From Candidatus Eiseniibacteriota bacterium (lineage in GTDB: Bacteria > Eisenbacteria > RBG-16-71-46 > CAIMUX01 > VGJL01): 64,000 nucleotides of DNA. Numbering within the stretch: position 1 is the stretch's first letter; every line of letters starts with the position of its first letter. The stretch covers positions 53,337 through 117,336 of the forward strand of contig JBHGAY010000018.1 of NCBI GenBank assembly GCA_041946735.1, written 5' to 3'. The notes under the pieces are model-generated. The model worked only from the letters and a program-made list of their open reading frames with translations. It searched no databases and was not told the origin of the DNA. A program made the position numbers and the translations under genes. This document shows, in pieces, positions 1-64,000 of this stretch.

Positions 1-366
1 CAGCGCCGCCTGCACCGCGCTCTTCGTGATCTCGTGGAACTCGAGCCGCTCGATCGGCTTCTTGCCGTTCCCCAGGTAGTCGGCCAGGTGCCAGGCGATC
101 GCCTCTCCCTCCCGATCGGGGTCCGGGGCAAGCAGGATCCGCTTCGCGCCCTTCGAGGCGTCCTTCAGCTCCTTCAGCACTTTCGCTTTCGAGCGCAGCG
201 TCTCGTATTGGGGGGTGAATCCGTTGTCGAGGTCGACGCCGAGCCCGGACTTCGGGAGGTCCCGGATGTGCCCCATCGAGGCGAGGACCTTGAAGTCCTT
301 GCCCAGGAAGGTCGAGATCGCCCGCGCCTTGGTCGGGGATTCGACGATGATCAGAGAGCCAGCCAT
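1..366 (-). CDS. topA: DNA topoisomerase I, N-terminal Toprim part (runs off the window edge)
   Basis: Manual translation from ATG at 366: MAGSLIIVESPTKARAISTFLGKDFKVLASMGHIRDLPK...LAPDPDREGEAIAWHL...LEFHEITK; not in the ORF track. Confidence 0.97.
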   Translation of the reverse strand, partial: MAGSLIIVESPTKARAISTFLGKDFKVLASMGHIRDLPKSGLGVDLDNGFTPQYETLRSKAKVLKELKDASKGAKRILLAPDPDREGEAIAWHLADYLGNGKKPIERLEFHEITKSAVQAAL

Positions 367-394
367 CGGATCGAAAAGACCTCCTGCCTTGAGG

Positions 395-3300
395 CTATTC
401 GGTCGCCCCGCAGCACTTCTTGTACTTCTTGCCGCTACCGCACGGACACGGATCGTTGCGGCCCACTTTCGGTCCCCTGCGCACCGCCGGAGCGGCTACC
501 GGACCCGAGGCGAGAGGCGCGGCGACAGAGCCGCCACCCCCACCGCCACCGTCCGGTTGGGCTTCCGCGCCGCCTCCCCCGAAGGACGAGACGCTCGCAT
601 GCACCGACTGCGTCGCGCCCGCCACCACCCGCCGCCTCTCCGGGATCCCCCCGGCGAGAACCGGCTCCCGAGCGGGGGCCGTGCCGCGCGAAGCGGCCGC
701 CTGGTGCCGGGCGGCGATGGCCGCCGCTGCCTGCTGCTCCTGGGCTTGGGCTTGCGCCTGCGCCTGCGCGACCGGCATCGGGACGACCCGGAAGAGCAGC
801 TTCACCGTCTCCTGCTCGATGCTCGTCATCATCTCTTCGAACATCCGGAACGCCTCGCCCTTGTACTCGAGCAGCGGATCCTTCTGGGCGTAGGAGCGGA
901 GGTAGATGCCCTCCCGCATGATGTCGATCTCGTGGAGATGGTCGCGCCACTTCTCGTCGATGATGGCAAGCAGGACCCGGCGCTCCACCTCGCGCATCTG
1001 CGGCCCGAACATCGCCTCCCGATCGGCGTACGCCTCGCGAACCGCGTCGAGGCAGCGCTGCCGGACCTCGTCGCGCCCCGGAGTCTGCATCTTCGTCAGA
1101 GGGACGGACGCGAGGAGCATCGCTTCCATCTCTCCCTGCAGCGCCTCGAGGTCCCAGTCCTCCGGCTTCGATCCCTCGGGGACCAGCCGTGACATCTTCT
1201 CGTCGATCAGGCTTTCGATCATCTCGAGGACGCGGCTCTGGATGTCGTGCCCGTCGAGCACCTCGTTGCGGAGGCCGTAGATCACCTCACGCTGCCGGTT
1301 CATCACGTCGTCGTATTCGAGCAGCCGCTTGCGGATGCCGAAGTTCTGCGCCTCGACCCGCTTCTGCGCCCGCTCGATCGAGCGCGTGACGAGAGGATGG
1401 GTGATCACCTCGCCTTCCTCGACTCCGAGCCGGTTCATGATCCCGGCGATCCGGTCGCTCCCGAAGAGGCGCATCAGGTCGTCCTCGAGCGACAGGAAGA
1501 ACCGGCTCATTCCCGGATCCCCCTGGCGCCCGGAGCGCCCGCGCAGCTGACGGTCGATGCGACGGCTCTCGTGCCGTTCGGTCCCGATGATGACGAGACC
1601 GCACGGCATCATGTCGCGGCAGGCGGCGACCGACTTCGTCGCCTGGCAGTCGCCCACCCCGCCCGCCGAGTTGACGAGGCACTTGCGTCCCTTCACGACC
1701 CCCGGGCCGAGCTTGATGTCGGTGCCGCGGCCGGCCATGTTCGTGGCGATCGTGACGGCGCCGGGCTGCCCGGCCTTGGCGACGATCTCCGCTTCCTGCT
1801 GGTGGTACTTCGCGTTGAGAACGTGATGGGAGATCCCCTTGCGCTTGAGCATTCGCGAGAGGGTCTCGCTCACCTCGACCGACACCGTACCGACCAGCAC
1901 CGGCAGGCCGAGCAGGTGCACGCGCTCGATCTCGTCGATGATCGCGTTGTACTTCTCGCGCCTCGTCCGGAAGATCCAGTCGTCGTAGTCGACGCGCCGC
2001 ACCGCCTCGTTCGTTGGAATGACGACGACGTCGAGCTTGTAGATCTGGAAGAACTCGCCCGCCTCCGTCTCGGCGGTTCCGGTCATTCCGGCGAGCTTCT
2101 CGTAGAGGCGGAAGTAGTTCTGCAGCGTGATCGTCGCGAGGGTCTGGTTCTCCCCCTCGATCTTCACGCGCTCCTTCGCCTCGATCGCCTGGTGGAGGCC
2201 GTCCGAGTAGCGGCGCCCCGGCATCAAGCGGCCGGTGAACTCGTCGACGATCAGGACCTTCCCGTCCTGGACGACGTACTCCACGTCCTTCTCGAATAGG
2301 CAGTAGGCGCGCAACAGCTGCGTCACGTTTGCGAGCTGCTCGCTCTTGCGGGCGTACTCGCGGTGGAGCTTCTCCTTCGCCTCCGCCTTGTCGCGCGGGG
2401 TGAGGTCGTCGCGCCGCTCGATCCGCCCGACCTGCTCGGAAAGATCGGGAAGCACGAAGAGGTCGGGATCGTCGGGCGGGGCGAGCTTGTCGTTGCCGAT
2501 GTCGGAGGTCGCGATCGTGTGCCCTCGCTCGTCGACGTAGAAGAGGAGATCCTCGTCGAGCTCGTGGAGGCGCTTGTCGCGCATGTAGTCGGTCTCGACC
2601 TGCTGGATCAGCTTCTTCAGGTCCCCCTCACTGATCAGCTTGAGGAACTTCTTGTTCTTCGGCGCGCCGCGCTGCACCTGGAGCAGCCGGATGCCGGCGC
2701 GATAGCGGGAGTCGGCATCGCCGCGAGCGAGCAGCTCCTGCGCTTCCTCGAGGAAGCGGTTGACCAGGACGTTCTGCTCCCGGACGAGGTTCTCGACGAG
2801 GGGGCGGAGCCGGTCGAACTGCTGATTCGAGCCGACCACCGGGCCGGAGATGATGAGCGGTGTCCGCGCCTCGTCGATCAGGACCGAGTCGACCTCGTCG
2901 ACGATCGCGTAGTGATGGCCGCGCTGCACCCGCTCATCCGCCTGGACGACCATGTTGTCGCGCAGGTAATCGAAGCCGAACTCGTTGTTCGTTCCGTAGG
3001 TGACGTCGCAGCGGTAGGCCTCGCGGCGCGTCGCGTTGTCCATGTCGTGGAAGACGCACCCGACGGTGAGCCCCAGGTCTTTCAGGATCTGTCCGACCCA
3101 TTCGGAGTCACGGCGCGCCAGGTAGTCGTTGACCGTGATGAGGTGGCACCCCTTGCCGCTCAACGCGTTGAGATAGAGCGGCAGGATCGCGACGAGGGTC
3201 TTCCCTTCTCCGGTCGCCATCTCCGCGATCTTCCCCTGGTGCAGGACGATCCCACCGATCAACTGCACGTCGTAGGGGACCATCTCCCACCGGATCTCCT

Positions 3301-3583
3301 GCCCGACGACCAGCCAGCTCTTTCCCACCCGCCGGCGGCAGGCGTCCTTCACGACGGCGAACGCCTCCGGGAGGAGATCGTCGGTCGTCGCCCCCGACGC
3401 GATTCGCGCCCGGAACTCGTCGGTCTTGGCGCGCAGTTGTTCGTCGGTCAGGGAGGCGAGCTTCGCGTACTCTTCGTTGATCCTTCGGACGAGAGGGTAG
3501 AGCTGTTTGAGGTCCCGCTCCGATTTCGTGCCGAAGACCCGGGTGACCGCACGGTTCCCGGTATTCTTCAATGCTGCCCACAT
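395..3583 (-). CDS. secA: Preprotein translocase ATPase SecA
   Basis: MATGEGKT Walker [45 protein letters not shown]-terminal SEC-C motif [19 protein letters not shown]. Confidence 0.99.
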
Positions 3584-3742
3584 CTTCTTTCTCGATCCTC
3601 CTGTCGGATCCCGGACTGGAAGGGTATTCCGGGAAAATCACAGCCCCGAACCCCTGACGGGTCCGGGGCGATCCGCATCCCGCGCGGAGTGTTCGTGCCC
3701 TTTACACCGGCACTGTGGCGACGGTTGCACGAGGTTCGCGGC

Positions 3743-3771
3743 ATTCTAGGCACCCTCCGGAGGACCGTCAA
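3743..3771 (-). promoter_or_regulatory. Sigma70-type promoter for secA
   Basis: TTGACG-N17-TAGAAT, with TG upstream of the -10, about 160 nt before the secA ATG. Confidence 0.7.
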
Positions 3772-3817
3772 GCCGGCTCCAGCGCCCCTTTCCGCGAACC
3801 TGGCCCGTTCCCGCCGC

Positions 3818-4390
3818 TCACCGTAGCAGCGTCATGGCGAAGCCGGCGCTGAGGGAGATCCTCATATTGTCGTCGAGTGGGATCGGCACGAGCTCGAAGA
3901 TCGTCGCCGCCGCAGCCCCACCGACCATCATACGCCAGGTGAACGGGTCCCCCGGATACAGGACCGCGAGCGCGAGGCAGGAAAGGAAGCAGGCGAGGGA
4001 TCCTTCCAAGGTCTTGCCGAAGATGCGGATACGGCCGATCCGGCGCCCGACGATCGCCGCCATGCCGTCGCCGACCGCGAGGAAGGCCATGGCCACGATC
4101 GCGATCGGGCGCTCGAAAGCCCAGGCGCAGAGCAGCCCCGCGATGAGGACGTAGGTCGATCCGAGCAGGTTGTGGCGCTCGTGCTCCCGCACGATCTTTC
4201 CAAAGAGGTAGTAGAAGACCGTCCGGACGCGGGGCTCGTTGAGGCGGATCACGTCGAGGACGAGGGCGACGAGGGTGAGGTAGAGGAGCAGCTCCTTGCC
4301 GATCCTCTCGGGAATCAGGTAGTAACCGATCGGGACGACCATCCCGGTGAGGTGGAACGCCTTGCGGCGCAGCTCCGAGAGCCATCTCAT
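3818..4390 (-). CDS. Diacylglycerol/polyprenol (dolichol/phytol) kinase family membrane protein
   Basis: ELRRKAFH, GDGMAAIVGRRIG, KTLEGSLACF, LDDN motifs; ATG at 4390 overlaps upstream stop (ATGA). Confidence 0.88.
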   Translation of the reverse strand: MRWLSELRRKAFHLTGMVVPIGYYLIPERIGKELLLYLTLVALVLDVIRLNEPRVRTVFYYLFGKIVREHERHNLLGSTYVLIAGLLCAWAFERPIAIVAMAFLAVGDGMAAIVGRRIGRIRIFGKTLEGSLACFLSCLALAVLYPGDPFTWRMMVGGAAAATIFELVPIPLDDNMRISLSAGFAMTLLR

Positions 4391-6738
4391 CCCTGCGGCT
4401 CCGCTGTCCCGCCGCCCTGCTCCCCCCCGCTGCGGCCGTAGGCGTTTCTGTATGTCCAGACCGCGTCGAGCACGTGCCGGACGTACTCGCGTGTCTCCCT
4501 CCATCCGATCCGCTCGATCAGCAGGTCCGGGTCGTCGCCGAACCGCTCGACCCATTCCGAGGCTTTCGCCGATCCGGCGTTGTATGCGGCGAGCAGGGCG
4601 GGAAGCGGCCAGTCCTGCCCGTCGGCAAGGTCCCGGAAGTGGCGGATCCCGAGGGCCAGGTTGCGGTCGGCCCGCTCGAGCGGACCTGCCTCGATCCCCC
4701 ACTTCGACGCGGTCTCCTGCGCGGTCGGCGCCATCATCTGAAGCAGTCCCCGGGCGCCGGCGCCGCTGACCGCGCCCGGATCGAAGAGCGACTCGCGTCG
4801 CGCAATCGCCCAGACCAGATCCGGGGAGACGGAAACCTCCCGGCAACGCTGCTCGATCCATGACGGAAAGGGCCGTGGATAGCGGAGCGAGACGGGCGCG
4901 GCCGCGCCCCGCGCCACGGCGACACGGACCGCCAGGTCGGGCAGCCCGAGGCATAGAAACGCCTCGGCGCGGCCGCCGACGGGGAGCGCCGACTCGAGCC
5001 GCTCTTGATCGGGCGACGTCCAGTCCGCGCGTCCGAAGCGTCGCAGGAGGCGCAGGCGTGCGGCACGCCGGGCGGCCTCCCGGTCCAGCCGATCGCAGGG
5101 ACCGGCGGGAGACCCCGCGCTCGGGGACCCCGGATCGAGGAGAGCCGCTTCCGCGACCCGAGCGGGACGGAGCGCCGCTTCGCGTTCCAGCGGCCAGAAG
5201 CGATCGGGCGGGAGGGAGCGAGCGAGGAGGTCCTGCTCCGCGCGGGCGCGGTGGGCGTAGTACCCCTCCCCGGACGTCGCGGCCGCGGCGAGGGATGCTT
5301 TCGCCGCATCGAGGTCGCCGCGCCGGGACTCGAGGCGGTAGCACCAGAATCGAGCGGCGGCCACGTCGCCGGCCGTCGCGCCGACGGCGGCCGCGGCCGC
5401 CCGGAAGTCCCCGAGCGCAGCCGCCTCATCGCCGGCGGCGTAGCGCGCAATCGCCCGGCGCAGGCGCCCCTCGACCTCCGATCCCGGCAGGGCGAGCAGA
5501 GCGGTGTAGACCGAGTCGGCGCGCGCGTCGCGCCGTGCCGACTCCGCCTCTCTCCCCCACTCCACCAGCGCCGTGCGCCGCGTCTCGCCGCCGAGCCGGG
5601 CCGCCGCCCGGTACGCGCGCTCCATGGCGTCCCACTCGCCGGAGTTGCGCGCGGCGCGAGCCCGCACGAGGAGCCAACGCGCGCGGAGCGCCTCCGGCCA
5701 GCCGGCGTCCGGGCGCATCGGGTCGGAGAGGATCGCCTCGTACTGCCTCCCCTTCAGGAGCGCCTCCAGCCAGGCGACGCGCAGAGAGTCGGGGGAGGAA
5801 GGCATGCGGGAGAGGAGGCTGTCGGCCGTTCCGAAGAGCCGATGCTCCAGGAAGACGGGAAACAGGAGCGTCCCTTCACGGCGCGCGGCGAGAGCGGGGG
5901 CCTCGCGGAAGCGCCGGAGCGCTTCGAGGCGCGCCGTGCGCGTCCCCGGATAGCGCCGGAGGAGCGTGTCGGCGGTCGCCCGCGCGGCGGCCGGCCGCCC
6001 GAGCGCGAGGAGCGCGCGCACGCGCGCCGCCGTCTCGTCCGCGCCGGGGCCGAGCGTGCGGCGCATCGCCAGGCTCTCGCGCAGCAGGCCCTCGGAATCC
6101 TTCGCATGCTCCCGGGCGGCGAGAACCCGGCGGGCTGCGGGCATCGTCCATTCCGCGCGCGGATAGGAGGCGCGGATCGACTCCGCGATCGCCAGCGCGC
6201 CGGCCGAGTCGCCGAGAGCGTCGTGGATCTCGAGGGTCAGGAGGGCTCGGGGCCGCGTCTCCTCGTCGTTGGGCCGTCCCGACGCGAGCCATTCGAGCGC
6301 GCGGTCCCCGCGTCCCTGCTCGTGAAGAGCGAGCGCGGCGGCCAGCGGGAGATCGCCGTCCGGATCGGCGGCCGCCCATTCCGACGGCGCATAGCGAGCG
6401 AACGACTCGATCGCCCCGGAGGGCGGGAAGCAGAGCAGCAGCCGGATCCAGGAGACCAGCCGCGCGTCCGCCTCCCCCGGAGGCGAGGGAAGATCTTCGG
6501 CCGCGAGCGTCCCGGCCAGGACGACGAGAAGGGAGTCCTGGGCGCGCATGGCGGCTACCGAGGCGATCTCGGGAGTCGCCTCCGGGAAGATCGGGTCGGC
6601 CGCGAAGCCGGGCCACGCGGAGCCGCCGCAGCCTTGCGGAACGCCGAGCAGGAGTCCGCCGAGGAGGACGGCCAGGCCGAGGAGGGAATCGGCGCGGCCC
6701 GCCCGGCGGCGCCGCGGCTCCGGCGCCCGCGCGTTCAC
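4387..6738 (-). CDS. Lytic transglycosylase (SLT domain) with TPR-like helical N-terminal region
   Basis: [38 protein letters not shown]; hydrophobic N-terminal segment; GTGA overlap with guaA stop. Confidence 0.9.
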
Positions 6739-8255
6739 TCCCACTCGATCGTCGCGGGGGGTTTGCTCGTCACGTCGTAGACGACGCGGTTGACCCCTCG
6801 CACCTCGTTGACGATCCGGTTTGCGGCCGACTCGAGCAGGTCGCCCGGCAGGCGGGCCCAGTCCGCCGTCATTCCGTCGATCGAAGTGACGGCGCGCAGC
6901 GCGATCGCCATGTTGTAGGTGCGCTCGTCTCCCATCACGCCGACCGATTGCACCGGCAACAGGACTGTGAACGCCTGCCATACGTCGTCGTACGAGCCGC
7001 TCCGCCGCAGCTCGTCGATGAAGATCGCGTCGGCCGCGCGCACGATCGCGAGCCTCTCCTCGGTCACCTCGCCGAGGATCCGCACGGCGAGGCCGGGACC
7101 GGGGAACGGGTGCCGTCCGATCAGCTCCTCCGGCGCGCCGAGGCGGCGGCCGACTTCGCGCACCTCGTCCTTGAACAGCTCGCGCAACGGCTCGACGAGC
7201 GCCAGGCGCATCCGCTCCGGAAGCCCGCCGACGTTATGGTGGCTCTTGATGCGCGCCGAAGGTCCGCCGGCTCCGCGCGACTCGATCACGTCGGGATAGA
7301 GGGTCCCCTGCACGAGGAAGTCGACCGTTCCGGCGCGCCGCGCGGCCTCCTCGAACACCTCGATGAAGGTGCGGCCGATGCGCATCCGTTTCTCTTCGGG
7401 ATCGACGACGCCGGCCAGCTCGTCGAGGAAGCGGCGCGAGGCGTCGACGACCTCCAGGCGCATGCCGAGCGGCGCTAGCCTCTCGGCTACCCACGACGCT
7501 TCTCCTTCCCGCAGGAGGCCGGTGTCGACGAAGATCCCGTGCAGGCGATCGCCGATCGCGCGATGGCAGAGAAGGGCGGCTACGGTGGAGTCGACTCCTC
7601 CGCTCACGCCGCACACCACCTGCCCGTCTCCGACCTTGCGGCGGATCGCGGCGACGGCCGTCTCGACGAAGTCCCCCATGTCCCATCCCGGACGGATGCC
7701 CGCGATGCGGAAGAGGAAGTTCGAGAGGATCGTCGAACCCTGCGGGGTATGGCTGACCTCGGGGTGGAACTGCACGAGATGGATCCGCCGCGCGGCATCC
7801 TCGGCGACGGCGTGCGGGCAGGTCGCGGTGCGCGCGGAGGTGGTGAAGCCGGGAGGCGGGGTCTCGACGAGATCGCCGTGGCTCATCCAGACCTCGACCG
7901 GATCGCGCAGCCCTTCGAGCAGCGGCGTGTCGATCGTCTTCTCCAGAGTCTGCCGGCCGTACTCGCCGGTGCGCCCGCGCACGACGCGCCCGTTCATCAG
8001 GTGGCTGACGACCTGCATGCCGTAGCAGATTCCGAGGATCGGAAGCCCGGACTCGAGCAGCTCGCGGCGCGGCAGCAGCCGGCCGTCGAGCGCCGAGGCG
8101 GGGCCGCCGGAGAGGATCAACGCCTCGACCCCGCGCGCGCGCAGCGTCTCCATGTCCACGTCGAACGGGAAGAGCTCGGCGTAGACGCCGAGCTGCCGGA
8201 CGCGGCGGGCGATCAGCAGGTTGTACTGGCTTCCGAAATCGAGGATTCCGACCAA
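6735..8255 (-). CDS. guaA: GMP synthase (glutamine-hydrolysing)
   Basis: [49 protein letters not shown] start uncertain. Confidence 0.98.
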
Positions 8256-8309
8256 GCTTCTCCCTTCGTTGTGGCGCGCGCCCGCCCGGGTCCGCGCCGC
8301 CCCGGGCGC

Positions 8310-8363
8310 CTAGGCCGTCCGCGCCGCCCAGGCCGCTCGCGCCGCCCAGGCCGCCGGCGGCGG
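8310..8363. repeat. Imperfect 18-bp tandem repeat (3 units) between purH and guaA
   Basis: ctaggccgtccgcgccgc / ccaggccgctcgcgccgc / ccaggccgccggcggcgg. Confidence 0.6.
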
Positions 8364-8372
8364 ATCGCTGCA

Positions 8373-9932
8373 TCAACCGTGACGGAACGCGCGCGCCTCG
8401 TTGACGACCATTGCGAGACCGAGCCGGTCGGCCGCTTCGACCGATTCGGAGTCCCGCTTGGAGCCGCCCGGCTGGACGATCGCCGTCGCACCCGCCTTGG
8501 CCGCCTCCTCCACGCAATCCGGAAACGGGAAGAAGGCGTCGGACGCCATTACAGATCCGGCCGGATCGTGCCCCTCGCGACGCGCCTTGTGCAGCGCGAT
8601 CGTGACCGAATCGATGCGGCTCGTTTGCCCGCCGCCGATACCGATCGTGCGCCGGCCCTTCGCGAAGACGATCGCGTTGGAGCGGACCATCCGCACGATT
8701 CTCCAGGCGAAGGCGAGAGCCTGCCGCTCGGCTTCGGTCGGCGCGCGTCGCGTGACGACCTTCCATCCCTCCTCGCCCAATCGCGGACGCATCCGATCCT
8801 GGACCAGGATCCCGTTGCCGAGATCGCGGAAGGAGAAGGGAGGCAGAACCGGATCGTCGAGCGGCGCGAGAAACTCCTCACCCTCGAGGAGCACCAGGTT
8901 CTTCTTCGCCGCGAGGATCGAGCGCGCTTCGGGGTCGAAGCGCGGCGCGACGACGAGCTCGAGGAATGTCTTCGCCAGCTCCTCCGCGCAGGCGCGGTCG
9001 ACCGGCCGGTTCACGCCGACGACGCCGCCGAACGCCGACAGCGCGTCGCCGTCGCGAGCGTCGCGGTACGCTTCGGCGATCGAATCGGCGCACGCCGCCC
9101 CGCACGGCGTCGCGTGCTTGATGACGACGGCGCCCGGCTCCGGCATCAGGTCCCGCGCGAGCGTCGCGGCCGCCTCCATGTCCTGCAGATTGTTGAACGA
9201 GATCTCCTTGCCCTGGAGCTTGCGCATCCCGCCTGGATATCCCGCGGGGGGACCGTAGAAAGCGCCGCGCTGCGAGGGGTTCTCGCCGTAGCGGAGCGCC
9301 CACAGGCGGCGCTCTCCCCGCGCGAAGGCGTCCGGCAGGCTCTCCTTCGGCTGCAGGTAGGAGGCGACGCGCGCGTCATAGGCGGCGGTCGTCTCGAACA
9401 CCTTCACGGCGAGCGCCTCGAGCAGCGGCTCGGCGAGCGATCCCCGCCCCTCGCGCAGGGCGTTCGCGACCGCGCCGTAGTCGGCCGGATCGCAGACGAC
9501 GGCGACGGAGGCGTGGTTCTTCGCCGCGGCGCGCAGCATGGTCGGCCCGCCGATGTCGATCATCTCGATCGCCGCGGCGCGCGCCGACGGATCGCGGCGC
9601 GCCGTCTCCTCGAACGGATAGAGATCGATCGCGACGAGATCGATCGGGTCGATCCGGAGCGCTTCACGGTCCGCTTCGTCCTGGGGATCGCCCCGCCGGT
9701 AGAGGATCCCGCCGTGGATCGAGGGATGGAGCGTCTTCACCCGCCCGCCGAAGCGAGAGGGCAGGCCGTAGCGCTCCTCGAGCGAGACGGCGGCGAACCC
9801 GCGATCGAGGAGCCAGCGGTAGGTGCCGCCGGTCGAGAGGATCTCCGCGCCCGTGTCGCGCAGAGCCGCGGCAAGCTCGTCGAGCCCTTCCTTGTGGTAA
9901 GCGGACAGCAGCGCCCGGCGAATGCGGATCAT
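8373..9932 (-). CDS. purH: Bifunctional AICAR transformylase/IMP cyclohydrolase
   Basis: MIRIRRALLS, GRVKTLHP, IDIGGPTMLRAAAKN, LRYGENP, ASDAFFPFPD, IVQPGGS; ATGA overlap with purC. Confidence 0.97.
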   Translation of the reverse strand: MIRIRRALLSAYHKEGLDELAAALRDTGAEILSTGGTYRWLLDRGFAAVSLEERYGLPSRFGGRVKTLHPSIHGGILYRRGDPQDEADREALRIDPIDLVAIDLYPFEETARRDPSARAAAIEMIDIGGPTMLRAAAKNHASVAVVCDPADYGAVANALREGRGSLAEPLLEALAVKVFETTAAYDARVASYLQPKESLPDAFARGERRLWALRYGENPSQRGAFYGPPAGYPGGMRKLQGKEISFNNLQDMEAAATLARDLMPEPGAVVIKHATPCGAACADSIAEAYRDARDGDALSAFGGVVGVNRPVDRACAEELAKTFLELVVAPRFDPEARSILAAKKNLVLLEGEEFLAPLDDPVLPPFSFRDLGNGILVQDRMRPRLGEEGWKVVTRRAPTEAERQALAFAWRIVRMVRSNAIVFAKGRRTIGIGGGQTSRIDSVTIALHKARREGHDPAGSVMASDAFFPFPDCVEEAAKAGATAIVQPGGSKRDSESVEAADRLGLAMVVNEARAFRHG

Positions 9933-10858
9933 CGCGCGCCCCCTCCCGTCCCGCTCGCCTCGCCTCCGAGCCGCGGTGGCGGACCGCTCGCGCCGAGCCG
10001 ATCGTGCACGAGCCGGTAGCGGCGATAGGTCTCGGCCACCTGCTCGGGCGGCAGCGCGGGCGCGGGCGGATTGCGATCCCAGTCGAGCGTCTTCAGCCAC
10101 GCTCGCACGTACTCCTTGTCGAGCGGGTCCGGCGGCGAGGCGGACCGCGCGCCGTCCCAGTAGCGCGAGGAGTCGGGCGTGAGCGCCTCGTCGATCAGGG
10201 AGAGGCGCCCATCGATCCATCCGAACTCGAACTTCGTGTCGACGAGCAGGAGCCCACGCGCGCGAGCGTACCGCTCGGCGAGGTCGTAGACGCGCAGGCT
10301 CGCCTCGCGCAGCCGCTCCGCGAGCTCGGAGCCGACGATGTCGCTCAACTCCTCGAGCGTCACGGGCCGGTCGTGCCCGACTTCCTCCTTCGTGGTCGGC
10401 GTGAAGAGCGGGGCGGGAAGCTTGCCGTACGGCGCGATTCCCGGAGGCGCGCTCATCCCGCCGATCGTCCCCTTCCGGGCGTACTCCTCGATCGCGGAGC
10501 CGGCCAGATAGCCGCGCACGACGCATTCGACGTCGATCCTCTTCGCCTTCCGCGCGAGCATCCATCGCCCGCGCAGCTCGGGCAGAAGAGGCTTGAGATC
10601 GGCCGGGAAGTCGGAGTCCTGGTCGGAGAGGAAATGCGTCGGCAGGTGCGGCTCGAGACCGCGAAACCACCAGGCGGAGATCTCGTTGAGGAGGATCCCC
10701 TTGCCCGGGATCAGCGTCGGTAGGATGCAGTCGAACGCGGAGATCCGGTCGGTGGTGACGAGCAGCAGGCGATCCCCGAGATCGAGGGTCTCGCGCACTT
10801 TCCCGGAGTGGGAGGGCGAGAGGCCGAGGTCGGTCATGGACCGGAACGCTTCCTTCAT
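9929..10858 (-). CDS. purC: SAICAR synthase
   Basis: GKVRE, TDRISAFD, ECVVRGYLAGS, DTKFEFG, DEALTPDSSRYW, DKEYVR. Confidence 0.97.
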   Translation of the reverse strand: MKEAFRSMTDLGLSPSHSGKVRETLDLGDRLLLVTTDRISAFDCILPTLIPGKGILLNEISAWWFRGLEPHLPTHFLSDQDSDFPADLKPLLPELRGRWMLARKAKRIDVECVVRGYLAGSAIEEYARKGTIGGMSAPPGIAPYGKLPAPLFTPTTKEEVGHDRPVTLEELSDIVGSELAERLREASLRVYDLAERYARARGLLLVDTKFEFGWIDGRLSLIDEALTPDSSRYWDGARSASPPDPLDKEYVRAWLKTLDWDRNPPAPALPPEQVAETYRRYRLVHDRLGASGPPPRLGGEASGTGGGAR

Positions 10859-10879
10859 CGGTCACCCCCAAAGCGCCCT

Positions 10880-13246
10880 TTATAGCACGAGGGCGGAGAG
10901 GCGACAACCGCCCCGCCCGAAGAGGAGCCTTCCCCCTTCCCAGCGGAGTCGCAGCGCCCCGTCGCGATCGGTGCGCGCGAGCGGGATTCCACGAGTCGCG
11001 CAGCGGGCTCGCATCGCCGGCGAAGGGTGTCCGTAGCGGTTGTGGGCGCCGCACGAGACGAGGACCAGCCGGGGTTCCAGGCGGTCTAGCCAGGCCTCCC
11101 CGGTCGATCCGCCGCTCCCGTGATGGCCTGCCAGCAGGACGTCCACCGTTCCCGGATCGATGCGGGACAAAAGCGAGCGCTCGCCGGCGACCGGCAGGTC
11201 CCCAGCGATCGCAAGCGACCCGCCCGGCCCTTCGATCCGCAAGACCAGCGAGGATGCGTTGCCGTCGCGCGGCGGCTCTCCGCTCGCGGGAGCGAGCAGG
11301 CGGATCGCGAGCGGCCCGGCGCGCAACGACCAGGGAGCCGCGAGGGCGCGCACCGGCGGGGCGCGCGAGCGGGGTAGCCGAACCGTCCCGCGCGAGGAAG
11401 CCGAGACGTAGAGCGTGTCGATGCGGATCCCAGCGAGCAGAAGGCCGTGCAGTCCTCCTGCATGATCCTCGTCGGGATGGGTGAGGAGGACGCCGCGCAG
11501 GTGGCGCGCGCCGAGCGCACGCAGGGACGGAGCGAGGCGCCGGGCGCCAAGGTCCCCACGCGTTCCCCCCGGACCGGTGTCGATCAGCAGGTTCTCCCCC
11601 GCCGCCGTCCGCACGAGCGTCGCGTCTCCCTGCCCGACCGGCAGGATCCACGCTTCGGCGGCGGCGGGCGGCTGCAGCCGGCAGTTTCGCGTCGCGCAGA
11701 TCGCAGGCACCGACAGGATCGCGGCGGCGAGCCAGAGCCAGGGGGCGGCGCGCGCCACGTGCCCGCTCGCGCCCATCCGCTTCGCGCGCGACCGGGACGA
11801 TGCGGCGAGCAGCGCCAGGAAGACGAGCGTCGAAGCGATTCCTCTGCCCATCCCGCACGGCACCCAGAGCTGCGTCGCCTCTCCGGCCGGGACGAGCGCG
11901 GCGAGCGGCCGGATCCAGGCTTCGGTGAGAATGCGCGCCGGTCCCCAGGCGATCGCCTGCAGCCACGGCGTCTCGGGGTTCCCCCACGCCAGCCCCCAGA
12001 GGATCGAGACGAGCGCCGGAGCGAACGCCGGAACCCCGACCAGGTTCGCCACGACCGCGAACGGAGCGCACTGGCCGAAGAATCCTCCGAGGATGCCGGT
12101 CGTCGCGAGGACCGCGATCGCCGAGGTGGAGAGCGCCCCCCCGAGGGACGCGACGCGCGGCGAGAGGATCAGCGCCGCGGTGCCGGCGAAGGAGAGCAGC
12201 GCGCCGGCGCGCGCCAGCTCCCCGGGATGGACGAACGCGACGAGCAGCAGCGCGGCCCACCAGGCAGCCCCGGTCCTGCCGGGACGGCCGAGCGCGCGCG
12301 CCCCCGTGATCGCGAGCGCCATCACCACCGACCGCACGACCGAAGGGATCGGCCCGACGAGCGCCGCGTAGGCGAAGAGCGTCGCGGCGATCGCCATCCA
12401 ACGCAGCGCCGGACGATGCAGCACGAGGCGGAGCAACGCTTCGAGGAGGACGGCGACGAGCGAAACGTGCAGCCCGGAGATCGCGATCAAGTGCATCGTG
12501 CCGGTCGCGCGGAAGATCCTCTCGAGCCGGAGCGGGATCTCCGCGTCCTCCCCCCAGACGAGGATCGGAACGAAGGCGCGCGTGTCGGCGGGGAGCGACG
12601 AGCCGATCCGCGACGCGAGGCGGTGCCGCCCCGCCCTGCGCACGATCCCCTCCCAGCCAGCCTTGGCTGCGCTGTCGGACCACGCGGCCGAGAGCCGGAT
12701 CGTTCCGCGAAGCCGGTCCCACCGCGCGCCGCGCGACGGGTCGGCCAGCCCCGGCATCCCGTACGGAACGAGCGGATCGAGGTACGCCTCTCCCAGGAAG
12801 GTCGCCTCTCCTCCCATCGATCCCCCGAGCAGGCGGAACCTCCCGGGGATCGGCAGCCATCGACCATCGCGCGCCATTGCGACGTCGCGCGCCTCCATCC
12901 CGGAGGAGCCGGCGACGACGCGCCCGTGCAGGACGAGCGGCGGCAGTCCATGCGGAAGCGGGGCGGGACGGGGAAGCGTCGCGCCCACCCCGAACGCCAG
13001 CGCCGCGCAGGCGAGCAGGATCAGCGCGTCGCACCGCCGCCGGTGTCGCCGCAGCGACGCCGCGGCCGCCGCGAACGCGACGGCCCCGACGGCGCCACAT
13101 GCGGCGAAGGGAGCGACCGGCCGCGTTTCGAGCGCGAGCAGGAAGGCGGGGACGGCCGCGACCGCGAGCGATGCCAATGCCGGCGCCGGAGGCCCGGACG
13201 AAGCCGCTCCGAATCGCTGCCTCGGGTCGATGCGCTCCGCAACCAT
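10880..13246 (-). CDS. comEC: ComEC/Rec2 DNA uptake protein with metallo-beta-lactamase domain
   Basis: GTMHLIAISGLHV, PSVVRS, VGQGDA, LTHPDEDHAGG, HHGS, NRYGHPS. Confidence 0.93.
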   Translation of the reverse strand: MVAERIDPRQRFGAASSGPPAPALASLAVAAVPAFLLALETRPVAPFAACGAVGAVAFAAAAASLRRHRRRCDALILLACAALAFGVGATLPRPAPLPHGLPPLVLHGRVVAGSSGMEARDVAMARDGRWLPIPGRFRLLGGSMGGEATFLGEAYLDPLVPYGMPGLADPSRGARWDRLRGTIRLSAAWSDSAAKAGWEGIVRRAGRHRLASRIGSSLPADTRAFVPILVWGEDAEIPLRLERIFRATGTMHLIAISGLHVSLVAVLLEALLRLVLHRPALRWMAIAATLFAYAALVGPIPSVVRSVVMALAITGARALGRPGRTGAAWWAALLLVAFVHPGELARAGALLSFAGTAALILSPRVASLGGALSTSAIAVLATTGILGGFFGQCAPFAVVANLVGVPAFAPALVSILWGLAWGNPETPWLQAIAWGPARILTEAWIRPLAALVPAGEATQLWVPCGMGRGIASTLVFLALLAASSRSRAKRMGASGHVARAAPWLWLAAAILSVPAICATRNCRLQPPAAAEAWILPVGQGDATLVRTAAGENLLIDTGPGGTRGDLGARRLAPSLRALGARHLRGVLLTHPDEDHAGGLHGLLLAGIRIDTLYVSASSRGTVRLPRSRAPPVRALAAPWSLRAGPLAIRLLAPASGEPPRDGNASSLVLRIEGPGGSLAIAGDLPVAGERSLLSRIDPGTVDVLLAGHHGSGGSTGEAWLDRLEPRLVLVSCGAHNRYGHPSPAMRARCATRGIPLARTDRDGALRLRWEGGRLLFGRGGCRLSALVL

Positions 13247-13387
13247 GCCCGCCAGACCGAGCAGCCGCGATGCCAGGAGGCGGGCACGAAACGCGCGGCG
13301 CCCCGGAGGTCATCCCCGGGGCGCCGCACGAACGAAACGATCGAGACGAGCGCGACGAGCGAGACGAGCGCGCGCCTCGTCCGCGCG

Positions 13388-15193
13388 CTACTCGACGAGC
13401 AGCATCTTCCGGACCGCCTTCTCCCCCTCCATCTGGAGCGAGTAGAAGTAGACGCCGGTCGCAACCGAGCGCCCGCTCTCGTCCGTTCCGCGCCAGTAGA
13501 CCTGATGCTCGCCGGCGCTCATCGTCCCGTCGAGGATCGTGTCGATATGGCGGCCGGAGGCGTCGACGATGTCGAGCCGGACCGGACCCGAGTGATCGAG
13601 GGCGAAGGAGATCTTCGTCTTCGGATTGAACGGGTTCGGGCTGTTCTGGTCGAGGCGCAGGATGCGGCCGGCCGGAATGTCTGCCACGTCGGTGGGCACC
13701 TGGCTCGTATAGGCGCTGAACACGAAGTCCTTGCCGCTCGAGCCGCAGGCGCGCTTCATCGGAGTCGCCATGAAGAGGTACTCCGTCTCATCGAATCGCA
13801 GCATCTCGAAGACCGCCGTGCCGTCGACCGCGCTGACCGGAACCGTCCACTCCTCCCAGACCTGCTGGCCGGCGAGCTTGCGGACGAAGCCGATCGAGTT
13901 GCCGTAATCGCAGGAGTTCAGAGCCTGGAACTCGATACGGATCTTGTTGTCCGCAGAGCCGACGTGCGGGCGGAACCTGTTGTAGTTCGTGCCGAGCCCT
14001 TGCGGCATCCAGGTCACGGTGGGATGGAGGTTGACCGCCGGGTAGTTGGTGACGTCATTGTCCGGAACGACATAGCGGTTGTACTGGCCGCCCTCGGCAT
14101 AGTGCTGCCCATCGTTGCGCGTGCCTGTGAAGATGTTCCACCGCGACCAGTCCGCCATCGCGCTGTCGAAGTTCAACCCGTGCGGGGCGAAGGCGTCGTC
14201 GAGGCAATCGTAGATGTTGCCGTATCCGAGGCAGAGCCAGATGTCGCGCACCATCGCATGGCTGCCCCAGTTGTCCTTCATGTAGGTCGGCCAGATGAAC
14301 GTGGCGTACTCGAAGCAGCCGTCGAACGTCCTCAGCCCCTTCCAGGGGGAGCCGAAGTAGCAGCTGAGATAGTTGTAGTTGTCGTTGATCTCGTCGTAGA
14401 CCTCGTCCTCGCAGAACGTCGCGGTCTGCTCCATCCACCAGTTGCCGCCGTTGACGTTGATCCCCATCTGCACCACGTGGTTGTACTCGTGGGCGACGGT
14501 CACCTTCATCGGCAGCGTCCGGTCCGTGTACCCGAAGCCGGTGTAGTCGTTGTCGATGTGGAAGTAGGCGGTGTAGTCGTAGGGATATCCGCCCGGAACC
14601 TGGCTCTCGGAATAGGTCACTCCATACACGCCGGAGAGGTTCAACACGTAGACGTCGATCAAGCCGGAGCCGCCGCCCATGCCGCCGTCCGACGGCGGGG
14701 CCGGCCAGCCCTGCTGCGTGTGATAGAAGTTCCAGCAGGTCTCGACCGACGTGCAGACAGCGTCGCGATACGCCGTGTTCGGCCACTGGTAGATCACGTT
14801 GGCGCCCGACGTCGCGTAATGGACGCGGAAGTGCGCCGTGTCGATGTAGGAGTCGAGGTTCGGCCGCGCCATCATCGCCTCGGCTTCCATCCGGATCCCT
14901 TCGGGGAGCGAGTCCAGGTTCTCGCGGATCTCCTGGGCGATCGCCGTTCCGCACTTCACCGGGATCCCCTCGCCTTGATCGAAGCGCGCCGGCAGCAACG
15001 GCGAATGGTGGATCGCGTACAGCTCGTACAAGGCCGCTTCGCCCTGGGAGATCTCTCCCGACTCGAACGCCTGCTGGATCGACGTCAAGGTCGGGCTAGA
15101 AAGCTCCGACTCCTCCGGAAATGCGGAGGCGGTCGCCGGCGCGAGGAGCGCCGCCGCGGCGGCCAGACAGAACACCACCCGAAGAGATTTCAT
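13388..15193 (-). CDS. Secreted zinc metalloprotease (MXAN_6640-like) with C-terminal FlgD-Ig/T9SS-like domain
   Basis: Signal peptide MKSLRVVFCLAAAAALLAPATASA; VTVAHEYNHVVQ (HExxH) plus WWMEQTA; CTD QNSPNPFNPKT...WRGTDESG...GVYFY; SD GGGGAGG. Confidence 0.82.
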   Translation of the reverse strand: MKSLRVVFCLAAAAALLAPATASAFPEESELSSPTLTSIQQAFESGEISQGEAALYELYAIHHSPLLPARFDQGEGIPVKCGTAIAQEIRENLDSLPEGIRMEAEAMMARPNLDSYIDTAHFRVHYATSGANVIYQWPNTAYRDAVCTSVETCWNFYHTQQGWPAPPSDGGMGGGSGLIDVYVLNLSGVYGVTYSESQVPGGYPYDYTAYFHIDNDYTGFGYTDRTLPMKVTVAHEYNHVVQMGINVNGGNWWMEQTATFCEDEVYDEINDNYNYLSCYFGSPWKGLRTFDGCFEYATFIWPTYMKDNWGSHAMVRDIWLCLGYGNIYDCLDDAFAPHGLNFDSAMADWSRWNIFTGTRNDGQHYAEGGQYNRYVVPDNDVTNYPAVNLHPTVTWMPQGLGTNYNRFRPHVGSADNKIRIEFQALNSCDYGNSIGFVRKLAGQQVWEEWTVPVSAVDGTAVFEMLRFDETEYLFMATPMKRACGSSGKDFVFSAYTSQVPTDVADIPAGRILRLDQNSPNPFNPKTKISFALDHSGPVRLDIVDASGRHIDTILDGTMSAGEHQVYWRGTDESGRSVATGVYFYSLQMEGEKAVRKMLLVE

Positions 15194-15279
15194 TCTGGAG
15201 ACCTCCCCTTCTCGGGATCGTGATGCCATCACGCGGATGCTCCCTCGATGCAGGACCGTGGGGGCGTAATGCTCCAATA

Positions 15280-15308
15280 ACTATAAGCCAGAGTCGGACT
15301 TGGGTCAA
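15280..15308 (-). promoter_or_regulatory. Sigma70-type promoter for the metalloprotease
   Basis: TTGACC-N17-TATAGT. Confidence 0.75.
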
Positions 15309-15453
15309 GGAGCCGAACGGACGGTCCGAGGTTGGGCGAGCCCAAGTGCCGTAGCGGCGGGGCGATGCGCGTGGGCGCGGGAGCGCCGTCGAGGGGCTGG
15401 GAGGCCGGCCGCGGCATTCTCCGCGGCCGGTCCTGCCATGAGGCGGGGCGGGA

Positions 15454-17937
15454 TCAGCGCCGGGTTCGGAGCGACAACTCGGAGACCGCGGTCAGCGTGT
15501 ACAGCTCCGAGCAGGCAATGTCCCCCGAAGGCCCCTGGACGGTGAAGTAGTAGAGGACCGGTCGATACAGCGGGACCGACCGGGGATCGACGATTCCGAC
15601 ATAGGTCCCCGCCACCGGATCGACCGGCGAGAGCGGGAGGTCACGCACTCCGGCATCGAGCAATGGCAGGTGCAGGCGCGGGTCGCGCGCCGGCATTCCT
15701 TCCGGCATCGCGATCGAGGCGGTCAACAGGATCGGTCCTCGCACGAGGACCTTGCCCGGCTCCTGATGGTCGATCACCGGCCAGGCTTCCATCCCGAACC
15801 GCGGGGACAGCACCCGGCTGGCTCCCGCCGGCATCTCCACCACCTGCGTCCAGATCCTCCCCTGCTCGCCGGAGACTCGCACACCGTGAAGGCCCGGATC
15901 GACGTCCGCCTCCCACGGCGTGAATCCGGCCAGCCGGCGATCGATCAGCACGCTATCGCCGTCGGAGGAGACGATCCCTTCCCCTTCCCGGTACGACCAC
16001 GACTCGACGCGCAGATGCGCGCGTCCGGAGGCGACCGCGTTGGCGATCCGCACCCGCGTGGTCTCCCCGCAGCGAACGAGCACCTGACGCTGCCAGAGAG
16101 GCACGCGATCGTCTTCGTAGAAGATCTCCTGCCAGCCGACCTTGACGCTGTCGAAGCGGCAGGGCGCGGCCATTCGCGCCGCCCCACCGCGCAGCCAGAC
16201 GGTTCCGGAAGGACGAGGGTCCGCCACCTCGATCTCGATCGCTCCGGTCGCGACCGGTCGCAGCTCCACCGTCTGCCCCTTCCGAACGTTCACCGGCATC
16301 TCCAGCGAGCCGAACCATCCGAGGTCGAGACGGACGAGGTGCGATCCGCCGGAAACGCCCGTGAGCGTCGCCGGAGAGGAGCTTCCCTGGTCGACCCCGT
16401 CGAGGAAGATCGCGCGCGCAGGAGGATCGCTCACGATGCGGACGACTCCGGCCCTGCCGCCCGAACCGGGCCGCAGCGCCTGCATCCCGCGAGGCACCGC
16501 TACCAGCGCTGCGAGGACCGCGACGACGATCCCGAAGGCGATGGTCCACGACCGGGACGGCCGCCAAGGGGACGGGGAACCTCCTCGCGGGGTCTCAGCG
16601 CGAGGGGGCGCCGGGGGGCCGCCGGACGGCGGAACGGACGGCGGAACGGAGGTCGGGCCTGAGGTCGGAACTGAGGTCGGAACGGCGTCGAGCCGCGGCG
16701 GAACCTCCGTCGATGCGGCCGGAGCCACGGGCGACACGACGGCGTCATGCACGGCGACAGCGGCGACCGACTCGCGAGCCCGCTCCGGTCCGCTCCACGC
16801 GGCCACCGCCTCCGCCACCGCCTCCGCGACCGCTGCCGTCTCCGTCTCCGGCTGCTGCTCCGGCACCTGCCCGGGCTCCGGGAGAGCCTCCGACGGCTGC
16901 CCCGGCTCCAGTCCCGTCAGGGCCTCGGACCGCCACACGAGTTCCGGCTCCGGCACGGGCTCGGCCTCCGGCATGGGCTCCGGCGCTGACACTGGCCCCG
17001 GCGCCGCCTGTGGCCGTGGATCCCGCGCGGGCTCCGGCTCCCGCTTCGGCTCCGTCTGCCGCACGCGCAGGTCCGGCACGTTCTCCAGGAACGAAGGAAG
17101 CTTCACCTCGTCCGCCGGTCCTCTCCATGACGAGCCCGCCGGAGCTGCGTTGAAACCGGAAGGTTCGCGCTCGGCGTTCGCAAAGGGCGGCCGTACCGCC
17201 TGCAGCTCGCTGCCGAGGTCCTCGAGCGGATTGTGCAGGCGGTCCGACGCCGCCGGCGCGCCGATCGGAACGAAGCGCAGGGCGGCCGCACCGGCGCCCG
17301 GCTCCTGCATCCCGAAGAGGTTCACGAGGCCGTCGCAGGCGCGCTTGAGATCCTGCGTCTCGTCGAAGACGCGCGAAACGGCCCGGCGGTCCGGGGCGGA
17401 TCCGGTGTCGGCGGCGAGAAGCAGCAGGATGTCCTTCGGCCGGATCTCGACGGAGCTCAACGCGAGGGCGAGCTTCTGCTCGCTTCCGAGAGCGGCGGCC
17501 GGCGCGTCCTCCGCCGCTCGATCGCCCAGGCAGGCAAGCGTCGCCGATCCATCGCGCAACAGGAAGACCCAGCATCGCGTCGCCTTAAGGAAGAAGACAC
17601 GCTGCTCCTCCACCACCGCGATCGCGAGACGGACGGTACGCGGATCGCGGACCGCCGAGCGATTCTCGCGGAACAGCCGCCCGTGCACCTGGCGCATCCG
17701 ATCGAGAAGCGTCGCGACGCGCGGCGGAAGGCCCGGAGGCGCAGGAGCCTCGCCGGGGCGATCCAACTCCGCGAGACGGGGCTGGACGAAACGGGCGAAG
17801 GTGTCGCGCGGGCGCGACCAGGCGACGCAAGCGACCACCTGCTCCGGATCGGCCCAGGAGAGGAACTCCCCTCCCTCGCTCTCCGAGGTCGCGATCTCGA
17901 TCCGCATCGGGGTCCCGAGGTTGTCTTCGTGCATCAT
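15454..17937 (-). CDS. Single-pass membrane protein: degenerate PP2C-like N-terminal domain, Pro/Glu-rich linker, TM helix, extracytoplasmic PEGA-like repeats
   Basis: SDPPARAIFLDG...SPATL...GSHLVRL and IDRRLAGFTPWE...GLHGVRV PEGA-like units; TM WTIAFGIVVAVLAALVAV; ATGA overlap with upstream gene. Confidence 0.7.
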   Translation of the reverse strand: MMHEDNLGTPMRIEIATSESEGGEFLSWADPEQVVACVAWSRPRDTFARFVQPRLAELDRPGEAPAPPGLPPRVATLLDRMRQVHGRLFRENRSAVRDPRTVRLAIAVVEEQRVFFLKATRCWVFLLRDGSATLACLGDRAAEDAPAAALGSEQKLALALSSVEIRPKDILLLLAADTGSAPDRRAVSRVFDETQDLKRACDGLVNLFGMQEPGAGAAALRFVPIGAPAASDRLHNPLEDLGSELQAVRPPFANAEREPSGFNAAPAGSSWRGPADEVKLPSFLENVPDLRVRQTEPKREPEPARDPRPQAAPGPVSAPEPMPEAEPVPEPELVWRSEALTGLEPGQPSEALPEPGQVPEQQPETETAAVAEAVAEAVAAWSGPERARESVAAVAVHDAVVSPVAPAASTEVPPRLDAVPTSVPTSGPTSVPPSVPPSGGPPAPPRAETPRGGSPSPWRPSRSWTIAFGIVVAVLAALVAVPRGMQALRPGSGGRAGVVRIVSDPPARAIFLDGVDQGSSSPATLTGVSGGSHLVRLDLGWFGSLEMPVNVRKGQTVELRPVATGAIEIEVADPRPSGTVWLRGGAARMAAPCRFDSVKVGWQEIFYEDDRVPLWQRQVLVRCGETTRVRIANAVASGRAHLRVESWSYREGEGIVSSDGDSVLIDRRLAGFTPWEADVDPGLHGVRVSGEQGRIWTQVVEMPAGASRVLSPRFGMEAWPVIDHQEPGKVLVRGPILLTASIAMPEGMPARDPRLHLPLLDAGVRDLPLSPVDPVAGTYVGIVDPRSVPLYRPVLYYFTVQGPSGDIACSELYTLTAVSELSLRTRR

Positions 17938-19037
17938 CCCTCCGACGGGGCGGGGCCGCCCCGAACGAATCGTCTCGTCCAAATCCCTGCATGCTGGACG
18001 CGGGTCGCGAGCCCCGGATCGCTCGCGCGGCCGTCGTCTCCGTTGCCGCCCGGACCGCTCTCGCGGCCGTCACGGCGCCGCGGTGGCCGCCGGCGGCCGA
18101 GCCTCAGCAGCTCGCGCAGCGCGCGCGGCGAACCGACCGCGCCGGCGATCTCTCGCGTCGCTTCGCGAACGAACCCTTCCCGCAGGTACTCGAGGCCGAG
18201 CGCGACGCGGAGCCGCACGGAACGAGGCGCGCCGGAGAGTCCGGAGGCGATGCGCCTCAAGGCCGCTTCCTCGTCGCCGTCGAACGGCGCGAGGCGCACC
18301 ATCCGCGACGCGAGCCGACTCGCGTCGGGATCGAGACGGAACGCCTCTTCCCAGGCGGCGCGCGCGCGGTCCGCGAATCCCGCCTTCAGCGCCACGCGCG
18401 CGATGCGGGCGTAGCCGGCGGCGTGGAGCGGATTCCAGAATGGCCCGGCGGCGAGCCGCGCGAGATGCGCCGGATCGAGCAGCGGGTGGGCCGCGTGGAG
18501 CCGGTGCGCTTCACGCTCGGCCGACGCACGATCGCCGCGCGCGCTCGCGCAGGCGTAGCGGAGCATCGCGCGGAACAGATGGCCTCGCGGCCCGGCGGCG
18601 GGGGCTTCGAGCAGCTCCGCGAGATGCGCGCCATCCCGGCGCCGGAGAGCCGCCCACGCAACCGCGTAGCGGCGGTAGCGGTCGGGCAGCGGGGTGACCG
18701 ACGCGGTGGGGTCCCAGCCGTCGAGGACGAGCGAAGGCTCCTCCCCCAATCCTTCCACGCGCGCGTGGAGAAGCAGCAGCCGCGCCCGCGCGCCTTCGGG
18801 GTCTCCGCGAACCGCCCTCTCGAACGCCTCGGCCGCCTGCGACCATCGACCACGAAGCGCGAGAAGGATGCCGAGCGGCACGGGAGCCGCGCCCGCGGAC
18901 GGTCCCGCGCGCGCGATCCTGCGCCGTAGCCGCGCCTCCTCTTCCCGCGCGAGGCTTCGCAGAGATGGCGGCATCCCCTGCGGATCGCGGTCGGTCCTGC
19001 TGCGAGCGGCGGCCCCTTGCTCCTCGGTCGGCCTCAT
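17934..19037 (-). CDS. Tetratricopeptide-repeat protein
   Basis: LGILLALRGRWSQAAEAFERAVRGDP, ARAAWEEAFRLDP, LGLEYLREG; SD AGGAGGGG before ATG 19037. Confidence 0.7.
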   Translation of the reverse strand: MRPTEEQGAAARSRTDRDPQGMPPSLRSLAREEEARLRRRIARAGPSAGAAPVPLGILLALRGRWSQAAEAFERAVRGDPEGARARLLLLHARVEGLGEEPSLVLDGWDPTASVTPLPDRYRRYAVAWAALRRRDGAHLAELLEAPAAGPRGHLFRAMLRYACASARGDRASAEREAHRLHAAHPLLDPAHLARLAAGPFWNPLHAAGYARIARVALKAGFADRARAAWEEAFRLDPDASRLASRMVRLAPFDGDEEAALRRIASGLSGAPRSVRLRVALGLEYLREGFVREATREIAGAVGSPRALRELLRLGRRRPPRRRDGRESGPGGNGDDGRASDPGLATRVQHAGIWTRRFVRGGPAPSEG

Positions 19038-19068
19038 CTTCCCCTCCTGGGAACGGGGGCTTGCACGG

Positions 19069-19083
19069 GCAAGGGGAATGCCA
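19069..19083 (-). promoter_or_regulatory. Sigma54 (-24/-12) promoter for the TPR-PEGA gene pair
   Basis: TGGCATTCCCCTTGC with exact GG-N10-GC spacing, about 30 nt before the ATG. Confidence 0.65.
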
Positions 19084-19215
19084 TCCTGGGGAACAACCCA
19101 CAGCCAGCCGCAGATCGTTGAGCCGGAATCGATTGCCGGCGCACGGGCGGTCCAGGGCGACGCGCTCGGGTGATCCTTCTCGGCAGGAAATGGTCCAGAG
19201 GGCACGCGACCGGCT

Positions 19216-19250
19216 AGAAAGAGGCCGCCCCGCCGCGAAGGCGACGGGGC
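19216..19250 (-). terminator. Probable intrinsic terminator after the porV-like gene
   Basis: GCCCCGTCGC-CTTC-GCGGCGGGGC hairpin followed by GGCCTCTTTCT. Confidence 0.5.
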
Positions 19251-19337
19251 GATGGAAGCGCTCACCGGTCGAGACGCGGGGGGATCGTGGGGCCCCGCGA
19301 TCGAACCGCGGCATCGAGCCGCGGCAAGCCGCGCGTC

Positions 19338-20390
19338 CTAGAAGCGGAGCGACGCCGAGATGCGGTGCGTGTCCCCGAGATCGTCGTGCGGAAGGAAGGC
19401 GTAATCGGCGCCGAAGCCGCGGTAGCGGATTCCGCCTCCCGCCGTCCAGTCCCCCGCCGTCGTCCCGACGCGCGCCGCGACCGCCCGCGAGAACCAGTAC
19501 TCGACTCCGCCCTGGAAGTCGCCCGCCACCGTTCCGCCGCCGAACTGGCTCGCCGTTTCGCGTCCCTCGAACGTGAACGCGAAGTCCCCGGCCACCGTGA
19601 CCTCTCCGCGAAGCCCAGCCAGCTCCCGCGTCCACTGCGCGCCGAGCGCCATCGAGGGATTGATCACCTCGCGCGTCCCCGTGTCCCAGGAGATCCGCGT
19701 CGTCGTAACGTCGGCCAGTCGCGCGCCGATCGTCAGATCGCGCCGCACGGAGTAGAGCGCTCCCAGGTCGACCCCCATGCCGAAGCTCGTGTTGTGGAGC
19801 AGACCCTGGCGCACCACCTTCAAGTTGCCGCCGAGCTGCAGCCGGTCGCTGGCGCTACGGGCGTAGGTGAACAGGACTCCCCACTCCGTGTCGCTCGCCT
19901 TGCGGAAGTCGTCCGGATCGAACTCGCCGGGGTCCGGCTTTCCGTTGCCGTTGCTGTCCGTCCAAGCGTCGCGCGTGATGGGGATGTCGTCGACTCCGTA
20001 GCGGATGACAGCGAGTCCGACCGAGGTGCCGGTCGTCCCGGGCAGCGGCTGCACGTATCCGAAGAAGTCATGGTTGGCCAGCTGCCCGAACTGCTCCGCA
20101 TGCATGAAGAGGACTTCGGGGCGCTCCATCTGGGCGAGCCCCGCAGGATTCCAGTAGGCGGCGGAGGCGTCGTTCGCGAGAGCGGTGAATGCGCCGCCCA
20201 TCCCGAGAGCGCGGGCGCCGACTCCGATTCGGAGGAACTCGCCGGCGTACTTGTCGGCGATTGCGTCGCCGGGGGAGAGCGCGAGGCCAAGGCCCAGGCA
20301 GAGGCAGGCGCCCAGGCAAAGGCACAGGCAGGCGCGGGGAGCGATTGCGGCGGCGGGAACGAGAAGGCGGGCGAGCGCGTGTGACCTCAC
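19338..20390 (-). CDS. PorV/PorQ-family outer-membrane beta-barrel (T9SS shuttle-like)
   Basis: FLRIGVGARALGMGGAFTALANDASAAYWNPAGLA signature; alternating beta strands; C-terminal Phe. Confidence 0.85.
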   Translation of the reverse strand: MRSHALARLLVPAAAIAPRACLCLCLGACLCLGLGLALSPGDAIADKYAGEFLRIGVGARALGMGGAFTALANDASAAYWNPAGLAQMERPEVLFMHAEQFGQLANHDFFGYVQPLPGTTGTSVGLAVIRYGVDDIPITRDAWTDSNGNGKPDPGEFDPDDFRKASDTEWGVLFTYARSASDRLQLGGNLKVVRQGLLHNTSFGMGVDLGALYSVRRDLTIGARLADVTTTRISWDTGTREVINPSMALGAQWTRELAGLRGEVTVAGDFAFTFEGRETASQFGGGTVAGDFQGGVEYWFSRAVAARVGTTAGDWTAGGGIRYRGFGADYAFLPHDDLGDTHRISASLRF

Positions 20391-20432
20391 GAGAACCTCC
20401 CGGCTATCCGCGAGAGCGGGAGCCGAAGAGAC

Positions 20433-20460
20433 AGTATCGGAGCCTCTCGAAAGGGGTCAA
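20433..20460 (-). promoter_or_regulatory. Possible sigma70 promoter for the porV-like gene
   Basis: TTGACC-N16-GATACT. Confidence 0.5.
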
Positions 20461-20586
20461 TTCCGGAAAGGCCGCGACGGGGTTCGAGCCCGCTTCTTCC
20501 GCTCCGCGGTTTCGCCGCTCCGCCGCGTCCCGGCTTCGCCACTCCCCCGTCGTGCCTTCGCGCCGCCGCGGCGCCGCGGCAAGCCT

Positions 20587-21000
20587 TCAGTCCCCGGGAC
20601 CCTCGACCGCGTCGGAGAAGCTCTCGTCCGGATCGGGCGACATCACCGTCTCGTGCCAGTCGATGTAGCGCTCCAGGAAATCGCGATCCGCGGGCCGCAG
20701 GCTCGTGAACGCGGCCGCCATGGACCAGGGCAGCACCCCGTCCGGCCGCTTCTCGCAGCGCACGACGATCCCCTCGCACTCGATGGTGCGCGGCGTCTCT
20801 TCCGCGAAGGCGGGGAAGTCGAACCGGAGCGCGAGGCGCGTCAGCGGCCGGACGGCGCGCCCCATCCAGCAGGAGAACCCTCCCGCGCTGAAGTCGACCG
20901 TCTCGATCCGCGTCGGCGAGACCGGGTCCCCGAACTCGCTCTGCAAGCGGATGGCCGCCCGCTTGTGCCGCCTGCGATCCGTCACTCCATCCCAGGTCAT
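20587..21000 (-). CDS. Stand-alone PilZ domain protein
   Basis: DRRRHKR (RxxxR) and DFSAGG (DxSxxG) motifs, EGIVVR strand; ATGA overlap with rnr. Confidence 0.85.
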   Translation of the reverse strand: MTWDGVTDRRRHKRAAIRLQSEFGDPVSPTRIETVDFSAGGFSCWMGRAVRPLTRLALRFDFPAFAEETPRTIECEGIVVRCEKRPDGVLPWSMAAAFTSLRPADRDFLERYIDWHETVMSPDPDESFSDAVEGPGD

Positions 21001-23330
21001 CGAGCCCTCCCCTTCCTTCGCCCGCTCTTGCCCCCGCGGCCGGGCCGTGGTCGCCTCTGCGGAGCTTGTACCTTATCTCGATCGGCACGTCGAGCCTTCG
21101 TCTTGACCCGGGCGCGCGACGGCGGGCCGGGCGCTTCGTCCCGCCGGCCGCGGCCGCGCGCGCGCCGCGACTTCCCCGCCTCCGCGGCCCCCGCTTTCGA
21201 ATGCGGCCGCTTGCCGCGACCCGCCCGCTCTTCGCCCGCGGTGGGCCCGGCGCCGCGCCCGCGCGCAGCTTCGCGGTCTCCGCGCCCGCGCGCCTTCCTT
21301 CCCCCTTCGCGCCGCACAAGCTCCAGGTCGAGGAAGCGATCGCGAAGATCGACCCGGACGATCTGCGCTTCGACCCGGTCCCCCAGACGCAGCTCCCACT
21401 TGCTCCGCTTCTCGACGAACGCGAAGCGCTCCTCGACGTAATGCGCCGCGGGCGGCAACGTCGCTCGGGCGATGAACCCCTCCACCGGCACGTCTTCGAA
21501 CTCGACGAAGAGTCCGCTCGGCGTCAGTCCGGTGACCCGTCCCGCGTGCACCTCGCCGATCCGGCTCTCCGCCCAGCGCAGGACCTTCAGGCGAACGATC
21601 TCGCGCTCCGCCTTCTCGGCGGTGCGCTCCGTCTTGGAGGAATGGATCGCGTGGACGGTCGCCGCTTCTTGCCAGCGCCGCCCGGTCGCGCCGGCCGGCT
21701 CGTCGGCATCCGCCTCCGGGTGCCGGATCAGCCAGCGCACGACGCGGTGGTTGAAGAGATCCGGATAGCGCCGGATCGGCGAGGTGAAGTGGCAGTAGCG
21801 ATCGATCCCGAGCCCGAAGTGACCGAGATCGACCGCCGAGTAGACCGCCTGCTTCATGCTCCTCAGGAAGAATGCGTGGAGGATCGGGGTCAGTCCTCCG
21901 CGCGGAAGCCCGACGAGGAATCGCCGGAGCGCAGGAAGGGTGGCGACGTCGCTCGCGCGCGTTCCGGGCAGCAGCGTGAGTACGAGCTCGGCGAACCGTT
22001 CGAGCGCGTCGGCGTCCGGCTCTCCGTGCACCCGAAAGAGCAGCGGCAGTCCGCTCTGTGCGAGCTGGCGACCGACCATCCGGTTCGCGAGGATCATGAA
22101 CTCCTCGATCAGCCGGTGGCTCGGGAGCGTCTCGTGGCGCCGGAGCCGGACGGGCATGCCGCTGGCGTCGAGATCGACCTCCGTCTCGGGGATCTCGAGA
22201 TCGAAGCCACCCCGCGCGAACCGCGCCGCCCGCAGCTTGGCGGCCAGCTCGTCCATCAGCCGGACGGTCGAGACCACTTCGGACGGTCCGGCCCCGCTCT
22301 CGATCATCTCCTGCGCCTGCTCGTAGTGCAGGCGCGCGGCGCTGACGATCGATCCTTCATGGAAGGACGCCGCTCGCGGGGCGCCATCGAGCGCGAGGTC
22401 GATCTCGACGGTGAGCACGCGGCGCGGCTCGCCGGGGACGAGGCTCGCGGCGCTCGTCGAAAGCGCTTCGGGCAGCATCGGGATCACGCCGCCCGGGAAG
22501 TAGATGCTGTTGCCGCGCCGCGCCGCCTCGAGGTCGAGCGGCCCCCCTTCGCGGACGAACCAGGTGACGTCGGCGATGTGGACCTGAAGGCGGTAGCCGT
22601 CGGCTTCGCGCTGGATCGAGATCGCGTCGTCGAAGTCCTTCGCGGTCTCCGGATCGATCGTGACGACCAGCTTGTCGGCGTAGGAACGACGGCGGGCGCG
22701 ATCGTCCGGATCGTCCCGCGCGACGGCGGCCACCGCCTCGTCGAGCGCTTCGTCCGGGAAACGGCCGGGAAGCTGGTAGGCGGTGGAGACGACGAGCGCG
22801 TCGAGCGCCGGATCGTTCGGATCGCCGACGACCTCCGTGAGCTTGGCGACCGGCGTCTGGCCGATCTCGCGCCCCTCGAGACGGAAGAGGATCTTCGAAC
22901 CGATCGGCGCCACGCCGGGGCCGGAGCCGGAACCGGGGCCGATCTTCAGGCGCAGGCGCGGGGGAAGGACCGGAATGTCCGGGACGACGAACAGCGTGCG
23001 CGCGAGCTTGATGACGTTGCCGCTGTAGAGCGGATCGGGACGATCGAGGATGCGCTCGACCGCGCCTTCCGGGCGGAAGTCGTACGGCGCGCGGCGGAAG
23101 AGCGACGCCTCCACGCGATCGCCGTGGATCGCCCCGGCGAGGTTCTCGCGCGAGATGAAGATCTCCTCGCCCCCCTCGTCGGGAGCGAGGAACGCGAAGC
23201 CCTGGCGTGTGCCGCGGATCGTCCCTCGAACGAGCAAGCGTCGAGCTCCTCTCGGGCGCAACGGCCATTCGATCCGAAGAGGGCGGGCGGACCGGGCGGA
23301 GCCGGGTCCGTCCCGGAACCGCGCGGCCAC
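20997..23330 (-). CDS. rnr: Ribonuclease R (RNB domain, S1 domain, basic tail)
   Basis: TIDPETAKDFDDAIS, LIEEFMILAN, HFGLG...HFTSPIRRYPDL; start uncertain. Confidence 0.93.
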   Translation of the reverse strand: MAARFRDGPGSARSARPLRIEWPLRPRGARRLLVRGTIRGTRQGFAFLAPDEGGEEIFISRENLAGAIHGDRVEASLFRRAPYDFRPEGAVERILDRPDPLYSGNVIKLARTLFVVPDIPVLPPRLRLKIGPGSGSGPGVAPIGSKILFRLEGREIGQTPVAKLTEVVGDPNDPALDALVVSTAYQLPGRFPDEALDEAVAAVARDDPDDRARRRSYADKLVVTIDPETAKDFDDAISIQREADGYRLQVHIADVTWFVREGGPLDLEAARRGNSIYFPGGVIPMLPEALSTSAASLVPGEPRRVLTVEIDLALDGAPRAASFHEGSIVSAARLHYEQAQEMIESGAGPSEVVSTVRLMDELAAKLRAARFARGGFDLEIPETEVDLDASGMPVRLRRHETLPSHRLIEEFMILANRMVGRQLAQSGLPLLFRVHGEPDADALERFAELVLTLLPGTRASDVATLPALRRFLVGLPRGGLTPILHAFFLRSMKQAVYSAVDLGHFGLGIDRYCHFTSPIRRYPDLFNHRVVRWLIRHPEADADEPAGATGRRWQEAATVHAIHSSKTERTAEKAEREIVRLKVLRWAESRIGEVHAGRVTGLTPSGLFVEFEDVPVEGFIARATLPPAAHYVEERFAFVEKRSKWELRLGDRVEAQIVRVDLRDRFLDLELVRREGGRKARGRGDREAARGRGAGPTAGEERAGRGKRPHSKAGAAEAGKSRRARGRGRRDEAPGPPSRARVKTKARRADRDKVQAPQRRPRPGRGGKSGRRKGRAR

Positions 23331-23350
23331 GGCGAAGGGTACAGCAAGAG

Positions 23351-23391
23351 CGAGGAGCCCGGGGCCTTCACGAAAGACCCCGGACTCCTCG
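23351..23391 (-). terminator. Hairpin after the small basic ORF, possible terminator
   Basis: CGAGGAGcCCGGGG...CCCCGGaCTCCTCG inverted repeat; weak U tail. Confidence 0.45.
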
Positions 23392-23423
23392 AACGAACCG
23401 AGCGCCGGAACGAGATGCGCGAG

Positions 23424-23519
23424 CTAGCGGATCCGCTTCTTGTGGCGGTTCTTGCGCAGCCGCTTCTTCCGCTTGTGCGTCGCGATCTTCTTCCGCTTCC
23501 GCTTCTTCCCACAGCCCAT
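23424..23519 (-). CDS. 31-aa basic peptide, bS22/mS38 (AURKAIP1/COX24)-like small ribosomal protein
   Basis: MGCGKKRKRKKIATHKRKKRLRKNRHKKRIR*; has its own promoter and a downstream hairpin. Confidence 0.85.
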   Translation of the reverse strand: MGCGKKRKRKKIATHKRKKRLRKNRHKKRIR

Positions 23520-23625
23520 CGGTGCCTACCGATCCTTTCCTGACTCCGACCTCGCCGGCAGATCCGGCGCTCCTCCTCTGCCGGCCGTACGAAGCGACCG
23601 AGCCGATCGACCAAAGAGACGGGGC

Positions 23626-23655
23626 AGTCTAGCAACCGCCTCGAAGGGGTGTCAA
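23626..23655 (-). promoter_or_regulatory. Sigma70-type promoter for the bS22-like gene
   Basis: TTGACA-N18-TAGACT with extended -10 TG. Confidence 0.65.
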
Positions 23656-23770
23656 CGCCGCCTTCCGGCTCGGCCGGGCGCCGGTGTGGCGGAACGCCGG
23701 TGATTGCTGGACGGGCCGCCGGTGGACCGGCGGCCCACGGCGCCCGCTCCTTCGTAGACCGGCTCCCGCG

Positions 23771-26700
23771 CTACCGCAGGACTGCGAGCCGCTCCGTCCG
23801 GCTTTCCCGCGTGCCGTCCTGCCCGGCGACCGTGACGCGATAGAAATAGACGCCGTTCGCGATCCGGTCCCCGTCCTCGTCCCGACCGTCCCACGGAATG
23901 CCGAAGGCCCCCGCCTGCTCGATCGAGACGTTGCTCGCCTCGATCGTGCGGATCAGATGCCCGGTGTTCGTGAAGATCCGGATCGTCGCGTCGGCCGGCT
24001 GCGTGATCTCGAGGAAGAACGTCGTGTCCCGGTCCATCGGATTCGGGACGTTGTAGACCCTCCCGAGCGCGAACGCTTCCGCTGTTCCGCCGACGACGGT
24101 GAACTCGACGGAGGAAAGCGAGCGCAGATCGCGGTTGTCGGACGCCTCGATCGTCATCGTGTAGCGACGCCCCGCCTCCAGCTCGGCCGGCAGGCGGAAG
24201 GAGACTTCGCCGCGCTGGTAGTCCTCCGGAAAGACGACCTCGGCGGAGAGGTCCTGGAGATGCACGAGCTTGCTTCCGTCCTCGATCTTCAACAGGACGG
24301 AGCGGGTCGGGATCAGCTGCGTGATGTTGATGCCGCTCGTGTCCTCCAGCATCGCCTCCCAGATCGATCCCGCCTCGATCGCCGCGAGGTCGCCGGGGGG
24401 AACGATCTCGATCCTCGGCCCCTCGCGATCGGCAGCGGCCGGGGGCGCGATCTCGGGCACGGCGAGTCCGCTCGTCCGCCCGCCGATCGCGACCGTCTGG
24501 CCGCCGGAGACGACGGAGGCGTACGCCTGCGCGGAGCCGCGATCGCCGAGCCGCAGCGCGGTCGGAGCGAGGAAGACCGATTCGAACCGTCCCTCCCGCA
24601 CAGGAGCGGTCCCGCGGAAGATCGTCGCGCCGCTCAGGTTGTACTCGAGGAACGCGCTGACCTTCCGGACGATCTCCGAGTCGTAGACGCGGAAGGACGC
24701 CTCCCCGTCGACTCCGCTCTGCAGAGAGCCGCTCGCGTCGACGATCTCCCCCGCGATTCGGACCTTCTGTCCGCGCAGGATCGTGTCGGGCGCGGCGGAG
24801 CCGTCCTCGCGCAGCGCCTCGATCGTGAGCCGGACGCGGTTGCGCGGCTCGGAGAGGCGGACCAGCGGGTCGCCGAGGAGCGGGTAGCGGCGGCTGTTCA
24901 GCTGCTGCGTCGGGTTGACGAGCGTCGACTTCGCGACGAGAGCTGCCTGGCCGAGCGGAAGATCGACCAGGTAGTCGCGTCCGGGCCAGATCGCCTCGAA
25001 GAACTCCTTGTTGAGGAGCGCGTTCGAGCCGGAGAAGGCGACGGCCGAGGCGGAGAAGACCGCGATCGCTCCTCCCCCCGGATGCCTCACGAGGGTCTCC
25101 CCGAGACCATCGCCGATGAAGTCGTACTTTCCGACCGAGCAGGACGCGGTCAGGAAGAGGAAGAGACGGTCCGCGTTGCTCATTCCGGCCACGCCGGGCG
25201 TCTCGAGGACGCGCTCGTCGGCGAGCTGCCCCTCGCTTCCATGGCCGGTGTAGTTCACGACCAGCGTTCCCGCGTCGATGCTCGCGCGCAGCGCGGCGGC
25301 CGCTGCGGGCTTCCGGTCGTAGAGACACTCCTTGCCGTACTCGTAGAGGAAGACGCGATCGCGCTCGATCTCCTCCGGAAGGATCTGGTCCGCGAGATCC
25401 TCGGTCTGCGACATGTGGAGCGTGCTGAGACCGTCGGGGCGGATTCCCTGGCAGACGTCGTCCGCCACGAGCGTGAAGCGCTGGCGCCATCCGCCCGGCG
25501 CCTGCGCCGTCTCGTAATCGATCGCCTTCTGCACCATCGCCTCGGCCGAGGCCGGACTGTCTGCCGGGAGCCGTCCGATGGCGAGATCGAGCACCGCATC
25601 GTCCTGCGTATCGAAGTCGAGCAGGCCGAACCAGTCGTCCGAGGCGAACTGCGGGCTGTAGGCGGAGCGGCGCAGGGTCGGATCGTAGTACCCCTCGTAG
25701 GTCGGGATGAAGAGCAGGCCGCGCGCGAGGCGATCGCGAAAGTCGAAACTCGCGTCGCCGAAAAGCAGCACGGAGGACGGCGATCGGCCTGGATCGCCTC
25801 CGTTCCAGCGATCGCGCGCGAAGTCGAGAAAGTTGCGAATCGCAGCCGGATCGACGCGGCCGGCCGAGAACTCGTCGTAGACGTCCTGCACGTCGACCAC
25901 CTCGATCCGCAACGGGTCCCCCGCCTGCTCCGCCTGCTCCTTGCGGAAGTCGGCGAGGCGGCGGGCCGCGTCGAGGAACGCTCCGTGCGCGATCACCAGC
26001 GCGTCCACCGGCTCTTCGCGCTCCCGCAGGTAGCCCCCTTCGGGAGGAAGATCGACGTGGATCGCCGGCGTGCGGGCGCGCGCCGAGCCGACGACGAGCA
26101 TCCGACGCTCCCGGTTCGCCTCGGGGTGGACGGTGAACGAGACCGCCCCCGCGGCGATCGACGGCGTGATCCTCTCCGGCCGCAGAGGATCGGTCGCGTC
26201 GAGGACGATCGTGGCGGAAGGATCGGACAGGCCGCTGACGCGGAAGCCGCGCGCCGCCGAGCCGGGTTCGACGAGGAAGGCGAGTGAATCGCGCTCCGCC
26301 TCGAGCCTCCGCCGGTAGTCGAGTTCGAACCATGCGAGGTAGGAGCGATCGAGCTTGCCCCGATAGGGAGCCAGCAGGCGGAGATCGAGATCCTCCTGCG
26401 CCAGCGCGACACCGGGAATCTCGAGGTCGAAGTGGCTCACGTCCCCCCAGCTTCCCGCCGCGAGCGAGTCGTCGCCGAGATAGACGACGATCTGATGATT
26501 GCGCTCGGTGAAGCTCGGGGTCGCTCCCCAGAAGCGCAGGAGCATCCGCGCGGGCGAACCGGCGAGCGGGCGAGGCACGTGGAACGGCACCGTCGTCTTC
26601 AGATCGCTCGCGCTGGCGATCAGCTCCTTCCAGAACCAGCGCTCCCATTGCGGGAACGTGTCGGGGAACGGCCACCGGCCGGCCTGGTACTCCGAGGGGC

Positions 26701-27853
26701 GGTAATCGTGGGCGAGGTCCTTCTCGAAGTGCAACCGCGCGAGCGCCGCCTCTTCCACCGTCCCGGGGAGGCTCGTTCCGTCGAGGACGGTCCAGCGCAT
26801 CGGCTCCCCTTCGAAGCCGCCCCAGCTCAGCCAATACGCGTTGACGTTCGAGTACAGGTCGGTGTGGTAGCGCTCGTGCTTGCGGTCGGGCAGGCCGTAG
26901 TCGGCGAACCATCCATCCGGCCCGAGGCCATAGAAGAGGATGCGGTCCTGCGGATCGAAGCTCCCGTCCTCGCCCCCCTCGATCTCGATTGCCGTCTCGT
27001 GCAGCCACGGAGGCAGGTCGTTGTACGGCGCCGTCTCGGGAAGCTCGACCCCGGTGCCGGTAAAAAGCCGAAGCTGCTCGGGAACGATCGACCCGAGGTC
27101 GACTCCGGCGGCCTGGAGATCGGTGCCGCTCACCGCCTGCAGTCCCGTGCGATCGACGGAGAGGACGATCCACGGTCCGCTCGCCGTCGAGTAATAGTCG
27201 GCGCCGTTCCGCCCGCCCGCGCGCGCCGCGCGCGGAATCGACGGGCCGCGCCATCCCCGCGCCTGCTCGTAGTTGGCGACCGTCGCGCGGTAGACCGGCT
27301 CGAAGCGGTCGGAGACCGGCGGCGGGGCCCCTCGGTCCCCCGGATCGTCGAAGCGCACGGTGACGGAGATCTCGCGCTCGAGCGCGGCGCCGCCGCCGCT
27401 CGCGCGCCGGACGACCGGATGCCACACGATCGGCACGACGCGCTGGCCGCGCATCCAACTCGGCGCGCCCCACTCGATCGACCGCTCCGGCAGGCGCGAC
27501 GCCGGAATCGGCTGTCCGTTCGCGTCGACGGCCGGGAGATCGACGCGGTCGCGCGTCTCGAACGTCACGGTCGCGCCACCCGACGGCGGAATCCCGACGA
27601 AGAAGGTGCGGGCCGGGATCGTGATCTCCCCCGACGGATCGGGCTCCTCCAGGAAGCCGTCCAGAACCAGACGGAGCTGTCCTTCCTCCGCCGGGACGAT
27701 GACCGGGCCGGCCGCGCCGGTGCGCAGGAGCAGACGCGCGAACCCGGGTCCGGTTTCCACGTCCGCGATCCCCTCGGGGAACGCGGCGGCGAGGGCGGGG
27801 ACGAGGCAGAGGATCGTCAGGACGAGAACGGCGGCGAGCGGATGGCGGAGCAG
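23771..27853 (-). CDS. porU: PorU-like C25 (gingipain-family) sortase with FlgD-like C-terminal domain
   Basis: VQDVYDEFSAG..DPAAIRNFL, VLLFGDASFD, ASDDWFG, AIGRLP, NYTGHGS (His), TASCSVG (Cys), YPLLGDP; CTD YNVPNP...WDGRDEDG...GVYFY; start codon unresolved (CTG 27853 used). Confidence 0.85.
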   Translation of the reverse strand: MLRHPLAAVLVLTILCLVPALAAAFPEGIADVETGPGFARLLLRTGAAGPVIVPAEEGQLRLVLDGFLEEPDPSGEITIPARTFFVGIPPSGGATVTFETRDRVDLPAVDANGQPIPASRLPERSIEWGAPSWMRGQRVVPIVWHPVVRRASGGGAALEREISVTVRFDDPGDRGAPPPVSDRFEPVYRATVANYEQARGWRGPSIPRAARAGGRNGADYYSTASGPWIVLSVDRTGLQAVSGTDLQAAGVDLGSIVPEQLRLFTGTGVELPETAPYNDLPPWLHETAIEIEGGEDGSFDPQDRILFYGLGPDGWFADYGLPDRKHERYHTDLYSNVNAYWLSWGGFEGEPMRWTVLDGTSLPGTVEEAALARLHFEKDLAHDYRPSEYQAGRWPFPDTFPQWERWFWKELIASASDLKTTVPFHVPRPLAGSPARMLLRFWGATPSFTERNHQIVVYLGDDSLAAGSWGDVSHFDLEIPGVALAQEDLDLRLLAPYRGKLDRSYLAWFELDYRRRLEAERDSLAFLVEPGSAARGFRVSGLSDPSATIVLDATDPLRPERITPSIAAGAVSFTVHPEANRERRMLVVGSARARTPAIHVDLPPEGGYLREREEPVDALVIAHGAFLDAARRLADFRKEQAEQAGDPLRIEVVDVQDVYDEFSAGRVDPAAIRNFLDFARDRWNGGDPGRSPSSVLLFGDASFDFRDRLARGLLFIPTYEGYYDPTLRRSAYSPQFASDDWFGLLDFDTQDDAVLDLAIGRLPADSPASAEAMVQKAIDYETAQAPGGWRQRFTLVADDVCQGIRPDGLSTLHMSQTEDLADQILPEEIERDRVFLYEYGKECLYDRKPAAAAALRASIDAGTLVVNYTGHGSEGQLADERVLETPGVAGMSNADRLFLFLTASCSVGKYDFIGDGLGETLVRHPGGGAIAVFSASAVAFSGSNALLNKEFFEAIWPGRDYLVDLPLGQAALVAKSTLVNPTQQLNSRRYPLLGDPLVRLSEPRNRVRLTIEALREDGSAAPDTILRGQKVRIAGEIVDASGSLQSGVDGEASFRVYDSEIVRKVSAFLEYNLSGATIFRGTAPVREGRFESVFLAPTALRLGDRGSAQAYASVVSGGQTVAIGGRTSGLAVPEIAPPAAADREGPRIEIVPPGDLAAIEAGSIWEAMLEDTSGINITQLIPTRSVLLKIEDGSKLVHLQDLSAEVVFPEDYQRGEVSFRLPAELEAGRRYTMTIEASDNRDLRSLSSVEFTVVGGTAEAFALGRVYNVPNPMDRDTTFFLEITQPADATIRIFTNTGHLIRTIEASNVSIEQAGAFGIPWDGRDEDGDRIANGVYFYRVTVAGQDGTRESRTERLAVLR

Positions 27854-27854
27854 A

Positions 27855-28058
27855 TCATCCCTCCTTTCGAGGGGCTCGAGGGCCGGAGTCCGCGTCGAGC
27901 GGCTCGGCCTCCTCCACGAGCATGATCGGAATGTCGTCCTGGATCGGGTAGCGGAGCCGGCACGCATGGCAGATGAGCTTCTGGTTCTGCGGGTCATACT
28001 CCAGATCCCCTTTGCACTGGGGACAGACGAGGATGTCGAGGAGTTCCTTGGCGAGCAT
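27855..28058 (-). CDS. Trm112/YcaR family protein
   Basis: [14 protein letters not shown]...[30 protein letters not shown]. Confidence 0.93.
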
Positions 28059-28107
28059 CCTACCTCCCGGGGCGCGGCGGCTGCAGGACCGCCCCTTGCC
28101 GCCGTTG

Positions 28108-28136
28108 ACCCTAACAACCCATGCCGGAAGCGTCAA
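28108..28136 (-). promoter_or_regulatory. Possible sigma70 promoter for trm112-porU
   Basis: TTGACG-N17-TAGGGT with extended -10 TG. Confidence 0.5.
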
Positions 28137-29191
28137 CGCGCCCCGGCCTCCACACCGTTCGCCGCCGTTCGTTCCCCTCCGGCTTCGCTCGCCAGGAGGG
28201 CGGCCGGCCCGGCGCGCGGTCCCGCCTCGAGCCAGGCTCGCAGTGGCCCCCGTTCGAAGAGCCGGGGGAAGAGAACGCGCCGGACCAGCAGATCGGCGGC
28301 CAGCACGTAGGCGATCGCAAGCAGAATGTCGATCAGGTAGTGATGGTTCAAGTAGACGGCCGAGAACCAGACCCCGAGCGGGAAGAGCGCCACCGGCAGC
28401 GCGCGCCGGCCGAAGCGGCGCATCGCGTGGAGGAAGATCAGGAGCGGAAAGGCCGAGTGGAGCGAGGGGATCGCGGCGAACTTGTTGGGGTTCAGGTGCC
28501 GGTACATCGACTCGAACAGCGGGATCCCGATCCAGCGGTCGGTCGCCACGAGGTTGCCCGCCCCCGCCCCCTTGAAGTTCGCCTCCGGCTGCACGAACCC
28601 GAAGTCGCGCACGTACCAGGGCGGCGCGGCCGGATAGGCGAAGTAGGTCGCGAAGCTCGCCCAGGTGACGATCGAGAAGGCGAGGATGAAGAGGAAGTAG
28701 GCGCGGCGGTCTCGCAGCGTGTGCCAGAAGATCCACGCGAGGACGAGCGGGGCCGCCATGTGCATCGCGTAGAAACCCGACGCCATCGCGTCGAGGAAGT
28801 GGCGCAGAGCGGTGCCGTCGATCCGCTGGCGCCATTCGAGCATCGCGAAGTTCGGGATCGTGCCGCCGCCGAGCCATCCGAACAGCGCCTGCTCGAGCCG
28901 GAACGGCGCGACGATGTGGATCTTCCCCGCGAGATCGTCGGCGATCCCCCGCATCGAGTCGTAGGCGATCCAGAGGGCGATGAACGGGCTCCAGTCGATC
29001 AGGAAGCGGCGGGCGTTGCCGAGGACGAGCGCGACGATCAGCAGCGAGAGGAAGGCGTGATCCGGCCGCACCTTCATCAGGTTGTCGATCTGCACGAAGT
29101 AGAGGACGACCAGGAGAAGGACGACGAGGCGCCAGAGGTTGCCGCGCTCGGCCGGGCGCCGGCGGCGCCCACCGGCGAACCGTCCGATCAA
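28133..29191 (-). CDS. PAP2 superfamily, AUR1/inositol-phosphorylceramide-synthase-like membrane protein
   Basis: [37 protein letters not shown] overlap with accA stop. Confidence 0.85.
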
Positions 29192-30156
29192 CGCGACCCG
29201 TTCTCGGCGAAGACGCCCATCCGCAGATACATCGCGTGGCGCTGCTTGAGCAGATCCTCGGGGGAGAGCGACGTCAGCCGCTCGAGGCTCGCGCGGATCT
29301 CGCCGCGCGCGATCTCCGCCATCGCCTCGACGTCGCGGTGGGCGCCGCCCAGCGGCTCGCGCACCACGCGCGTGATGAGCGAGAGCGAGGAGAGATCCGG
29401 AGCGGTGAGCTTCAGCGCCTCGGCCGCATCCTGGGCTTTCGCCTGGTCCTTCCAGAGAATCGCGGCGCACCCCTCGGGGGAGATGACGGAGTAGATCGCG
29501 TTCTCGAACATCAGGACCTCGTCGCCGACCGCGATCGCGAGCGCGCCGCCCGAGCCTCCCTCGCCGATGATGAGCACGAGGATCGGCACGCGGATCGCGG
29601 CCATCTCGAGGATGTTCCGCGCAATCGCCTCCGCCTGCCCGCGTTCCTCGGCCCCGATCCCCGGAAAGGCTCCGGGCGTGTCGATGAAGCAGATGATCGG
29701 ATTGTGGAACTTCTCGGCGAGGCGCATCAGCCGGAGCGCTTTGCGGTATCCCTCGGGATGCGGCATCCCGAAGTTCCGCATCAGGTTCTCCTTCGTGTTG
29801 CGCCCCTTCTGATGTCCGACGACCACGACCGGGCGGCCCTCGAAGCGGGCGAGGCCCGCGACGATCGCGCGGTCCTCTCCGAAACGGCGGTCGCCGTGCA
29901 GCTCGGTCCAGTCGGTGAAGAGCCGCTGCACGTAGTCGAGGGTGTACGGACGGCGCGGATGGCGGGCGATCTGGACACGTTGCCAGGAGGTCAGGTTCGC
30001 GTAGATCTCGCCGCGCAGCCTCTCGGCTCGCGCCTCCAGGCGGTGCAGCTCCTCGCTGAACTCCAGGTTCTCCTTGTCGGCGAACGCCCGCAGATCCTCG
30101 ATCTTCTGCTCGAGTTCGATGATCGGCTTCTCGAACTCCAGCCAGCCCGTCTCCAT
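29188..30156 (-). CDS. accA: Acetyl-CoA carboxylase carboxyltransferase alpha
   Basis: [65 protein letters not shown]. Confidence 0.98.
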
Positions 30157-30188
30157 TCCCCTCCCCCTCTCCTCGGCCGCCCGCTCCG

Positions 30189-32495
30189 CTACGGCGCCTG
30201 CACCAGCGTGAAGCTCGAGAGCCGCCGGGCCGCGTTCCCGGCGCGATCCCGAGCGCGCATCTCCCACAGGTGCCTTCCCGGCTCGACCGGATTCTCGGGC
30301 CGCGCCGTGACCGTCCGGGACCAGGGGTTCCACGCCGACGGCAGCGGACGGCCGTCGAGCAGGATCGACAGATCCTTCGCGCGCAGCCCCGAGCCCTCTT
30401 CCCTCACTCGGACCTGCAGGGTCGGGACCGTCGCCACTCGCTCCCCGGGCGCCGGCACCAGAGCGTAGATCCAAGGCTCCGTCCGATCTTCCAGAAGGAT
30501 CCATTCCTCGAGTCGATCGACGACGGCCACGACGGCGCTACCTGTCCAGACGCCGCCGCGGCAGATCCAGGGACTTCCCGGATCCCTCCTCCCGTAAATC
30601 GCGAGCCGCGCCGCCTCCTCTCCGGTGTCGGGCGGCGTCCGGGGGCGCAGCGTCACCCGGAAGAAGCCATCCAGTTCGAGATCGCCGGGCTCGAGGCGGT
30701 AGGAATCGCTCGCCACCCGGAGCACCTCGTCTTGCCCGGCCGAGGGACGCGGAACCTGCAGATCCTTCGGAGCGACGATCTCCTCGGGCCGCTCGGTCCT
30801 GGTCCATTCCAGCCACACGGGCGCGTAGAACGTAGCAGCCGGGATCTCGACGGTCAACGCGCCGTCCGGCGAGGTCCAGAGCATCTCGGACGATGGGGTG
30901 CCGAGGAGTAGCTGCGGGAGGTCCCAGGTCTGTTGTGACGCCTGGTCGAGAGAGAGGGAGAAGCGGGGCGAGCGTCCGGACGCGCCGCGCCGCGCCGGGA
31001 TCGCGAAGCGCCAGGACCGGTCCCCTTCCCCCGGCGGGACCTCGATCGGCTCGTGGACCGACCGGCGGCTGTCGACGATCCAGATCGCCTTGGGCATCTC
31101 GGACGGCAGGCAAGGGGGATCGACGGAGAGCTCGCACCAGCGCGGGCGTGCGCGCGCCCGAGGAGCCGCGGCCTCGCCTGCCGGGCACGGGAACGAGGCG
31201 TCGAGCCGCACCGCCGGCTCCCACGCCTCGATCCCCTGCTGCATCTGCATCCGCACGCGCACTCCCATCGGTCCCGACGGCTTCAGCGAGGCCACTTCTC
31301 CGAGGAACCATCCCTCGCCAAGGTGGCCGAGAAGGGAGCGCACCGGGAAGCGGCGTCCATCCTCGGTGAGATCGACCCAGACCCGAAAGGTCTCGGGATC
31401 GGTGGCGGGGCCGGTCGCGACGCGGACTCCGAGATCCCACGATCCGCCTCCCAGGGGGCGCGAGATCCATTCGACGACGCGGGGAGGTGCTTGCACGAGC
31501 AGGATCGTGTCGACGCTGTCGGCGTTGCCGGCGGCGTCGAGCACGGAGATCCGCAGCCGGTGCCGGCCGGGAGCGACGGAGGTGCCGCACAGCAAACTCC
31601 CTCGATCTCCCAGCGGAGGCTCGTAGAGCCGTTGCCGGAGCGTGTCGGGGAATTCCGGGTCGGGAGCGTCGGGCAGGATCTCGGCTCCGGCGATGCGGCG
31701 CCCGATGTCTCCCGCGTACTGCAGCCTCCCATCCACCGTCATTCGGAGCGCCCAGGGAGCGGCGCGCTCCGCGCCGGCCGGATCGTCCGCCTCGGTCTCG
31801 ATCCCGATCGGCCCCCACACGACCGACTCCGCGAGCGGCGCGTCGTTCTTGCGCTCGGCCGGCAAAGCGAGACGCAACGGGGCGAGGCGCCCTTGCACCC
31901 GGGATGCGGCAGCGAGCGGAACGATTCGGATCGCGCGGATACGCGGCGGCGACGGATCCGGAAGCGCGCAACCCTCGGTCAGAGGATTGCGCGGCGTGCC
32001 GTCCTTCCACACCTCGAGATGGAGGATCGGGCGCCCGGCCTCCGTCTCCCCCGTCCTGCCGATCCATTCGCCGCGGGAGACGGGGAAGCTGCCGCGCGCC
32101 GGCCTCCAGTCGAGCTCGTAGGAGCCGGCCGCGCGCTGGCGCCGGTCGCAGGAGTCCTCGATCGCAGGCGGGAACGAGGAGAGATGGGCGTAGACGACCT
32201 CGCGCCCGTCGGCGAGCCGGAGATGAAGGCAGCGCCCGTAGCCGCCGCCGCTCACCCGCACGCGAACGATCTCGCCGTCGGCGGCGGCGGCGATCGGCTG
32301 CGCTGCGCCGAGCGTCGGCAGGTCGATCCCCGGATGCACCACCCCCGGCGCCAACTCGCCGTAGGTGGCGACCGGCGCGAGGCTGCGCGGCAGAGGGGGA
32401 AGCAGATCGCTCGGGCGGGCGAAGGCGGCCACCGAAAGCCAGGGAATCGAGCAGAGGACCGCAGTCGCAGGGACGATCGGCAGCCCTGCGCTCAC
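30189..32495 (-). CDS. M23/LytM-domain protein with long C-terminal Ig-like region
   Basis: HPGIDL, GYGRCL, YAHLS, GRTGETE..PILHLEV; start approximate (GTG). Confidence 0.75.
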   Translation of the reverse strand: MSAGLPIVPATAVLCSIPWLSVAAFARPSDLLPPLPRSLAPVATYGELAPGVVHPGIDLPTLGAAQPIAAAADGEIVRVRVSGGGYGRCLHLRLADGREVVYAHLSSFPPAIEDSCDRRQRAAGSYELDWRPARGSFPVSRGEWIGRTGETEAGRPILHLEVWKDGTPRNPLTEGCALPDPSPPRIRAIRIVPLAAASRVQGRLAPLRLALPAERKNDAPLAESVVWGPIGIETEADDPAGAERAAPWALRMTVDGRLQYAGDIGRRIAGAEILPDAPDPEFPDTLRQRLYEPPLGDRGSLLCGTSVAPGRHRLRISVLDAAGNADSVDTILLVQAPPRVVEWISRPLGGGSWDLGVRVATGPATDPETFRVWVDLTEDGRRFPVRSLLGHLGEGWFLGEVASLKPSGPMGVRVRMQMQQGIEAWEPAVRLDASFPCPAGEAAAPRARARPRWCELSVDPPCLPSEMPKAIWIVDSRRSVHEPIEVPPGEGDRSWRFAIPARRGASGRSPRFSLSLDQASQQTWDLPQLLLGTPSSEMLWTSPDGALTVEIPAATFYAPVWLEWTRTERPEEIVAPKDLQVPRPSAGQDEVLRVASDSYRLEPGDLELDGFFRVTLRPRTPPDTGEEAARLAIYGRRDPGSPWICRGGVWTGSAVVAVVDRLEEWILLEDRTEPWIYALVPAPGERVATVPTLQVRVREEGSGLRAKDLSILLDGRPLPSAWNPWSRTVTARPENPVEPGRHLWEMRARDRAGNAARRLSSFTLVQAP

Positions 32496-32756
32496 CTTCC
32501 GCGTCCGGCGCCATTGCCGATTGCAGATCCGGCGCGCGGAAGATGCATCTTGCGAGGCGCGCGCGAGCGCCTGCCGCGGGGAGCGTTCCACACCGGCCGG
32601 ACATTCGAGCCGGAACCGGCGCCGCGCGCCGTCCGCAGCGGACCGCGACCCATCCCGCATCTTCCCACCTGGATGCGCGATCCCTCCTCGTGCGGATCGA
32701 TCCTCAGCCCTCGAGGGCGGCCTGCCGATACCTTGGGCGATTTCCCCACCGGCATT

Positions 32757-32772
32757 CGGCACGCGGATTGCA
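32757..32772 (+). promoter_or_regulatory. Sigma54 (-24/-12) promoter for the lipoprotein gene
   Basis: CGGCACGCGGATTGCA, near-consensus, GG-N10-GC. Confidence 0.72.
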
Positions 32773-32855
32773 CCTCGGGACCGCACCAGGGCGGATCGAA
32801 CGAGCGGGGCAAGGCCCCCCGCGAACCGCCGACCGAGTGGAAGGAGGACCCAGGC

Positions 32856-33392
32856 ATGTGCGTTCGTCGTGACCGACCTAGCTGGCAGCGGTACGTTCCA
32901 GCCGCCGCTGTTCTCGTTCTGTCCCTCGTCGCCGGCTGCGGCATCGACCGCATCCCTTCGAATCCCGCCGGACCGATCGACGAGGCTCCGCCGCTCGTCC
33001 CGACCGGCTTCCAGGTCACGGCGACGAGCGACAACAAGTTCGTCCTCTCGTGGCTCGACAACACAGAAGCGGATCTCGCCGGCTATCGCGTATACCGATA
33101 CGACCCGCGAACCGAGATGGTCAGCTCGTTGACTCCCCATGCTCCTCTCACCACCCCGTCGATCACGGTCGCGGGGACCTACGGGGAGACATACTACTTC
33201 CGCTTCTCCGCCGTCGATGCAAGCAATAACGAGAGCGCGCTCAGCCCCTCGTTCCAGTACCTGTTCGACGCGACGCGCCAGCAGGCTTCGGTCCCGGGAT
33301 CGGGAGGGGACGGCCCGCGCTTCCCGGAGGAGCCGAGTCCGGATCACGACGATCTGCCGGCGAGCGACGGCCGCATCCATAGAGAGCTGTAG
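32856..33392 (+). CDS. Lipoprotein with fibronectin type III-like domain
   Basis: SD AAGGAGG; lipobox LVAGC; PTGFQV..LSWLDNTEADLAGYRVYR...YYFRFSAVDASNNESALS. Confidence 0.8.
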   Translation: MCVRRDRPSWQRYVPAAAVLVLSLVAGCGIDRIPSNPAGPIDEAPPLVPTGFQVTATSDNKFVLSWLDNTEADLAGYRVYRYDPRTEMVSSLTPHAPLTTPSITVAGTYGETYYFRFSAVDASNNESALSPSFQYLFDATRQQASVPGSGGDGPRFPEEPSPDHDDLPASDGRIHREL

Positions 33393-33589
33393 CAAGAGAG
33401 TCGCAGCACCCAGCAAAAGGAAGGGTCCGCCGATCCTGCCTCCTCCTGGTGTTCGTGGAGCGGGGGCGTGCCGCGAGGGGTTCCGCGGCCACCCCCGCTC
33501 GATCGTTGCTCGCGCATTCCTCGATCGCGGTTCGCGGAGCCGCTCCTGGATCGCGAAAGTCTCGGGCGCGCCCCGAACGCGCCGCGCGC

Positions 33590-33618
33590 TTGACCGCCGC
33601 CGGCCGCCGACCTAGATT
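33590..33618 (+). promoter_or_regulatory. Sigma70 promoter, probably giving a leaderless pyrE mRNA
   Basis: TTGACC-N17-TAGATT, 7 nt before the ATG, no SD. Confidence 0.65.
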
Positions 33619-33625
33619 GCCCGCC

Positions 33626-34207
33626 ATGGAAACGAACCGTTCGACCGAGGCGAGCCGCTCCGGCCTCCTGGATCAGATCCTGAAGCTCTCCTTTCAGAGG
33701 GGTCGCTTCACGCTCTCGAGCGGAGCGATCAGCGACTACTACCTCGACCTGCGCCGTACGACGCTCGATCCTCATGGCCTTCGCGCCGCGGTCGAAGCGC
33801 TCTGGCCGGTGATCGAGGAGGAAGCGATCACGGCCGTCGGCGGCCCGACCCTCGGAGCCGATCCGATCGTCGCAGGGCTCATCCTCGAATCGCGGACTCG
33901 AGGCGGGCACCTGCAGGGCTTCCTCGTCCGCCCTGCGGTGAAGGATCACGGCACCGGGCGCCAGATCGAAGGCCACTGTCCCGCCGGCGCGCGGGTCGCC
34001 GTCCTGGACGATGTCGTCACGCGTGGCGGATCGATCCTGCGCGCGGTCGACGCCGCGCGGAGCGCCGGGGCCGAGGTCGCGCTCGCTCTGGCTCTCGTCG
34101 ACAGGGAAGAAGGAGGCCGCCAGGCGCTCGAGCAGGAAGGGATCCGCCTCTTCGCGCCGCTACGCGTCGCGCAGGTGCTCGAGGAAGCGGCCCGGCGCGG
34201 GCTCTGA
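33626..34207 (+). CDS. pyrE: Orotate phosphoribosyltransferase
   Basis: FTLSSG..SDYYLD, GPTLGADP, KDHGT, LDDVVTRGGS, LVDREEGG. Confidence 0.95.
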   Translation: METNRSTEASRSGLLDQILKLSFQRGRFTLSSGAISDYYLDLRRTTLDPHGLRAAVEALWPVIEEEAITAVGGPTLGADPIVAGLILESRTRGGHLQGFLVRPAVKDHGTGRQIEGHCPAGARVAVLDDVVTRGGSILRAVDAARSAGAEVALALALVDREEGGRQALEQEGIRLFAPLRVAQVLEEAARRGL

Positions 34208-34209
34208 CG

Positions 34210-34680
34210 ATGCGCGTCGTCTGCCCGCATTGCGGCCGGGCGATCGATCGGCTTCCGGTCGTGCCGTCGACCGTCGACGCGATCCTCGAACTGGAGCCGG
34301 GCAAGGTCGTGCTGATCGAGAGGCGTTTCGAGCCGCTCGGCTGGGCGCTTCCCGGCGGGTTCGTCGATCCGGACGAGTCGCTCGAGAGCGCGTGCCGCCG
34401 GGAGGTGCGCGAGGAGACGTCTCTCGAGGTCGTTTCCCTGCAGCAGATGCACACCTACTCCGAGCCGGGACGCGACCCGCGCCGCCACACGATCTCCACC
34501 GTCTTCGTCGCGCAGGCGACCGGCAAGCTCGAGGCCGGCGACGACGCGGGCGGCGCCGCGCTCTTCTCCCTCGATTCGCTCCCCCGCCCGATCTGCTTCG
34601 ATCATGAGCAGATCCTCGAGGACTTCCGAACGGGCCGCTGGGGGATCGCGCCACGCGGCAGGCCTTCCCGCAGCCCCTAG
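34210..34680 (+). CDS. NUDIX hydrolase
   Basis: WALPGGFVDPDESLESACRREVREET Nudix box, RDPR, AGDDA, FDH. Confidence 0.92.
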   Translation: MRVVCPHCGRAIDRLPVVPSTVDAILELEPGKVVLIERRFEPLGWALPGGFVDPDESLESACRREVREETSLEVVSLQQMHTYSEPGRDPRRHTISTVFVAQATGKLEAGDDAGGAALFSLDSLPRPICFDHEQILEDFRTGRWGIAPRGRPSRSP

Positions 34681-34816
34681 CTTCCCCCGACCCGATTCTG
34701 CGGTTATGATCCAGCGCGAGGACGGTCGGCAGCCGGGACGGCCTCCCCCACACGATCCGATCGGGGTTGGATGGCGTCTCCCTCGGGGAGAAGAGCGGAG
34801 GCGCGCGGGAGGAACG

Positions 34817-37800
34817 ATGAACGTGCTGCTCCGCACCGCTGCCGCGATGGCTGCCGCATTGGCGGCCCTTCTCACCTCCGCATACGCCGCCGCCTGCGCC
34901 GCCGTCTGCGTTGCCATCGACGCTGCCACCGACGCTGCCGTCCGCGCCGCCGCCTCCGCGGGAGTCTTTGCCGTCTTCCTCGCAGCGTCTTTCTCCGCTC
35001 CCGCTCTGGCAGACGCTCCCCCCGAACAGCTGCTCCACGACGAGATCGACGGCCAGGAGTACCAGACAGCCGTGACCGCGGCCACGCATCCGGACGGGTC
35101 GTGGACGACCGTCTGGGTGGACTACCGCTCCGGCTACCCCGCGCTCTTCTCGCGCATCTTCGAGGCGAACGGATCGGCGCGCGGCGATGGGAACCGTCTC
35201 ACGGACGGACGTTCCCTCTTCCAGCTCGATCTCAACGCCGCGCAGGTCGGCGAGCCGTCGATCGTGAGCCTCGGCGACGGTCGTTCCCTGCTCGTTTGGG
35301 ACGACGAGCGCGACGACCGCGACCGCATCCGCGCCGCTCTCCTCGACACCGAGGGAAGGGTGACGGCGACGCGCACCGTCTCGAGCGATTCCCGCCCTGA
35401 CTCGCGCTCCCGGCCGCAGGTCGCGATCTCGGGCGATCGAGCCCTCGTCGTGTGGCGGGAGGGAGAAGCGTCCTTCTCACGCGTCTGGGGGCAGCTGATC
35501 GCGCTCGACCTCGACCTCATCCTCCCGGGGAACTTCCGCATCGACCCGGAGCAGGACGTGCGGCAGGCCGATCCCCGCGTGATCCCCTCGCAAGACGGTT
35601 GGATCGTCGCGTGGGTGGAAGGCGACGCGGAGGCTCGCGTGCGCCTCCAGCGGCTCGATTCGATCGGCACGGCGCAGGGGGATCCGGCGGGCGTCGAGGA
35701 GCAGCCGGGCTGGTCGCAGGGGCAGCCGGCCGTGCTTGCGGTCGACGACGGCGCCTTCGTCGTCTGGACCTCGTCGAACGAAGGTCAGGTGGACCTCCGC
35801 GCCGTGACGCTCGACGAGAATCTGCAGCCGCTCTCCCCCGCATTCGCCGTGATCTCGCTCGGAGCGACCGTGACGCCGAGCGATCCCGCCGCCGGACGCC
35901 TCGATGCGACGACGCTGCTCGTCCTGTGGACGGGAGGGCCGGCCAGCCACTCGCGCTTCTACGAGCGGCGCGTCGAGCTTCCCGGCTCCCCTGAGGGCGA
36001 CTTCGCGATCGTCGACGATCCGGAGAATCCGCCGGGCGACGTGCTGATCCCGCACAGCCTCGGCACGGCGGGCGGCGGGGATCTCCCGCTGCGTCTCTCC
36101 TGGTCGGACGACCGCGACGGATGGCAGTCGGTCTTCCAGGTGGAGGTAGGAGAGGACGGCTCTCCCCAGGCCGATCCCGAGCGGATCGAGCCGGTGGAGG
36201 GGTCGGCGAGTCAGGTGCTCCCCTCGGTCGACCTCTTCGCCGACGGGCGCGCCTTCGCCGTATGGGAGGACTTCCGCTCCGGCGCGCTCTCGATCTACGG
36301 TCGCTATCTCGACGACCAGGGACGGCCCGCCGGAGCCGCCGCGTTCCGCATCAGCGAAGGGACCGGCGGCTCCGTGAGCGCGCCGTCGGAGAACCTCCGC
36401 GATCTTCTGCGCAACCGGCCCTCCGTCGGCGCGCTCGCCGACGGCCGCGCGGTCGTCGCGTGGACGGCGATTCTGCCCGGCGGAAGGCCGAGCGTCGCGC
36501 TGCAGAACTTCGAAGCTTCGGGCGAACCGCTCGGGAACAACAGCGGGTTGCCGGAGGTGCCGGAGGCGCGGCAGTCCGACCCGCGAATCCTGCCGCTGCC
36601 GAACGGCCAGTACATGATCGTCTGGCGCGACACCTCCTTCGAGACGGCCGGCGACATCGTCGGGCAGATCTTCGACAGCGACGGGACGCCGGCCGCCGGG
36701 GAGGACACGATCCAGATCGTGCCCGCGCGCTACCGCGGAGCCTCGCAGTACGGCCCGGCGGTCGCCTCGGCGGACGCGGGCGAAGTCCTGGTCGCCTGGC
36801 TCGACGACCGCGCGCTGCTCGGCAACTACGACGTCTACGCGCAGCGGTTCAACCAGTCGGGACAGAAGATCGAGTCGAATTTGCGGATCACCCCGCCTGA
36901 GGGCACCCGGCCCATCGTCCAGGCGAACGTGACCGCCGGAGCGTCGGCCGATCGCTACGTCGTGGCGTGGGACGAGGACCCGCTCGGGACCGGCACGATC
37001 GCCGGCAAGCTGGTCGTCCTGCCGACGCTGAAGAACGGCGCCGGCGACAGCGGCGGCCGCGGCGGCGACGCCAGCAGCAGCAGCGGTAGCGGCAGCGCCA
37101 CCGGCGGGCAGGCGATGGCGGACGAGTATCCGTTCCTGATCGGCAACGGGCAGCCCGGCTACAAGTACCCGAGCGTCGCGATGGAGCCGGGCGGGCGCTT
37201 CGTCGTCCTCTACTGGGACACGTCGGCCGATTCGGTGCGCGCGATGGCGCAGCGCTTCGACGAGCAGGCGAGGCCGATCGGCGAGCCGTACGCGGTCGCC
37301 GCGCCCGGCGGGGCGATCGCCTCGATTCCCGGCGCCGTCGCCGCGGACGACGCGCAGATCCAGTTCGTGACGTTCGACTCGCGTCGCGATCGAGGCTGGG
37401 ACGTGCGCGCGCGGCGGGTCGACTGGAGCTTCGCCGGCGACGTGACGGCGATCCAGATCGCCGGCGCTTCGCTGCTCGCGCGGGAAGACGGGCTCGCGCT
37501 CTCCTGGTCGGTCCCGATCGATCGGGCCGGGGCCGCCTTCCGTGTCTGGCGCCAGGCCGATCCGGCCGGCGAGCCGGGGCCGGCGCCGGGCGACGGCGCG
37601 TGGCTCCTCGAGGAGGCGTGGCTTCGACCGTCCTCTCCCGGAGGCGCCGACTACTTCTTCCTCGATGCCGAAGCGCGCCCGGGCATGCGCTACGCGTACT
37701 GGATCGAGGACGAAGAAGGCTCGTTCGCCGGACCGTGGATCGGCGAGCGCCCGGGCGGCGCCGCCGCTTCGCTCGCTCTACGCTCCGCGTCGCGCAATCC

Positions 37801-38050
37801 GTTCCGCGACGCGGTGCGCCTCTCCTGGTCGGCTCCCGCCGGCAGGGGTCTCCGCCTCTCGATCGTCGACGCGGGTGGCCGCCGCGTGCGCCAGCTCCTC
37901 GATCGCGGCGGCCTGGCCGGCGCGGCCGGCTACGCCGTGTGGGATGGAAGGGACGATCGCGGTCACGCAGTCCCGGCGGGGACGTACTGGGCGCGTCTCG
38001 AGGCGGATCGCGGCGAGGAGCGGATCGTCCGGATCACTCGAATCCGGTAG
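34817..38050 (+). CDS. Large secreted repeat (beta-propeller-like) protein with FlgD-like C-terminal domain
   Basis: SD GGGAGG; long Ala-rich signal region; recurring P-x-V...VW-x-D-x-R...IY units; CTD NPFRD...WDGRDDRG...GTYW. Confidence 0.75.
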   Translation: MNVLLRTAAAMAAALAALLTSAYAAACAAVCVAIDAATDAAVRAAASAGVFAVFLAASFSAPALADAPPEQLLHDEIDGQEYQTAVTAATHPDGSWTTVWVDYRSGYPALFSRIFEANGSARGDGNRLTDGRSLFQLDLNAAQVGEPSIVSLGDGRSLLVWDDERDDRDRIRAALLDTEGRVTATRTVSSDSRPDSRSRPQVAISGDRALVVWREGEASFSRVWGQLIALDLDLILPGNFRIDPEQDVRQADPRVIPSQDGWIVAWVEGDAEARVRLQRLDSIGTAQGDPAGVEEQPGWSQGQPAVLAVDDGAFVVWTSSNEGQVDLRAVTLDENLQPLSPAFAVISLGATVTPSDPAAGRLDATTLLVLWTGGPASHSRFYERRVELPGSPEGDFAIVDDPENPPGDVLIPHSLGTAGGGDLPLRLSWSDDRDGWQSVFQVEVGEDGSPQADPERIEPVEGSASQVLPSVDLFADGRAFAVWEDFRSGALSIYGRYLDDQGRPAGAAAFRISEGTGGSVSAPSENLRDLLRNRPSVGALADGRAVVAWTAILPGGRPSVALQNFEASGEPLGNNSGLPEVPEARQSDPRILPLPNGQYMIVWRDTSFETAGDIVGQIFDSDGTPAAGEDTIQIVPARYRGASQYGPAVASADAGEVLVAWLDDRALLGNYDVYAQRFNQSGQKIESNLRITPPEGTRPIVQANVTAGASADRYVVAWDEDPLGTGTIAGKLVVLPTLKNGAGDSGGRGGDASSSSGSGSATGGQAMADEYPFLIGNGQPGYKYPSVAMEPGGRFVVLYWDTSADSVRAMAQRFDEQARPIGEPYAVAAPGGAIASIPGAVAADDAQIQFVTFDSRRDRGWDVRARRVDWSFAGDVTAIQIAGASLLAREDGLALSWSVPIDRAGAAFRVWRQADPAGEPGPAPGDGAWLLEEAWLRPSSPGGADYFFLDAEARPGMRYAYWIEDEEGSFAGPWIGERPGGAAASLALRSASRNPFRDAVRLSWSAPAGRGLRLSIVDAGGRRVRQLLDRGGLAGAAGYAVWDGRDDRGHAVPAGTYWARLEADRGEERIVRITRIR

Positions 38051-41000
38051 GGGCGCGAGGGGAGCCGAGCGGACCGATCGACTCCGGCAACGGATCGGCC
38101 ACCGCGACTCGATCGAGCCGCTCGACCTCGAGCGACGGCGCGCCGTAGGCGCTCTCGACCCTTCCGCTCGCGAGCAGCAGAGCGCCACCGCGCACGCGGT
38201 CGCCGTAGCGCGCGTAGACCGGCGGGAAGAGGACGCATTCGGCGAGGCCGGTGTCATCCTCGAGCGTGAGGAAGAGCATCGGCTCCCCCTTCTTCGTCAG
38301 CAGGCGTCGCGCCGCCGAGGCGATGCCGAGAACGCGCGCCGTCCCCTCGTCGGGCAGGAGCGCGGCGGGCGTTGCCGACGGCAGCCTCCCCTGCTTCCGC
38401 AGGACGGCCACCGGATGCGCCGTGATCGCGAGCTCGAGCGTTTCCAGCTCATGACGCACGCGCCGCGCCTCGTCGAACTCGTGCCACGGCCCGCCCTGCG
38501 CTGCGCCGCCGGCGGCGGCGCGCGGTTGCGCGAGGCCGAGGCGGGCGGACCCGTTGCCGCGCGGCGTATGGCCGCTGCGCGCGAAGCACTCGAGCCTCCA
38601 CAGCCGGGCGGGACGGGGTCCCGGCCCGACGCCGTCCAGAGCCCCGCAGAGGACGAGCGAGGCGGTCTCCGCGAGGCTCGCTCCGGTGCGCGCGAGGAAG
38701 TCCTCGAGATCCTCGAACGGCCCCTCCTCGCGGCAGCGGAGGATCGCGTCGAGCGTCCGCCGGGTCAGCCGCTTCACTTGCGCGAGACCGCAGCGGAGGC
38801 GGGAGCCGTCCTCCCACGACCAGCCTGCCTCGGAGCGATGCACGCACGGCGGCGCGATCGCGAGGCCGTGGCGCCGCGCGTCCTCGAGATGGACGCGGAG
38901 CGGGTACATCCCCGCCTGATTGTTCAGGAGCGCCGCCCAGAAGGGGCCGGGATGGTGCGCCTTCAACCAGCTCGTCTGCCACGCGAGAACGCCGTAGCCG
39001 GAGGCGTGCGCCTTGCAGAACGCGTAGGAGCCGAACCGCTCCATCTCCTCCCACACGGCGCGCGCCACGTCGGGGGCGATGCCGTTTCGGATCGCGCAGG
39101 TGAGGAAGCGGTTCTCCAGCTCGCGCATCGGCCTGCCTTTCCACGGATCCTCGCCGTCGCGCCCCGGATCGGGCACGCGCGGGTACGGGCGCTCGCCGAG
39201 GGACGGGTCGGCCGAGACGGCGGCGGCCGAAGCGATCGCGCGCCGCAGGAGGTCGCCGAGCGCGCGATCGAAGCCGCCGATCACGCTCGCGACGCACAGG
39301 ACGTCCTCCTCGAACAGCAGGATGCCGTAGGTCGAGGAGAGGATCGGCTCGAGCGAGGGATGCAGATAGGTGGCCGGCTCGAGGCCGCGCGCGCGGCGCA
39401 CAAACCGCTCCTTCATCCCGGAGCTGGACGGTCCGGGACGGATCAGCGAAAGCGCGGCGATCGTTCCCTCGAGATCGCGCGTGCGGAGCTGCTTCAAGGC
39501 GTTGCGCATCCCCGGCGACTCGATCTGGAAGCAACCGAGCGCGTCCCCCGCCTCGAGCATCCGCCCGGTCGCCTCGTCCTCACCGGGCAGCGCGTCGAGG
39601 TCGGGCGGCTCTCCCCCGCTCGCGCGGATCCGCTCGCGCGTCTCGCCGATCGTCGTCAGCGAGCGGTTGCCAAGCAGATCGATCTTGACGAGACCGACCG
39701 CCTCCACGGCATCCATCTCGTACTGCGTGACCACGATCCCCTTCGTCGCCTGCTCGAGAGGCACCCACGTGTCGAGAGGACCGGGACCGATCACGATCCC
39801 GCCCGGATGGATGCCGAGCGTGTGCGGAAGGCCGAGGATCCGGCCGGCCGCGGCGACGGCGCCCGCGAGGGGAGGCGCGTCGAGATCGAGGCGCCGGCCG
39901 AGGGGGGTCGAACGGATGGCCTCGGCGATCGGTCCGTCGGCGAAGGAGGGGATCGCGCGCGCGAGACGATCGATCTGCGCGCTGGTGATGCCGAGCGCCT
40001 TCGCCGCCTCGCGGAACGCGCCGCGCGCCCGGTAGAACGCGTGGGTGGAGATCATCGCCACCCGGTCGGCGCCGTAGGTCTCGTACACGTGCCGGATCAC
40101 CTCGTCGCGCCGCCTCCAGCAGAGATCGATGTCGAGATCCGGGAGATCGCGGCGCAGCCGGTGGAGGAAGCGCTCGAACGTGAGGCGGTAGCGGATCGGA
40201 TCGACGTTCGTGATCCCGAGGAGATAGGAGACGAGCGAGCTCGCGCCGCTGCCGCGGCCGACCATCGGAATCGCGCGGGCGCGCGCCACCGCGACGATCT
40301 CCCCCACGACGACGAAGTAGTCGGTGAAGCCGAGCGTGTCGATCTGCTCGAGCTCCCAGGCGAGGCGCTGGACGATCTCGCGCGTCACGGCCCGGTAGCG
40401 GCGCCGCAGCCCGTCCTGCGCCATGCGATGGAGGCGGTCGTACGCGGTCTCCCCTTCCGGGAGCGGCAGCTTCGGGAAGAGGCTTCCGGGACGGGCGAGG
40501 TCGGCCGCCGAGAAGCGGCACGAGAGCGCGAGGTCGCGCGCGGCCGCGAGCAGCCACGGATCGTCATGGAAGAGGTCGAAGACCTCGCCCGGATCGGCGA
40601 GATAGCTCGACGGCGGCGCGAGCGCCGCGTCGGGGAGGCGGGAGACGAGATCCAGCTCGCGAATCGCGGCGAGGACGCGATGCGCCTCGGCTTCCTCCGG
40701 AGCCGCCATGTAGACGTCGACGGAGCCCAGGAGCGGGATGGAGCGGCGTCTCGCCTCCTCTCGCAGGCGCGCCTCCGCCTCGCGGTCCGGCGAGGGACGG
40801 ACGATCAGCGCGTGCAGCGCGCCGCGCGGGAGCCGCCCGCCGAGCGAGGCGAGCTGCTCCGGCTCGCGCGCGAGGACGGCGATCCCCTCGCAATCGTGGG
40901 CGACGGACTCGATGAGGTCGAACTCGGGCGCGAGCGCGCGCGCCGTCAGGATGCGGCAGACGGACGCATAGCCCGCCGGCTCGCGGACGAGCAGAACGAG

Positions 41001-41393
41001 GGCTCCGGCCGCCGCGCACGGCCCGCGCTCGCAGCCCCGCAGTCCCGACTCCGGACCGGGGAGGAACGGGCCGCCCGAGCGCGGCGAGACCTCGACGCCG
41101 AGGACCGGATGGATCCCGGCCGCCGCGCACGACTTGAGAAACGGGATCGCTCCATAGAGGTTGTCGCGGTCGGCGAGCGCGAGGCCGGGGAATCCGAGAT
41201 CGGCCGCCCGCGCGACGAGGCGGTCGGGGAGCGCCGTGCCGCGTCCGATCGAGTAGGCGCTGCGGGCGAGCAGCGGAACGGGGGGCGGCCCCGGCGCGCC
41301 GCGCGGCGAGCGGACGCCGGCGCTCGGGCTCGGGCTCGGGCTCCGGCCGCGGCCGGGGCCGGAGCTGGGGCGGGCGCTGGAGCGGCGCGGCAC
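38034..41393 (-). CDS. dnaE2: DNA polymerase III alpha subunit, error-prone DnaE2 type
   Basis: Degenerate PHP (LLARSAYS), GRGSGASSLV, PDLDIDL, KIDLLG, FQIESPGMR, YAFCKAH, LLNNQAGMYP, FLTLED OB fold; short C-terminus. Confidence 0.88.
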   Translation of the reverse strand: MPRRSSARPSSGPGRGRSPSPSPSAGVRSPRGAPGPPPVPLLARSAYSIGRGTALPDRLVARAADLGFPGLALADRDNLYGAIPFLKSCAAAGIHPVLGVEVSPRSGGPFLPGPESGLRGCERGPCAAAGALVLLVREPAGYASVCRILTARALAPEFDLIESVAHDCEGIAVLAREPEQLASLGGRLPRGALHALIVRPSPDREAEARLREEARRRSIPLLGSVDVYMAAPEEAEAHRVLAAIRELDLVSRLPDAALAPPSSYLADPGEVFDLFHDDPWLLAAARDLALSCRFSAADLARPGSLFPKLPLPEGETAYDRLHRMAQDGLRRRYRAVTREIVQRLAWELEQIDTLGFTDYFVVVGEIVAVARARAIPMVGRGSGASSLVSYLLGITNVDPIRYRLTFERFLHRLRRDLPDLDIDLCWRRRDEVIRHVYETYGADRVAMISTHAFYRARGAFREAAKALGITSAQIDRLARAIPSFADGPIAEAIRSTPLGRRLDLDAPPLAGAVAAAGRILGLPHTLGIHPGGIVIGPGPLDTWVPLEQATKGIVVTQYEMDAVEAVGLVKIDLLGNRSLTTIGETRERIRASGGEPPDLDALPGEDEATGRMLEAGDALGCFQIESPGMRNALKQLRTRDLEGTIAALSLIRPGPSSSGMKERFVRRARGLEPATYLHPSLEPILSSTYGILLFEEDVLCVASVIGGFDRALGDLLRRAIASAAAVSADPSLGERPYPRVPDPGRDGEDPWKGRPMRELENRFLTCAIRNGIAPDVARAVWEEMERFGSYAFCKAHASGYGVLAWQTSWLKAHHPGPFWAALLNNQAGMYPLRVHLEDARRHGLAIAPPCVHRSEAGWSWEDGSRLRCGLAQVKRLTRRTLDAILRCREEGPFEDLEDFLARTGASLAETASLVLCGALDGVGPGPRPARLWRLECFARSGHTPRGNGSARLGLAQPRAAAGGAAQGGPWHEFDEARRVRHELETLELAITAHPVAVLRKQGRLPSATPAALLPDEGTARVLGIASAARRLLTKKGEPMLFLTLEDDTGLAECVLFPPVYARYGDRVRGGALLLASGRVESAYGAPSLEVERLDRVAVADPLPESIGPLGSPRAPTGFE

Positions 41394-41426
41394 TTGTCCC
41401 TCCTTTCCTCTCCCCCTCCGTCATAC

Positions 41427-41440
41427 CATACGAGTGTTTG
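41427..41440. promoter_or_regulatory. Putative LexA (SOS) box inside the dnaE2 promoter
   Basis: CAAAC-ACTC-GTATG resembles CGAAC-N4-GTTCG; lies between TTGTAG and TG-G-TATGAC on the minus strand. Confidence 0.5.
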
Positions 41441-41530
41441 TGTCTACAAGAGCCCGACTCTCTGGCGCCCGGCGCAGCGGGCGGAGAAACCGCATGAGGA
41501 TCGGCGCGGGATCGACTAAAGAACAGCGAG

Positions 41531-42244
41531 TTAGGCGACGGGCGGAGCGGCGGAATCCCGGCAGGCGGCGGCGACCACGTCGAGCAGCTCCGGGAAGGCG
41601 CGGACAACCCAGTCCGTGTCGCGAGGGCGCGTCGCGGCAACGGCCGGAAGGGTCTCCTCGAGCATTCCGAGAATGAGGACGGTGCGCATCCCGGCGGCGC
41701 GCGCCCCTTCGTGCTCCCGGCTTCCTCCGTCCCCCACGTAGAGACAGCTCTCCGGCTCGACGCCGATCCGGGAGGCAGCGAGGCGGTAGATCGCGGGGTC
41801 GGGCTTCGCGATCTTCTCATGGCAGGAGAAGAGAGGGACGTCGATTCGCAGGGCGAGCGGCGACTCGGGCCAGGCGGCGATCTCGTCGTAGTAGGCATTG
41901 CTGATGAGGCCCAGCGAGAGACCGCGCTCGCGCAACCGGTCGAGCGTCTCGAGGACGTCCGCGCGCACCTCGAGGAGGGCATGCCGGAAGCGAGCGGCGC
42001 GCCCGGCGACCGCCTCGCGGACCTTCTCGTCCGGGATGGCGGGGTCGATGCCATGGACGATCGTCCGCACCGATTCGAACGGATCCTCGATCGCCCCGAG
42101 CGCGTGATGCCGCGATTCCTCGATCACGCGCAGATTCCAGCGAGCGGGATCGAGGCCGAGGATCTCGGCCGTCGAACGGCCCGGAGCCCGGTTGACGTCG
42201 ATCAGCGTGTGGAAGAGATCGAACAGCACGGCGTGCAGAGGCAT
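41531..42244 (-). CDS. HAD-superfamily hydrolase
   Basis: VLFDLFHTL, LISNA, KPDPAIY, YVGDGG. Confidence 0.9.
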   Translation of the reverse strand: MPLHAVLFDLFHTLIDVNRAPGRSTAEILGLDPARWNLRVIEESRHHALGAIEDPFESVRTIVHGIDPAIPDEKVREAVAGRAARFRHALLEVRADVLETLDRLRERGLSLGLISNAYYDEIAAWPESPLALRIDVPLFSCHEKIAKPDPAIYRLAASRIGVEPESCLYVGDGGSREHEGARAAGMRTVLILGMLEETLPAVAATRPRDTDWVVRAFPELLDVVAAACRDSAAPPVA

Positions 42245-42398
42245 GCCCGCACTCTAGCGGTCCGCGCTCTCCCGCGGCAACGAGGCGTGATGATACGATC
42301 CCCGGTCCCGCCGGCGGGACGCCCGCGGTTGCGGGCGCCGCGGCCCCGCCTCACCGGCGGCAGACGAGACCGATCACCCACGACCGACGGAGGTCCCG

Positions 42399-42872
42399 AT
42401 GCCAGTGAAGCCGATCCCGGATGGATACCACGCAGTCACCCCGTACCTGATCGTCCACGACGCCGCGAAGGCGCTCGACTACTACCAGAAGGTGTTCGGC
42501 GCGCAGGAGACGTTTCGGATGGCGTCGCCGGACGGCAGGATCGGCCACGCCGAGATCCGGATCGGAAACTCCGTCGTGATGCTGGCCGACGAGCACCCGG
42601 AGATGGGCTATCGCTCGGCGGCCACGATCGGATCGACCCCGGTCAGCCTGCTTCTCTACGTCGAGGACGTCGACGCCATCTTCCGTCGCGCGATCGAGGC
42701 CGGTGCGCGCGAGCTGCGCCCGGTCAATGACCAGTTCTACGGCGACCGGACCGGCACCCTCGAGGACCCGTTCCATCACGTCTGGACGATCGCGACCCAC
42801 AAGGAGGACCTGAGCGAGGAGGAGATGCTCCGCCGCCAGAAGGAGATGCGGGAGAAGAAGGCGGGGGCCTGA
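42399..42872 (+). CDS. VOC/glyoxalase (PhnB-like) family protein
   Basis: PIPDGYHAVTPYL, HAEIRIG, MLADE, QFYGDR, DPFHHVW. Confidence 0.93.
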   Translation: MPVKPIPDGYHAVTPYLIVHDAAKALDYYQKVFGAQETFRMASPDGRIGHAEIRIGNSVVMLADEHPEMGYRSAATIGSTPVSLLLYVEDVDAIFRRAIEAGARELRPVNDQFYGDRTGTLEDPFHHVWTIATHKEDLSEEEMLRRQKEMREKKAGA

Positions 42873-42912
42873 GCCTCCCCTTGCCGATCGGCCGGTCCGG
42901 ACCCGGCCGGGG

Positions 42913-43821
42913 TCAGAGATCGCGGCGGCGGAACGATCGGACCGCGAGCCATAGCAGGACGGCCGCGTAGAGCGCCGCGTAGATGACCATCGCCGGGCTC
43001 GGCGCGGTCGCGGTCGCGAACGGCCCGAAGCCGAGCTGGCGGATCGCCGGCGGCTGCATCAGATAGGCGGCCCGCCGCCAGAGCGCTTCGCTCGGGGCGA
43101 GCAGGCTGACGACGATCCCGAGATTCGCGAGGGTGGCGTTGCGCAGGAACGCGCCTATCTGCTCGCACCATCCGCCGATGAACGCGAGCGCGTAGAGCAT
43201 GAAAACCACGACGCCGTTGGCGAGCGTCGGCATGCGCGTGCCGCCGAGGATCGAGAGGCTCAGGATCACCATCCCTTCGAGGATCATGAGCGCCAGCGCC
43301 TGCACGGGGTTCGGCGGCACGTAGCCGCTCAGTCCCCAGACGATCGCGATCATCGCGGCCCCCATCAGCGCGACGAACAGCGCGACGAGCCCTGCGAGCC
43401 CGAGCCAGCGCCCGGCGATGATCTTCCAGCGAGCGATCGGCTTCGTGACGATCGTCTGGATCGTCCCGGAGGCGATCTCTCCCGCGATCGCGTCCACCGA
43501 AGCGAGCACGGTGAGCACGACGGTCAGGAAGTTGACCACGTAGAGCCCGGTCAGCAGGAAGAAGTTCCAGACCTCCGGCCGCTCCCCGACGATCGAGCCA
43601 CCCGCGCTGCGATGGACGAAGTAGAAGCCGATCGTGAAGAGCGTGAGGAAAACGATCCCCATCAGCGCGACCGCGAGGACGAGGCGGCGCCGGCGCGCTT
43701 CGCGAAGCGTGAGCCGCGCGATCGTTCCGACGCCGTGCCCGGGGCGCCGGATCGTGGCGTCGCGATCCGGGTCGATCGACGTCCGGCCGCCCGAGGGAGC
43801 CACAGGCGCGAGGCGGCTCAT
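42913..43821 (-). CDS. ABC-2 type transporter permease
   Basis: IARLTLREARRRR, EIASGTIQTIVTKPIAR, about 6 TM segments, C-terminal FRRRDL. Confidence 0.9.
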   Translation of the reverse strand: MSRLAPVAPSGGRTSIDPDRDATIRRPGHGVGTIARLTLREARRRRLVLAVALMGIVFLTLFTIGFYFVHRSAGGSIVGERPEVWNFFLLTGLYVVNFLTVVLTVLASVDAIAGEIASGTIQTIVTKPIARWKIIAGRWLGLAGLVALFVALMGAAMIAIVWGLSGYVPPNPVQALALMILEGMVILSLSILGGTRMPTLANGVVVFMLYALAFIGGWCEQIGAFLRNATLANLGIVVSLLAPSEALWRRAAYLMQPPAIRQLGFGPFATATAPSPAMVIYAALYAAVLLWLAVRSFRRRDL

Positions 43822-44843
43822 CGCGCATCCTCCAGGATCCGGACGAACATCTCCTCGAGAGAGAGCCGGCGCGGCGCGAAACGATAGAGGCGCGCCCCGC
43901 CGGCGACCAGCGCCTCCGCGATCGCCGGGAGATCCTCCTTGCGCGCGACCAGCAGCCGCGCGCGCGACCCGTCCGGCTCGGCCGTGGCGACGCGCCCGCC
44001 GGAGAGCGCGAGGCGATCGAGCAGCGCTGGGGTCAGGCCGTCCGCGTGCACCTCGACCTCCAGCTCGCCGGCCGAGAGCTGATCGAGCGTCCCGAGGCGG
44101 GCGATCCTCCCCGCCTTGAGGATCGCGATCCGGTCGCACGTCGACTCCACTTCGCCCAGCAGGTGCGAGTTCAGCAGCACCGCCGCTCCGCCGGCGCGCT
44201 GCTCGCGCAGGATCTCGCGCACCTCGCGCCGCCCGATCGGATCGAGCCCGGAGGTCGGCTCGTCGAGGACGACCAGGTCCGGGTCGGGCAGAATCGCCTG
44301 CGCGAGCCCGATCCGTTGCGACATCCCCTTGGAGAACTCGCCGAGGCGCGTCCGCGCGCGATCGCCGAGGCCGACCCTCTCGAGCAGCTCCGGGACCCGC
44401 ACGCGCAGGCGCGCCGCATCGATCCCATAGAGGCGGCCGTGCATCTCGAGCAGCTCGGCGGCGGTGAGCCATCCGGGAAAGCGGAAGTGCTCGGGCAGGA
44501 AGCCGACGCGCGCCATTGCCTCCGGATCGCCCGGACGCCTCCCGAGCACGCGAGCCTCGCCCGCGCTCGGACGCACGAGCCCGAGCAGCATCTTGATCGT
44601 CGTCGTCTTGCCGGCGCCGTTGGGACCGAGGAAGCCGAAGATCTCGCCGGGACGGACATCGAAGCTGACGCGGTCGACCGCGACGATCGGGGTCGCGGCG
44701 CCGCGGCGCCCTCTCGAGCCTCTCGAGCCTCTCGAGCCTCCCGAACCTCCCGACCCTCCCGAACGCTCCGCGCCGCCTCCGCCCGCCGGGGCGAAGGTCT
44801 TGCGCAGATCACGCGTCTCGATGACCGGCCCCTCGATCCTCAT
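43818..44843 (-). CDS. ABC transporter ATP-binding protein
   Basis: GPNGAGKTT, FSKGMSQR, LDEPTSGLD, NSH. Confidence 0.95.
   Translation of the reverse strand: MRIEGPVIETRDLRKTFAPAGGGGAERSGGSGGSGGSRGSRGSRGRRGAATPIVAVDRVSFDVRPGEIFGFLGPNGAGKTTTIKMLLGLVRPSAGEARVLGRRPGDPEAMARVGFLPEHFRFPGWLTAAELLEMHGRLYGIDAARLRVRVPELLERVGLGDRARTRLGEFSKGMSQRIGLAQAILPDPDLVVLDEPTSGLDPIGRREVREILREQRAGGAAVLLNSHLLGEVESTCDRIAILKAGRIARLGTLDQLSAGELEVEVHADGLTPALLDRLALSGGRVATAEPDGSRARLLVARKEDLPAIAEALVAGGARLYRFAPRRLSLEEMFVRILEDAR
44710..44764. repeat. 9-bp tandem repeat encoding a GGS/RGS insert in the ABC ATPase
   Basis: cctctcgag x3 followed by cctcccgaa/cctcccgac variants. Confidence 0.75.
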
Positions 44844-46183
44844 CGCATCGACTCGGCGATTCGCAGAAGCTCCGACGCGGTGATGCGGCTCCCGGCGAGC
44901 GAGGTGACGACGCCGTCCCGCTGCCACAAGAGCATGCCGACGCGGGCGCGCTCCGCCTTGCGCTCCGGCTCGGCGCCTTCCCGGTCCCCGTCTTCCCGAT
45001 CGCCGTCCGCTTCGCTCCGTCCCCGATGCTCCCCGGTGATTGGCTCGGCGGTTCCCTCCATGTAGAGCGCCGGAGTCCCCCCCAGATCGATCTCACGGAA
45101 GTTGAACATCCCCGCCGGCATCGGAATCACGAGCGTCGAGGTCCAGTCGATCGCGCGCGCGACGCGCTCCGCATCGGCGCGCGGCAGCCCGAGCATCTCG
45201 AGGTAGGTCGTCCCGAGGGCCGCGGCGTCCACACCGGGCGGGAAGGTCACGCTGGGGGCGGGAGCCTGCACGATCTCGATCGAAGCGGTCTTCTTCTCCG
45301 TTCCCGGCTCGCCGGCTTCCGCGGGGACCGTGTAGACCTGGCGCACGATGGCTGCGACCTCCGCTCGCACGCTGGCCGGCGTTCCCTCGGGGAGCTCCGG
45401 CAGATCGATTCCCGAGATGCCCGCCGCCGCCAGCTCCGCTTCGACCGCCCGCGGGTCGAACTCGAACCGGAGCACCGGTCCGGGCGATACGACGGCGAAT
45501 CGCTCGAGCGCGGTCCCGGCGGGGAGCTCCGAGGGGGCGAGGACGTCGAAGCCGGCGAGCGCGGAAGCCTCCGACGCCGAGGCGGCATCGCGCGGCTCCC
45601 CCGGCTTCCGGTCGACGATCGGCCGGACGATCCCCCCTTCCCGCAACCGCTCGCCGAGAGCCGCCAGCTTCTCGAGCTGCGCGCGGTCGACGGAGACGGC
45701 GGAGAACTGCTGCACGCGAAAGATGCCGAGGAAATCGGCCAGGACCTCGCGGGCCGGGGCATAGGAGATGCAGGCGAGCAACGCAGCGGCGGCGGCGAAC
45801 GCGACGGCCGCGGCACGCCAGCGCAGCGGGGCAGCGCGCAACCGCTCGCGCCACGAAGCTGCGTGCTCCTGCTCGTGCTTCGGCGCCCGTTCCTGCTCGT
45901 GCGCCGGCGCCGCCGCGGCAGGCTCCTGCGCGCGCGCGCGGAACCGCTGGTACGCGAGGGCGACATCCGGCCGCGCGTCCGATCCTTCCGCATCGAGAAG
46001 GGCGAGCCTCTCAGCGGTCTCGCGCTCCCGCGCCTCCATCGACTCGAGCGTGCGCCGGCATGCCTCGCACTCGCGCAAGTGCGATTCCACTTCCTCGCGC
46101 TCCTCGCGGTCTTTGGCCGGAAGGTCTCCCGGCTCCGCGCGCCCGATCCGGTACGCTTCGAGCCTGTCGGGTTCACACCTCAT
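44840..46183 (-). CDS. Anti-sigma factor (zinc-binding HxxxCxxC, TM helix, extracytoplasmic domain)
   Basis: HLRECEAC; TM AAAVAFAAAAALLACISY; overlaps the sigma gene. Confidence 0.8.
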   Translation of the reverse strand: MRCEPDRLEAYRIGRAEPGDLPAKDREEREEVESHLRECEACRRTLESMEARERETAERLALLDAEGSDARPDVALAYQRFRARAQEPAAAAPAHEQERAPKHEQEHAASWRERLRAAPLRWRAAAVAFAAAAALLACISYAPAREVLADFLGIFRVQQFSAVSVDRAQLEKLAALGERLREGGIVRPIVDRKPGEPRDAASASEASALAGFDVLAPSELPAGTALERFAVVSPGPVLRFEFDPRAVEAELAAAGISGIDLPELPEGTPASVRAEVAAIVRQVYTVPAEAGEPGTEKKTASIEIVQAPAPSVTFPPGVDAAALGTTYLEMLGLPRADAERVARAIDWTSTLVIPMPAGMFNFREIDLGGTPALYMEGTAEPITGEHRGRSEADGDREDGDREGAEPERKAERARVGMLLWQRDGVVTSLAGSRITASELLRIAESMR

Positions 46184-46826
46184 GTCGATCCTCCTTGGGC
46201 CGGCTCGATCGAGCCGCCGTTTGCGCGCTCCGCCCGCTCTTCGAGAGCAAGGCGTGCAGGAACGCCTCTTCGGCGCGGGCGAGGAGCGTGCCGATCGACG
46301 CCGGAGAGACGTCGAGAATTGCGGCGATCTCGCGGTAACGGAGACCCGAGTGGCGGAGCAGCAGGATTCGCTCCTGCCGGTCGGGGAGCGAGGCGAGGAC
46401 CTCCCGCACCGCTTCGCGCTCTCGCTGCCGGACGAGCGTCTCGGCCGGGTCCAGCCCGGCGCGCCCGGCTCGTTCCGCCTCCTCCGCCTCGCCCGCCCTG
46501 CGATCCCGCACGAAGCGTCGTCGCCGGTCCCGGCGGGCATTACTCGCCAGGTTCATCGCGACACGATAGAGCCACGCGCGCAACGCTTCCGCGGCCGGCT
46601 CCTTCCCGTCCCCCGAGGAGTCCGGGCGCTCGTCGCGCCCTTCGGCGGCCGCCGCCCCGCTGCGATAGCAGCGGAGGAAGGTCTCCTGGGCCAGGTCCTC
46701 GGCTTCGGCTCGCGATCCGGTATGGCGATAGAGGAGGCGGTAGATCCCGTCGTAGTGGGCGTGAAAGAGCTGCTCGAATCGAGTCTCGTCCCAGCCGCTC
46801 CCGATTCCCGACTGCCGTCCATCCAA
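46173..46826 (-). CDS. ECF sigma-70 factor
   Basis: AEDLAQETFLR, WLYRVAMN, GLRYREIAAIL...GTLLARA; start uncertain (TTG 46826 with GGAGG used). Confidence 0.9.
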   Translation of the reverse strand: MDGRQSGIGSGWDETRFEQLFHAHYDGIYRLLYRHTGSRAEAEDLAQETFLRCYRSGAAAAEGRDERPDSSGDGKEPAAEALRAWLYRVAMNLASNARRDRRRRFVRDRRAGEAEEAERAGRAGLDPAETLVRQREREAVREVLASLPDRQERILLLRHSGLRYREIAAILDVSPASIGTLLARAEEAFLHALLSKSGRSAQTAARSSRPKEDRHEV

Positions 46827-46958
46827 CCGATCCGGCCCTCCGTCCTGCCCGCCATCCGATGCAGAACACACCGCGGCGACCCGGAATGTGACACGCCTTC
46901 GCAATTCACCGGACGCCTGTCGCCGCGGCCCGCGCCGGCGCCGCAACAGGCCCTGCCG

Positions 46959-47378
46959 CTACGAGCCGATCTTGATCTTCGCGAGCCGCAGGACGCTCGC
47001 CACGTCCTGCTTCGTCCGGACCTCGACGCGCACCGCTCGGCCTTCGGGATAGCGGCGCGCCTCGTTCACGATCCGGCGCACCGCCTCCGGCAGCTCCTCC
47101 CCGGACGCCGCCTCCACGCATGCCTTCTCGTTGAGAGCGAAGGCCGCCGTCACCTGTTCCTTCCCGGGAATCAGATAGAGGACCGTCCGCTTGCCGTCCT
47201 TCAACGCGAGCGACCAGCCGTACGCCTTCCCGCCATAGCTCCACTTGCCGGACAGCCGCGGGACGATCGCCCCGACTCCCTCCACGATCCCGCTCCACAC
47301 CGCCGCGGCTCGCCCGAGCGCCCCGGCCAGATCTTCCTGGCCGGGAGGCGCCTGGCGATCGAGAAACGCGCTTGGCAC
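46959..47378 (-). CDS. DUF3788-like protein
   Basis: WSYGGKAYGW, KRTVLYLIP, RRYPEGR, LAKIK. Confidence 0.75.
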   Translation of the reverse strand: MPSAFLDRQAPPGQEDLAGALGRAAAVWSGIVEGVGAIVPRLSGKWSYGGKAYGWSLALKDGKRTVLYLIPGKEQVTAAFALNEKACVEAASGEELPEAVRRIVNEARRYPEGRAVRVEVRTKQDVASVLRLAKIKIGS

Positions 47379-47459
47379 TCCCACATTCCCCCTTTCCCTT
47401 CCGTCCCGGGACGATCTGACCACAGACCTCGCGGCGCGGGAAGGGAGAGACGACCGGCG

Positions 47460-47556
47460 GCGGGACGGGACCCGATGGAACGGAGCGGAATCGGGATGGC
47501 AGGGGACGGAATGGGAAGAGACGGAAGGGATGGGACGAATGGGATGGATGGGACGG
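47460..47556. repeat. Purine-rich low-complexity tract of GGA(C/T)GG-like units
   Basis: gggacgggac...gggatgggacgaatgggatggatgggacgg. Confidence 0.55.
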
Positions 47557-47576
47557 CCGCGATCACGCCCGCGCGC

Positions 47577-50303
47577 TCAGCCGGTCTCGCTCGACTCTCT
47601 CGACAAGCGCCGGCGGCGCAACCGCGCCATCCGGGCGAGCGACGCGATCGCGGCGACGAACGCCACCTCCTCGATCGGCTTGGCGAGATGCATGTCGAAG
47701 CCCTCGAGCAGCGCCTTCGTTCGATCCTCGGCGCGCGCGAACGCCGTCAAGGCGAGGGCGGGGATCTCGCCCCCCTCCTCGGGTGGCCTCTGGCGCACGT
47801 CTCGGATCAGGTCGTAGCCGTCCGCGCCGGGCATCCCGATGTCGCTGACCAGGAGATCCGGAGCGAAGTCGTCCAGCCCGCGCAGTGCCTCGGAAGCCGA
47901 CCCGGCCCCGCGGACGACCGCTCCCCGTCGTTCGAGCAGACGGGCGAGAAGGCTCCGCGCGTCCGCCTCGTCCTCGACGAGAAGAACGCGCACGCCGGAA
48001 AGGACGAGCGGCGGGCGCGGAGCGTCGGGGACTTCGGACCTCACCGGTCCGGAGAGCGGCTTCCGAGCCGCCTCCTCGTGCAGATCCAGCACCGCCATGG
48101 GCAGGGTGACGCGGAAGGTCGATCCTCTCCCCAACCCCTCGCTGGTCGCCAGCACGCTCCCCCCGTGAAGCTCGGTGAGATGTTTGACGATCGCCAGGCC
48201 GAGCCCGAGGCCGCCGAACCGGCGTGTCGTCGAGGCGTCCGCCTGGCGGAACCTCTCGAACAGGTGCGGTAGAAACTGGCGATCGATGCCCTGGCCGGTG
48301 TCGCGGACCTCGATCTCGACGTGAGCGTCCCGCCGTTGCGCCGAGAGCCTCACGCTGCCCTCCCGCGGCGTGAACTTCACCGCATTGGCGAGCAGATTCC
48401 AGATGATCTGCTGCAAGCGCCCCGGATCTCCCTGCACCACGCCGAGCCGCGGGTCGATCGACTTCTGCAGGTCGATTCCTTTCGCGTCCGCCGCCGGCTG
48501 GACCGTCGCGAGCGCCGCCTCCACGACTTCCGCGAGATCGACCTTCTGGATGTCCAGCCGCAGCTTGCCGGAGACGATCCGGCTCATGTCGAGCAGATCC
48601 TCGATCAGCTGCCCCTGCGCGCGCGCGTTGCGCTCGATGATCCCGACCGCCTCGGAGAGATCCTCGCTCGCGCCGACCGACGGCGTGCGCTTGAGCACCT
48701 GCGCCCATCCGAGAATCGCGGTGAGCGGTGTGCGGATCTCGTGGGAGATCGTCGCGAGGAACTCGTCCTTCATGCGGTTCGCCTGCTCCGCCTCGCGCCG
48801 CGCGGAGCGTTCGCTCTCGAGCAGAAGGTCGCGCTCCTCCTCGGCCCGCTTGCGATCTTCGATGTCGACCATCGCCCCGTACCAGCTGACGATCCGCCCC
48901 GCCGCATCGCGCACCGGGGTTGCGCGCGCCACGAAGGAGCGATACTCCCCGCTCCGGGCGCGCACGCGCAGTTCGGTCTGCAGCGGCTCGCCGGCCGCCC
49001 GCGCCTTTCGCCAGCTCTCGATGCGGACCGGCACGTCGTCCGGGTGGATCGCTCGCAGCCATCCGTCCCCGCGCGAGGCCTCGTCGTCCATCCCCGTGTA
49101 CTGGCGCCACTGCTCGTTCCATTCGAGAGCCGCCCCTTCTCCGTCCGACACCCACACGAACGCAGGGATCGTGTTGCGCAGCACCCGCAGCCGCTCCGCC
49201 GCCTCGCGGACCGCCGCCTCGGACTTCTTGCGTTCCGTCAAATCGAGCATCGATCCGATCATGCGGTAGGCGCGACGCGAGTCGTCGCGCGCGATCAGGC
49301 CCCGATCGACATAGACGCCGTACGATCCGTCCCTGCGCCGGAAGCGGTACTCCTCGCTCCAGCGGCTCGCGCCGCTCTCGATCGCCTTGCGGATCGACTC
49401 CGTCACGCGCGCCGCGTCCTCCGGGTGGATCCGCTGCAGGCGGTTGCGGGAGGTGTTCCCGGGATCCTCGGAACGGATGCCGAAGGCCTCTTCGGCCACC
49501 GGACTCCAGTGCACCCGATCGGTCACGAGGTCCCAGTCCCAGAGGACGTCGTTCGTCGCGCGATCGGCGAGGTCGTAGCGCTCGTTCGCGCGCCGGAGCG
49601 TCTCGTCGTGCGCGGAGACGCGGTCGAGCATCTCGTTGAAGACCTTCGTGAGGGAGCCGAGCTCGTCCTCCGCGAAGACCTCCGCCCGAGCGGAGAAGCG
49701 GCCCCCCGAACCCACATCCTTTGCGACCCGGACCAGTTCGTCGACCGGCTTCGTCACCCTCCGTCGAATCGGCGAGGCGACGAGCACTCCGACTCCGACC
49801 GCGACGAGGGCCATCAGGAACGCCCAGGCGACGTTCGTCCAGAGCTCGCGGGTCAGCCAGGTCGTGTCGTACGCGAGGACAAGGGTGCCGATCACGGCGC
49901 CCTGATGCAGCACCGGCTGCCGCAGCAGCATCCAGCTCCCGCGCCGAGCGTCCCGCGGTCCGCTGGCGGGCAGCGCCGGCAACGAACGGGAATCGGCTCG
50001 ATCGAAACGGGCCATCACCCGCCCGGCCGCGTCGTAGAGGACAGCCGCCTTCAGGTTCTCGATCGGCTCCAGGGCATCGATCGTCTCCTGCGCCGCCGCC
50101 GGATCGCCGAAGCGAAGCGGCGCCGCGCAGTGGATCGCGAGCATCTCCGCGTCGCTGCGAACCGACTGGCGCACGTCGGCCAGGTCGCCGACGTAGTTGC
50201 GGGAGAGCAGAAGCGCGGAGACGAGCAGCGCCGTCACCGTCCCCGTCAGAAAGACGAGGAGGACGAGTCGTCCCCGATAGGAATCGAGCCGCTTGCGCAT
50301 CAT
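47577..50303 (-). CDS. Hybrid sensor histidine kinase (periplasmic CHASE8-like, HAMP, 2 PAS, HisKA/HATPase, REC)
   Basis: FLATISHEIRTPL, NLLANAVKFT, DTGQGI, GGLGLGL, LVSDIGMPG; two TM segments. Confidence 0.95.
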   Translation of the reverse strand: MMRKRLDSYRGRLVLLVFLTGTVTALLVSALLLSRNYVGDLADVRQSVRSDAEMLAIHCAAPLRFGDPAAAQETIDALEPIENLKAAVLYDAAGRVMARFDRADSRSLPALPASGPRDARRGSWMLLRQPVLHQGAVIGTLVLAYDTTWLTRELWTNVAWAFLMALVAVGVGVLVASPIRRRVTKPVDELVRVAKDVGSGGRFSARAEVFAEDELGSLTKVFNEMLDRVSAHDETLRRANERYDLADRATNDVLWDWDLVTDRVHWSPVAEEAFGIRSEDPGNTSRNRLQRIHPEDAARVTESIRKAIESGASRWSEEYRFRRRDGSYGVYVDRGLIARDDSRRAYRMIGSMLDLTERKKSEAAVREAAERLRVLRNTIPAFVWVSDGEGAALEWNEQWRQYTGMDDEASRGDGWLRAIHPDDVPVRIESWRKARAAGEPLQTELRVRARSGEYRSFVARATPVRDAAGRIVSWYGAMVDIEDRKRAEEERDLLLESERSARREAEQANRMKDEFLATISHEIRTPLTAILGWAQVLKRTPSVGASEDLSEAVGIIERNARAQGQLIEDLLDMSRIVSGKLRLDIQKVDLAEVVEAALATVQPAADAKGIDLQKSIDPRLGVVQGDPGRLQQIIWNLLANAVKFTPREGSVRLSAQRRDAHVEIEVRDTGQGIDRQFLPHLFERFRQADASTTRRFGGLGLGLAIVKHLTELHGGSVLATSEGLGRGSTFRVTLPMAVLDLHEEAARKPLSGPVRSEVPDAPRPPLVLSGVRVLLVEDEADARSLLARLLERRGAVVRGAGSASEALRGLDDFAPDLLVSDIGMPGADGYDLIRDVRQRPPEEGGEIPALALTAFARAEDRTKALLEGFDMHLAKPIEEVAFVAAIASLARMARLRRRRLSRESSETG

Positions 50304-50917
50304 CCCTCGGCCCCCACCACTCTGCGGGCGAGACGCAGAACCTTCGAGCTTACCGCGAGCCTCGCTCGCTCGATCGCGCCGGGATTCGCTTCGAATCCGA
50401 GCCGTCCCTCCTGCACCACCAGGCCGAGCATGCCGCCGCGATCGGCGAACCCGGGCGCGTCGCTGACCGTCAAGACGGGGAATCCATCCGCGTCGTGGAG
50501 AATCGACGGGATCCGGCCTTCGATCGAGCGGGCGACGTAGAGGAGGTGGATCGCGCGCACGCCGGCCCCGGCGGAGGACCATTCCGCAGCAGACCGCTCG
50601 ACCAGGATCTCCCGGAGCCCGCTGTCGATACGCTCGTCACGAACGATTTCCTGCAGGTGGTCGGCCAGCCGCTCGTCGCCGAGAACGACGACACGCACCG
50701 GATCGGTCGGGCCGGCGAAGCTCTCGGGCGGCCACGCGGTGAACCGGAGGAAGTTCAGGACGAAACCGGCCTTCACCCAGCTCTCGCGCACGGGGTCGAT
50801 CTCCTGGCCGAGGGAGGGGCGAGGCAGCGCCAGCGCCGCGCCCGCGGCCAGCGCCGACGACGACAGCAGCAACAGCAGGAACCGCGAGGCGCGGCCGTTT
50901 CCGCGGATCCGCCTCAT
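50300..50917 (-). CDS. YfiR/DUF4154 family periplasmic protein
   Basis: VKAGFVLNFLRFTAWP, VLTVSD, GGMLGL, FEAN, SSKVLRLA. Confidence 0.9.
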   Translation of the reverse strand: MRRIRGNGRASRFLLLLLSSSALAAGAALALPRPSLGQEIDPVRESWVKAGFVLNFLRFTAWPPESFAGPTDPVRVVVLGDERLADHLQEIVRDERIDSGLREILVERSAAEWSSAGAGVRAIHLLYVARSIEGRIPSILHDADGFPVLTVSDAPGFADRGGMLGLVVQEGRLGFEANPGAIERARLAVSSKVLRLARRVVGAEG

Positions 50918-52941
50918 GGGCGCCAGCTCGCCTCGACGTAGAAGCCGCGTGGGACTTCCTCGTCCCCCAGCTCGCGCGTCCGGCCCTGCTCCAGGTGCTG
51001 TCCCCACAATCCGAGCGACCATCGGGGGCTGGGATCCCACACGATTCCGCCGTCGAGACGGGTGTAGGCGCCCACGTGCGACTGCGGGAGATCGCCGGCG
51101 TAGAAGGCGAGCAGGTTCAGCTCGAGAGCGCCGGGGAGGGCGAGGCTCGAGCGCAGCTGCCCGAGATGGCGCGGCGTGTTCCCCTGCTCGAACCGGAGCA
51201 CGTCCCCATCGTGCTGGACCTCGGTGAAGGCGTATCCGGCCTGAAGGAACCACTGCGGGACGGGCCGCCAGGAGCCGGACAGATCGACTCCTCGGCTCCG
51301 GCCCGATCCCCCGTTGTCGAAGCGTCCGAGCTGTCCGGGCGGCACCGAGATCAGCCGGTCGTACTCGTTCCAGAAGAGCGAGGTGGAGAGCGTGATCGAT
51401 CGGCCGGCGCGCATCCGATGCCCCAGCTCGTAGGCGAGGAGATGCTCCGACAGCAGGTCGCGATTCCCCTCCACTCCGAGCGGGACGTAGGTGCCGGTGG
51501 GCGGGCCGCCGGCCAGGATCCCGGGATCGACGATCCCCAGGACGAAGCGACCGTCGAGCTCGATGCGGGTCGGAAGCCGGATGGGCCGTGACAGGGCAAC
51601 CCAGAGCATCTGCGAGTCGTTCGGCGTCCACCAGAGGCGGGCGCTCGGCTGCGCCTCGAATCCGGTGAACGTCTGCCTCGTCAACTTGCTGCCGAGCATC
51701 ACGTGCAACCGATCGCGCGCGAAGTCGCTCGTGTTCTGGAGAAACCCGCTCCACAGCTCGATCGTGCGGTCGGCCGGATCGAGCCCGATGTCGCCTCCCG
51801 GCTTCGTCCGGTCGCTCGTGCTGCGATACCCGATCCCCCAGAGCAGCTCCTGCCCGCGCCGCCACCGCAGATCGTGCCGCAGATCTACGTCCGCCGTGAT
51901 CCTGTCGACCTCGAGGCCACCGATCCTCTCGCGATCGGCCCGGTCGAGGTAGGCCTGCGCCGCCAGGCTTCCCGCGCCGGCGAGATCGCGCCCGAGGCGC
52001 GCCAGCACGTGGCCGCCGCGCACTTCGTCGTCGCCGGAGAGGACCTCGTAGCGCAGGTGCGCTCCGTCCACCGGCACGCGGCGGCGCGCGCCCAATGTCG
52101 GGCTGGCATAGAGGGACGATTCGAGGAGCAGGGAGGTCCGGGGATCGGGCTCGGAGTCGAGACGGAACCCGGCCTGCGCCAATGACCAGTCGTCCCCCGC
52201 GCCTCCGTCACCGATTGCGTGCATCTCGTCTCGCGCGAATCCGCTCGCGTAGGCGCGGATCGAGCTTCGGCTCCCGAGCGAGGCGCCCGCGCGGAGCGTC
52301 CCGAACGCCCGCAGATCGCTGCCGCCGCCGGCGGTGACGATCACTCCCTTCGTCTCGGACGCTCTCCGGGTGATCACGTTGATGACCCCGTTGACCGCGT
52401 TCGGGCCCCAGAGCGTCGCTCCCGGCCCGCGGATCACTTCGATGCGCTCGATCTCCTCGACGACCGGCTGCTGCACGTCCCAGAAAACGCCGCCGAAGAG
52501 CGGGTCGTAGACGATGCGGCCGTCGATCAGGACGAGGCTGCGCGGACTCGGCAGCGACGCTCCGGTGAAGCCGCGCGGGCCGGCCCGCCAGAAGCTGCTC
52601 GTCTGATGTCCGACGAACATTCCAGGGACGAGCCGCAGAATCTCCGGAAGGCTTCGCAGCCCGCTGCGGCGAATGTCGTCCGCGGTCAGCACCGCGATCG
52701 CCGCCGGCGTCCGGAACCATTCCTTCGGCAAGCCGGCCAGAGAGGTGACGTCGATCGCCATCAGCTCCTCGAGCGAGAGCCTGCGGATCCGGTCGAGATC
52801 GAGAGGCCGGTCGCTCCATTCGGGCTCCGCGAAGGCGCTCGAGGCGGGACAGAGGAAGGTCAGGAGGATGGCCAGCGCATACGCGAGGCGGAGTCCATTC
52901 GCCCTCAGGACGATCGAACCGCCAGCGCGCACTCCCGGCAT
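50914..52941 (-). CDS. TonB-dependent receptor
   Basis: LSLEELMAIDVTS, LVLIDGR, IERIEVIRGPGATLWGPNAVNGVINVIT plug; beta-barrel; start approximate. Confidence 0.92.
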   Translation of the reverse strand: MPGVRAGGSIVLRANGLRLAYALAILLTFLCPASSAFAEPEWSDRPLDLDRIRRLSLEELMAIDVTSLAGLPKEWFRTPAAIAVLTADDIRRSGLRSLPEILRLVPGMFVGHQTSSFWRAGPRGFTGASLPSPRSLVLIDGRIVYDPLFGGVFWDVQQPVVEEIERIEVIRGPGATLWGPNAVNGVINVITRRASETKGVIVTAGGGSDLRAFGTLRAGASLGSRSSIRAYASGFARDEMHAIGDGGAGDDWSLAQAGFRLDSEPDPRTSLLLESSLYASPTLGARRRVPVDGAHLRYEVLSGDDEVRGGHVLARLGRDLAGAGSLAAQAYLDRADRERIGGLEVDRITADVDLRHDLRWRRGQELLWGIGYRSTSDRTKPGGDIGLDPADRTIELWSGFLQNTSDFARDRLHVMLGSKLTRQTFTGFEAQPSARLWWTPNDSQMLWVALSRPIRLPTRIELDGRFVLGIVDPGILAGGPPTGTYVPLGVEGNRDLLSEHLLAYELGHRMRAGRSITLSTSLFWNEYDRLISVPPGQLGRFDNGGSGRSRGVDLSGSWRPVPQWFLQAGYAFTEVQHDGDVLRFEQGNTPRHLGQLRSSLALPGALELNLLAFYAGDLPQSHVGAYTRLDGGIVWDPSPRWSLGLWGQHLEQGRTRELGDEEVPRGFYVEASWRP

Positions 52942-53178
52942 GAGCCTCCTCTCGATTGCGGCCGCGGCGGAGCGGTCGCGGCGCGGAATCGTTGCGAATC
53001 CGCAGCTGCCCGCCGGCCGGTCGAGAAGCGGCAGGGACGCAGGCGAGCGGCGACATGGAGGGACGGCGATGCGACCGCGGCGACGCGCGGGCGCCTCGCA
53101 ATCCACCGCGGACAATACGTGAGGCGAAAGCGCAGAGGAAATGGCTCGATCGCTGGAAAACAGGCGTTCGGGCGGCCC

Positions 53179-54522
53179 TCAGATCGGCCGTTCGCCGTCT
53201 TCACGAAAACGGACCGCCGCGGCCGCCGCTACTCCGGCCCGCCGTCCGCTCGACCATGCCCACTGGAAGTTGAAGCCGCCGATCCTCCCGTCGACGTCGA
53301 GCATCTCGCCGGCGAGATAGCAGCCGGGCTGCACGCGCGACTCCATCGTGCGCGGATCAATCTCGGCAAGATCGACGCCGCCAGCCGTCACCTCGGCGAA
53401 ATCCCATCCACGCGTTCGTTCGACCGGCAGCGCGAGCTCGCTAAGGGCGTGCGCGAGCCGGCGCCGCGCATCGCGGCCGAGCTGCGCGAGCGGGGTCGAG
53501 GGATCGATCCCGGCGTGTTCGCACAGCGCGCCGGCAAGGCGCTCCGCGAGCCGTTCGCCGACCACGCGCCCGATGCTTCGCCGAGGCGCCTCGCGCGCGC
53601 ACGCGAGAAGCCATCGCTCGGCCGCCTCGAACGGCTCGCGCAGCAGCGACACCCGGATCCCCGGCTCCTCGCCCCGCACCTGTGCGGCTCCCCACGCGTG
53701 ACTCGCGTCGAGGACCACGGGGCCGCTGACGCCGAAGTGCGTCCAGAGCAAGCCTCCCTCGCGCTCCTCGATCCGGCGCCCCGCGGAGAGGACGGTCAGG
53801 CGCACCACCTGCGAGAGGCCCGACAGCCGGCCGTGGAAGAAGGATCGGTCGAGGACGAGCGGCACCAGCGCCGGATGGGTCGGCGTGACCGTGTGGCCGA
53901 GCGAGCGGGCGATCGCGAGCCCGAGGCCGTCGCTTCCCGTGCGCGGGAGCGAGCGACCGCCAGTCGCGAGGATCGCCGCATGCGCCTCGATCTCCCCTCC
54001 TGCGTGACGGACGGCGAATCGTGGTGCCGTCGTCCTCACGCCCTCGCCATCCGCCCGCTGCATCGGCACGATCTCCTCGATCCGGCACCCCGTTCGGATC
54101 GACACGCCCAGCGCCTCACAGCGAGCGAGAAGCGCTTCCAGGACGGTGGCGGCGCGCTGGCTCACCGGAAAGAGCTTGCCGGCCTCCTCGCGCTGCAGCT
54201 CGACTCCGAGGGACGCGAACCACGCGATCGTCGCGGGAACGTCGAAGCCGGCCAGGACCTGGCGGACGAACGGCAGCGAGGAGGCGTGGAAATCCTCCGC
54301 GCGCACCGTCTCGTTCGTGACGTTGCACCGTCCCCCTCCCGAGACGAGAATCTTGGCGCCGAGCTTCCGCGCGCCATCGAGCAGGAGAATCGCCGGGCGG
54401 GGCGGGCGCGGCGCGTGTGACGCTTCGCCATCCGGCCGATCCCACGCCTCGGCCGCGAAGATCGCCGCCGCAAGACCGGCCGCGCCGCCTCCGACGATCG
54501 CGATGCGGCAACGCTCGTTCAT
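53179..54522 (-). CDS. NAD(P)/FAD-dependent oxidoreductase, HI0933/BaiN/YhiN family
   Basis: GGGAAG, KILVSGGGRCNVTN, ATGGRS, THFGVSGP, VTAGGV, GGFNFQWAWSSG. Confidence 0.95.
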   Translation of the reverse strand: MNERCRIAIVGGGAAGLAAAIFAAEAWDRPDGEASHAPRPPRPAILLLDGARKLGAKILVSGGGRCNVTNETVRAEDFHASSLPFVRQVLAGFDVPATIAWFASLGVELQREEAGKLFPVSQRAATVLEALLARCEALGVSIRTGCRIEEIVPMQRADGEGVRTTAPRFAVRHAGGEIEAHAAILATGGRSLPRTGSDGLGLAIARSLGHTVTPTHPALVPLVLDRSFFHGRLSGLSQVVRLTVLSAGRRIEEREGGLLWTHFGVSGPVVLDASHAWGAAQVRGEEPGIRVSLLREPFEAAERWLLACAREAPRRSIGRVVGERLAERLAGALCEHAGIDPSTPLAQLGRDARRRLAHALSELALPVERTRGWDFAEVTAGGVDLAEIDPRTMESRVQPGCYLAGEMLDVDGRIGGFNFQWAWSSGRRAGVAAAAAVRFREDGERPI

Positions 54523-54632
54523 GGAGGGGAGGATACCGCCGGGGCGCCGGCCTCGCCGGAGGCCTGCGCGCGGGAACCGAGGACAGCCTCCGTAGTTCGA
54601 TCCCGGTCCACGAACCGGGGAAAGGAGTCGCC

Positions 54633-55604
54633 GTGATTCCGAAACGCTCGTCCGGCTTCCGTCCTTCGGCCGCATCGACGGCAACCACCGCCGCGCTGCT
54701 GCTCGGCCTCGCGGCCTGCCTCGCCCTGCCTTCCCCGGCATTCTCTTCTTCCCCGGCGATCGCGAGCACGCCCGGCGCGCCGCGCCTTCCGGTCGAGCCC
54801 GAGCATGCGCGGATGCGCCTGATCGCCGACTGCACGGCGCTGCATCCCGCGGAAACCGCGCACCTCGGCATCCTCTTCGATCTGGATCCCGGCTGGCATC
54901 TCTACGGTCCCGGACGGAGCGATAGCGGACTGCCGATCGAGATCTCGCTCGACACTCCCGATGGGATCGTGGCGGGACGGACGCTCTGGCCCGCCCCCGA
55001 GCGGCTCGTGTCCCCCGGCGGCATTCTCGATCAGGTCTATTCGGGGACGGTCCTCGTGATCCTCCCGATCCACGTCTCGCCCAATCTGCCCCCCGGCTCC
55101 CCGGCCTCCTTTCGCGTCGATGTCTCGTGGTTGGTGTGCGGCACGGGCTGCCTTCCCGGCGAAGGGGTCGACCAGATCACCCTCCCCGTTCTTGCCCGGA
55201 CCGACTCTCCGCGGCCGTCCCCGGAGGCGCCCCTCTTCCGCGAGACGTTCGCCCGCATTCCACGCGAGATCTCCGCGGCCGACCCGGTTCGCTTCCAGTG
55301 GCGGGAGGGAGCGTGGACGGTCCGCGCCTCGGGCGCCCGGCGCATGACCTTCCACCCCGCCGACTCCTGCGCCGTCCTGCTCGATCCGATTCGCGACGGC
55401 GCCGCGAACGGCCCGCGCCTGACGCTGCGCACCGCGCCGGTCGCGATGCCGCCTCCCCGCCTGTGCGGGGTGCTCGAGGTCGGCTATGCCGGCCGGAACG
55501 CCTATTACCAGATCGAAGTCCCCGGGCGCCCTATCGAACCGCAAAGGATCGAGCGGCGACCGGACCAGCCGATACAACGCCCCCAGCGATCGATCCGCTC
55601 CTAG
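54633..55604 (+). CDS. DsbD N-terminal-like (protein-disulfide reductase) secreted domain protein
   Basis: SD AAAGGAG; signal peptide; GWHLY...SGLP...WPAP...WLVCGTGCLPG. Confidence 0.8.
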   Translation: MIPKRSSGFRPSAASTATTAALLLGLAACLALPSPAFSSSPAIASTPGAPRLPVEPEHARMRLIADCTALHPAETAHLGILFDLDPGWHLYGPGRSDSGLPIEISLDTPDGIVAGRTLWPAPERLVSPGGILDQVYSGTVLVILPIHVSPNLPPGSPASFRVDVSWLVCGTGCLPGEGVDQITLPVLARTDSPRPSPEAPLFRETFARIPREISAADPVRFQWREGAWTVRASGARRMTFHPADSCAVLLDPIRDGAANGPRLTLRTAPVAMPPPRLCGVLEVGYAGRNAYYQIEVPGRPIEPQRIERRPDQPIQRPQRSIRS

Positions 55605-55643
55605 CATCGAGCGGCTCGAGGAACACCGAGGAGGAGAAGACCG

Positions 55644-56378
55644 ATGATCCTGCGCCTGCCCACTCGCCCGCGCCTGCGCGCCCGCGTCCCCGCCGCGAGC
55701 ATCCGGCCGTTCGCCTTCCCCGCCTTCCCCGCTATCGCATCCGCCACGATCGCCTTCGCCGCGATCGCCACCGCTGCTCTTCTCACCCCGCCGCTGCCGC
55801 TGCCGCTCGTGACCGAGGCCGCCGCCGCGAGCGACGTGGCGACGCCCGGGGCCCCGGCTCCGGATTTCACGCTGAAGGACCTCGACGGCAAGACGCACAC
55901 GCTGTCCGAGTACACGAAGCAGGGGAAGGTCGTCGTCCTCGAGTGGTTCAATCCGGACTGCCCGTTCGTCCAGAAGCACCACAAGCTCACTCGGAACATG
56001 CTCGACACCGCGGACCGCTACCGCGCGAAGGGGATCGTCTGGCTGGCGATCAACTCCGGCGCGCCCGGGATGCAGGGGGCTGGGCTCGAGCGCAACCGCA
56101 GCGCGCGCGACGAGTACGCGATGGACTATCCGATCCTGCTCGATGATTCGGGGGACGTCGGCCGCGCGTACGGAGCGAAGACGACGCCTCATATGTACGT
56201 GATCGACGCGAAAGGGACGCTGGTCTACAAGGGGGCGATCGACGACGACAGGAGCGCCCGCGCGCTCGGAAAGACGAACTACGTCGCGCGCGCCTTGGAC
56301 GAGCTGCTTGCCGGCAAGCCGGTGACCCAGGCCGAGACCGCCTCCTACGGCTGCTCGGTGAAGTACAAGGCCAGCTAA
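55644..56378 (+). CDS. Secreted thioredoxin-fold (AhpC/TSA, redoxin) protein
   Basis: APDFTLKD, VLEWFNPDCPFV, YGAKTTPH, YKGAIDD, YGCSVKY. Confidence 0.92.
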   Translation: MILRLPTRPRLRARVPAASIRPFAFPAFPAIASATIAFAAIATAALLTPPLPLPLVTEAAAASDVATPGAPAPDFTLKDLDGKTHTLSEYTKQGKVVVLEWFNPDCPFVQKHHKLTRNMLDTADRYRAKGIVWLAINSGAPGMQGAGLERNRSARDEYAMDYPILLDDSGDVGRAYGAKTTPHMYVIDAKGTLVYKGAIDDDRSARALGKTNYVARALDELLAGKPVTQAETASYGCSVKYKAS

Positions 56379-57250
56379 GCGGCAGGCCACCGGCGCGGGC
56401 CCCGCGGCGGCACTGCGGCGGCCCAGCGCTCGATCGCCGCGAAGGCGAGGGCGATCGCGATCCCGGCGATCGTGTCGAGGGCGAAGTGCCAGCGGCCATA
56501 GACGGTCGCAAGGAGCATTCCCGCCGTCGGCAACAGCGCGATCGTGAACCACCGCCTCTCGTAGCGCCACGCGAGCAGGAGGGCCAACGTCCCCAGCGCC
56601 GCATGGCTGCTCGGGAACGCGCCTCCCACGACGCCACCCGCCCGCGCCGCCGCATGCGTGAGACCGTAGAAGACCCCCCGGTCGAGCGGCGGCGGCAGCG
56701 GCGGGTAGGCGTAGAGCGGACTCGTCGCCGGTAGCCAGACGTAGAAGATCTGGCAGAAGAGGAAGCAGCCGGTGAGCCACGCGACGACGCGGCGGAGGTT
56801 CCGTTCGTGGCCTCGCACGGCGAGCAGGATCGCCGGCATCGGCACGAGCAGGAAGTAGGCGAAGTAGCAGGCATGCAGGACTTCGGAAAGCGCCGGCCAA
56901 GGCATCGCCTGCGCGAGGAACAAGCTCGGCTGCCCGCCGAAGATCGCCCCCTCCAGCCGCTCGAGCGGCCCGTCCAGGATCCAGCGATCGAGGCCGACAT
57001 TGATCCTGCCGCTCAGGCCGTAGAGCGGCGGGAACAGGGCCAGCGGAACCAAGGCCCGCGCCCGGTCGAGCGCCGGGATTCCGGACGCCCGGGCCCGCGC
57101 GAGCGCAAGCAGCGACGCGCCGCCGAGACCGGCAACCAGCACGATCGCCAGCGCGCCAGGCGGACGCAGCGCCGCGGCCGAGGCGGCCGCGAAGAGCAGC
57201 CAGGCGCCGAGCAGCGTTTCCGCGACGAACGGCGGCCAGGCCGTCGCTAT
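56375..57250 (-). CDS. PAP2-family membrane phosphatase/phosphotransferase
   Basis: LPATSP, GAFPSSHAA, TVYGRWHFALD; start codon unresolved. Confidence 0.8.
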   Translation of the reverse strand: MATAWPPFVAETLLGAWLLFAAASAAALRPPGALAIVLVAGLGGASLLALARARASGIPALDRARALVPLALFPPLYGLSGRINVGLDRWILDGPLERLEGAIFGGQPSLFLAQAMPWPALSEVLHACYFAYFLLVPMPAILLAVRGHERNLRRVVAWLTGCFLFCQIFYVWLPATSPLYAYPPLPPPLDRGVFYGLTHAAARAGGVVGGAFPSSHAALGTLALLLAWRYERRWFTIALLPTAGMLLATVYGRWHFALDTIAGIAIALAFAAIERWAAAVPPRGPRRWPAA

Positions 57251-57966
57251 CCCTCCCTCGGGGCCGGCGGGAGCGGCGCCGGCGGCGGCGCTGCAGGTGG
57301 CGGTGCCGCCGGCGGTGGCGGCGCGGCCGGCGGGGATCCGAAGAGGTACCGCCGTCCATCCCACAGGACCGGGATGCCGCGGACGATCGCGAAGACCGCC
57401 GTCGCGTAGACGAGGACGTTGGTCGCCACGCGGAAGCCCGAGGCGAAGCCGCCGTGCGCTCCCATCCGATCGAGGGCGAGGACGACTCCGAGCGCGCAGA
57501 ACGCGACCGCCTTCAAGATCCCGTAGCTCGCGCGGCTCCATCGCGAGGCGGTCAGCTCGCGAGCCCAGCGCGTCTCCATCATCGTCTTCTTCCCGAAGGG
57601 GGTCTTCCCCTTCTGGAAGGCGAGCGATCGCACCATGTCGGTCAGAACGGTCCGCGTCACGATCGCGACCGGCACCCAGTAGGGAACGAGCGGCTCGCCC
57701 GAGGGCCCGCGCCGCACCGCGAAGAAGACCCACAGCACCAGCTCGACGATCCGGTCGCCGGCGATGTCGATCATCGCGCCGGACTCCGAATCCTCGTGCC
57801 GTTTGCGCGCCACCCAGCCATCGACCGCGTCCAGGAAGATCACGACCGCCAGCAGGACGACCATCGCGAGGTCGAGTCCCCACCAGTGAAGCTGGGTCTT
57901 GCGCGCCCAGACGAGGATCGGCACGAACAGGAGGAGGACGCGAGCCAGCGTGATCAGGTTCGCCAC
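57247..57966 (-). CDS. CDP-alcohol phosphatidyltransferase family protein
   Basis: ANLITLAR; DAVDGWVARK...GAMIDIAGD signature. Confidence 0.92.
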   Translation of the reverse strand: MANLITLARVLLLFVPILVWARKTQLHWWGLDLAMVVLLAVVIFLDAVDGWVARKRHEDSESGAMIDIAGDRIVELVLWVFFAVRRGPSGEPLVPYWVPVAIVTRTVLTDMVRSLAFQKGKTPFGKKTMMETRWARELTASRWSRASYGILKAVAFCALGVVLALDRMGAHGGFASGFRVATNVLVYATAVFAIVRGIPVLWDGRRYLFGSPPAAPPPPAAPPPAAPPPAPLPPAPREG

Positions 57967-58024
57967 GTGCGCTCCTCCCCGGCGAACGGCCGGCGGCGTC
58001 GAGCCGCCGGCCGCGCCGGAAACG

Positions 58025-58708
58025 TCAGGAGATCACTCCGAGCCAGTCGCGCATCAAGAACAGGAAGCGTCCGATCGCCAGCGAGACGCGCGCCATCACG
58101 GTGAAGCCGAACGAGGCGCCGAAGCCGACCATGATGTAGATGATGCCGGTCTGCGCGCCCCACTTGACGACGCCCTTGTGCTCCATCGAGAAGAAGAAGT
58201 AGGTGAGCGTCCCGAGCACTCCGACCAGGACGAGGATCGCCCAGAGCCCGTCGATCGCCGTCGCGAAGCTCGCCTGCGTCACGAGCGTCCCGCGCAACTG
58301 CGGGAAGAACGTCCCCTCGAACGCCGCCGGCACCGAGAGCCCGGTGTAGTACCCCATGAAGATTCCGATCGGGATCCGCACGAGCCACGCCCGGCCCGGG
58401 ACGAAGCGCATGAAGTACAAGAGCCCGATCAGCGCCGGAACGATCAACAGGAAGTTGTGCGGCGCCATCGGATTCAGCACCGACCAGCTCCAGCCGGCCT
58501 TCAGGTCGGTGAACGAGGCGAGAAACGGCTTCAGCATCACCGGGACGATGACGCGGTGCCACATGAACCCCACCGCGTAGCCGTTGGAGATCCCGACGAA
58601 GAGATGCTCCGCGAAGCGGTAGAACGGATTGTCCCGGTACAGGAACGAGAAGACGCAGAGGGTCAGGAAGACGCCGATCCACACCCACAGGTCGTGGCTG
58701 ATGTTCAT
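58025..58708 (-). CDS. Uncharacterised polytopic membrane protein (cassette gene D)
   Basis: About 6 hydrophobic segments; SFLYRDNPFYRFAEHLFVG, MVGFGASFGFTVMAR; ATGA overlap. Confidence 0.85.
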   Translation of the reverse strand: MNISHDLWVWIGVFLTLCVFSFLYRDNPFYRFAEHLFVGISNGYAVGFMWHRVIVPVMLKPFLASFTDLKAGWSWSVLNPMAPHNFLLIVPALIGLLYFMRFVPGRAWLVRIPIGIFMGYYTGLSVPAAFEGTFFPQLRGTLVTQASFATAIDGLWAILVLVGVLGTLTYFFFSMEHKGVVKWGAQTGIIYIMVGFGASFGFTVMARVSLAIGRFLFLMRDWLGVIS

Positions 58709-59574
58709 TGCGCCTTCCTCCTCTTGCCGGCGAAGTAGGCGATGTTGCCGACCACGACGAACGCCATGATCAGCAGGTGGGCGAGAGATTGCGAGCCCAT
58801 CCCCTCCATGGCGCGTCTTCGCCCGTCGACGTGGTAGGTGTTCTCGACGAGGGTCTCGTACTCGGCGGCCCCCTTCATTCCCCCGATGATTCCGGAGAAC
58901 TGCCCGGTCGCGAAGTAGGGGTAGAAGTCCGGCGCGCTGACCGCCGTGCATCCCGCGCCGACCTTGACGCCGAAGCGGGTCTGCGCGAACTGCACGAACC
59001 AGAGCGGCGAGCTGCCTCCGGAGATCGCGCAGATGATTCCGACCTGGTCGTAGTTGCGCACTCCCCGCATCACCGGGAGCGAGTCGGTCGCCGTCCCGAA
59101 GAAGTCGGTCGGGTAGATCGCGGAGATGGACCGACCCATCGACAGGATCGGCACGATCGGCGGCGGCTGCCATCCGAGGAAGGCGATGTCGCGCCCGTAC
59201 ACCACCGAATCGGCGGGACTGGTCGCGCGGCTGTTGAACTCCTCGATCACCTGCTGCATCGCCGCGTTGGCGAGACCCGCCGACTCGATATAGAGGCTGA
59301 TCATCAGCACGCGCACGTGCCGCGCCATGGCATGGCGGATCAGCGCGATCGTCATCGGCTGGTTCTCCGCCTCGGTCTGCGGCACGTAGTCGGTGGAGAT
59401 CATCAGGACTTGCCGCTCGGGGTCGATCGCTTCGATCGCGTCGAACAAAGACTTCGTTGGCTTCTGGATGTTCATCGGCTGCTCGAACGGAAAGATCAGC
59501 GGGACCAGGATCACGAGCGCGAGCGTCAGGAAGATGATCCGGCGATCGATGTGCAGGAAGCGCTCCCAGTTCAC
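58705..59574 (-). CDS. Uncharacterised membrane protein, TM-alpha/beta domain-TM (cassette gene C)
   Basis: N- and C-terminal TM helices; AGCTAVSAPDFYPY, GGMKGAAEYE; GTGA overlap. Confidence 0.85.
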   Translation of the reverse strand: MNWERFLHIDRRIIFLTLALVILVPLIFPFEQPMNIQKPTKSLFDAIEAIDPERQVLMISTDYVPQTEAENQPMTIALIRHAMARHVRVLMISLYIESAGLANAAMQQVIEEFNSRATSPADSVVYGRDIAFLGWQPPPIVPILSMGRSISAIYPTDFFGTATDSLPVMRGVRNYDQVGIICAISGGSSPLWFVQFAQTRFGVKVGAGCTAVSAPDFYPYFATGQFSGIIGGMKGAAEYETLVENTYHVDGRRRAMEGMGSQSLAHLLIMAFVVVGNIAYFAGKRRKAQ

Positions 59575-60230
59575 TTGCCACCTCCCAGCCAGCTCCGCTC
59601 GATCCCGGTCAGGATCTTCAGCAGCGTCGCGGTGGCGCCGAGGGTGACCCCGAGGTCGATCCCTCGCTTGGAAGCGGTGTTCGGGACCGCCATGATCCAG
59701 GAGGAGACCCGCGGCAGGTAGGGCGAGATCGCCTCGCCGATCGGCACCTGCCCGAGCATCACGACGAAGGCTGACCCGAGGAGCAGCGCGGCCATCGCGT
59801 TCTTCGCGCGGAACGACCGGTACGCGGCCGACGCCATGTAGAAGGCGAGCAGCGCGAAGAGGGTCGCTCCGAGCGGCGTGATCATCTGGTTGTAGATCGT
59901 CTGGATGTCGTACTTGAAGCCGCCGACCTGCGTCGGAAGCCAGCCGTCGCCCGACACCCCTCCGAAGAGGCCGATGAAGGACACGGCGAGCAGGCCGAAC
60001 AACGTCGCGTACGAGTGCCGCCAGAACTGCCCCTTCCGGCGGATCCGATGCCAGTGGTGCTGGATCAGGTTGCCGAGCCCGAGGATCAAGGCGAAAGCGC
60101 TGATGATCCGGAGCAGCGTGTCGCGCAGGTAGGCGTTGAATGTCTCGGCGTTCGGGTGCGGCAGGAACCGCGACGTCAAGCCGAGGATCCCCATGACGAT
60201 CAGGAGCGTCAGCGGAAGCTTCTCGCGCAT
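59571..60230 (-). CDS. Uncharacterised polytopic membrane protein (cassette gene B)
   Basis: About 6 hydrophobic segments; LLAFYMASAAYRSFR, VPNTASKRGI, GIERSWL. Confidence 0.85.
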   Translation of the reverse strand: MREKLPLTLLIVMGILGLTSRFLPHPNAETFNAYLRDTLLRIISAFALILGLGNLIQHHWHRIRRKGQFWRHSYATLFGLLAVSFIGLFGGVSGDGWLPTQVGGFKYDIQTIYNQMITPLGATLFALLAFYMASAAYRSFRAKNAMAALLLGSAFVVMLGQVPIGEAISPYLPRVSSWIMAVPNTASKRGIDLGVTLGATATLLKILTGIERSWLGGGK

Positions 60231-60243
60231 CCTCCCCTCCCCC

Positions 60244-61452
60244 CTAGTATCCGTGTGTCGAGAAGATGACGCCGGCGTCGATCCCCGCGAGCAGCGAGAC
60301 GATCGTCCCGCCGATCAAGAGGATCATCATGAGCAGCTTCGCCGCGTCCTGGCCCTTGAGCGCCCCGAGCATCAGAGGCTCGCGGGCGATATAGGCGGAG
60401 GCGGCGTACAGCTCCTCTCCCATCAGCGTGTAGTCGCAGGCGACGACGAAGAACGGAAGCTGCGTGACCTGGTCGGTCCCTGCGATCTGGATCGCGCCGG
60501 TCGCAGCTCCGGTCTCGGCCAGGATCAGCGATTCGCCGTAGAACGGTCCCATGAAGAAGTTCGCGGCCGGCTTCTCGCGGACCATCAGCCCGCCGACCGC
60601 CGCCGCGTAGGCGAGCGCGTTCTCCACGATGAAGAAGACCGAGTTGGGATCGAAGGTGTCGGGGCGCCCGACCGCCTCGTGGGAGCCCTTCACCACCTCG
60701 CGCGCGACGGTGTAGACGACCGGATCACGGCCGGGAACTCGGATCGTCGTCCCGTACTCCGCGGTCTTCTTCGCCACCTCCCCGAGGAGGTTCAGCGAGG
60801 CGACCGTCCCGATGTCGGAGATGTATCCGGTGCCGGGAATGTAGAGCAGGGGCCGCCCCATCTCCGTCGCGCGGCCGACCGCCTCGTCCACGGCGTCGAG
60901 CCCGGCGATCTTGCGGATGAAGAGGTGGATGCCGCTACGAGCCTTGCGGATGTAGAGAAGGATCACGCCGCCGAAGGCGAGGATGGCGATCGCCACGCCG
61001 ATCAGGTCCGTGTTGAACCATCCGGTCGTCGCCACGGCCGGCGCGCTGGGAGGCGAGACCGCTTCCCCGCCGGGGCCCACGGCGACGACCCGGTAGCGGA
61101 AGGCAACGCCGCGGGGCAAGCCCTCGTCGTTGATGCTGGTCGCCGTCGCGCCGACTTGATCGACCGAGGCGAACGAGTCGACCGCGGCCGGTGAGCGTTC
61201 GATGCGGAACGCGGTCGCTCCGCTCCCCCCGCTCCATGCGATGTGGAGCGCCGTCCCATCGTCGTTCGGGACGTCGGAGACCGTGACCGAGCCGGGCGCG
61301 ACGGGCGGCGGACCCGCTGGAGGAACGACGGCGACAGCGGTCGCGCTGTCGGGTGGGCTCTGATCGACGGGGGGCGCCTGCGCCACGCTGACTGCGGTGA
61401 ACAGAAGCAGCAGCAAGGCCAAGACCCCCAGCTGTGCAGTCCATCGTCTCAT
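60244..61452 (-). CDS. FN3 domain plus DUF6754-like membrane protein (cassette gene A)
   Basis: Signal peptide, FN3 (SDVPNDDG..IAW...YRVVA), TM, IRKIAGLDAVDEAVGRATEMGRP, ESLILAETG, QLPFFVVACDYTLMGEELYAASAY, C-terminal TM; family name recalled, not searched. Confidence 0.8.
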   Translation of the reverse strand: MRRWTAQLGVLALLLLLFTAVSVAQAPPVDQSPPDSATAVAVVPPAGPPPVAPGSVTVSDVPNDDGTALHIAWSGGSGATAFRIERSPAAVDSFASVDQVGATATSINDEGLPRGVAFRYRVVAVGPGGEAVSPPSAPAVATTGWFNTDLIGVAIAILAFGGVILLYIRKARSGIHLFIRKIAGLDAVDEAVGRATEMGRPLLYIPGTGYISDIGTVASLNLLGEVAKKTAEYGTTIRVPGRDPVVYTVAREVVKGSHEAVGRPDTFDPNSVFFIVENALAYAAAVGGLMVREKPAANFFMGPFYGESLILAETGAATGAIQIAGTDQVTQLPFFVVACDYTLMGEELYAASAYIAREPLMLGALKGQDAAKLLMMILLIGGTIVSLLAGIDAGVIFSTHGY

Positions 61453-61456
61453 GGGA

Positions 61457-61486
61457 TTCGACCCCTCTTCTTTCGACCCCTCTTCT
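61457..61486. repeat. Exact 15-bp tandem duplication over the ribosome-binding region
   Basis: AGAAGAGGGGTCGAA x2 (minus strand), 4 nt before ATG 61452. Confidence 0.85.
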
Positions 61487-61706
61487 GTGGAAACGAGCGC
61501 TGGTGGGATGGCGGACGGGCGCGTCGTGGGACGGGCGGCGGGAGTGTGCGGAAACCGCGAGCGACTCGCGAGAGGCGAGGCGGCAGCCGAGGCGGAAAAG
61601 CGGTCCCTTGTGGCTTCCCCCCTCCGCATACCTCCCTTTCCCCGCCTGGCGGCGCCGGTCGACCCGGCCCGCCGCGGCTCCCCGCGCCCCGGCTGCACCG
61701 CGTAGA

Positions 61707-61735
61707 AGATTGGCGGAAAGGAGCGTGGGGATCAA
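61707..61735 (-). promoter_or_regulatory. Possible sigma70 promoter for the membrane cassette
   Basis: TTGATC-N17-CAATCT. Confidence 0.4.
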
Positions 61736-61874
61736 GGAACATTCGCCCCTCCTTCCTCGGTCACGGGCGTTTCATTCCGGCCTGGCGCCCTCGCATTCCG
61801 TGGCGGCCGCCCGACTCCGTCCCAGTGGTCTCGCTGGGGAGGCGGCCGTCTCTCGAGTGAGCCGCCGTCGCCGA

Positions 61875-62294
61875 TCAGTCTCGAGCCCGGATCTCTCCTC
61901 GGCCCATGTAGAGGAAGAGCGCGATGCCGCCGGCAAGGAGCAGGTTGATCACCGCGCCCGTCTCGACCGGGCGGCCATAGAGGAGCGTGCCGTTGATGAA
62001 CCCGCCGGCCACGAACAGGACGATCGTCACGATCGTCAGCAGGATTCCGACCCTCGCGCGACGCCAGAGGAGCCAGCCGGAAAGGACGGCCAGCGCGGCG
62101 ACGACGAGCAGCATGATGCCGACGGCCGCCAGCGGAGGGTCGGGAGCGACCTGCTGCTCGGTGATCGCGCGCTCCCCGGCCAGGAGCAGCACGAGCCCTC
62201 CGGCCCCGCGTCCCAGGGCGAGGAGGAACAAGAGGATCGAGGCGGAGCGCAGCGGCGTAAGCGTCCGCCGTGTGGAGGGCGGCGGCGCGCTCAC
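61875..62294 (-). CDS. Hypothetical 4-TM membrane protein
   Basis: Four hydrophobic segments; SD GAGGAG. Confidence 0.7.
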   Translation of the reverse strand: MSAPPPSTRRTLTPLRSASILLFLLALGRGAGGLVLLLAGERAITEQQVAPDPPLAAVGIMLLVVAALAVLSGWLLWRRARVGILLTIVTIVLFVAGGFINGTLLYGRPVETGAVINLLLAGGIALFLYMGRGEIRARD

Positions 62295-62503
62295 GCCCCG
62301 CTCCTCTTCCGGTACGACCAGCCCGACCCGGGCTCGCGGATCATCTTGCGATGAGACATCGGCGCACCTCCCCTGGGCGGACCTTACCGGCGACGTCGAG
62401 GGGCGGCAAGGTCTGGCGCGGCGGGCGCGGGCAAGCTACCGTCGGCCGGGACGGAACGACGACGACGGCGGCGTGGGGGAGTGCAAGGGCAGGAGGAGGG
62501 ATC

Positions 62504-62779
62504 ATGCTTCGCGCGTTCTTCATGAGCTTCGGCCTGATCTTCCTGGCGGAGTTGGGAGACAAGACACAGCTGGCCACGCTCGCGCTCGCCGCCCGCACGG
62601 ACGTGCCAGGCGGACGCTGGCTCGTCTTCGCCGGCTCGGGCCTGGCGCTCGTGGCGACGTCCGCGCTGGCGGTCGTCGCCGGGAGCCTGCTCGATCGCAC
62701 CGTCCCACCGCACGTGATCCGGTGGGTTTCCGGCCTTCTCTTCCTCGCCGCGGGGCTCTGGACTCTCCTCAAGGGGTAG
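62504..62779 (+). CDS. TMEM165/GDT1 (UPF0016) family, single-repeat half protein
   Basis: IFLAELGDKTQLA motif; 3 TM; SD AGGAGG. Confidence 0.92.
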   Translation: MLRAFFMSFGLIFLAELGDKTQLATLALAARTDVPGGRWLVFAGSGLALVATSALAVVAGSLLDRTVPPHVIRWVSGLLFLAAGLWTLLKG

Positions 62780-63335
62780 GAGTCGACCGGTCCCCGCTCT
62801 TGCCCTCCTCGGCGACGACCCTCTCGATGAAGCCTGTCTTCGCCTTCGTGTATGCCTCCCTGTCGCCGGCGAACCGCACGGCGAGAGCGCTCTTCAGCGC
62901 AGCGTAGGCGGCGGCCGTCGCCGGGTCGCGGCGCAGACGATCCCGGAAGAGCAGGTGCCTCTCCCAGTCCGGCGTGTCGACCGGAAAGAAGTGCGCGTGG
63001 ACAATGGAGCGGCCATCGCGGCGTCGAACGAAGTAGAAGCGACCCGGGATCCCGAACTCCCCCTTGTACTCGTAGCCGAGCGCCTCCATCGGCGCGATCG
63101 ACGCCTCGCCGTCCTTCGGTGTGCGGATCCCAGGCATCAGATCGAGGATCGGCTTCGCGAGGAGAGACGGGACCGAGGTGCTGCCGATCCATTCGACCCG
63201 GACGACGCGCGGGCCGCAAGCGTCGCGGATCCGCGCCGCCTCGAAGGCGAAGAGCCATCCCCAGGATGGACGTGTCGGCACCAGTTCGACCCGATTCTGC
63301 TCGCTGCCCAGCGCTTGCCATGGATCGCGCGTCAC
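62769..63335 (-). CDS. GrpB/UPF0157 nucleotidyltransferase-like protein
   Basis: IGSTSVPSLLAKPILD, LLFRDRLR, YAALK, YTKAKTGFI. Confidence 0.9.
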   Translation of the reverse strand: MTRDPWQALGSEQNRVELVPTRPSWGWLFAFEAARIRDACGPRVVRVEWIGSTSVPSLLAKPILDLMPGIRTPKDGEASIAPMEALGYEYKGEFGIPGRFYFVRRRDGRSIVHAHFFPVDTPDWERHLLFRDRLRRDPATAAAYAALKSALAVRFAGDREAYTKAKTGFIERVVAEEGKSGDRSTPTP

Positions 63336-63346
63336 GGCTCCCCCTC

Positions 63347-63808
63347 CTACTGCACGACCGCCGAGACGAGGGCTGCAAAGCCGGCGAGCGCGCTCCAGGT
63401 CCGGACGGTGTGGAATCGCTCCCATCGATCGCGAAGTGCTTTCCAGTCGGCAGGGAGCGAGGCGGCCGACCAGGCGCGAATCTTCTTGTCGATCGGGACT
63501 TCGACGGCGAGCGTCACGATCAGGGCGACCAGATAGAGCGCAAGTCCGACGGCGATCAAGGCGGAGGCCACTCGTGGTCCTTGACCGAGTGTCGCCACGA
63601 GCAGGGCGACCTGGGCGATCGCGGCCAGGATCGTCAGGACCGGCATGATCGGGGCGAGAAGCCGGATCATCGTCTGCCCGATCGAGAGGAAGGTCTCGGG
63701 CGGCAGGGTGCGCATCGCCCGGCTCAGGCCCAGCCACGGACCCCAGAAGACGCCGGCGACGAGTGCGACCAGAACGATCGTGACCCATTGAAGGATATCG
63801 AGGAGCAT
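63347..63808 (-). CDS. DUF1772/anthrone oxygenase family membrane protein
   Basis: TM segments, EVPIDKKI..W...LRDRWERFHTVRT. Confidence 0.8.
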   Translation of the reverse strand: MLLDILQWVTIVLVALVAGVFWGPWLGLSRAMRTLPPETFLSIGQTMIRLLAPIMPVLTILAAIAQVALLVATLGQGPRVASALIAVGLALYLVALIVTLAVEVPIDKKIRAWSAASLPADWKALRDRWERFHTVRTWSALAGFAALVSAVVQ

Positions 63809-63920
63809 TGCGGGTTCCTCCGGTCGGCGGTGCGCGGCCGCCCCCCGTCTTGCTGCACTCTATCGCAGATCGCCGAGCGCGGTCGGATCACAGTGGGCGG
63901 GCCGCCGCGACCGCGCGGGC

Positions 63921-64000
63921 TCAGATCTCCTCCTTCTCTTCGCGCGGCGCGATGCGCTCGCCGAAGCGCTCGATGATGCGGTTGCCGAGCAGCCGCAGCA
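63921..64000 (-). CDS. 3' end of an unidentified gene entering from the right edge
   Basis: ...LRLLGNRIIERFGERIAPREEKEEI* with GC-rich third codon positions. Confidence 0.55.
   Translation of the reverse strand, partial: LRLLGNRIIERFGERIAPREEKEEI

Follow-up and report, generated by a model that had tools for sequence, protein, structure and literature searches.

The four genes A, B, C and D described here come from a window of 64,000 nucleotides (the whole stretch of DNA that was analysed) and are read as encoding an inner-membrane module of four subunits that the genome carries in six diverged copies and that forms part of a seven-gene system with the order S-M-X-A-B-C-D; we put the probability of this reading at about one half. 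The module, called the DUF6754 module after the family of its subunit A, seems to act together with an actin-fold ATPase whose gene lies at another site in the genome, and it probably belongs to a membrane machine of a new kind rather than being a self-contained mirror-image transporter.

The four-gene unit is real and conserved, with an arrangement that is far beyond chance. The coordinates and the strand of the four co-oriented genes are as given in the first-pass annotation (Table 1), and so are the junctions between them, which were read from the sequence. The TAG stop codon of A is followed by 13 nucleotides and then by the ATG of B, the stop codon of B and the GTG start codon of C share the tetranucleotide GTGA, and the stop codon of C and the ATG of D share ATGA. 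The GC3 of the four genes is 0.89–0.96, compared with an overall GC of 0.63–0.68, as real genes should show in a genome of around 70% GC. Upstream of A, an open reading frame for a 139-residue membrane protein is located, with a weak match to DUF2127 only, while the gene downstream of D encodes a CDP-alcohol phosphatidyltransferase.

Table 1. Location of the four genes and of selected parts of their products, in window positions.
Feature	Positions	Strand	Description
Gene A	60244..61452	minus	402 aa; from translation and Pfam
Layout of A			Signal-peptide-like N-terminus (by eye), FN3-like outward domain, TM, cytoplasmic DUF6754 Rossmann-like domain, TM
FN3-like outward-facing domain of A	61033..61296	minus	Residues ~53–140
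Six-stranded Rossmann-like domain of A, cytoplasmic	60379..60921	minus	Residues ~178–358
A-B spacer	60231..60243	minus	13 nt, purine-rich, Shine-Dalgarno-like, GGGGGGAGGGGAG
Gene B	59571..60230	minus	219 aa, ~6 TM, N-terminus probably inside
Gene C	58705..59574	minus	289 aa, GTG start; TM, Rossmann-like domain, TM, basic C-tail
Periplasmic six-stranded Rossmann-like domain of C	58825..59475	minus	Residues ~34–250
Gene D	58025..58708	minus	227 aa, ~6 TM, N-terminus probably outside

A belongs to the Pfam family DUF6754 (PF20539), as had been proposed from the sequence: residues 143–388 score 358.8 bits against a gathering cut-off of 27 (E 1.7e-107) and align to positions 3–248 of the 257 in the profile. 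In the databases, relatives of A are named merely "DUF6754 domain-containing protein". For B, C and D, no Pfam or NCBIfam family was found above cut-off, and X and S are likewise without any family. In the first-pass annotation, none of the four products showed the motifs of an enzyme, an ATPase or a known transporter; the Pfam and NCBIfam searches agree, and for B and D the Pfam search was extended to scans of each member of their family alignments (90 sequences for B, alignment A3, and 84 for D, alignment A4), which at E ≤ 1 gave scattered hydrophobic noise only. In the ESM Atlas, B and D each led to unnamed clusters only; apart from its own kin, the structural matches of B have TM scores of 0.29 or less, the best named one being at 0.29. 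Sequence searches of the PDB returned nothing meaningful, whether run with profiles (A and C) or with single sequences (M and X). No paper was found under DUF6754, PF20539 or PF13941, and among the matches listed for GlmL together with membrane none concerns GlmL, a term that probably matches unit strings (g/ml).

All six copies in this genome have the order A-B-C-D, with gaps of −4 to 118 nucleotides between the genes. The survey of synteny bears out the expectation of a conserved four-gene order in other uncultured lineages as well, where 71 of 78 related loci are complete. Six of the seven incomplete loci are cut by contig or locus ends, and in the remaining one (L025) A is missing behind a run of 200 N. 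Another gene order is found in none of the 78 loci, nor is there a universally conserved neighbour across them. This copy shares 54–77% identity with its orthologs in other phyla, compared with 34–36% for paralogs in the same genome; the copies are therefore ancient and specialised. Among the paralogs of this genome, identity is 44–55% for the cytoplasmic domain of A, 37–42% for B, 34–37% for C and 41–46% for D; the cytoplasmic domain of A is thus the best-conserved part of the cassette, which fits a common cytoplasmic partner. Of 41 relatives of this genome, 40 carry DUF6754, as do all 251 sampled genomes of the phylum of genome G041, the latter usually with about five matches each; none of the 14 model genomes that served as controls has it. 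More than 610 stretches match in species-representative genomes. The DUF6754 module is a widespread unit of four membrane proteins that is very common among uncultured lineages but has never been studied. Its subunits, although strongly conserved, match none of the transporters, pumps, secretion systems or enzymes studied so far.

The outward part of A ranges from none to about 800 residues across its relatives. The FN3 module that had been placed before the first transmembrane helix has indirect support only: by BLASTP, the N-terminus of this copy of A resembles the Pfam-called fn3 repeat of a relative, P0133 (E 4e-05, 23% over 61 residues), which spans residues 367–438 of that protein and adjoins the membrane, but Pfam itself gives no match for the N-terminus at E ≤ 10. 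The N-terminus of one paralog (L011) reaches fn3 at E 0.01, below cut-off, and PF00041 is carried by 12 of the 120 long A relatives listed. Receptors typically join a variable ectodomain to a cytoplasmic domain that is conserved, and together with the many copies per genome this would suit a transmembrane sensing device, in which A detects a ligand or surface contact with its variable outward domain and its cytoplasmic domain signals to M and X. We consider such a device improbable: a known signalling domain is present in no subunit, a sensor would not usually have three more conserved membrane subunits in each module, and the copy of A on contig C71 of the same genome is without any ectodomain.

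The AlphaFold2 model of A residues 143–402 has a pLDDT of 89.4 and a pTM of 0.81. In the models, the A domain and C have the same order of secondary structure elements, with a transmembrane helix, a six-stranded Rossmann-like domain and a second transmembrane helix, in agreement with the common layout noticed in the sequences; the motifs that had been aligned by eye are located on equivalent elements (beta5-alpha-beta6-alpha-TM). A crude positive-inside count of lysines and arginines across the families gives 7.0 on the domain-side flanks of A versus 0.9 outside, and 7.9 on the tails of C versus 4.6 on its domain side. This bias favours a cytoplasmic domain in A and a periplasmic one in C, as first suggested, and the same crude rule favours an inside amino-terminus for B and an outside one for D. 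The shared layout, the apparently opposite orientations of both pairs and the five cassettes out of six in this genome that have no adjacent ATPase gene are all in line with the original proposal of a self-contained complex of A+B and C+D, with homologous, oppositely oriented halves, acting as a secondary (ion-coupled) transporter. However, profile-profile comparison (hhalign) gives a probability of 0.8% for A against C and 1.3% for B against D, no better than reversed-alignment controls, and BLASTP found nothing for either pair. A duplicated, inverted pair is therefore not supported, and the shared fold of A and C is insufficient for a common origin, because Rossmann-like folds are too common. 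What stands of the inverted pseudo-symmetry is the common A/C layout, with the two domains probably on opposite sides of the membrane as judged by the crude charge count, and not the homology of the halves. Neither B nor D matches a known secondary-transporter family, and the proposal overlooks the six paralogous modules and the ATPase, X and S partners encoded once per genome, with the first two of which the family co-occurs and is operon-linked (see below). A self-contained secondary transporter is very unlikely indeed.

When the model of A was compared with the PDB using Foldseek, there was no match at E ≤ 0.001, while the model of C gave one generic GT-B row (8.1e-04). A glycosyltransferase-like or nucleotide-sugar-binding domain in A would belong to an envelope-building or surface-anchoring machine, which flips, exports or anchors a glycan, a lipid-linked precursor or a surface protein. 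This explanation is unlikely, as the GT-B fold matches tie with those to sirtuins, RCK domains and dehydrogenases, and no glycosyltransferase family is found by sequence. The neighbouring genes at issue occur in a minority of the loci, mostly from related lineages; housekeeping genes make up the majority of neighbours. Prediction of a complex of A (residues 143–402), B and D with C as the partner gave a median of 0.66; with the partner replaced the values are 0.00 and 0.00, and with A replaced 0.68, so that the prediction speaks neither for binding nor against it.

The reading as one module of a larger system draws on the genes S, M and X, of which the genome has one each, directly upstream of the ABCD copy on contig C11. 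S is a small membrane protein, M a GlmL/MutL-like actin-fold (ASKHA) ATPase and X a barrel-sandwich/KOW-like protein. M and X are not present beside the cassette in the window, and all three genes are on another contig. An SLBB/Poly_export protein upstream of some cassettes was considered as a form of X and rejected (BLASTP E 0.43). Of the 41 related genomes, 40 have MutL (PF13941), and the one exception lacks DUF6754 too. In a mixed sample of 151 genomes from another phylum, 18 have both families, one has DUF6754 only, one has MutL only (with short frames of 446 and 480 residues) and 131 have neither, all these co-occurrence counts being kin-biased. The phylum of G041 is uninformative in this respect, since all its sampled genomes carry DUF6754. 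In ten of the 18 genomes with both families, MutL is located 1.6–2.4 kb upstream of DUF6754 on the same strand. The order M-X-A-B-C-D is found in 10 of 11 loci, which were chosen for the proximity of M and A, and S is upstream of M in five of those other ten, several of which are truncated at the locus edge. From the linkage of S, M and X to the cassette and the co-occurrence of DUF6754 with MutL, it follows that the module is probably not self-sufficient.

In the seven-gene system, A to D and their partners would form a complex, with S, M and X as its other part, encoded once, and with M and X in the cytoplasm. In each module, the conserved cytoplasmic domain of A may serve as the docking site for M and X, and ATP turnover would then drive a conformational cycle of B and D, by which a substrate would be moved across or into the cytoplasmic membrane. 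The outward domain of A and the periplasmic domain of C could set each module's own specificity. Tentatively, this would amount to a previously undescribed class of ATP-driven translocator, a possibility that we hold at less than even odds, in which a GlmL-like engine of the actin/Hsp70 fold takes the place of an ABC, P-type or AAA+ one, and one S-M-X set serves interchangeable four-subunit modules with their own outward binding domains. If ATP does drive the system through an actin-fold engine that serves exchangeable membrane modules, a new principle would be added to the ways in which membranes are energised, and a sizeable block of the membrane genes now called "hypothetical" in Eisenbacteria, WOR-3 and related candidate lineages would be accounted for.

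Among known systems, the Pfam entry DUF6754 has A as a clear member, although the entry spans A alone and gives no function. MT0777 (PDB entry 1kjn) and the RCK/KTN Rossmann-like domains are also counted among the closest. M matches GlmL/MutL (PF13941) at E 1.3e-118, and its ASKHA phosphate-1 motif, DCGSTTTK, is kept in all 11 sequences. However, M scores well below the GlmL/MutL equivalogs (204 versus 475 bits for NF040745 and 193 versus 600 bits for NF040744) and is about 150–180 residues longer than the classical proteins, with frames of 604–641 residues against a profile of 450 positions. GlmL/MutL is an accessory protein of coenzyme-B12 glutamate mutase, whereas M adjoins the genes of X and of the membrane proteins A to D, and there is no B12 mutase among the annotated genes of the C11 locus.

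The Na+-NQR/Rnf complexes have a cytoplasmic subunit whose N-terminal domain is a barrel-sandwich, two small subunits of about six transmembrane helices, a bitopic subunit whose Rossmann-like domain is cytoplasmic and another subunit with a periplasmic domain. The subunit plan of the present system is loosely similar, and X has weak matches to RnfC_N and NqrA_N. However, X remains below cut-off for both RnfC_N (20.5 versus 25.6 bits) and nqrA (11.8 versus 321 bits), B and D match neither the Rnf-Nqr family nor each other, the conserved columns of the subunit alignments are without invariant cysteines or cofactor motifs, and the ASKHA ATPase has no counterpart in those complexes. ECF-type ABC importers combine one energising module with several scattered, substrate-specific membrane modules. 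An ABC ATPase is present neither in the four genes, nor among the scanned neighbours of the 78 loci, nor in the C11 locus, and there is no EcfT-like gene in or beside the cassettes examined. The likeness is one of modular logic only: this genome carries one S-M-X set and six ABCD sets, and each module consists of four subunits, not one.

The four genes A to D follow one another on the minus strand (see table), with a 13-nt purine-rich spacer between the stop codon of A and the ATG of B, a GTGA overlap between B and C and an ATGA overlap between C and D; the junctions described in the first-pass annotation were borne out on the sequence. Their GC3 of 0.89–0.96, in a genome of about 70% GC, is consistent with genuine coding sequence. 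The A protein matches Pfam family DUF6754 (E-value 1.7e-107), and for B, C and D no match above cut-off was found in Pfam or NCBIfam. D is followed, after 58 nt and on its own strand, by a CDP-alcohol phosphatidyltransferase gene (PF01066, E-value 4.2e-15); such a gene is absent from the recurrent or scanned neighbours of 78 related loci and from the gene calls at the five other copies of the cassette in this genome.

Coordinates of the cassette genes and of related features
Feature	Position	Strand	Description
Gene A	window 60244-61452	minus	402 aa, DUF6754
Gene B	window 59571-60230	minus	219 aa
Gene C	window 58705-59574	minus	289 aa, GTG start
Gene D	window 58025-58708	minus	227 aa
CDP-alcohol phosphatidyltransferase	window 57247-57966	minus	PF01066
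Seven-gene row S-M-X-A-B-C-D	contig C11 of the same genome (G000), L015:6965-14186, outside the window	minus	gene calls
Gene A of contig C71	L014:9245-10021		258 aa
Second MutL subfamily, example	G020:C4:59381-60790		
Second MutL subfamily, example	G027:C33:5384-6793		

Searching the window's own assembly (4.89 Mb in 72 contigs, 94.8% complete) with the four proteins by tblastn revealed six full sets, on contigs C10 (containing the window), C29, C12, C19, C71 and C11, all six in the order A-B-C-D and with intergenic gaps of -4 to 118 nt. The C protein of the window is closer to proteins of other Eisenbacteria, WOR-3 and Fermentibacteria assemblies (54–77% identity) than to its five paralogs in the same genome (34–36%), so the paralogs are, judged by these identities, old. 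When species-representative genomes were scanned with a profile of C, more than 610 stretches matched, a lower bound, and 78 loci were kept. At least one complete set is present in 71 of these, six are broken by contig or locus ends and one (L025) contains only B-C-D, after a run of 200 N; no other gene order was found among the 78. The neighbourhood survey that the first-pass annotation had called for finds the order conserved. Whole cassettes are arrayed in tandem in 8/78 loci, and two consecutive A genes precede a single B-C-D in six (L039, L047, L055, L068, L072 and L086). Record titles among the matches listed are Eisenbacteria, WOR-3, Stahlbacteria, Edwardsbacteria, TA06, CSSED10-310 and Cloacimonadota, with one 'Ignavibacteria' and one 'Deltaproteobacteria' MAG. 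In some lineages (L112, L113, L115; L051, L054, L058) B carries an insertion between its amino- and carboxy-terminal halves, the hits to the two halves being about 840 nt apart in genomes G318 and G336 and about 250–310 nt apart in G444 and CSSED10-310-type loci.

Gene calling around the six copies placed two extra genes, M and then X, ahead of the C11 copy. M encodes a 635-residue ATPase of the MutL/GlmL family (PF13941, E-value 1.3e-118), with the ASKHA phosphate-1 motif kept in 11/11 sequences; it scores well under the GlmL equivalog cut-offs, which probably makes the B12-mutase label incorrect for M. X (373 residues) has weak, sub-threshold matches to the RnfC_N/NqrA_N barrel-sandwich, and some of its relatives bear PF13375 or PF00364 or the name 'KOW domain-containing'. 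Upstream of M is S, a small membrane protein of 160 residues, also located there in five of ten other fetched loci, several of the ten being truncated at an end of the locus. The genome has one copy each of S, M and X. Immediately upstream of the seven-gene row are glycine-cleavage P-protein genes. In most of the ten M orthologs printed, the carboxy-terminal tail of about 25 residues ends in a motif resembling W..AL..YP, which may be a docking or membrane-targeting helix. An X homolog with 71% identity (P0298) comes from a record labelled Thermoplasmata archaeon, which may be explained by transfer, by mis-binning or by X genuinely occurring in archaea. About half of the relatives, and not the window's genome, contain a second MutL subfamily (E-values of about 1e-94 to 1e-102) in open frames of about 850–1030 residues, which could be a fused or a separate system; the two examples tabulated are among relatives G004–G034.

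DUF6754 is present in 40 of 41 relatives of the window's genome (1–9 matches each), in 251/251 genomes sampled from the phylum of genome G041 and in none of 14 control model genomes. MutL is likewise present in 40 of the 41 relatives, the only genome lacking it (G035, 94% complete) being the one lacking DUF6754, and in four of five distant cassette-bearing genomes. The sharpest test of co-occurrence was made on 151 genomes from the phylum of genome G042, in which the feature has a patchy distribution: 19 genomes carry DUF6754 and 19 carry MutL, with both in 18 and neither in 131. The single carriers are G354 (DUF6754 only) and G363 (MutL only, in short frames of classical length). Ten of the 18 double carriers have the two genes on one strand, with MutL 1.6–2.4 kb upstream of DUF6754. 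Among eleven loci fetched for the closeness of M and A, ten have the order M-X-A-B-C-D and the eleventh, at the thresholds used, M-X-A. As related genomes are non-independent, these counts are an association, not proof.

The first-pass annotation had proposed a complex of two oppositely oriented halves, A+B and C+D. BLASTP revealed no similarity between A and C or between B and D, and hhalign comparison of family alignments (80 sequences for the A domain, 90 for B, 92 for C and 84 for D) gave probabilities of 0.8% and 1.3%, respectively. When soluble domains or carboxy-terminal halves were compared alone, with local, relaxed and global settings, scores were no higher than those of column-reversed controls (for instance, 17.4 for the A against the C domain, versus 17.3 and 19.5). 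AlphaFold2 models of A residues 143–402 (pLDDT 89.4, pTM 0.81) and of C (pLDDT 93.1, pTM 0.88) both predict an amino-terminal trans-membrane helix, a six-stranded alpha/beta domain whose helices and strands come in the same order in the two proteins, and, at the carboxy terminus, a long trans-membrane helix; the motifs aligned by eye are located on equivalent structural elements. The models support a common layout and fold class for A and C, although common descent is unproven, the fold being among the commonest. Family-wide, Lys plus Arg counts are 7.0 on the domain-side flanks of A versus 0.9 outside, and 7.9 on the two tails of C versus 4.6 on its domain side, which supports placement of the two domains on opposite sides of the membrane; by the same crude count, B appears N-in and D N-out. 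The pseudo-symmetry is retained for layout and fold class, with opposite placement favoured by the charge counts, but homology of A with C or B with D is not supported. Of the readings considered, a secondary transporter complete in itself and built as an inverted repeat is the least likely.

We infer that the window cassette is an 'orphan' membrane module of the seven-gene system. Among the paralogs in the genome, the cytoplasmic domain of A is the best-conserved part (44–55% identity, versus 34–46% for B, C and D), while its outward part varies: it is missing from the C71 copy, the only such copy in the genome, can consist of a single FN3-like domain and reaches about 800 residues in relatives. 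This pattern fits a shared cytoplasmic partner combined with module-specific outward binding, and favours an ATP-dependent machine. M and X would engage the cytoplasmic domain of A, and their ATP-dependent action would drive B and D, most likely resulting in substrate translocation, in one direction or the other; a sensing role is one of two rival readings, the other being an envelope-building role. The C71 A gene is just downstream of a gene read from its amino-terminal sequence as methionyl-tRNA synthetase, and among the 78 related loci there are six, including L055, in which a methionyl-tRNA synthetase (by Pfam) neighbours a cassette.

An envelope-building role is hinted at by GT-B-like rows among the structural matches and by neighbours in 9/78 loci. 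Wza-like Poly_export/SLBB proteins are encoded on the same strand at most 200 nt upstream in five (L062, L067, L071, L076 and L077), and, at most 200 nt downstream on the same strand, Wzi capsule-assembly proteins in two (L086 and L090) and PMT_2 plus TPR proteins in two (L017 and L029). A link to envelope polysaccharide is possible in this minority of loci.

A full-text literature search for 'DUF6754', 'PF20539' and 'PF13941' found no paper, only A and M are assigned to any family, and no solved relative was found by sequence for any subunit. Compared with known systems, the module is a real and widespread one without a studied counterpart.
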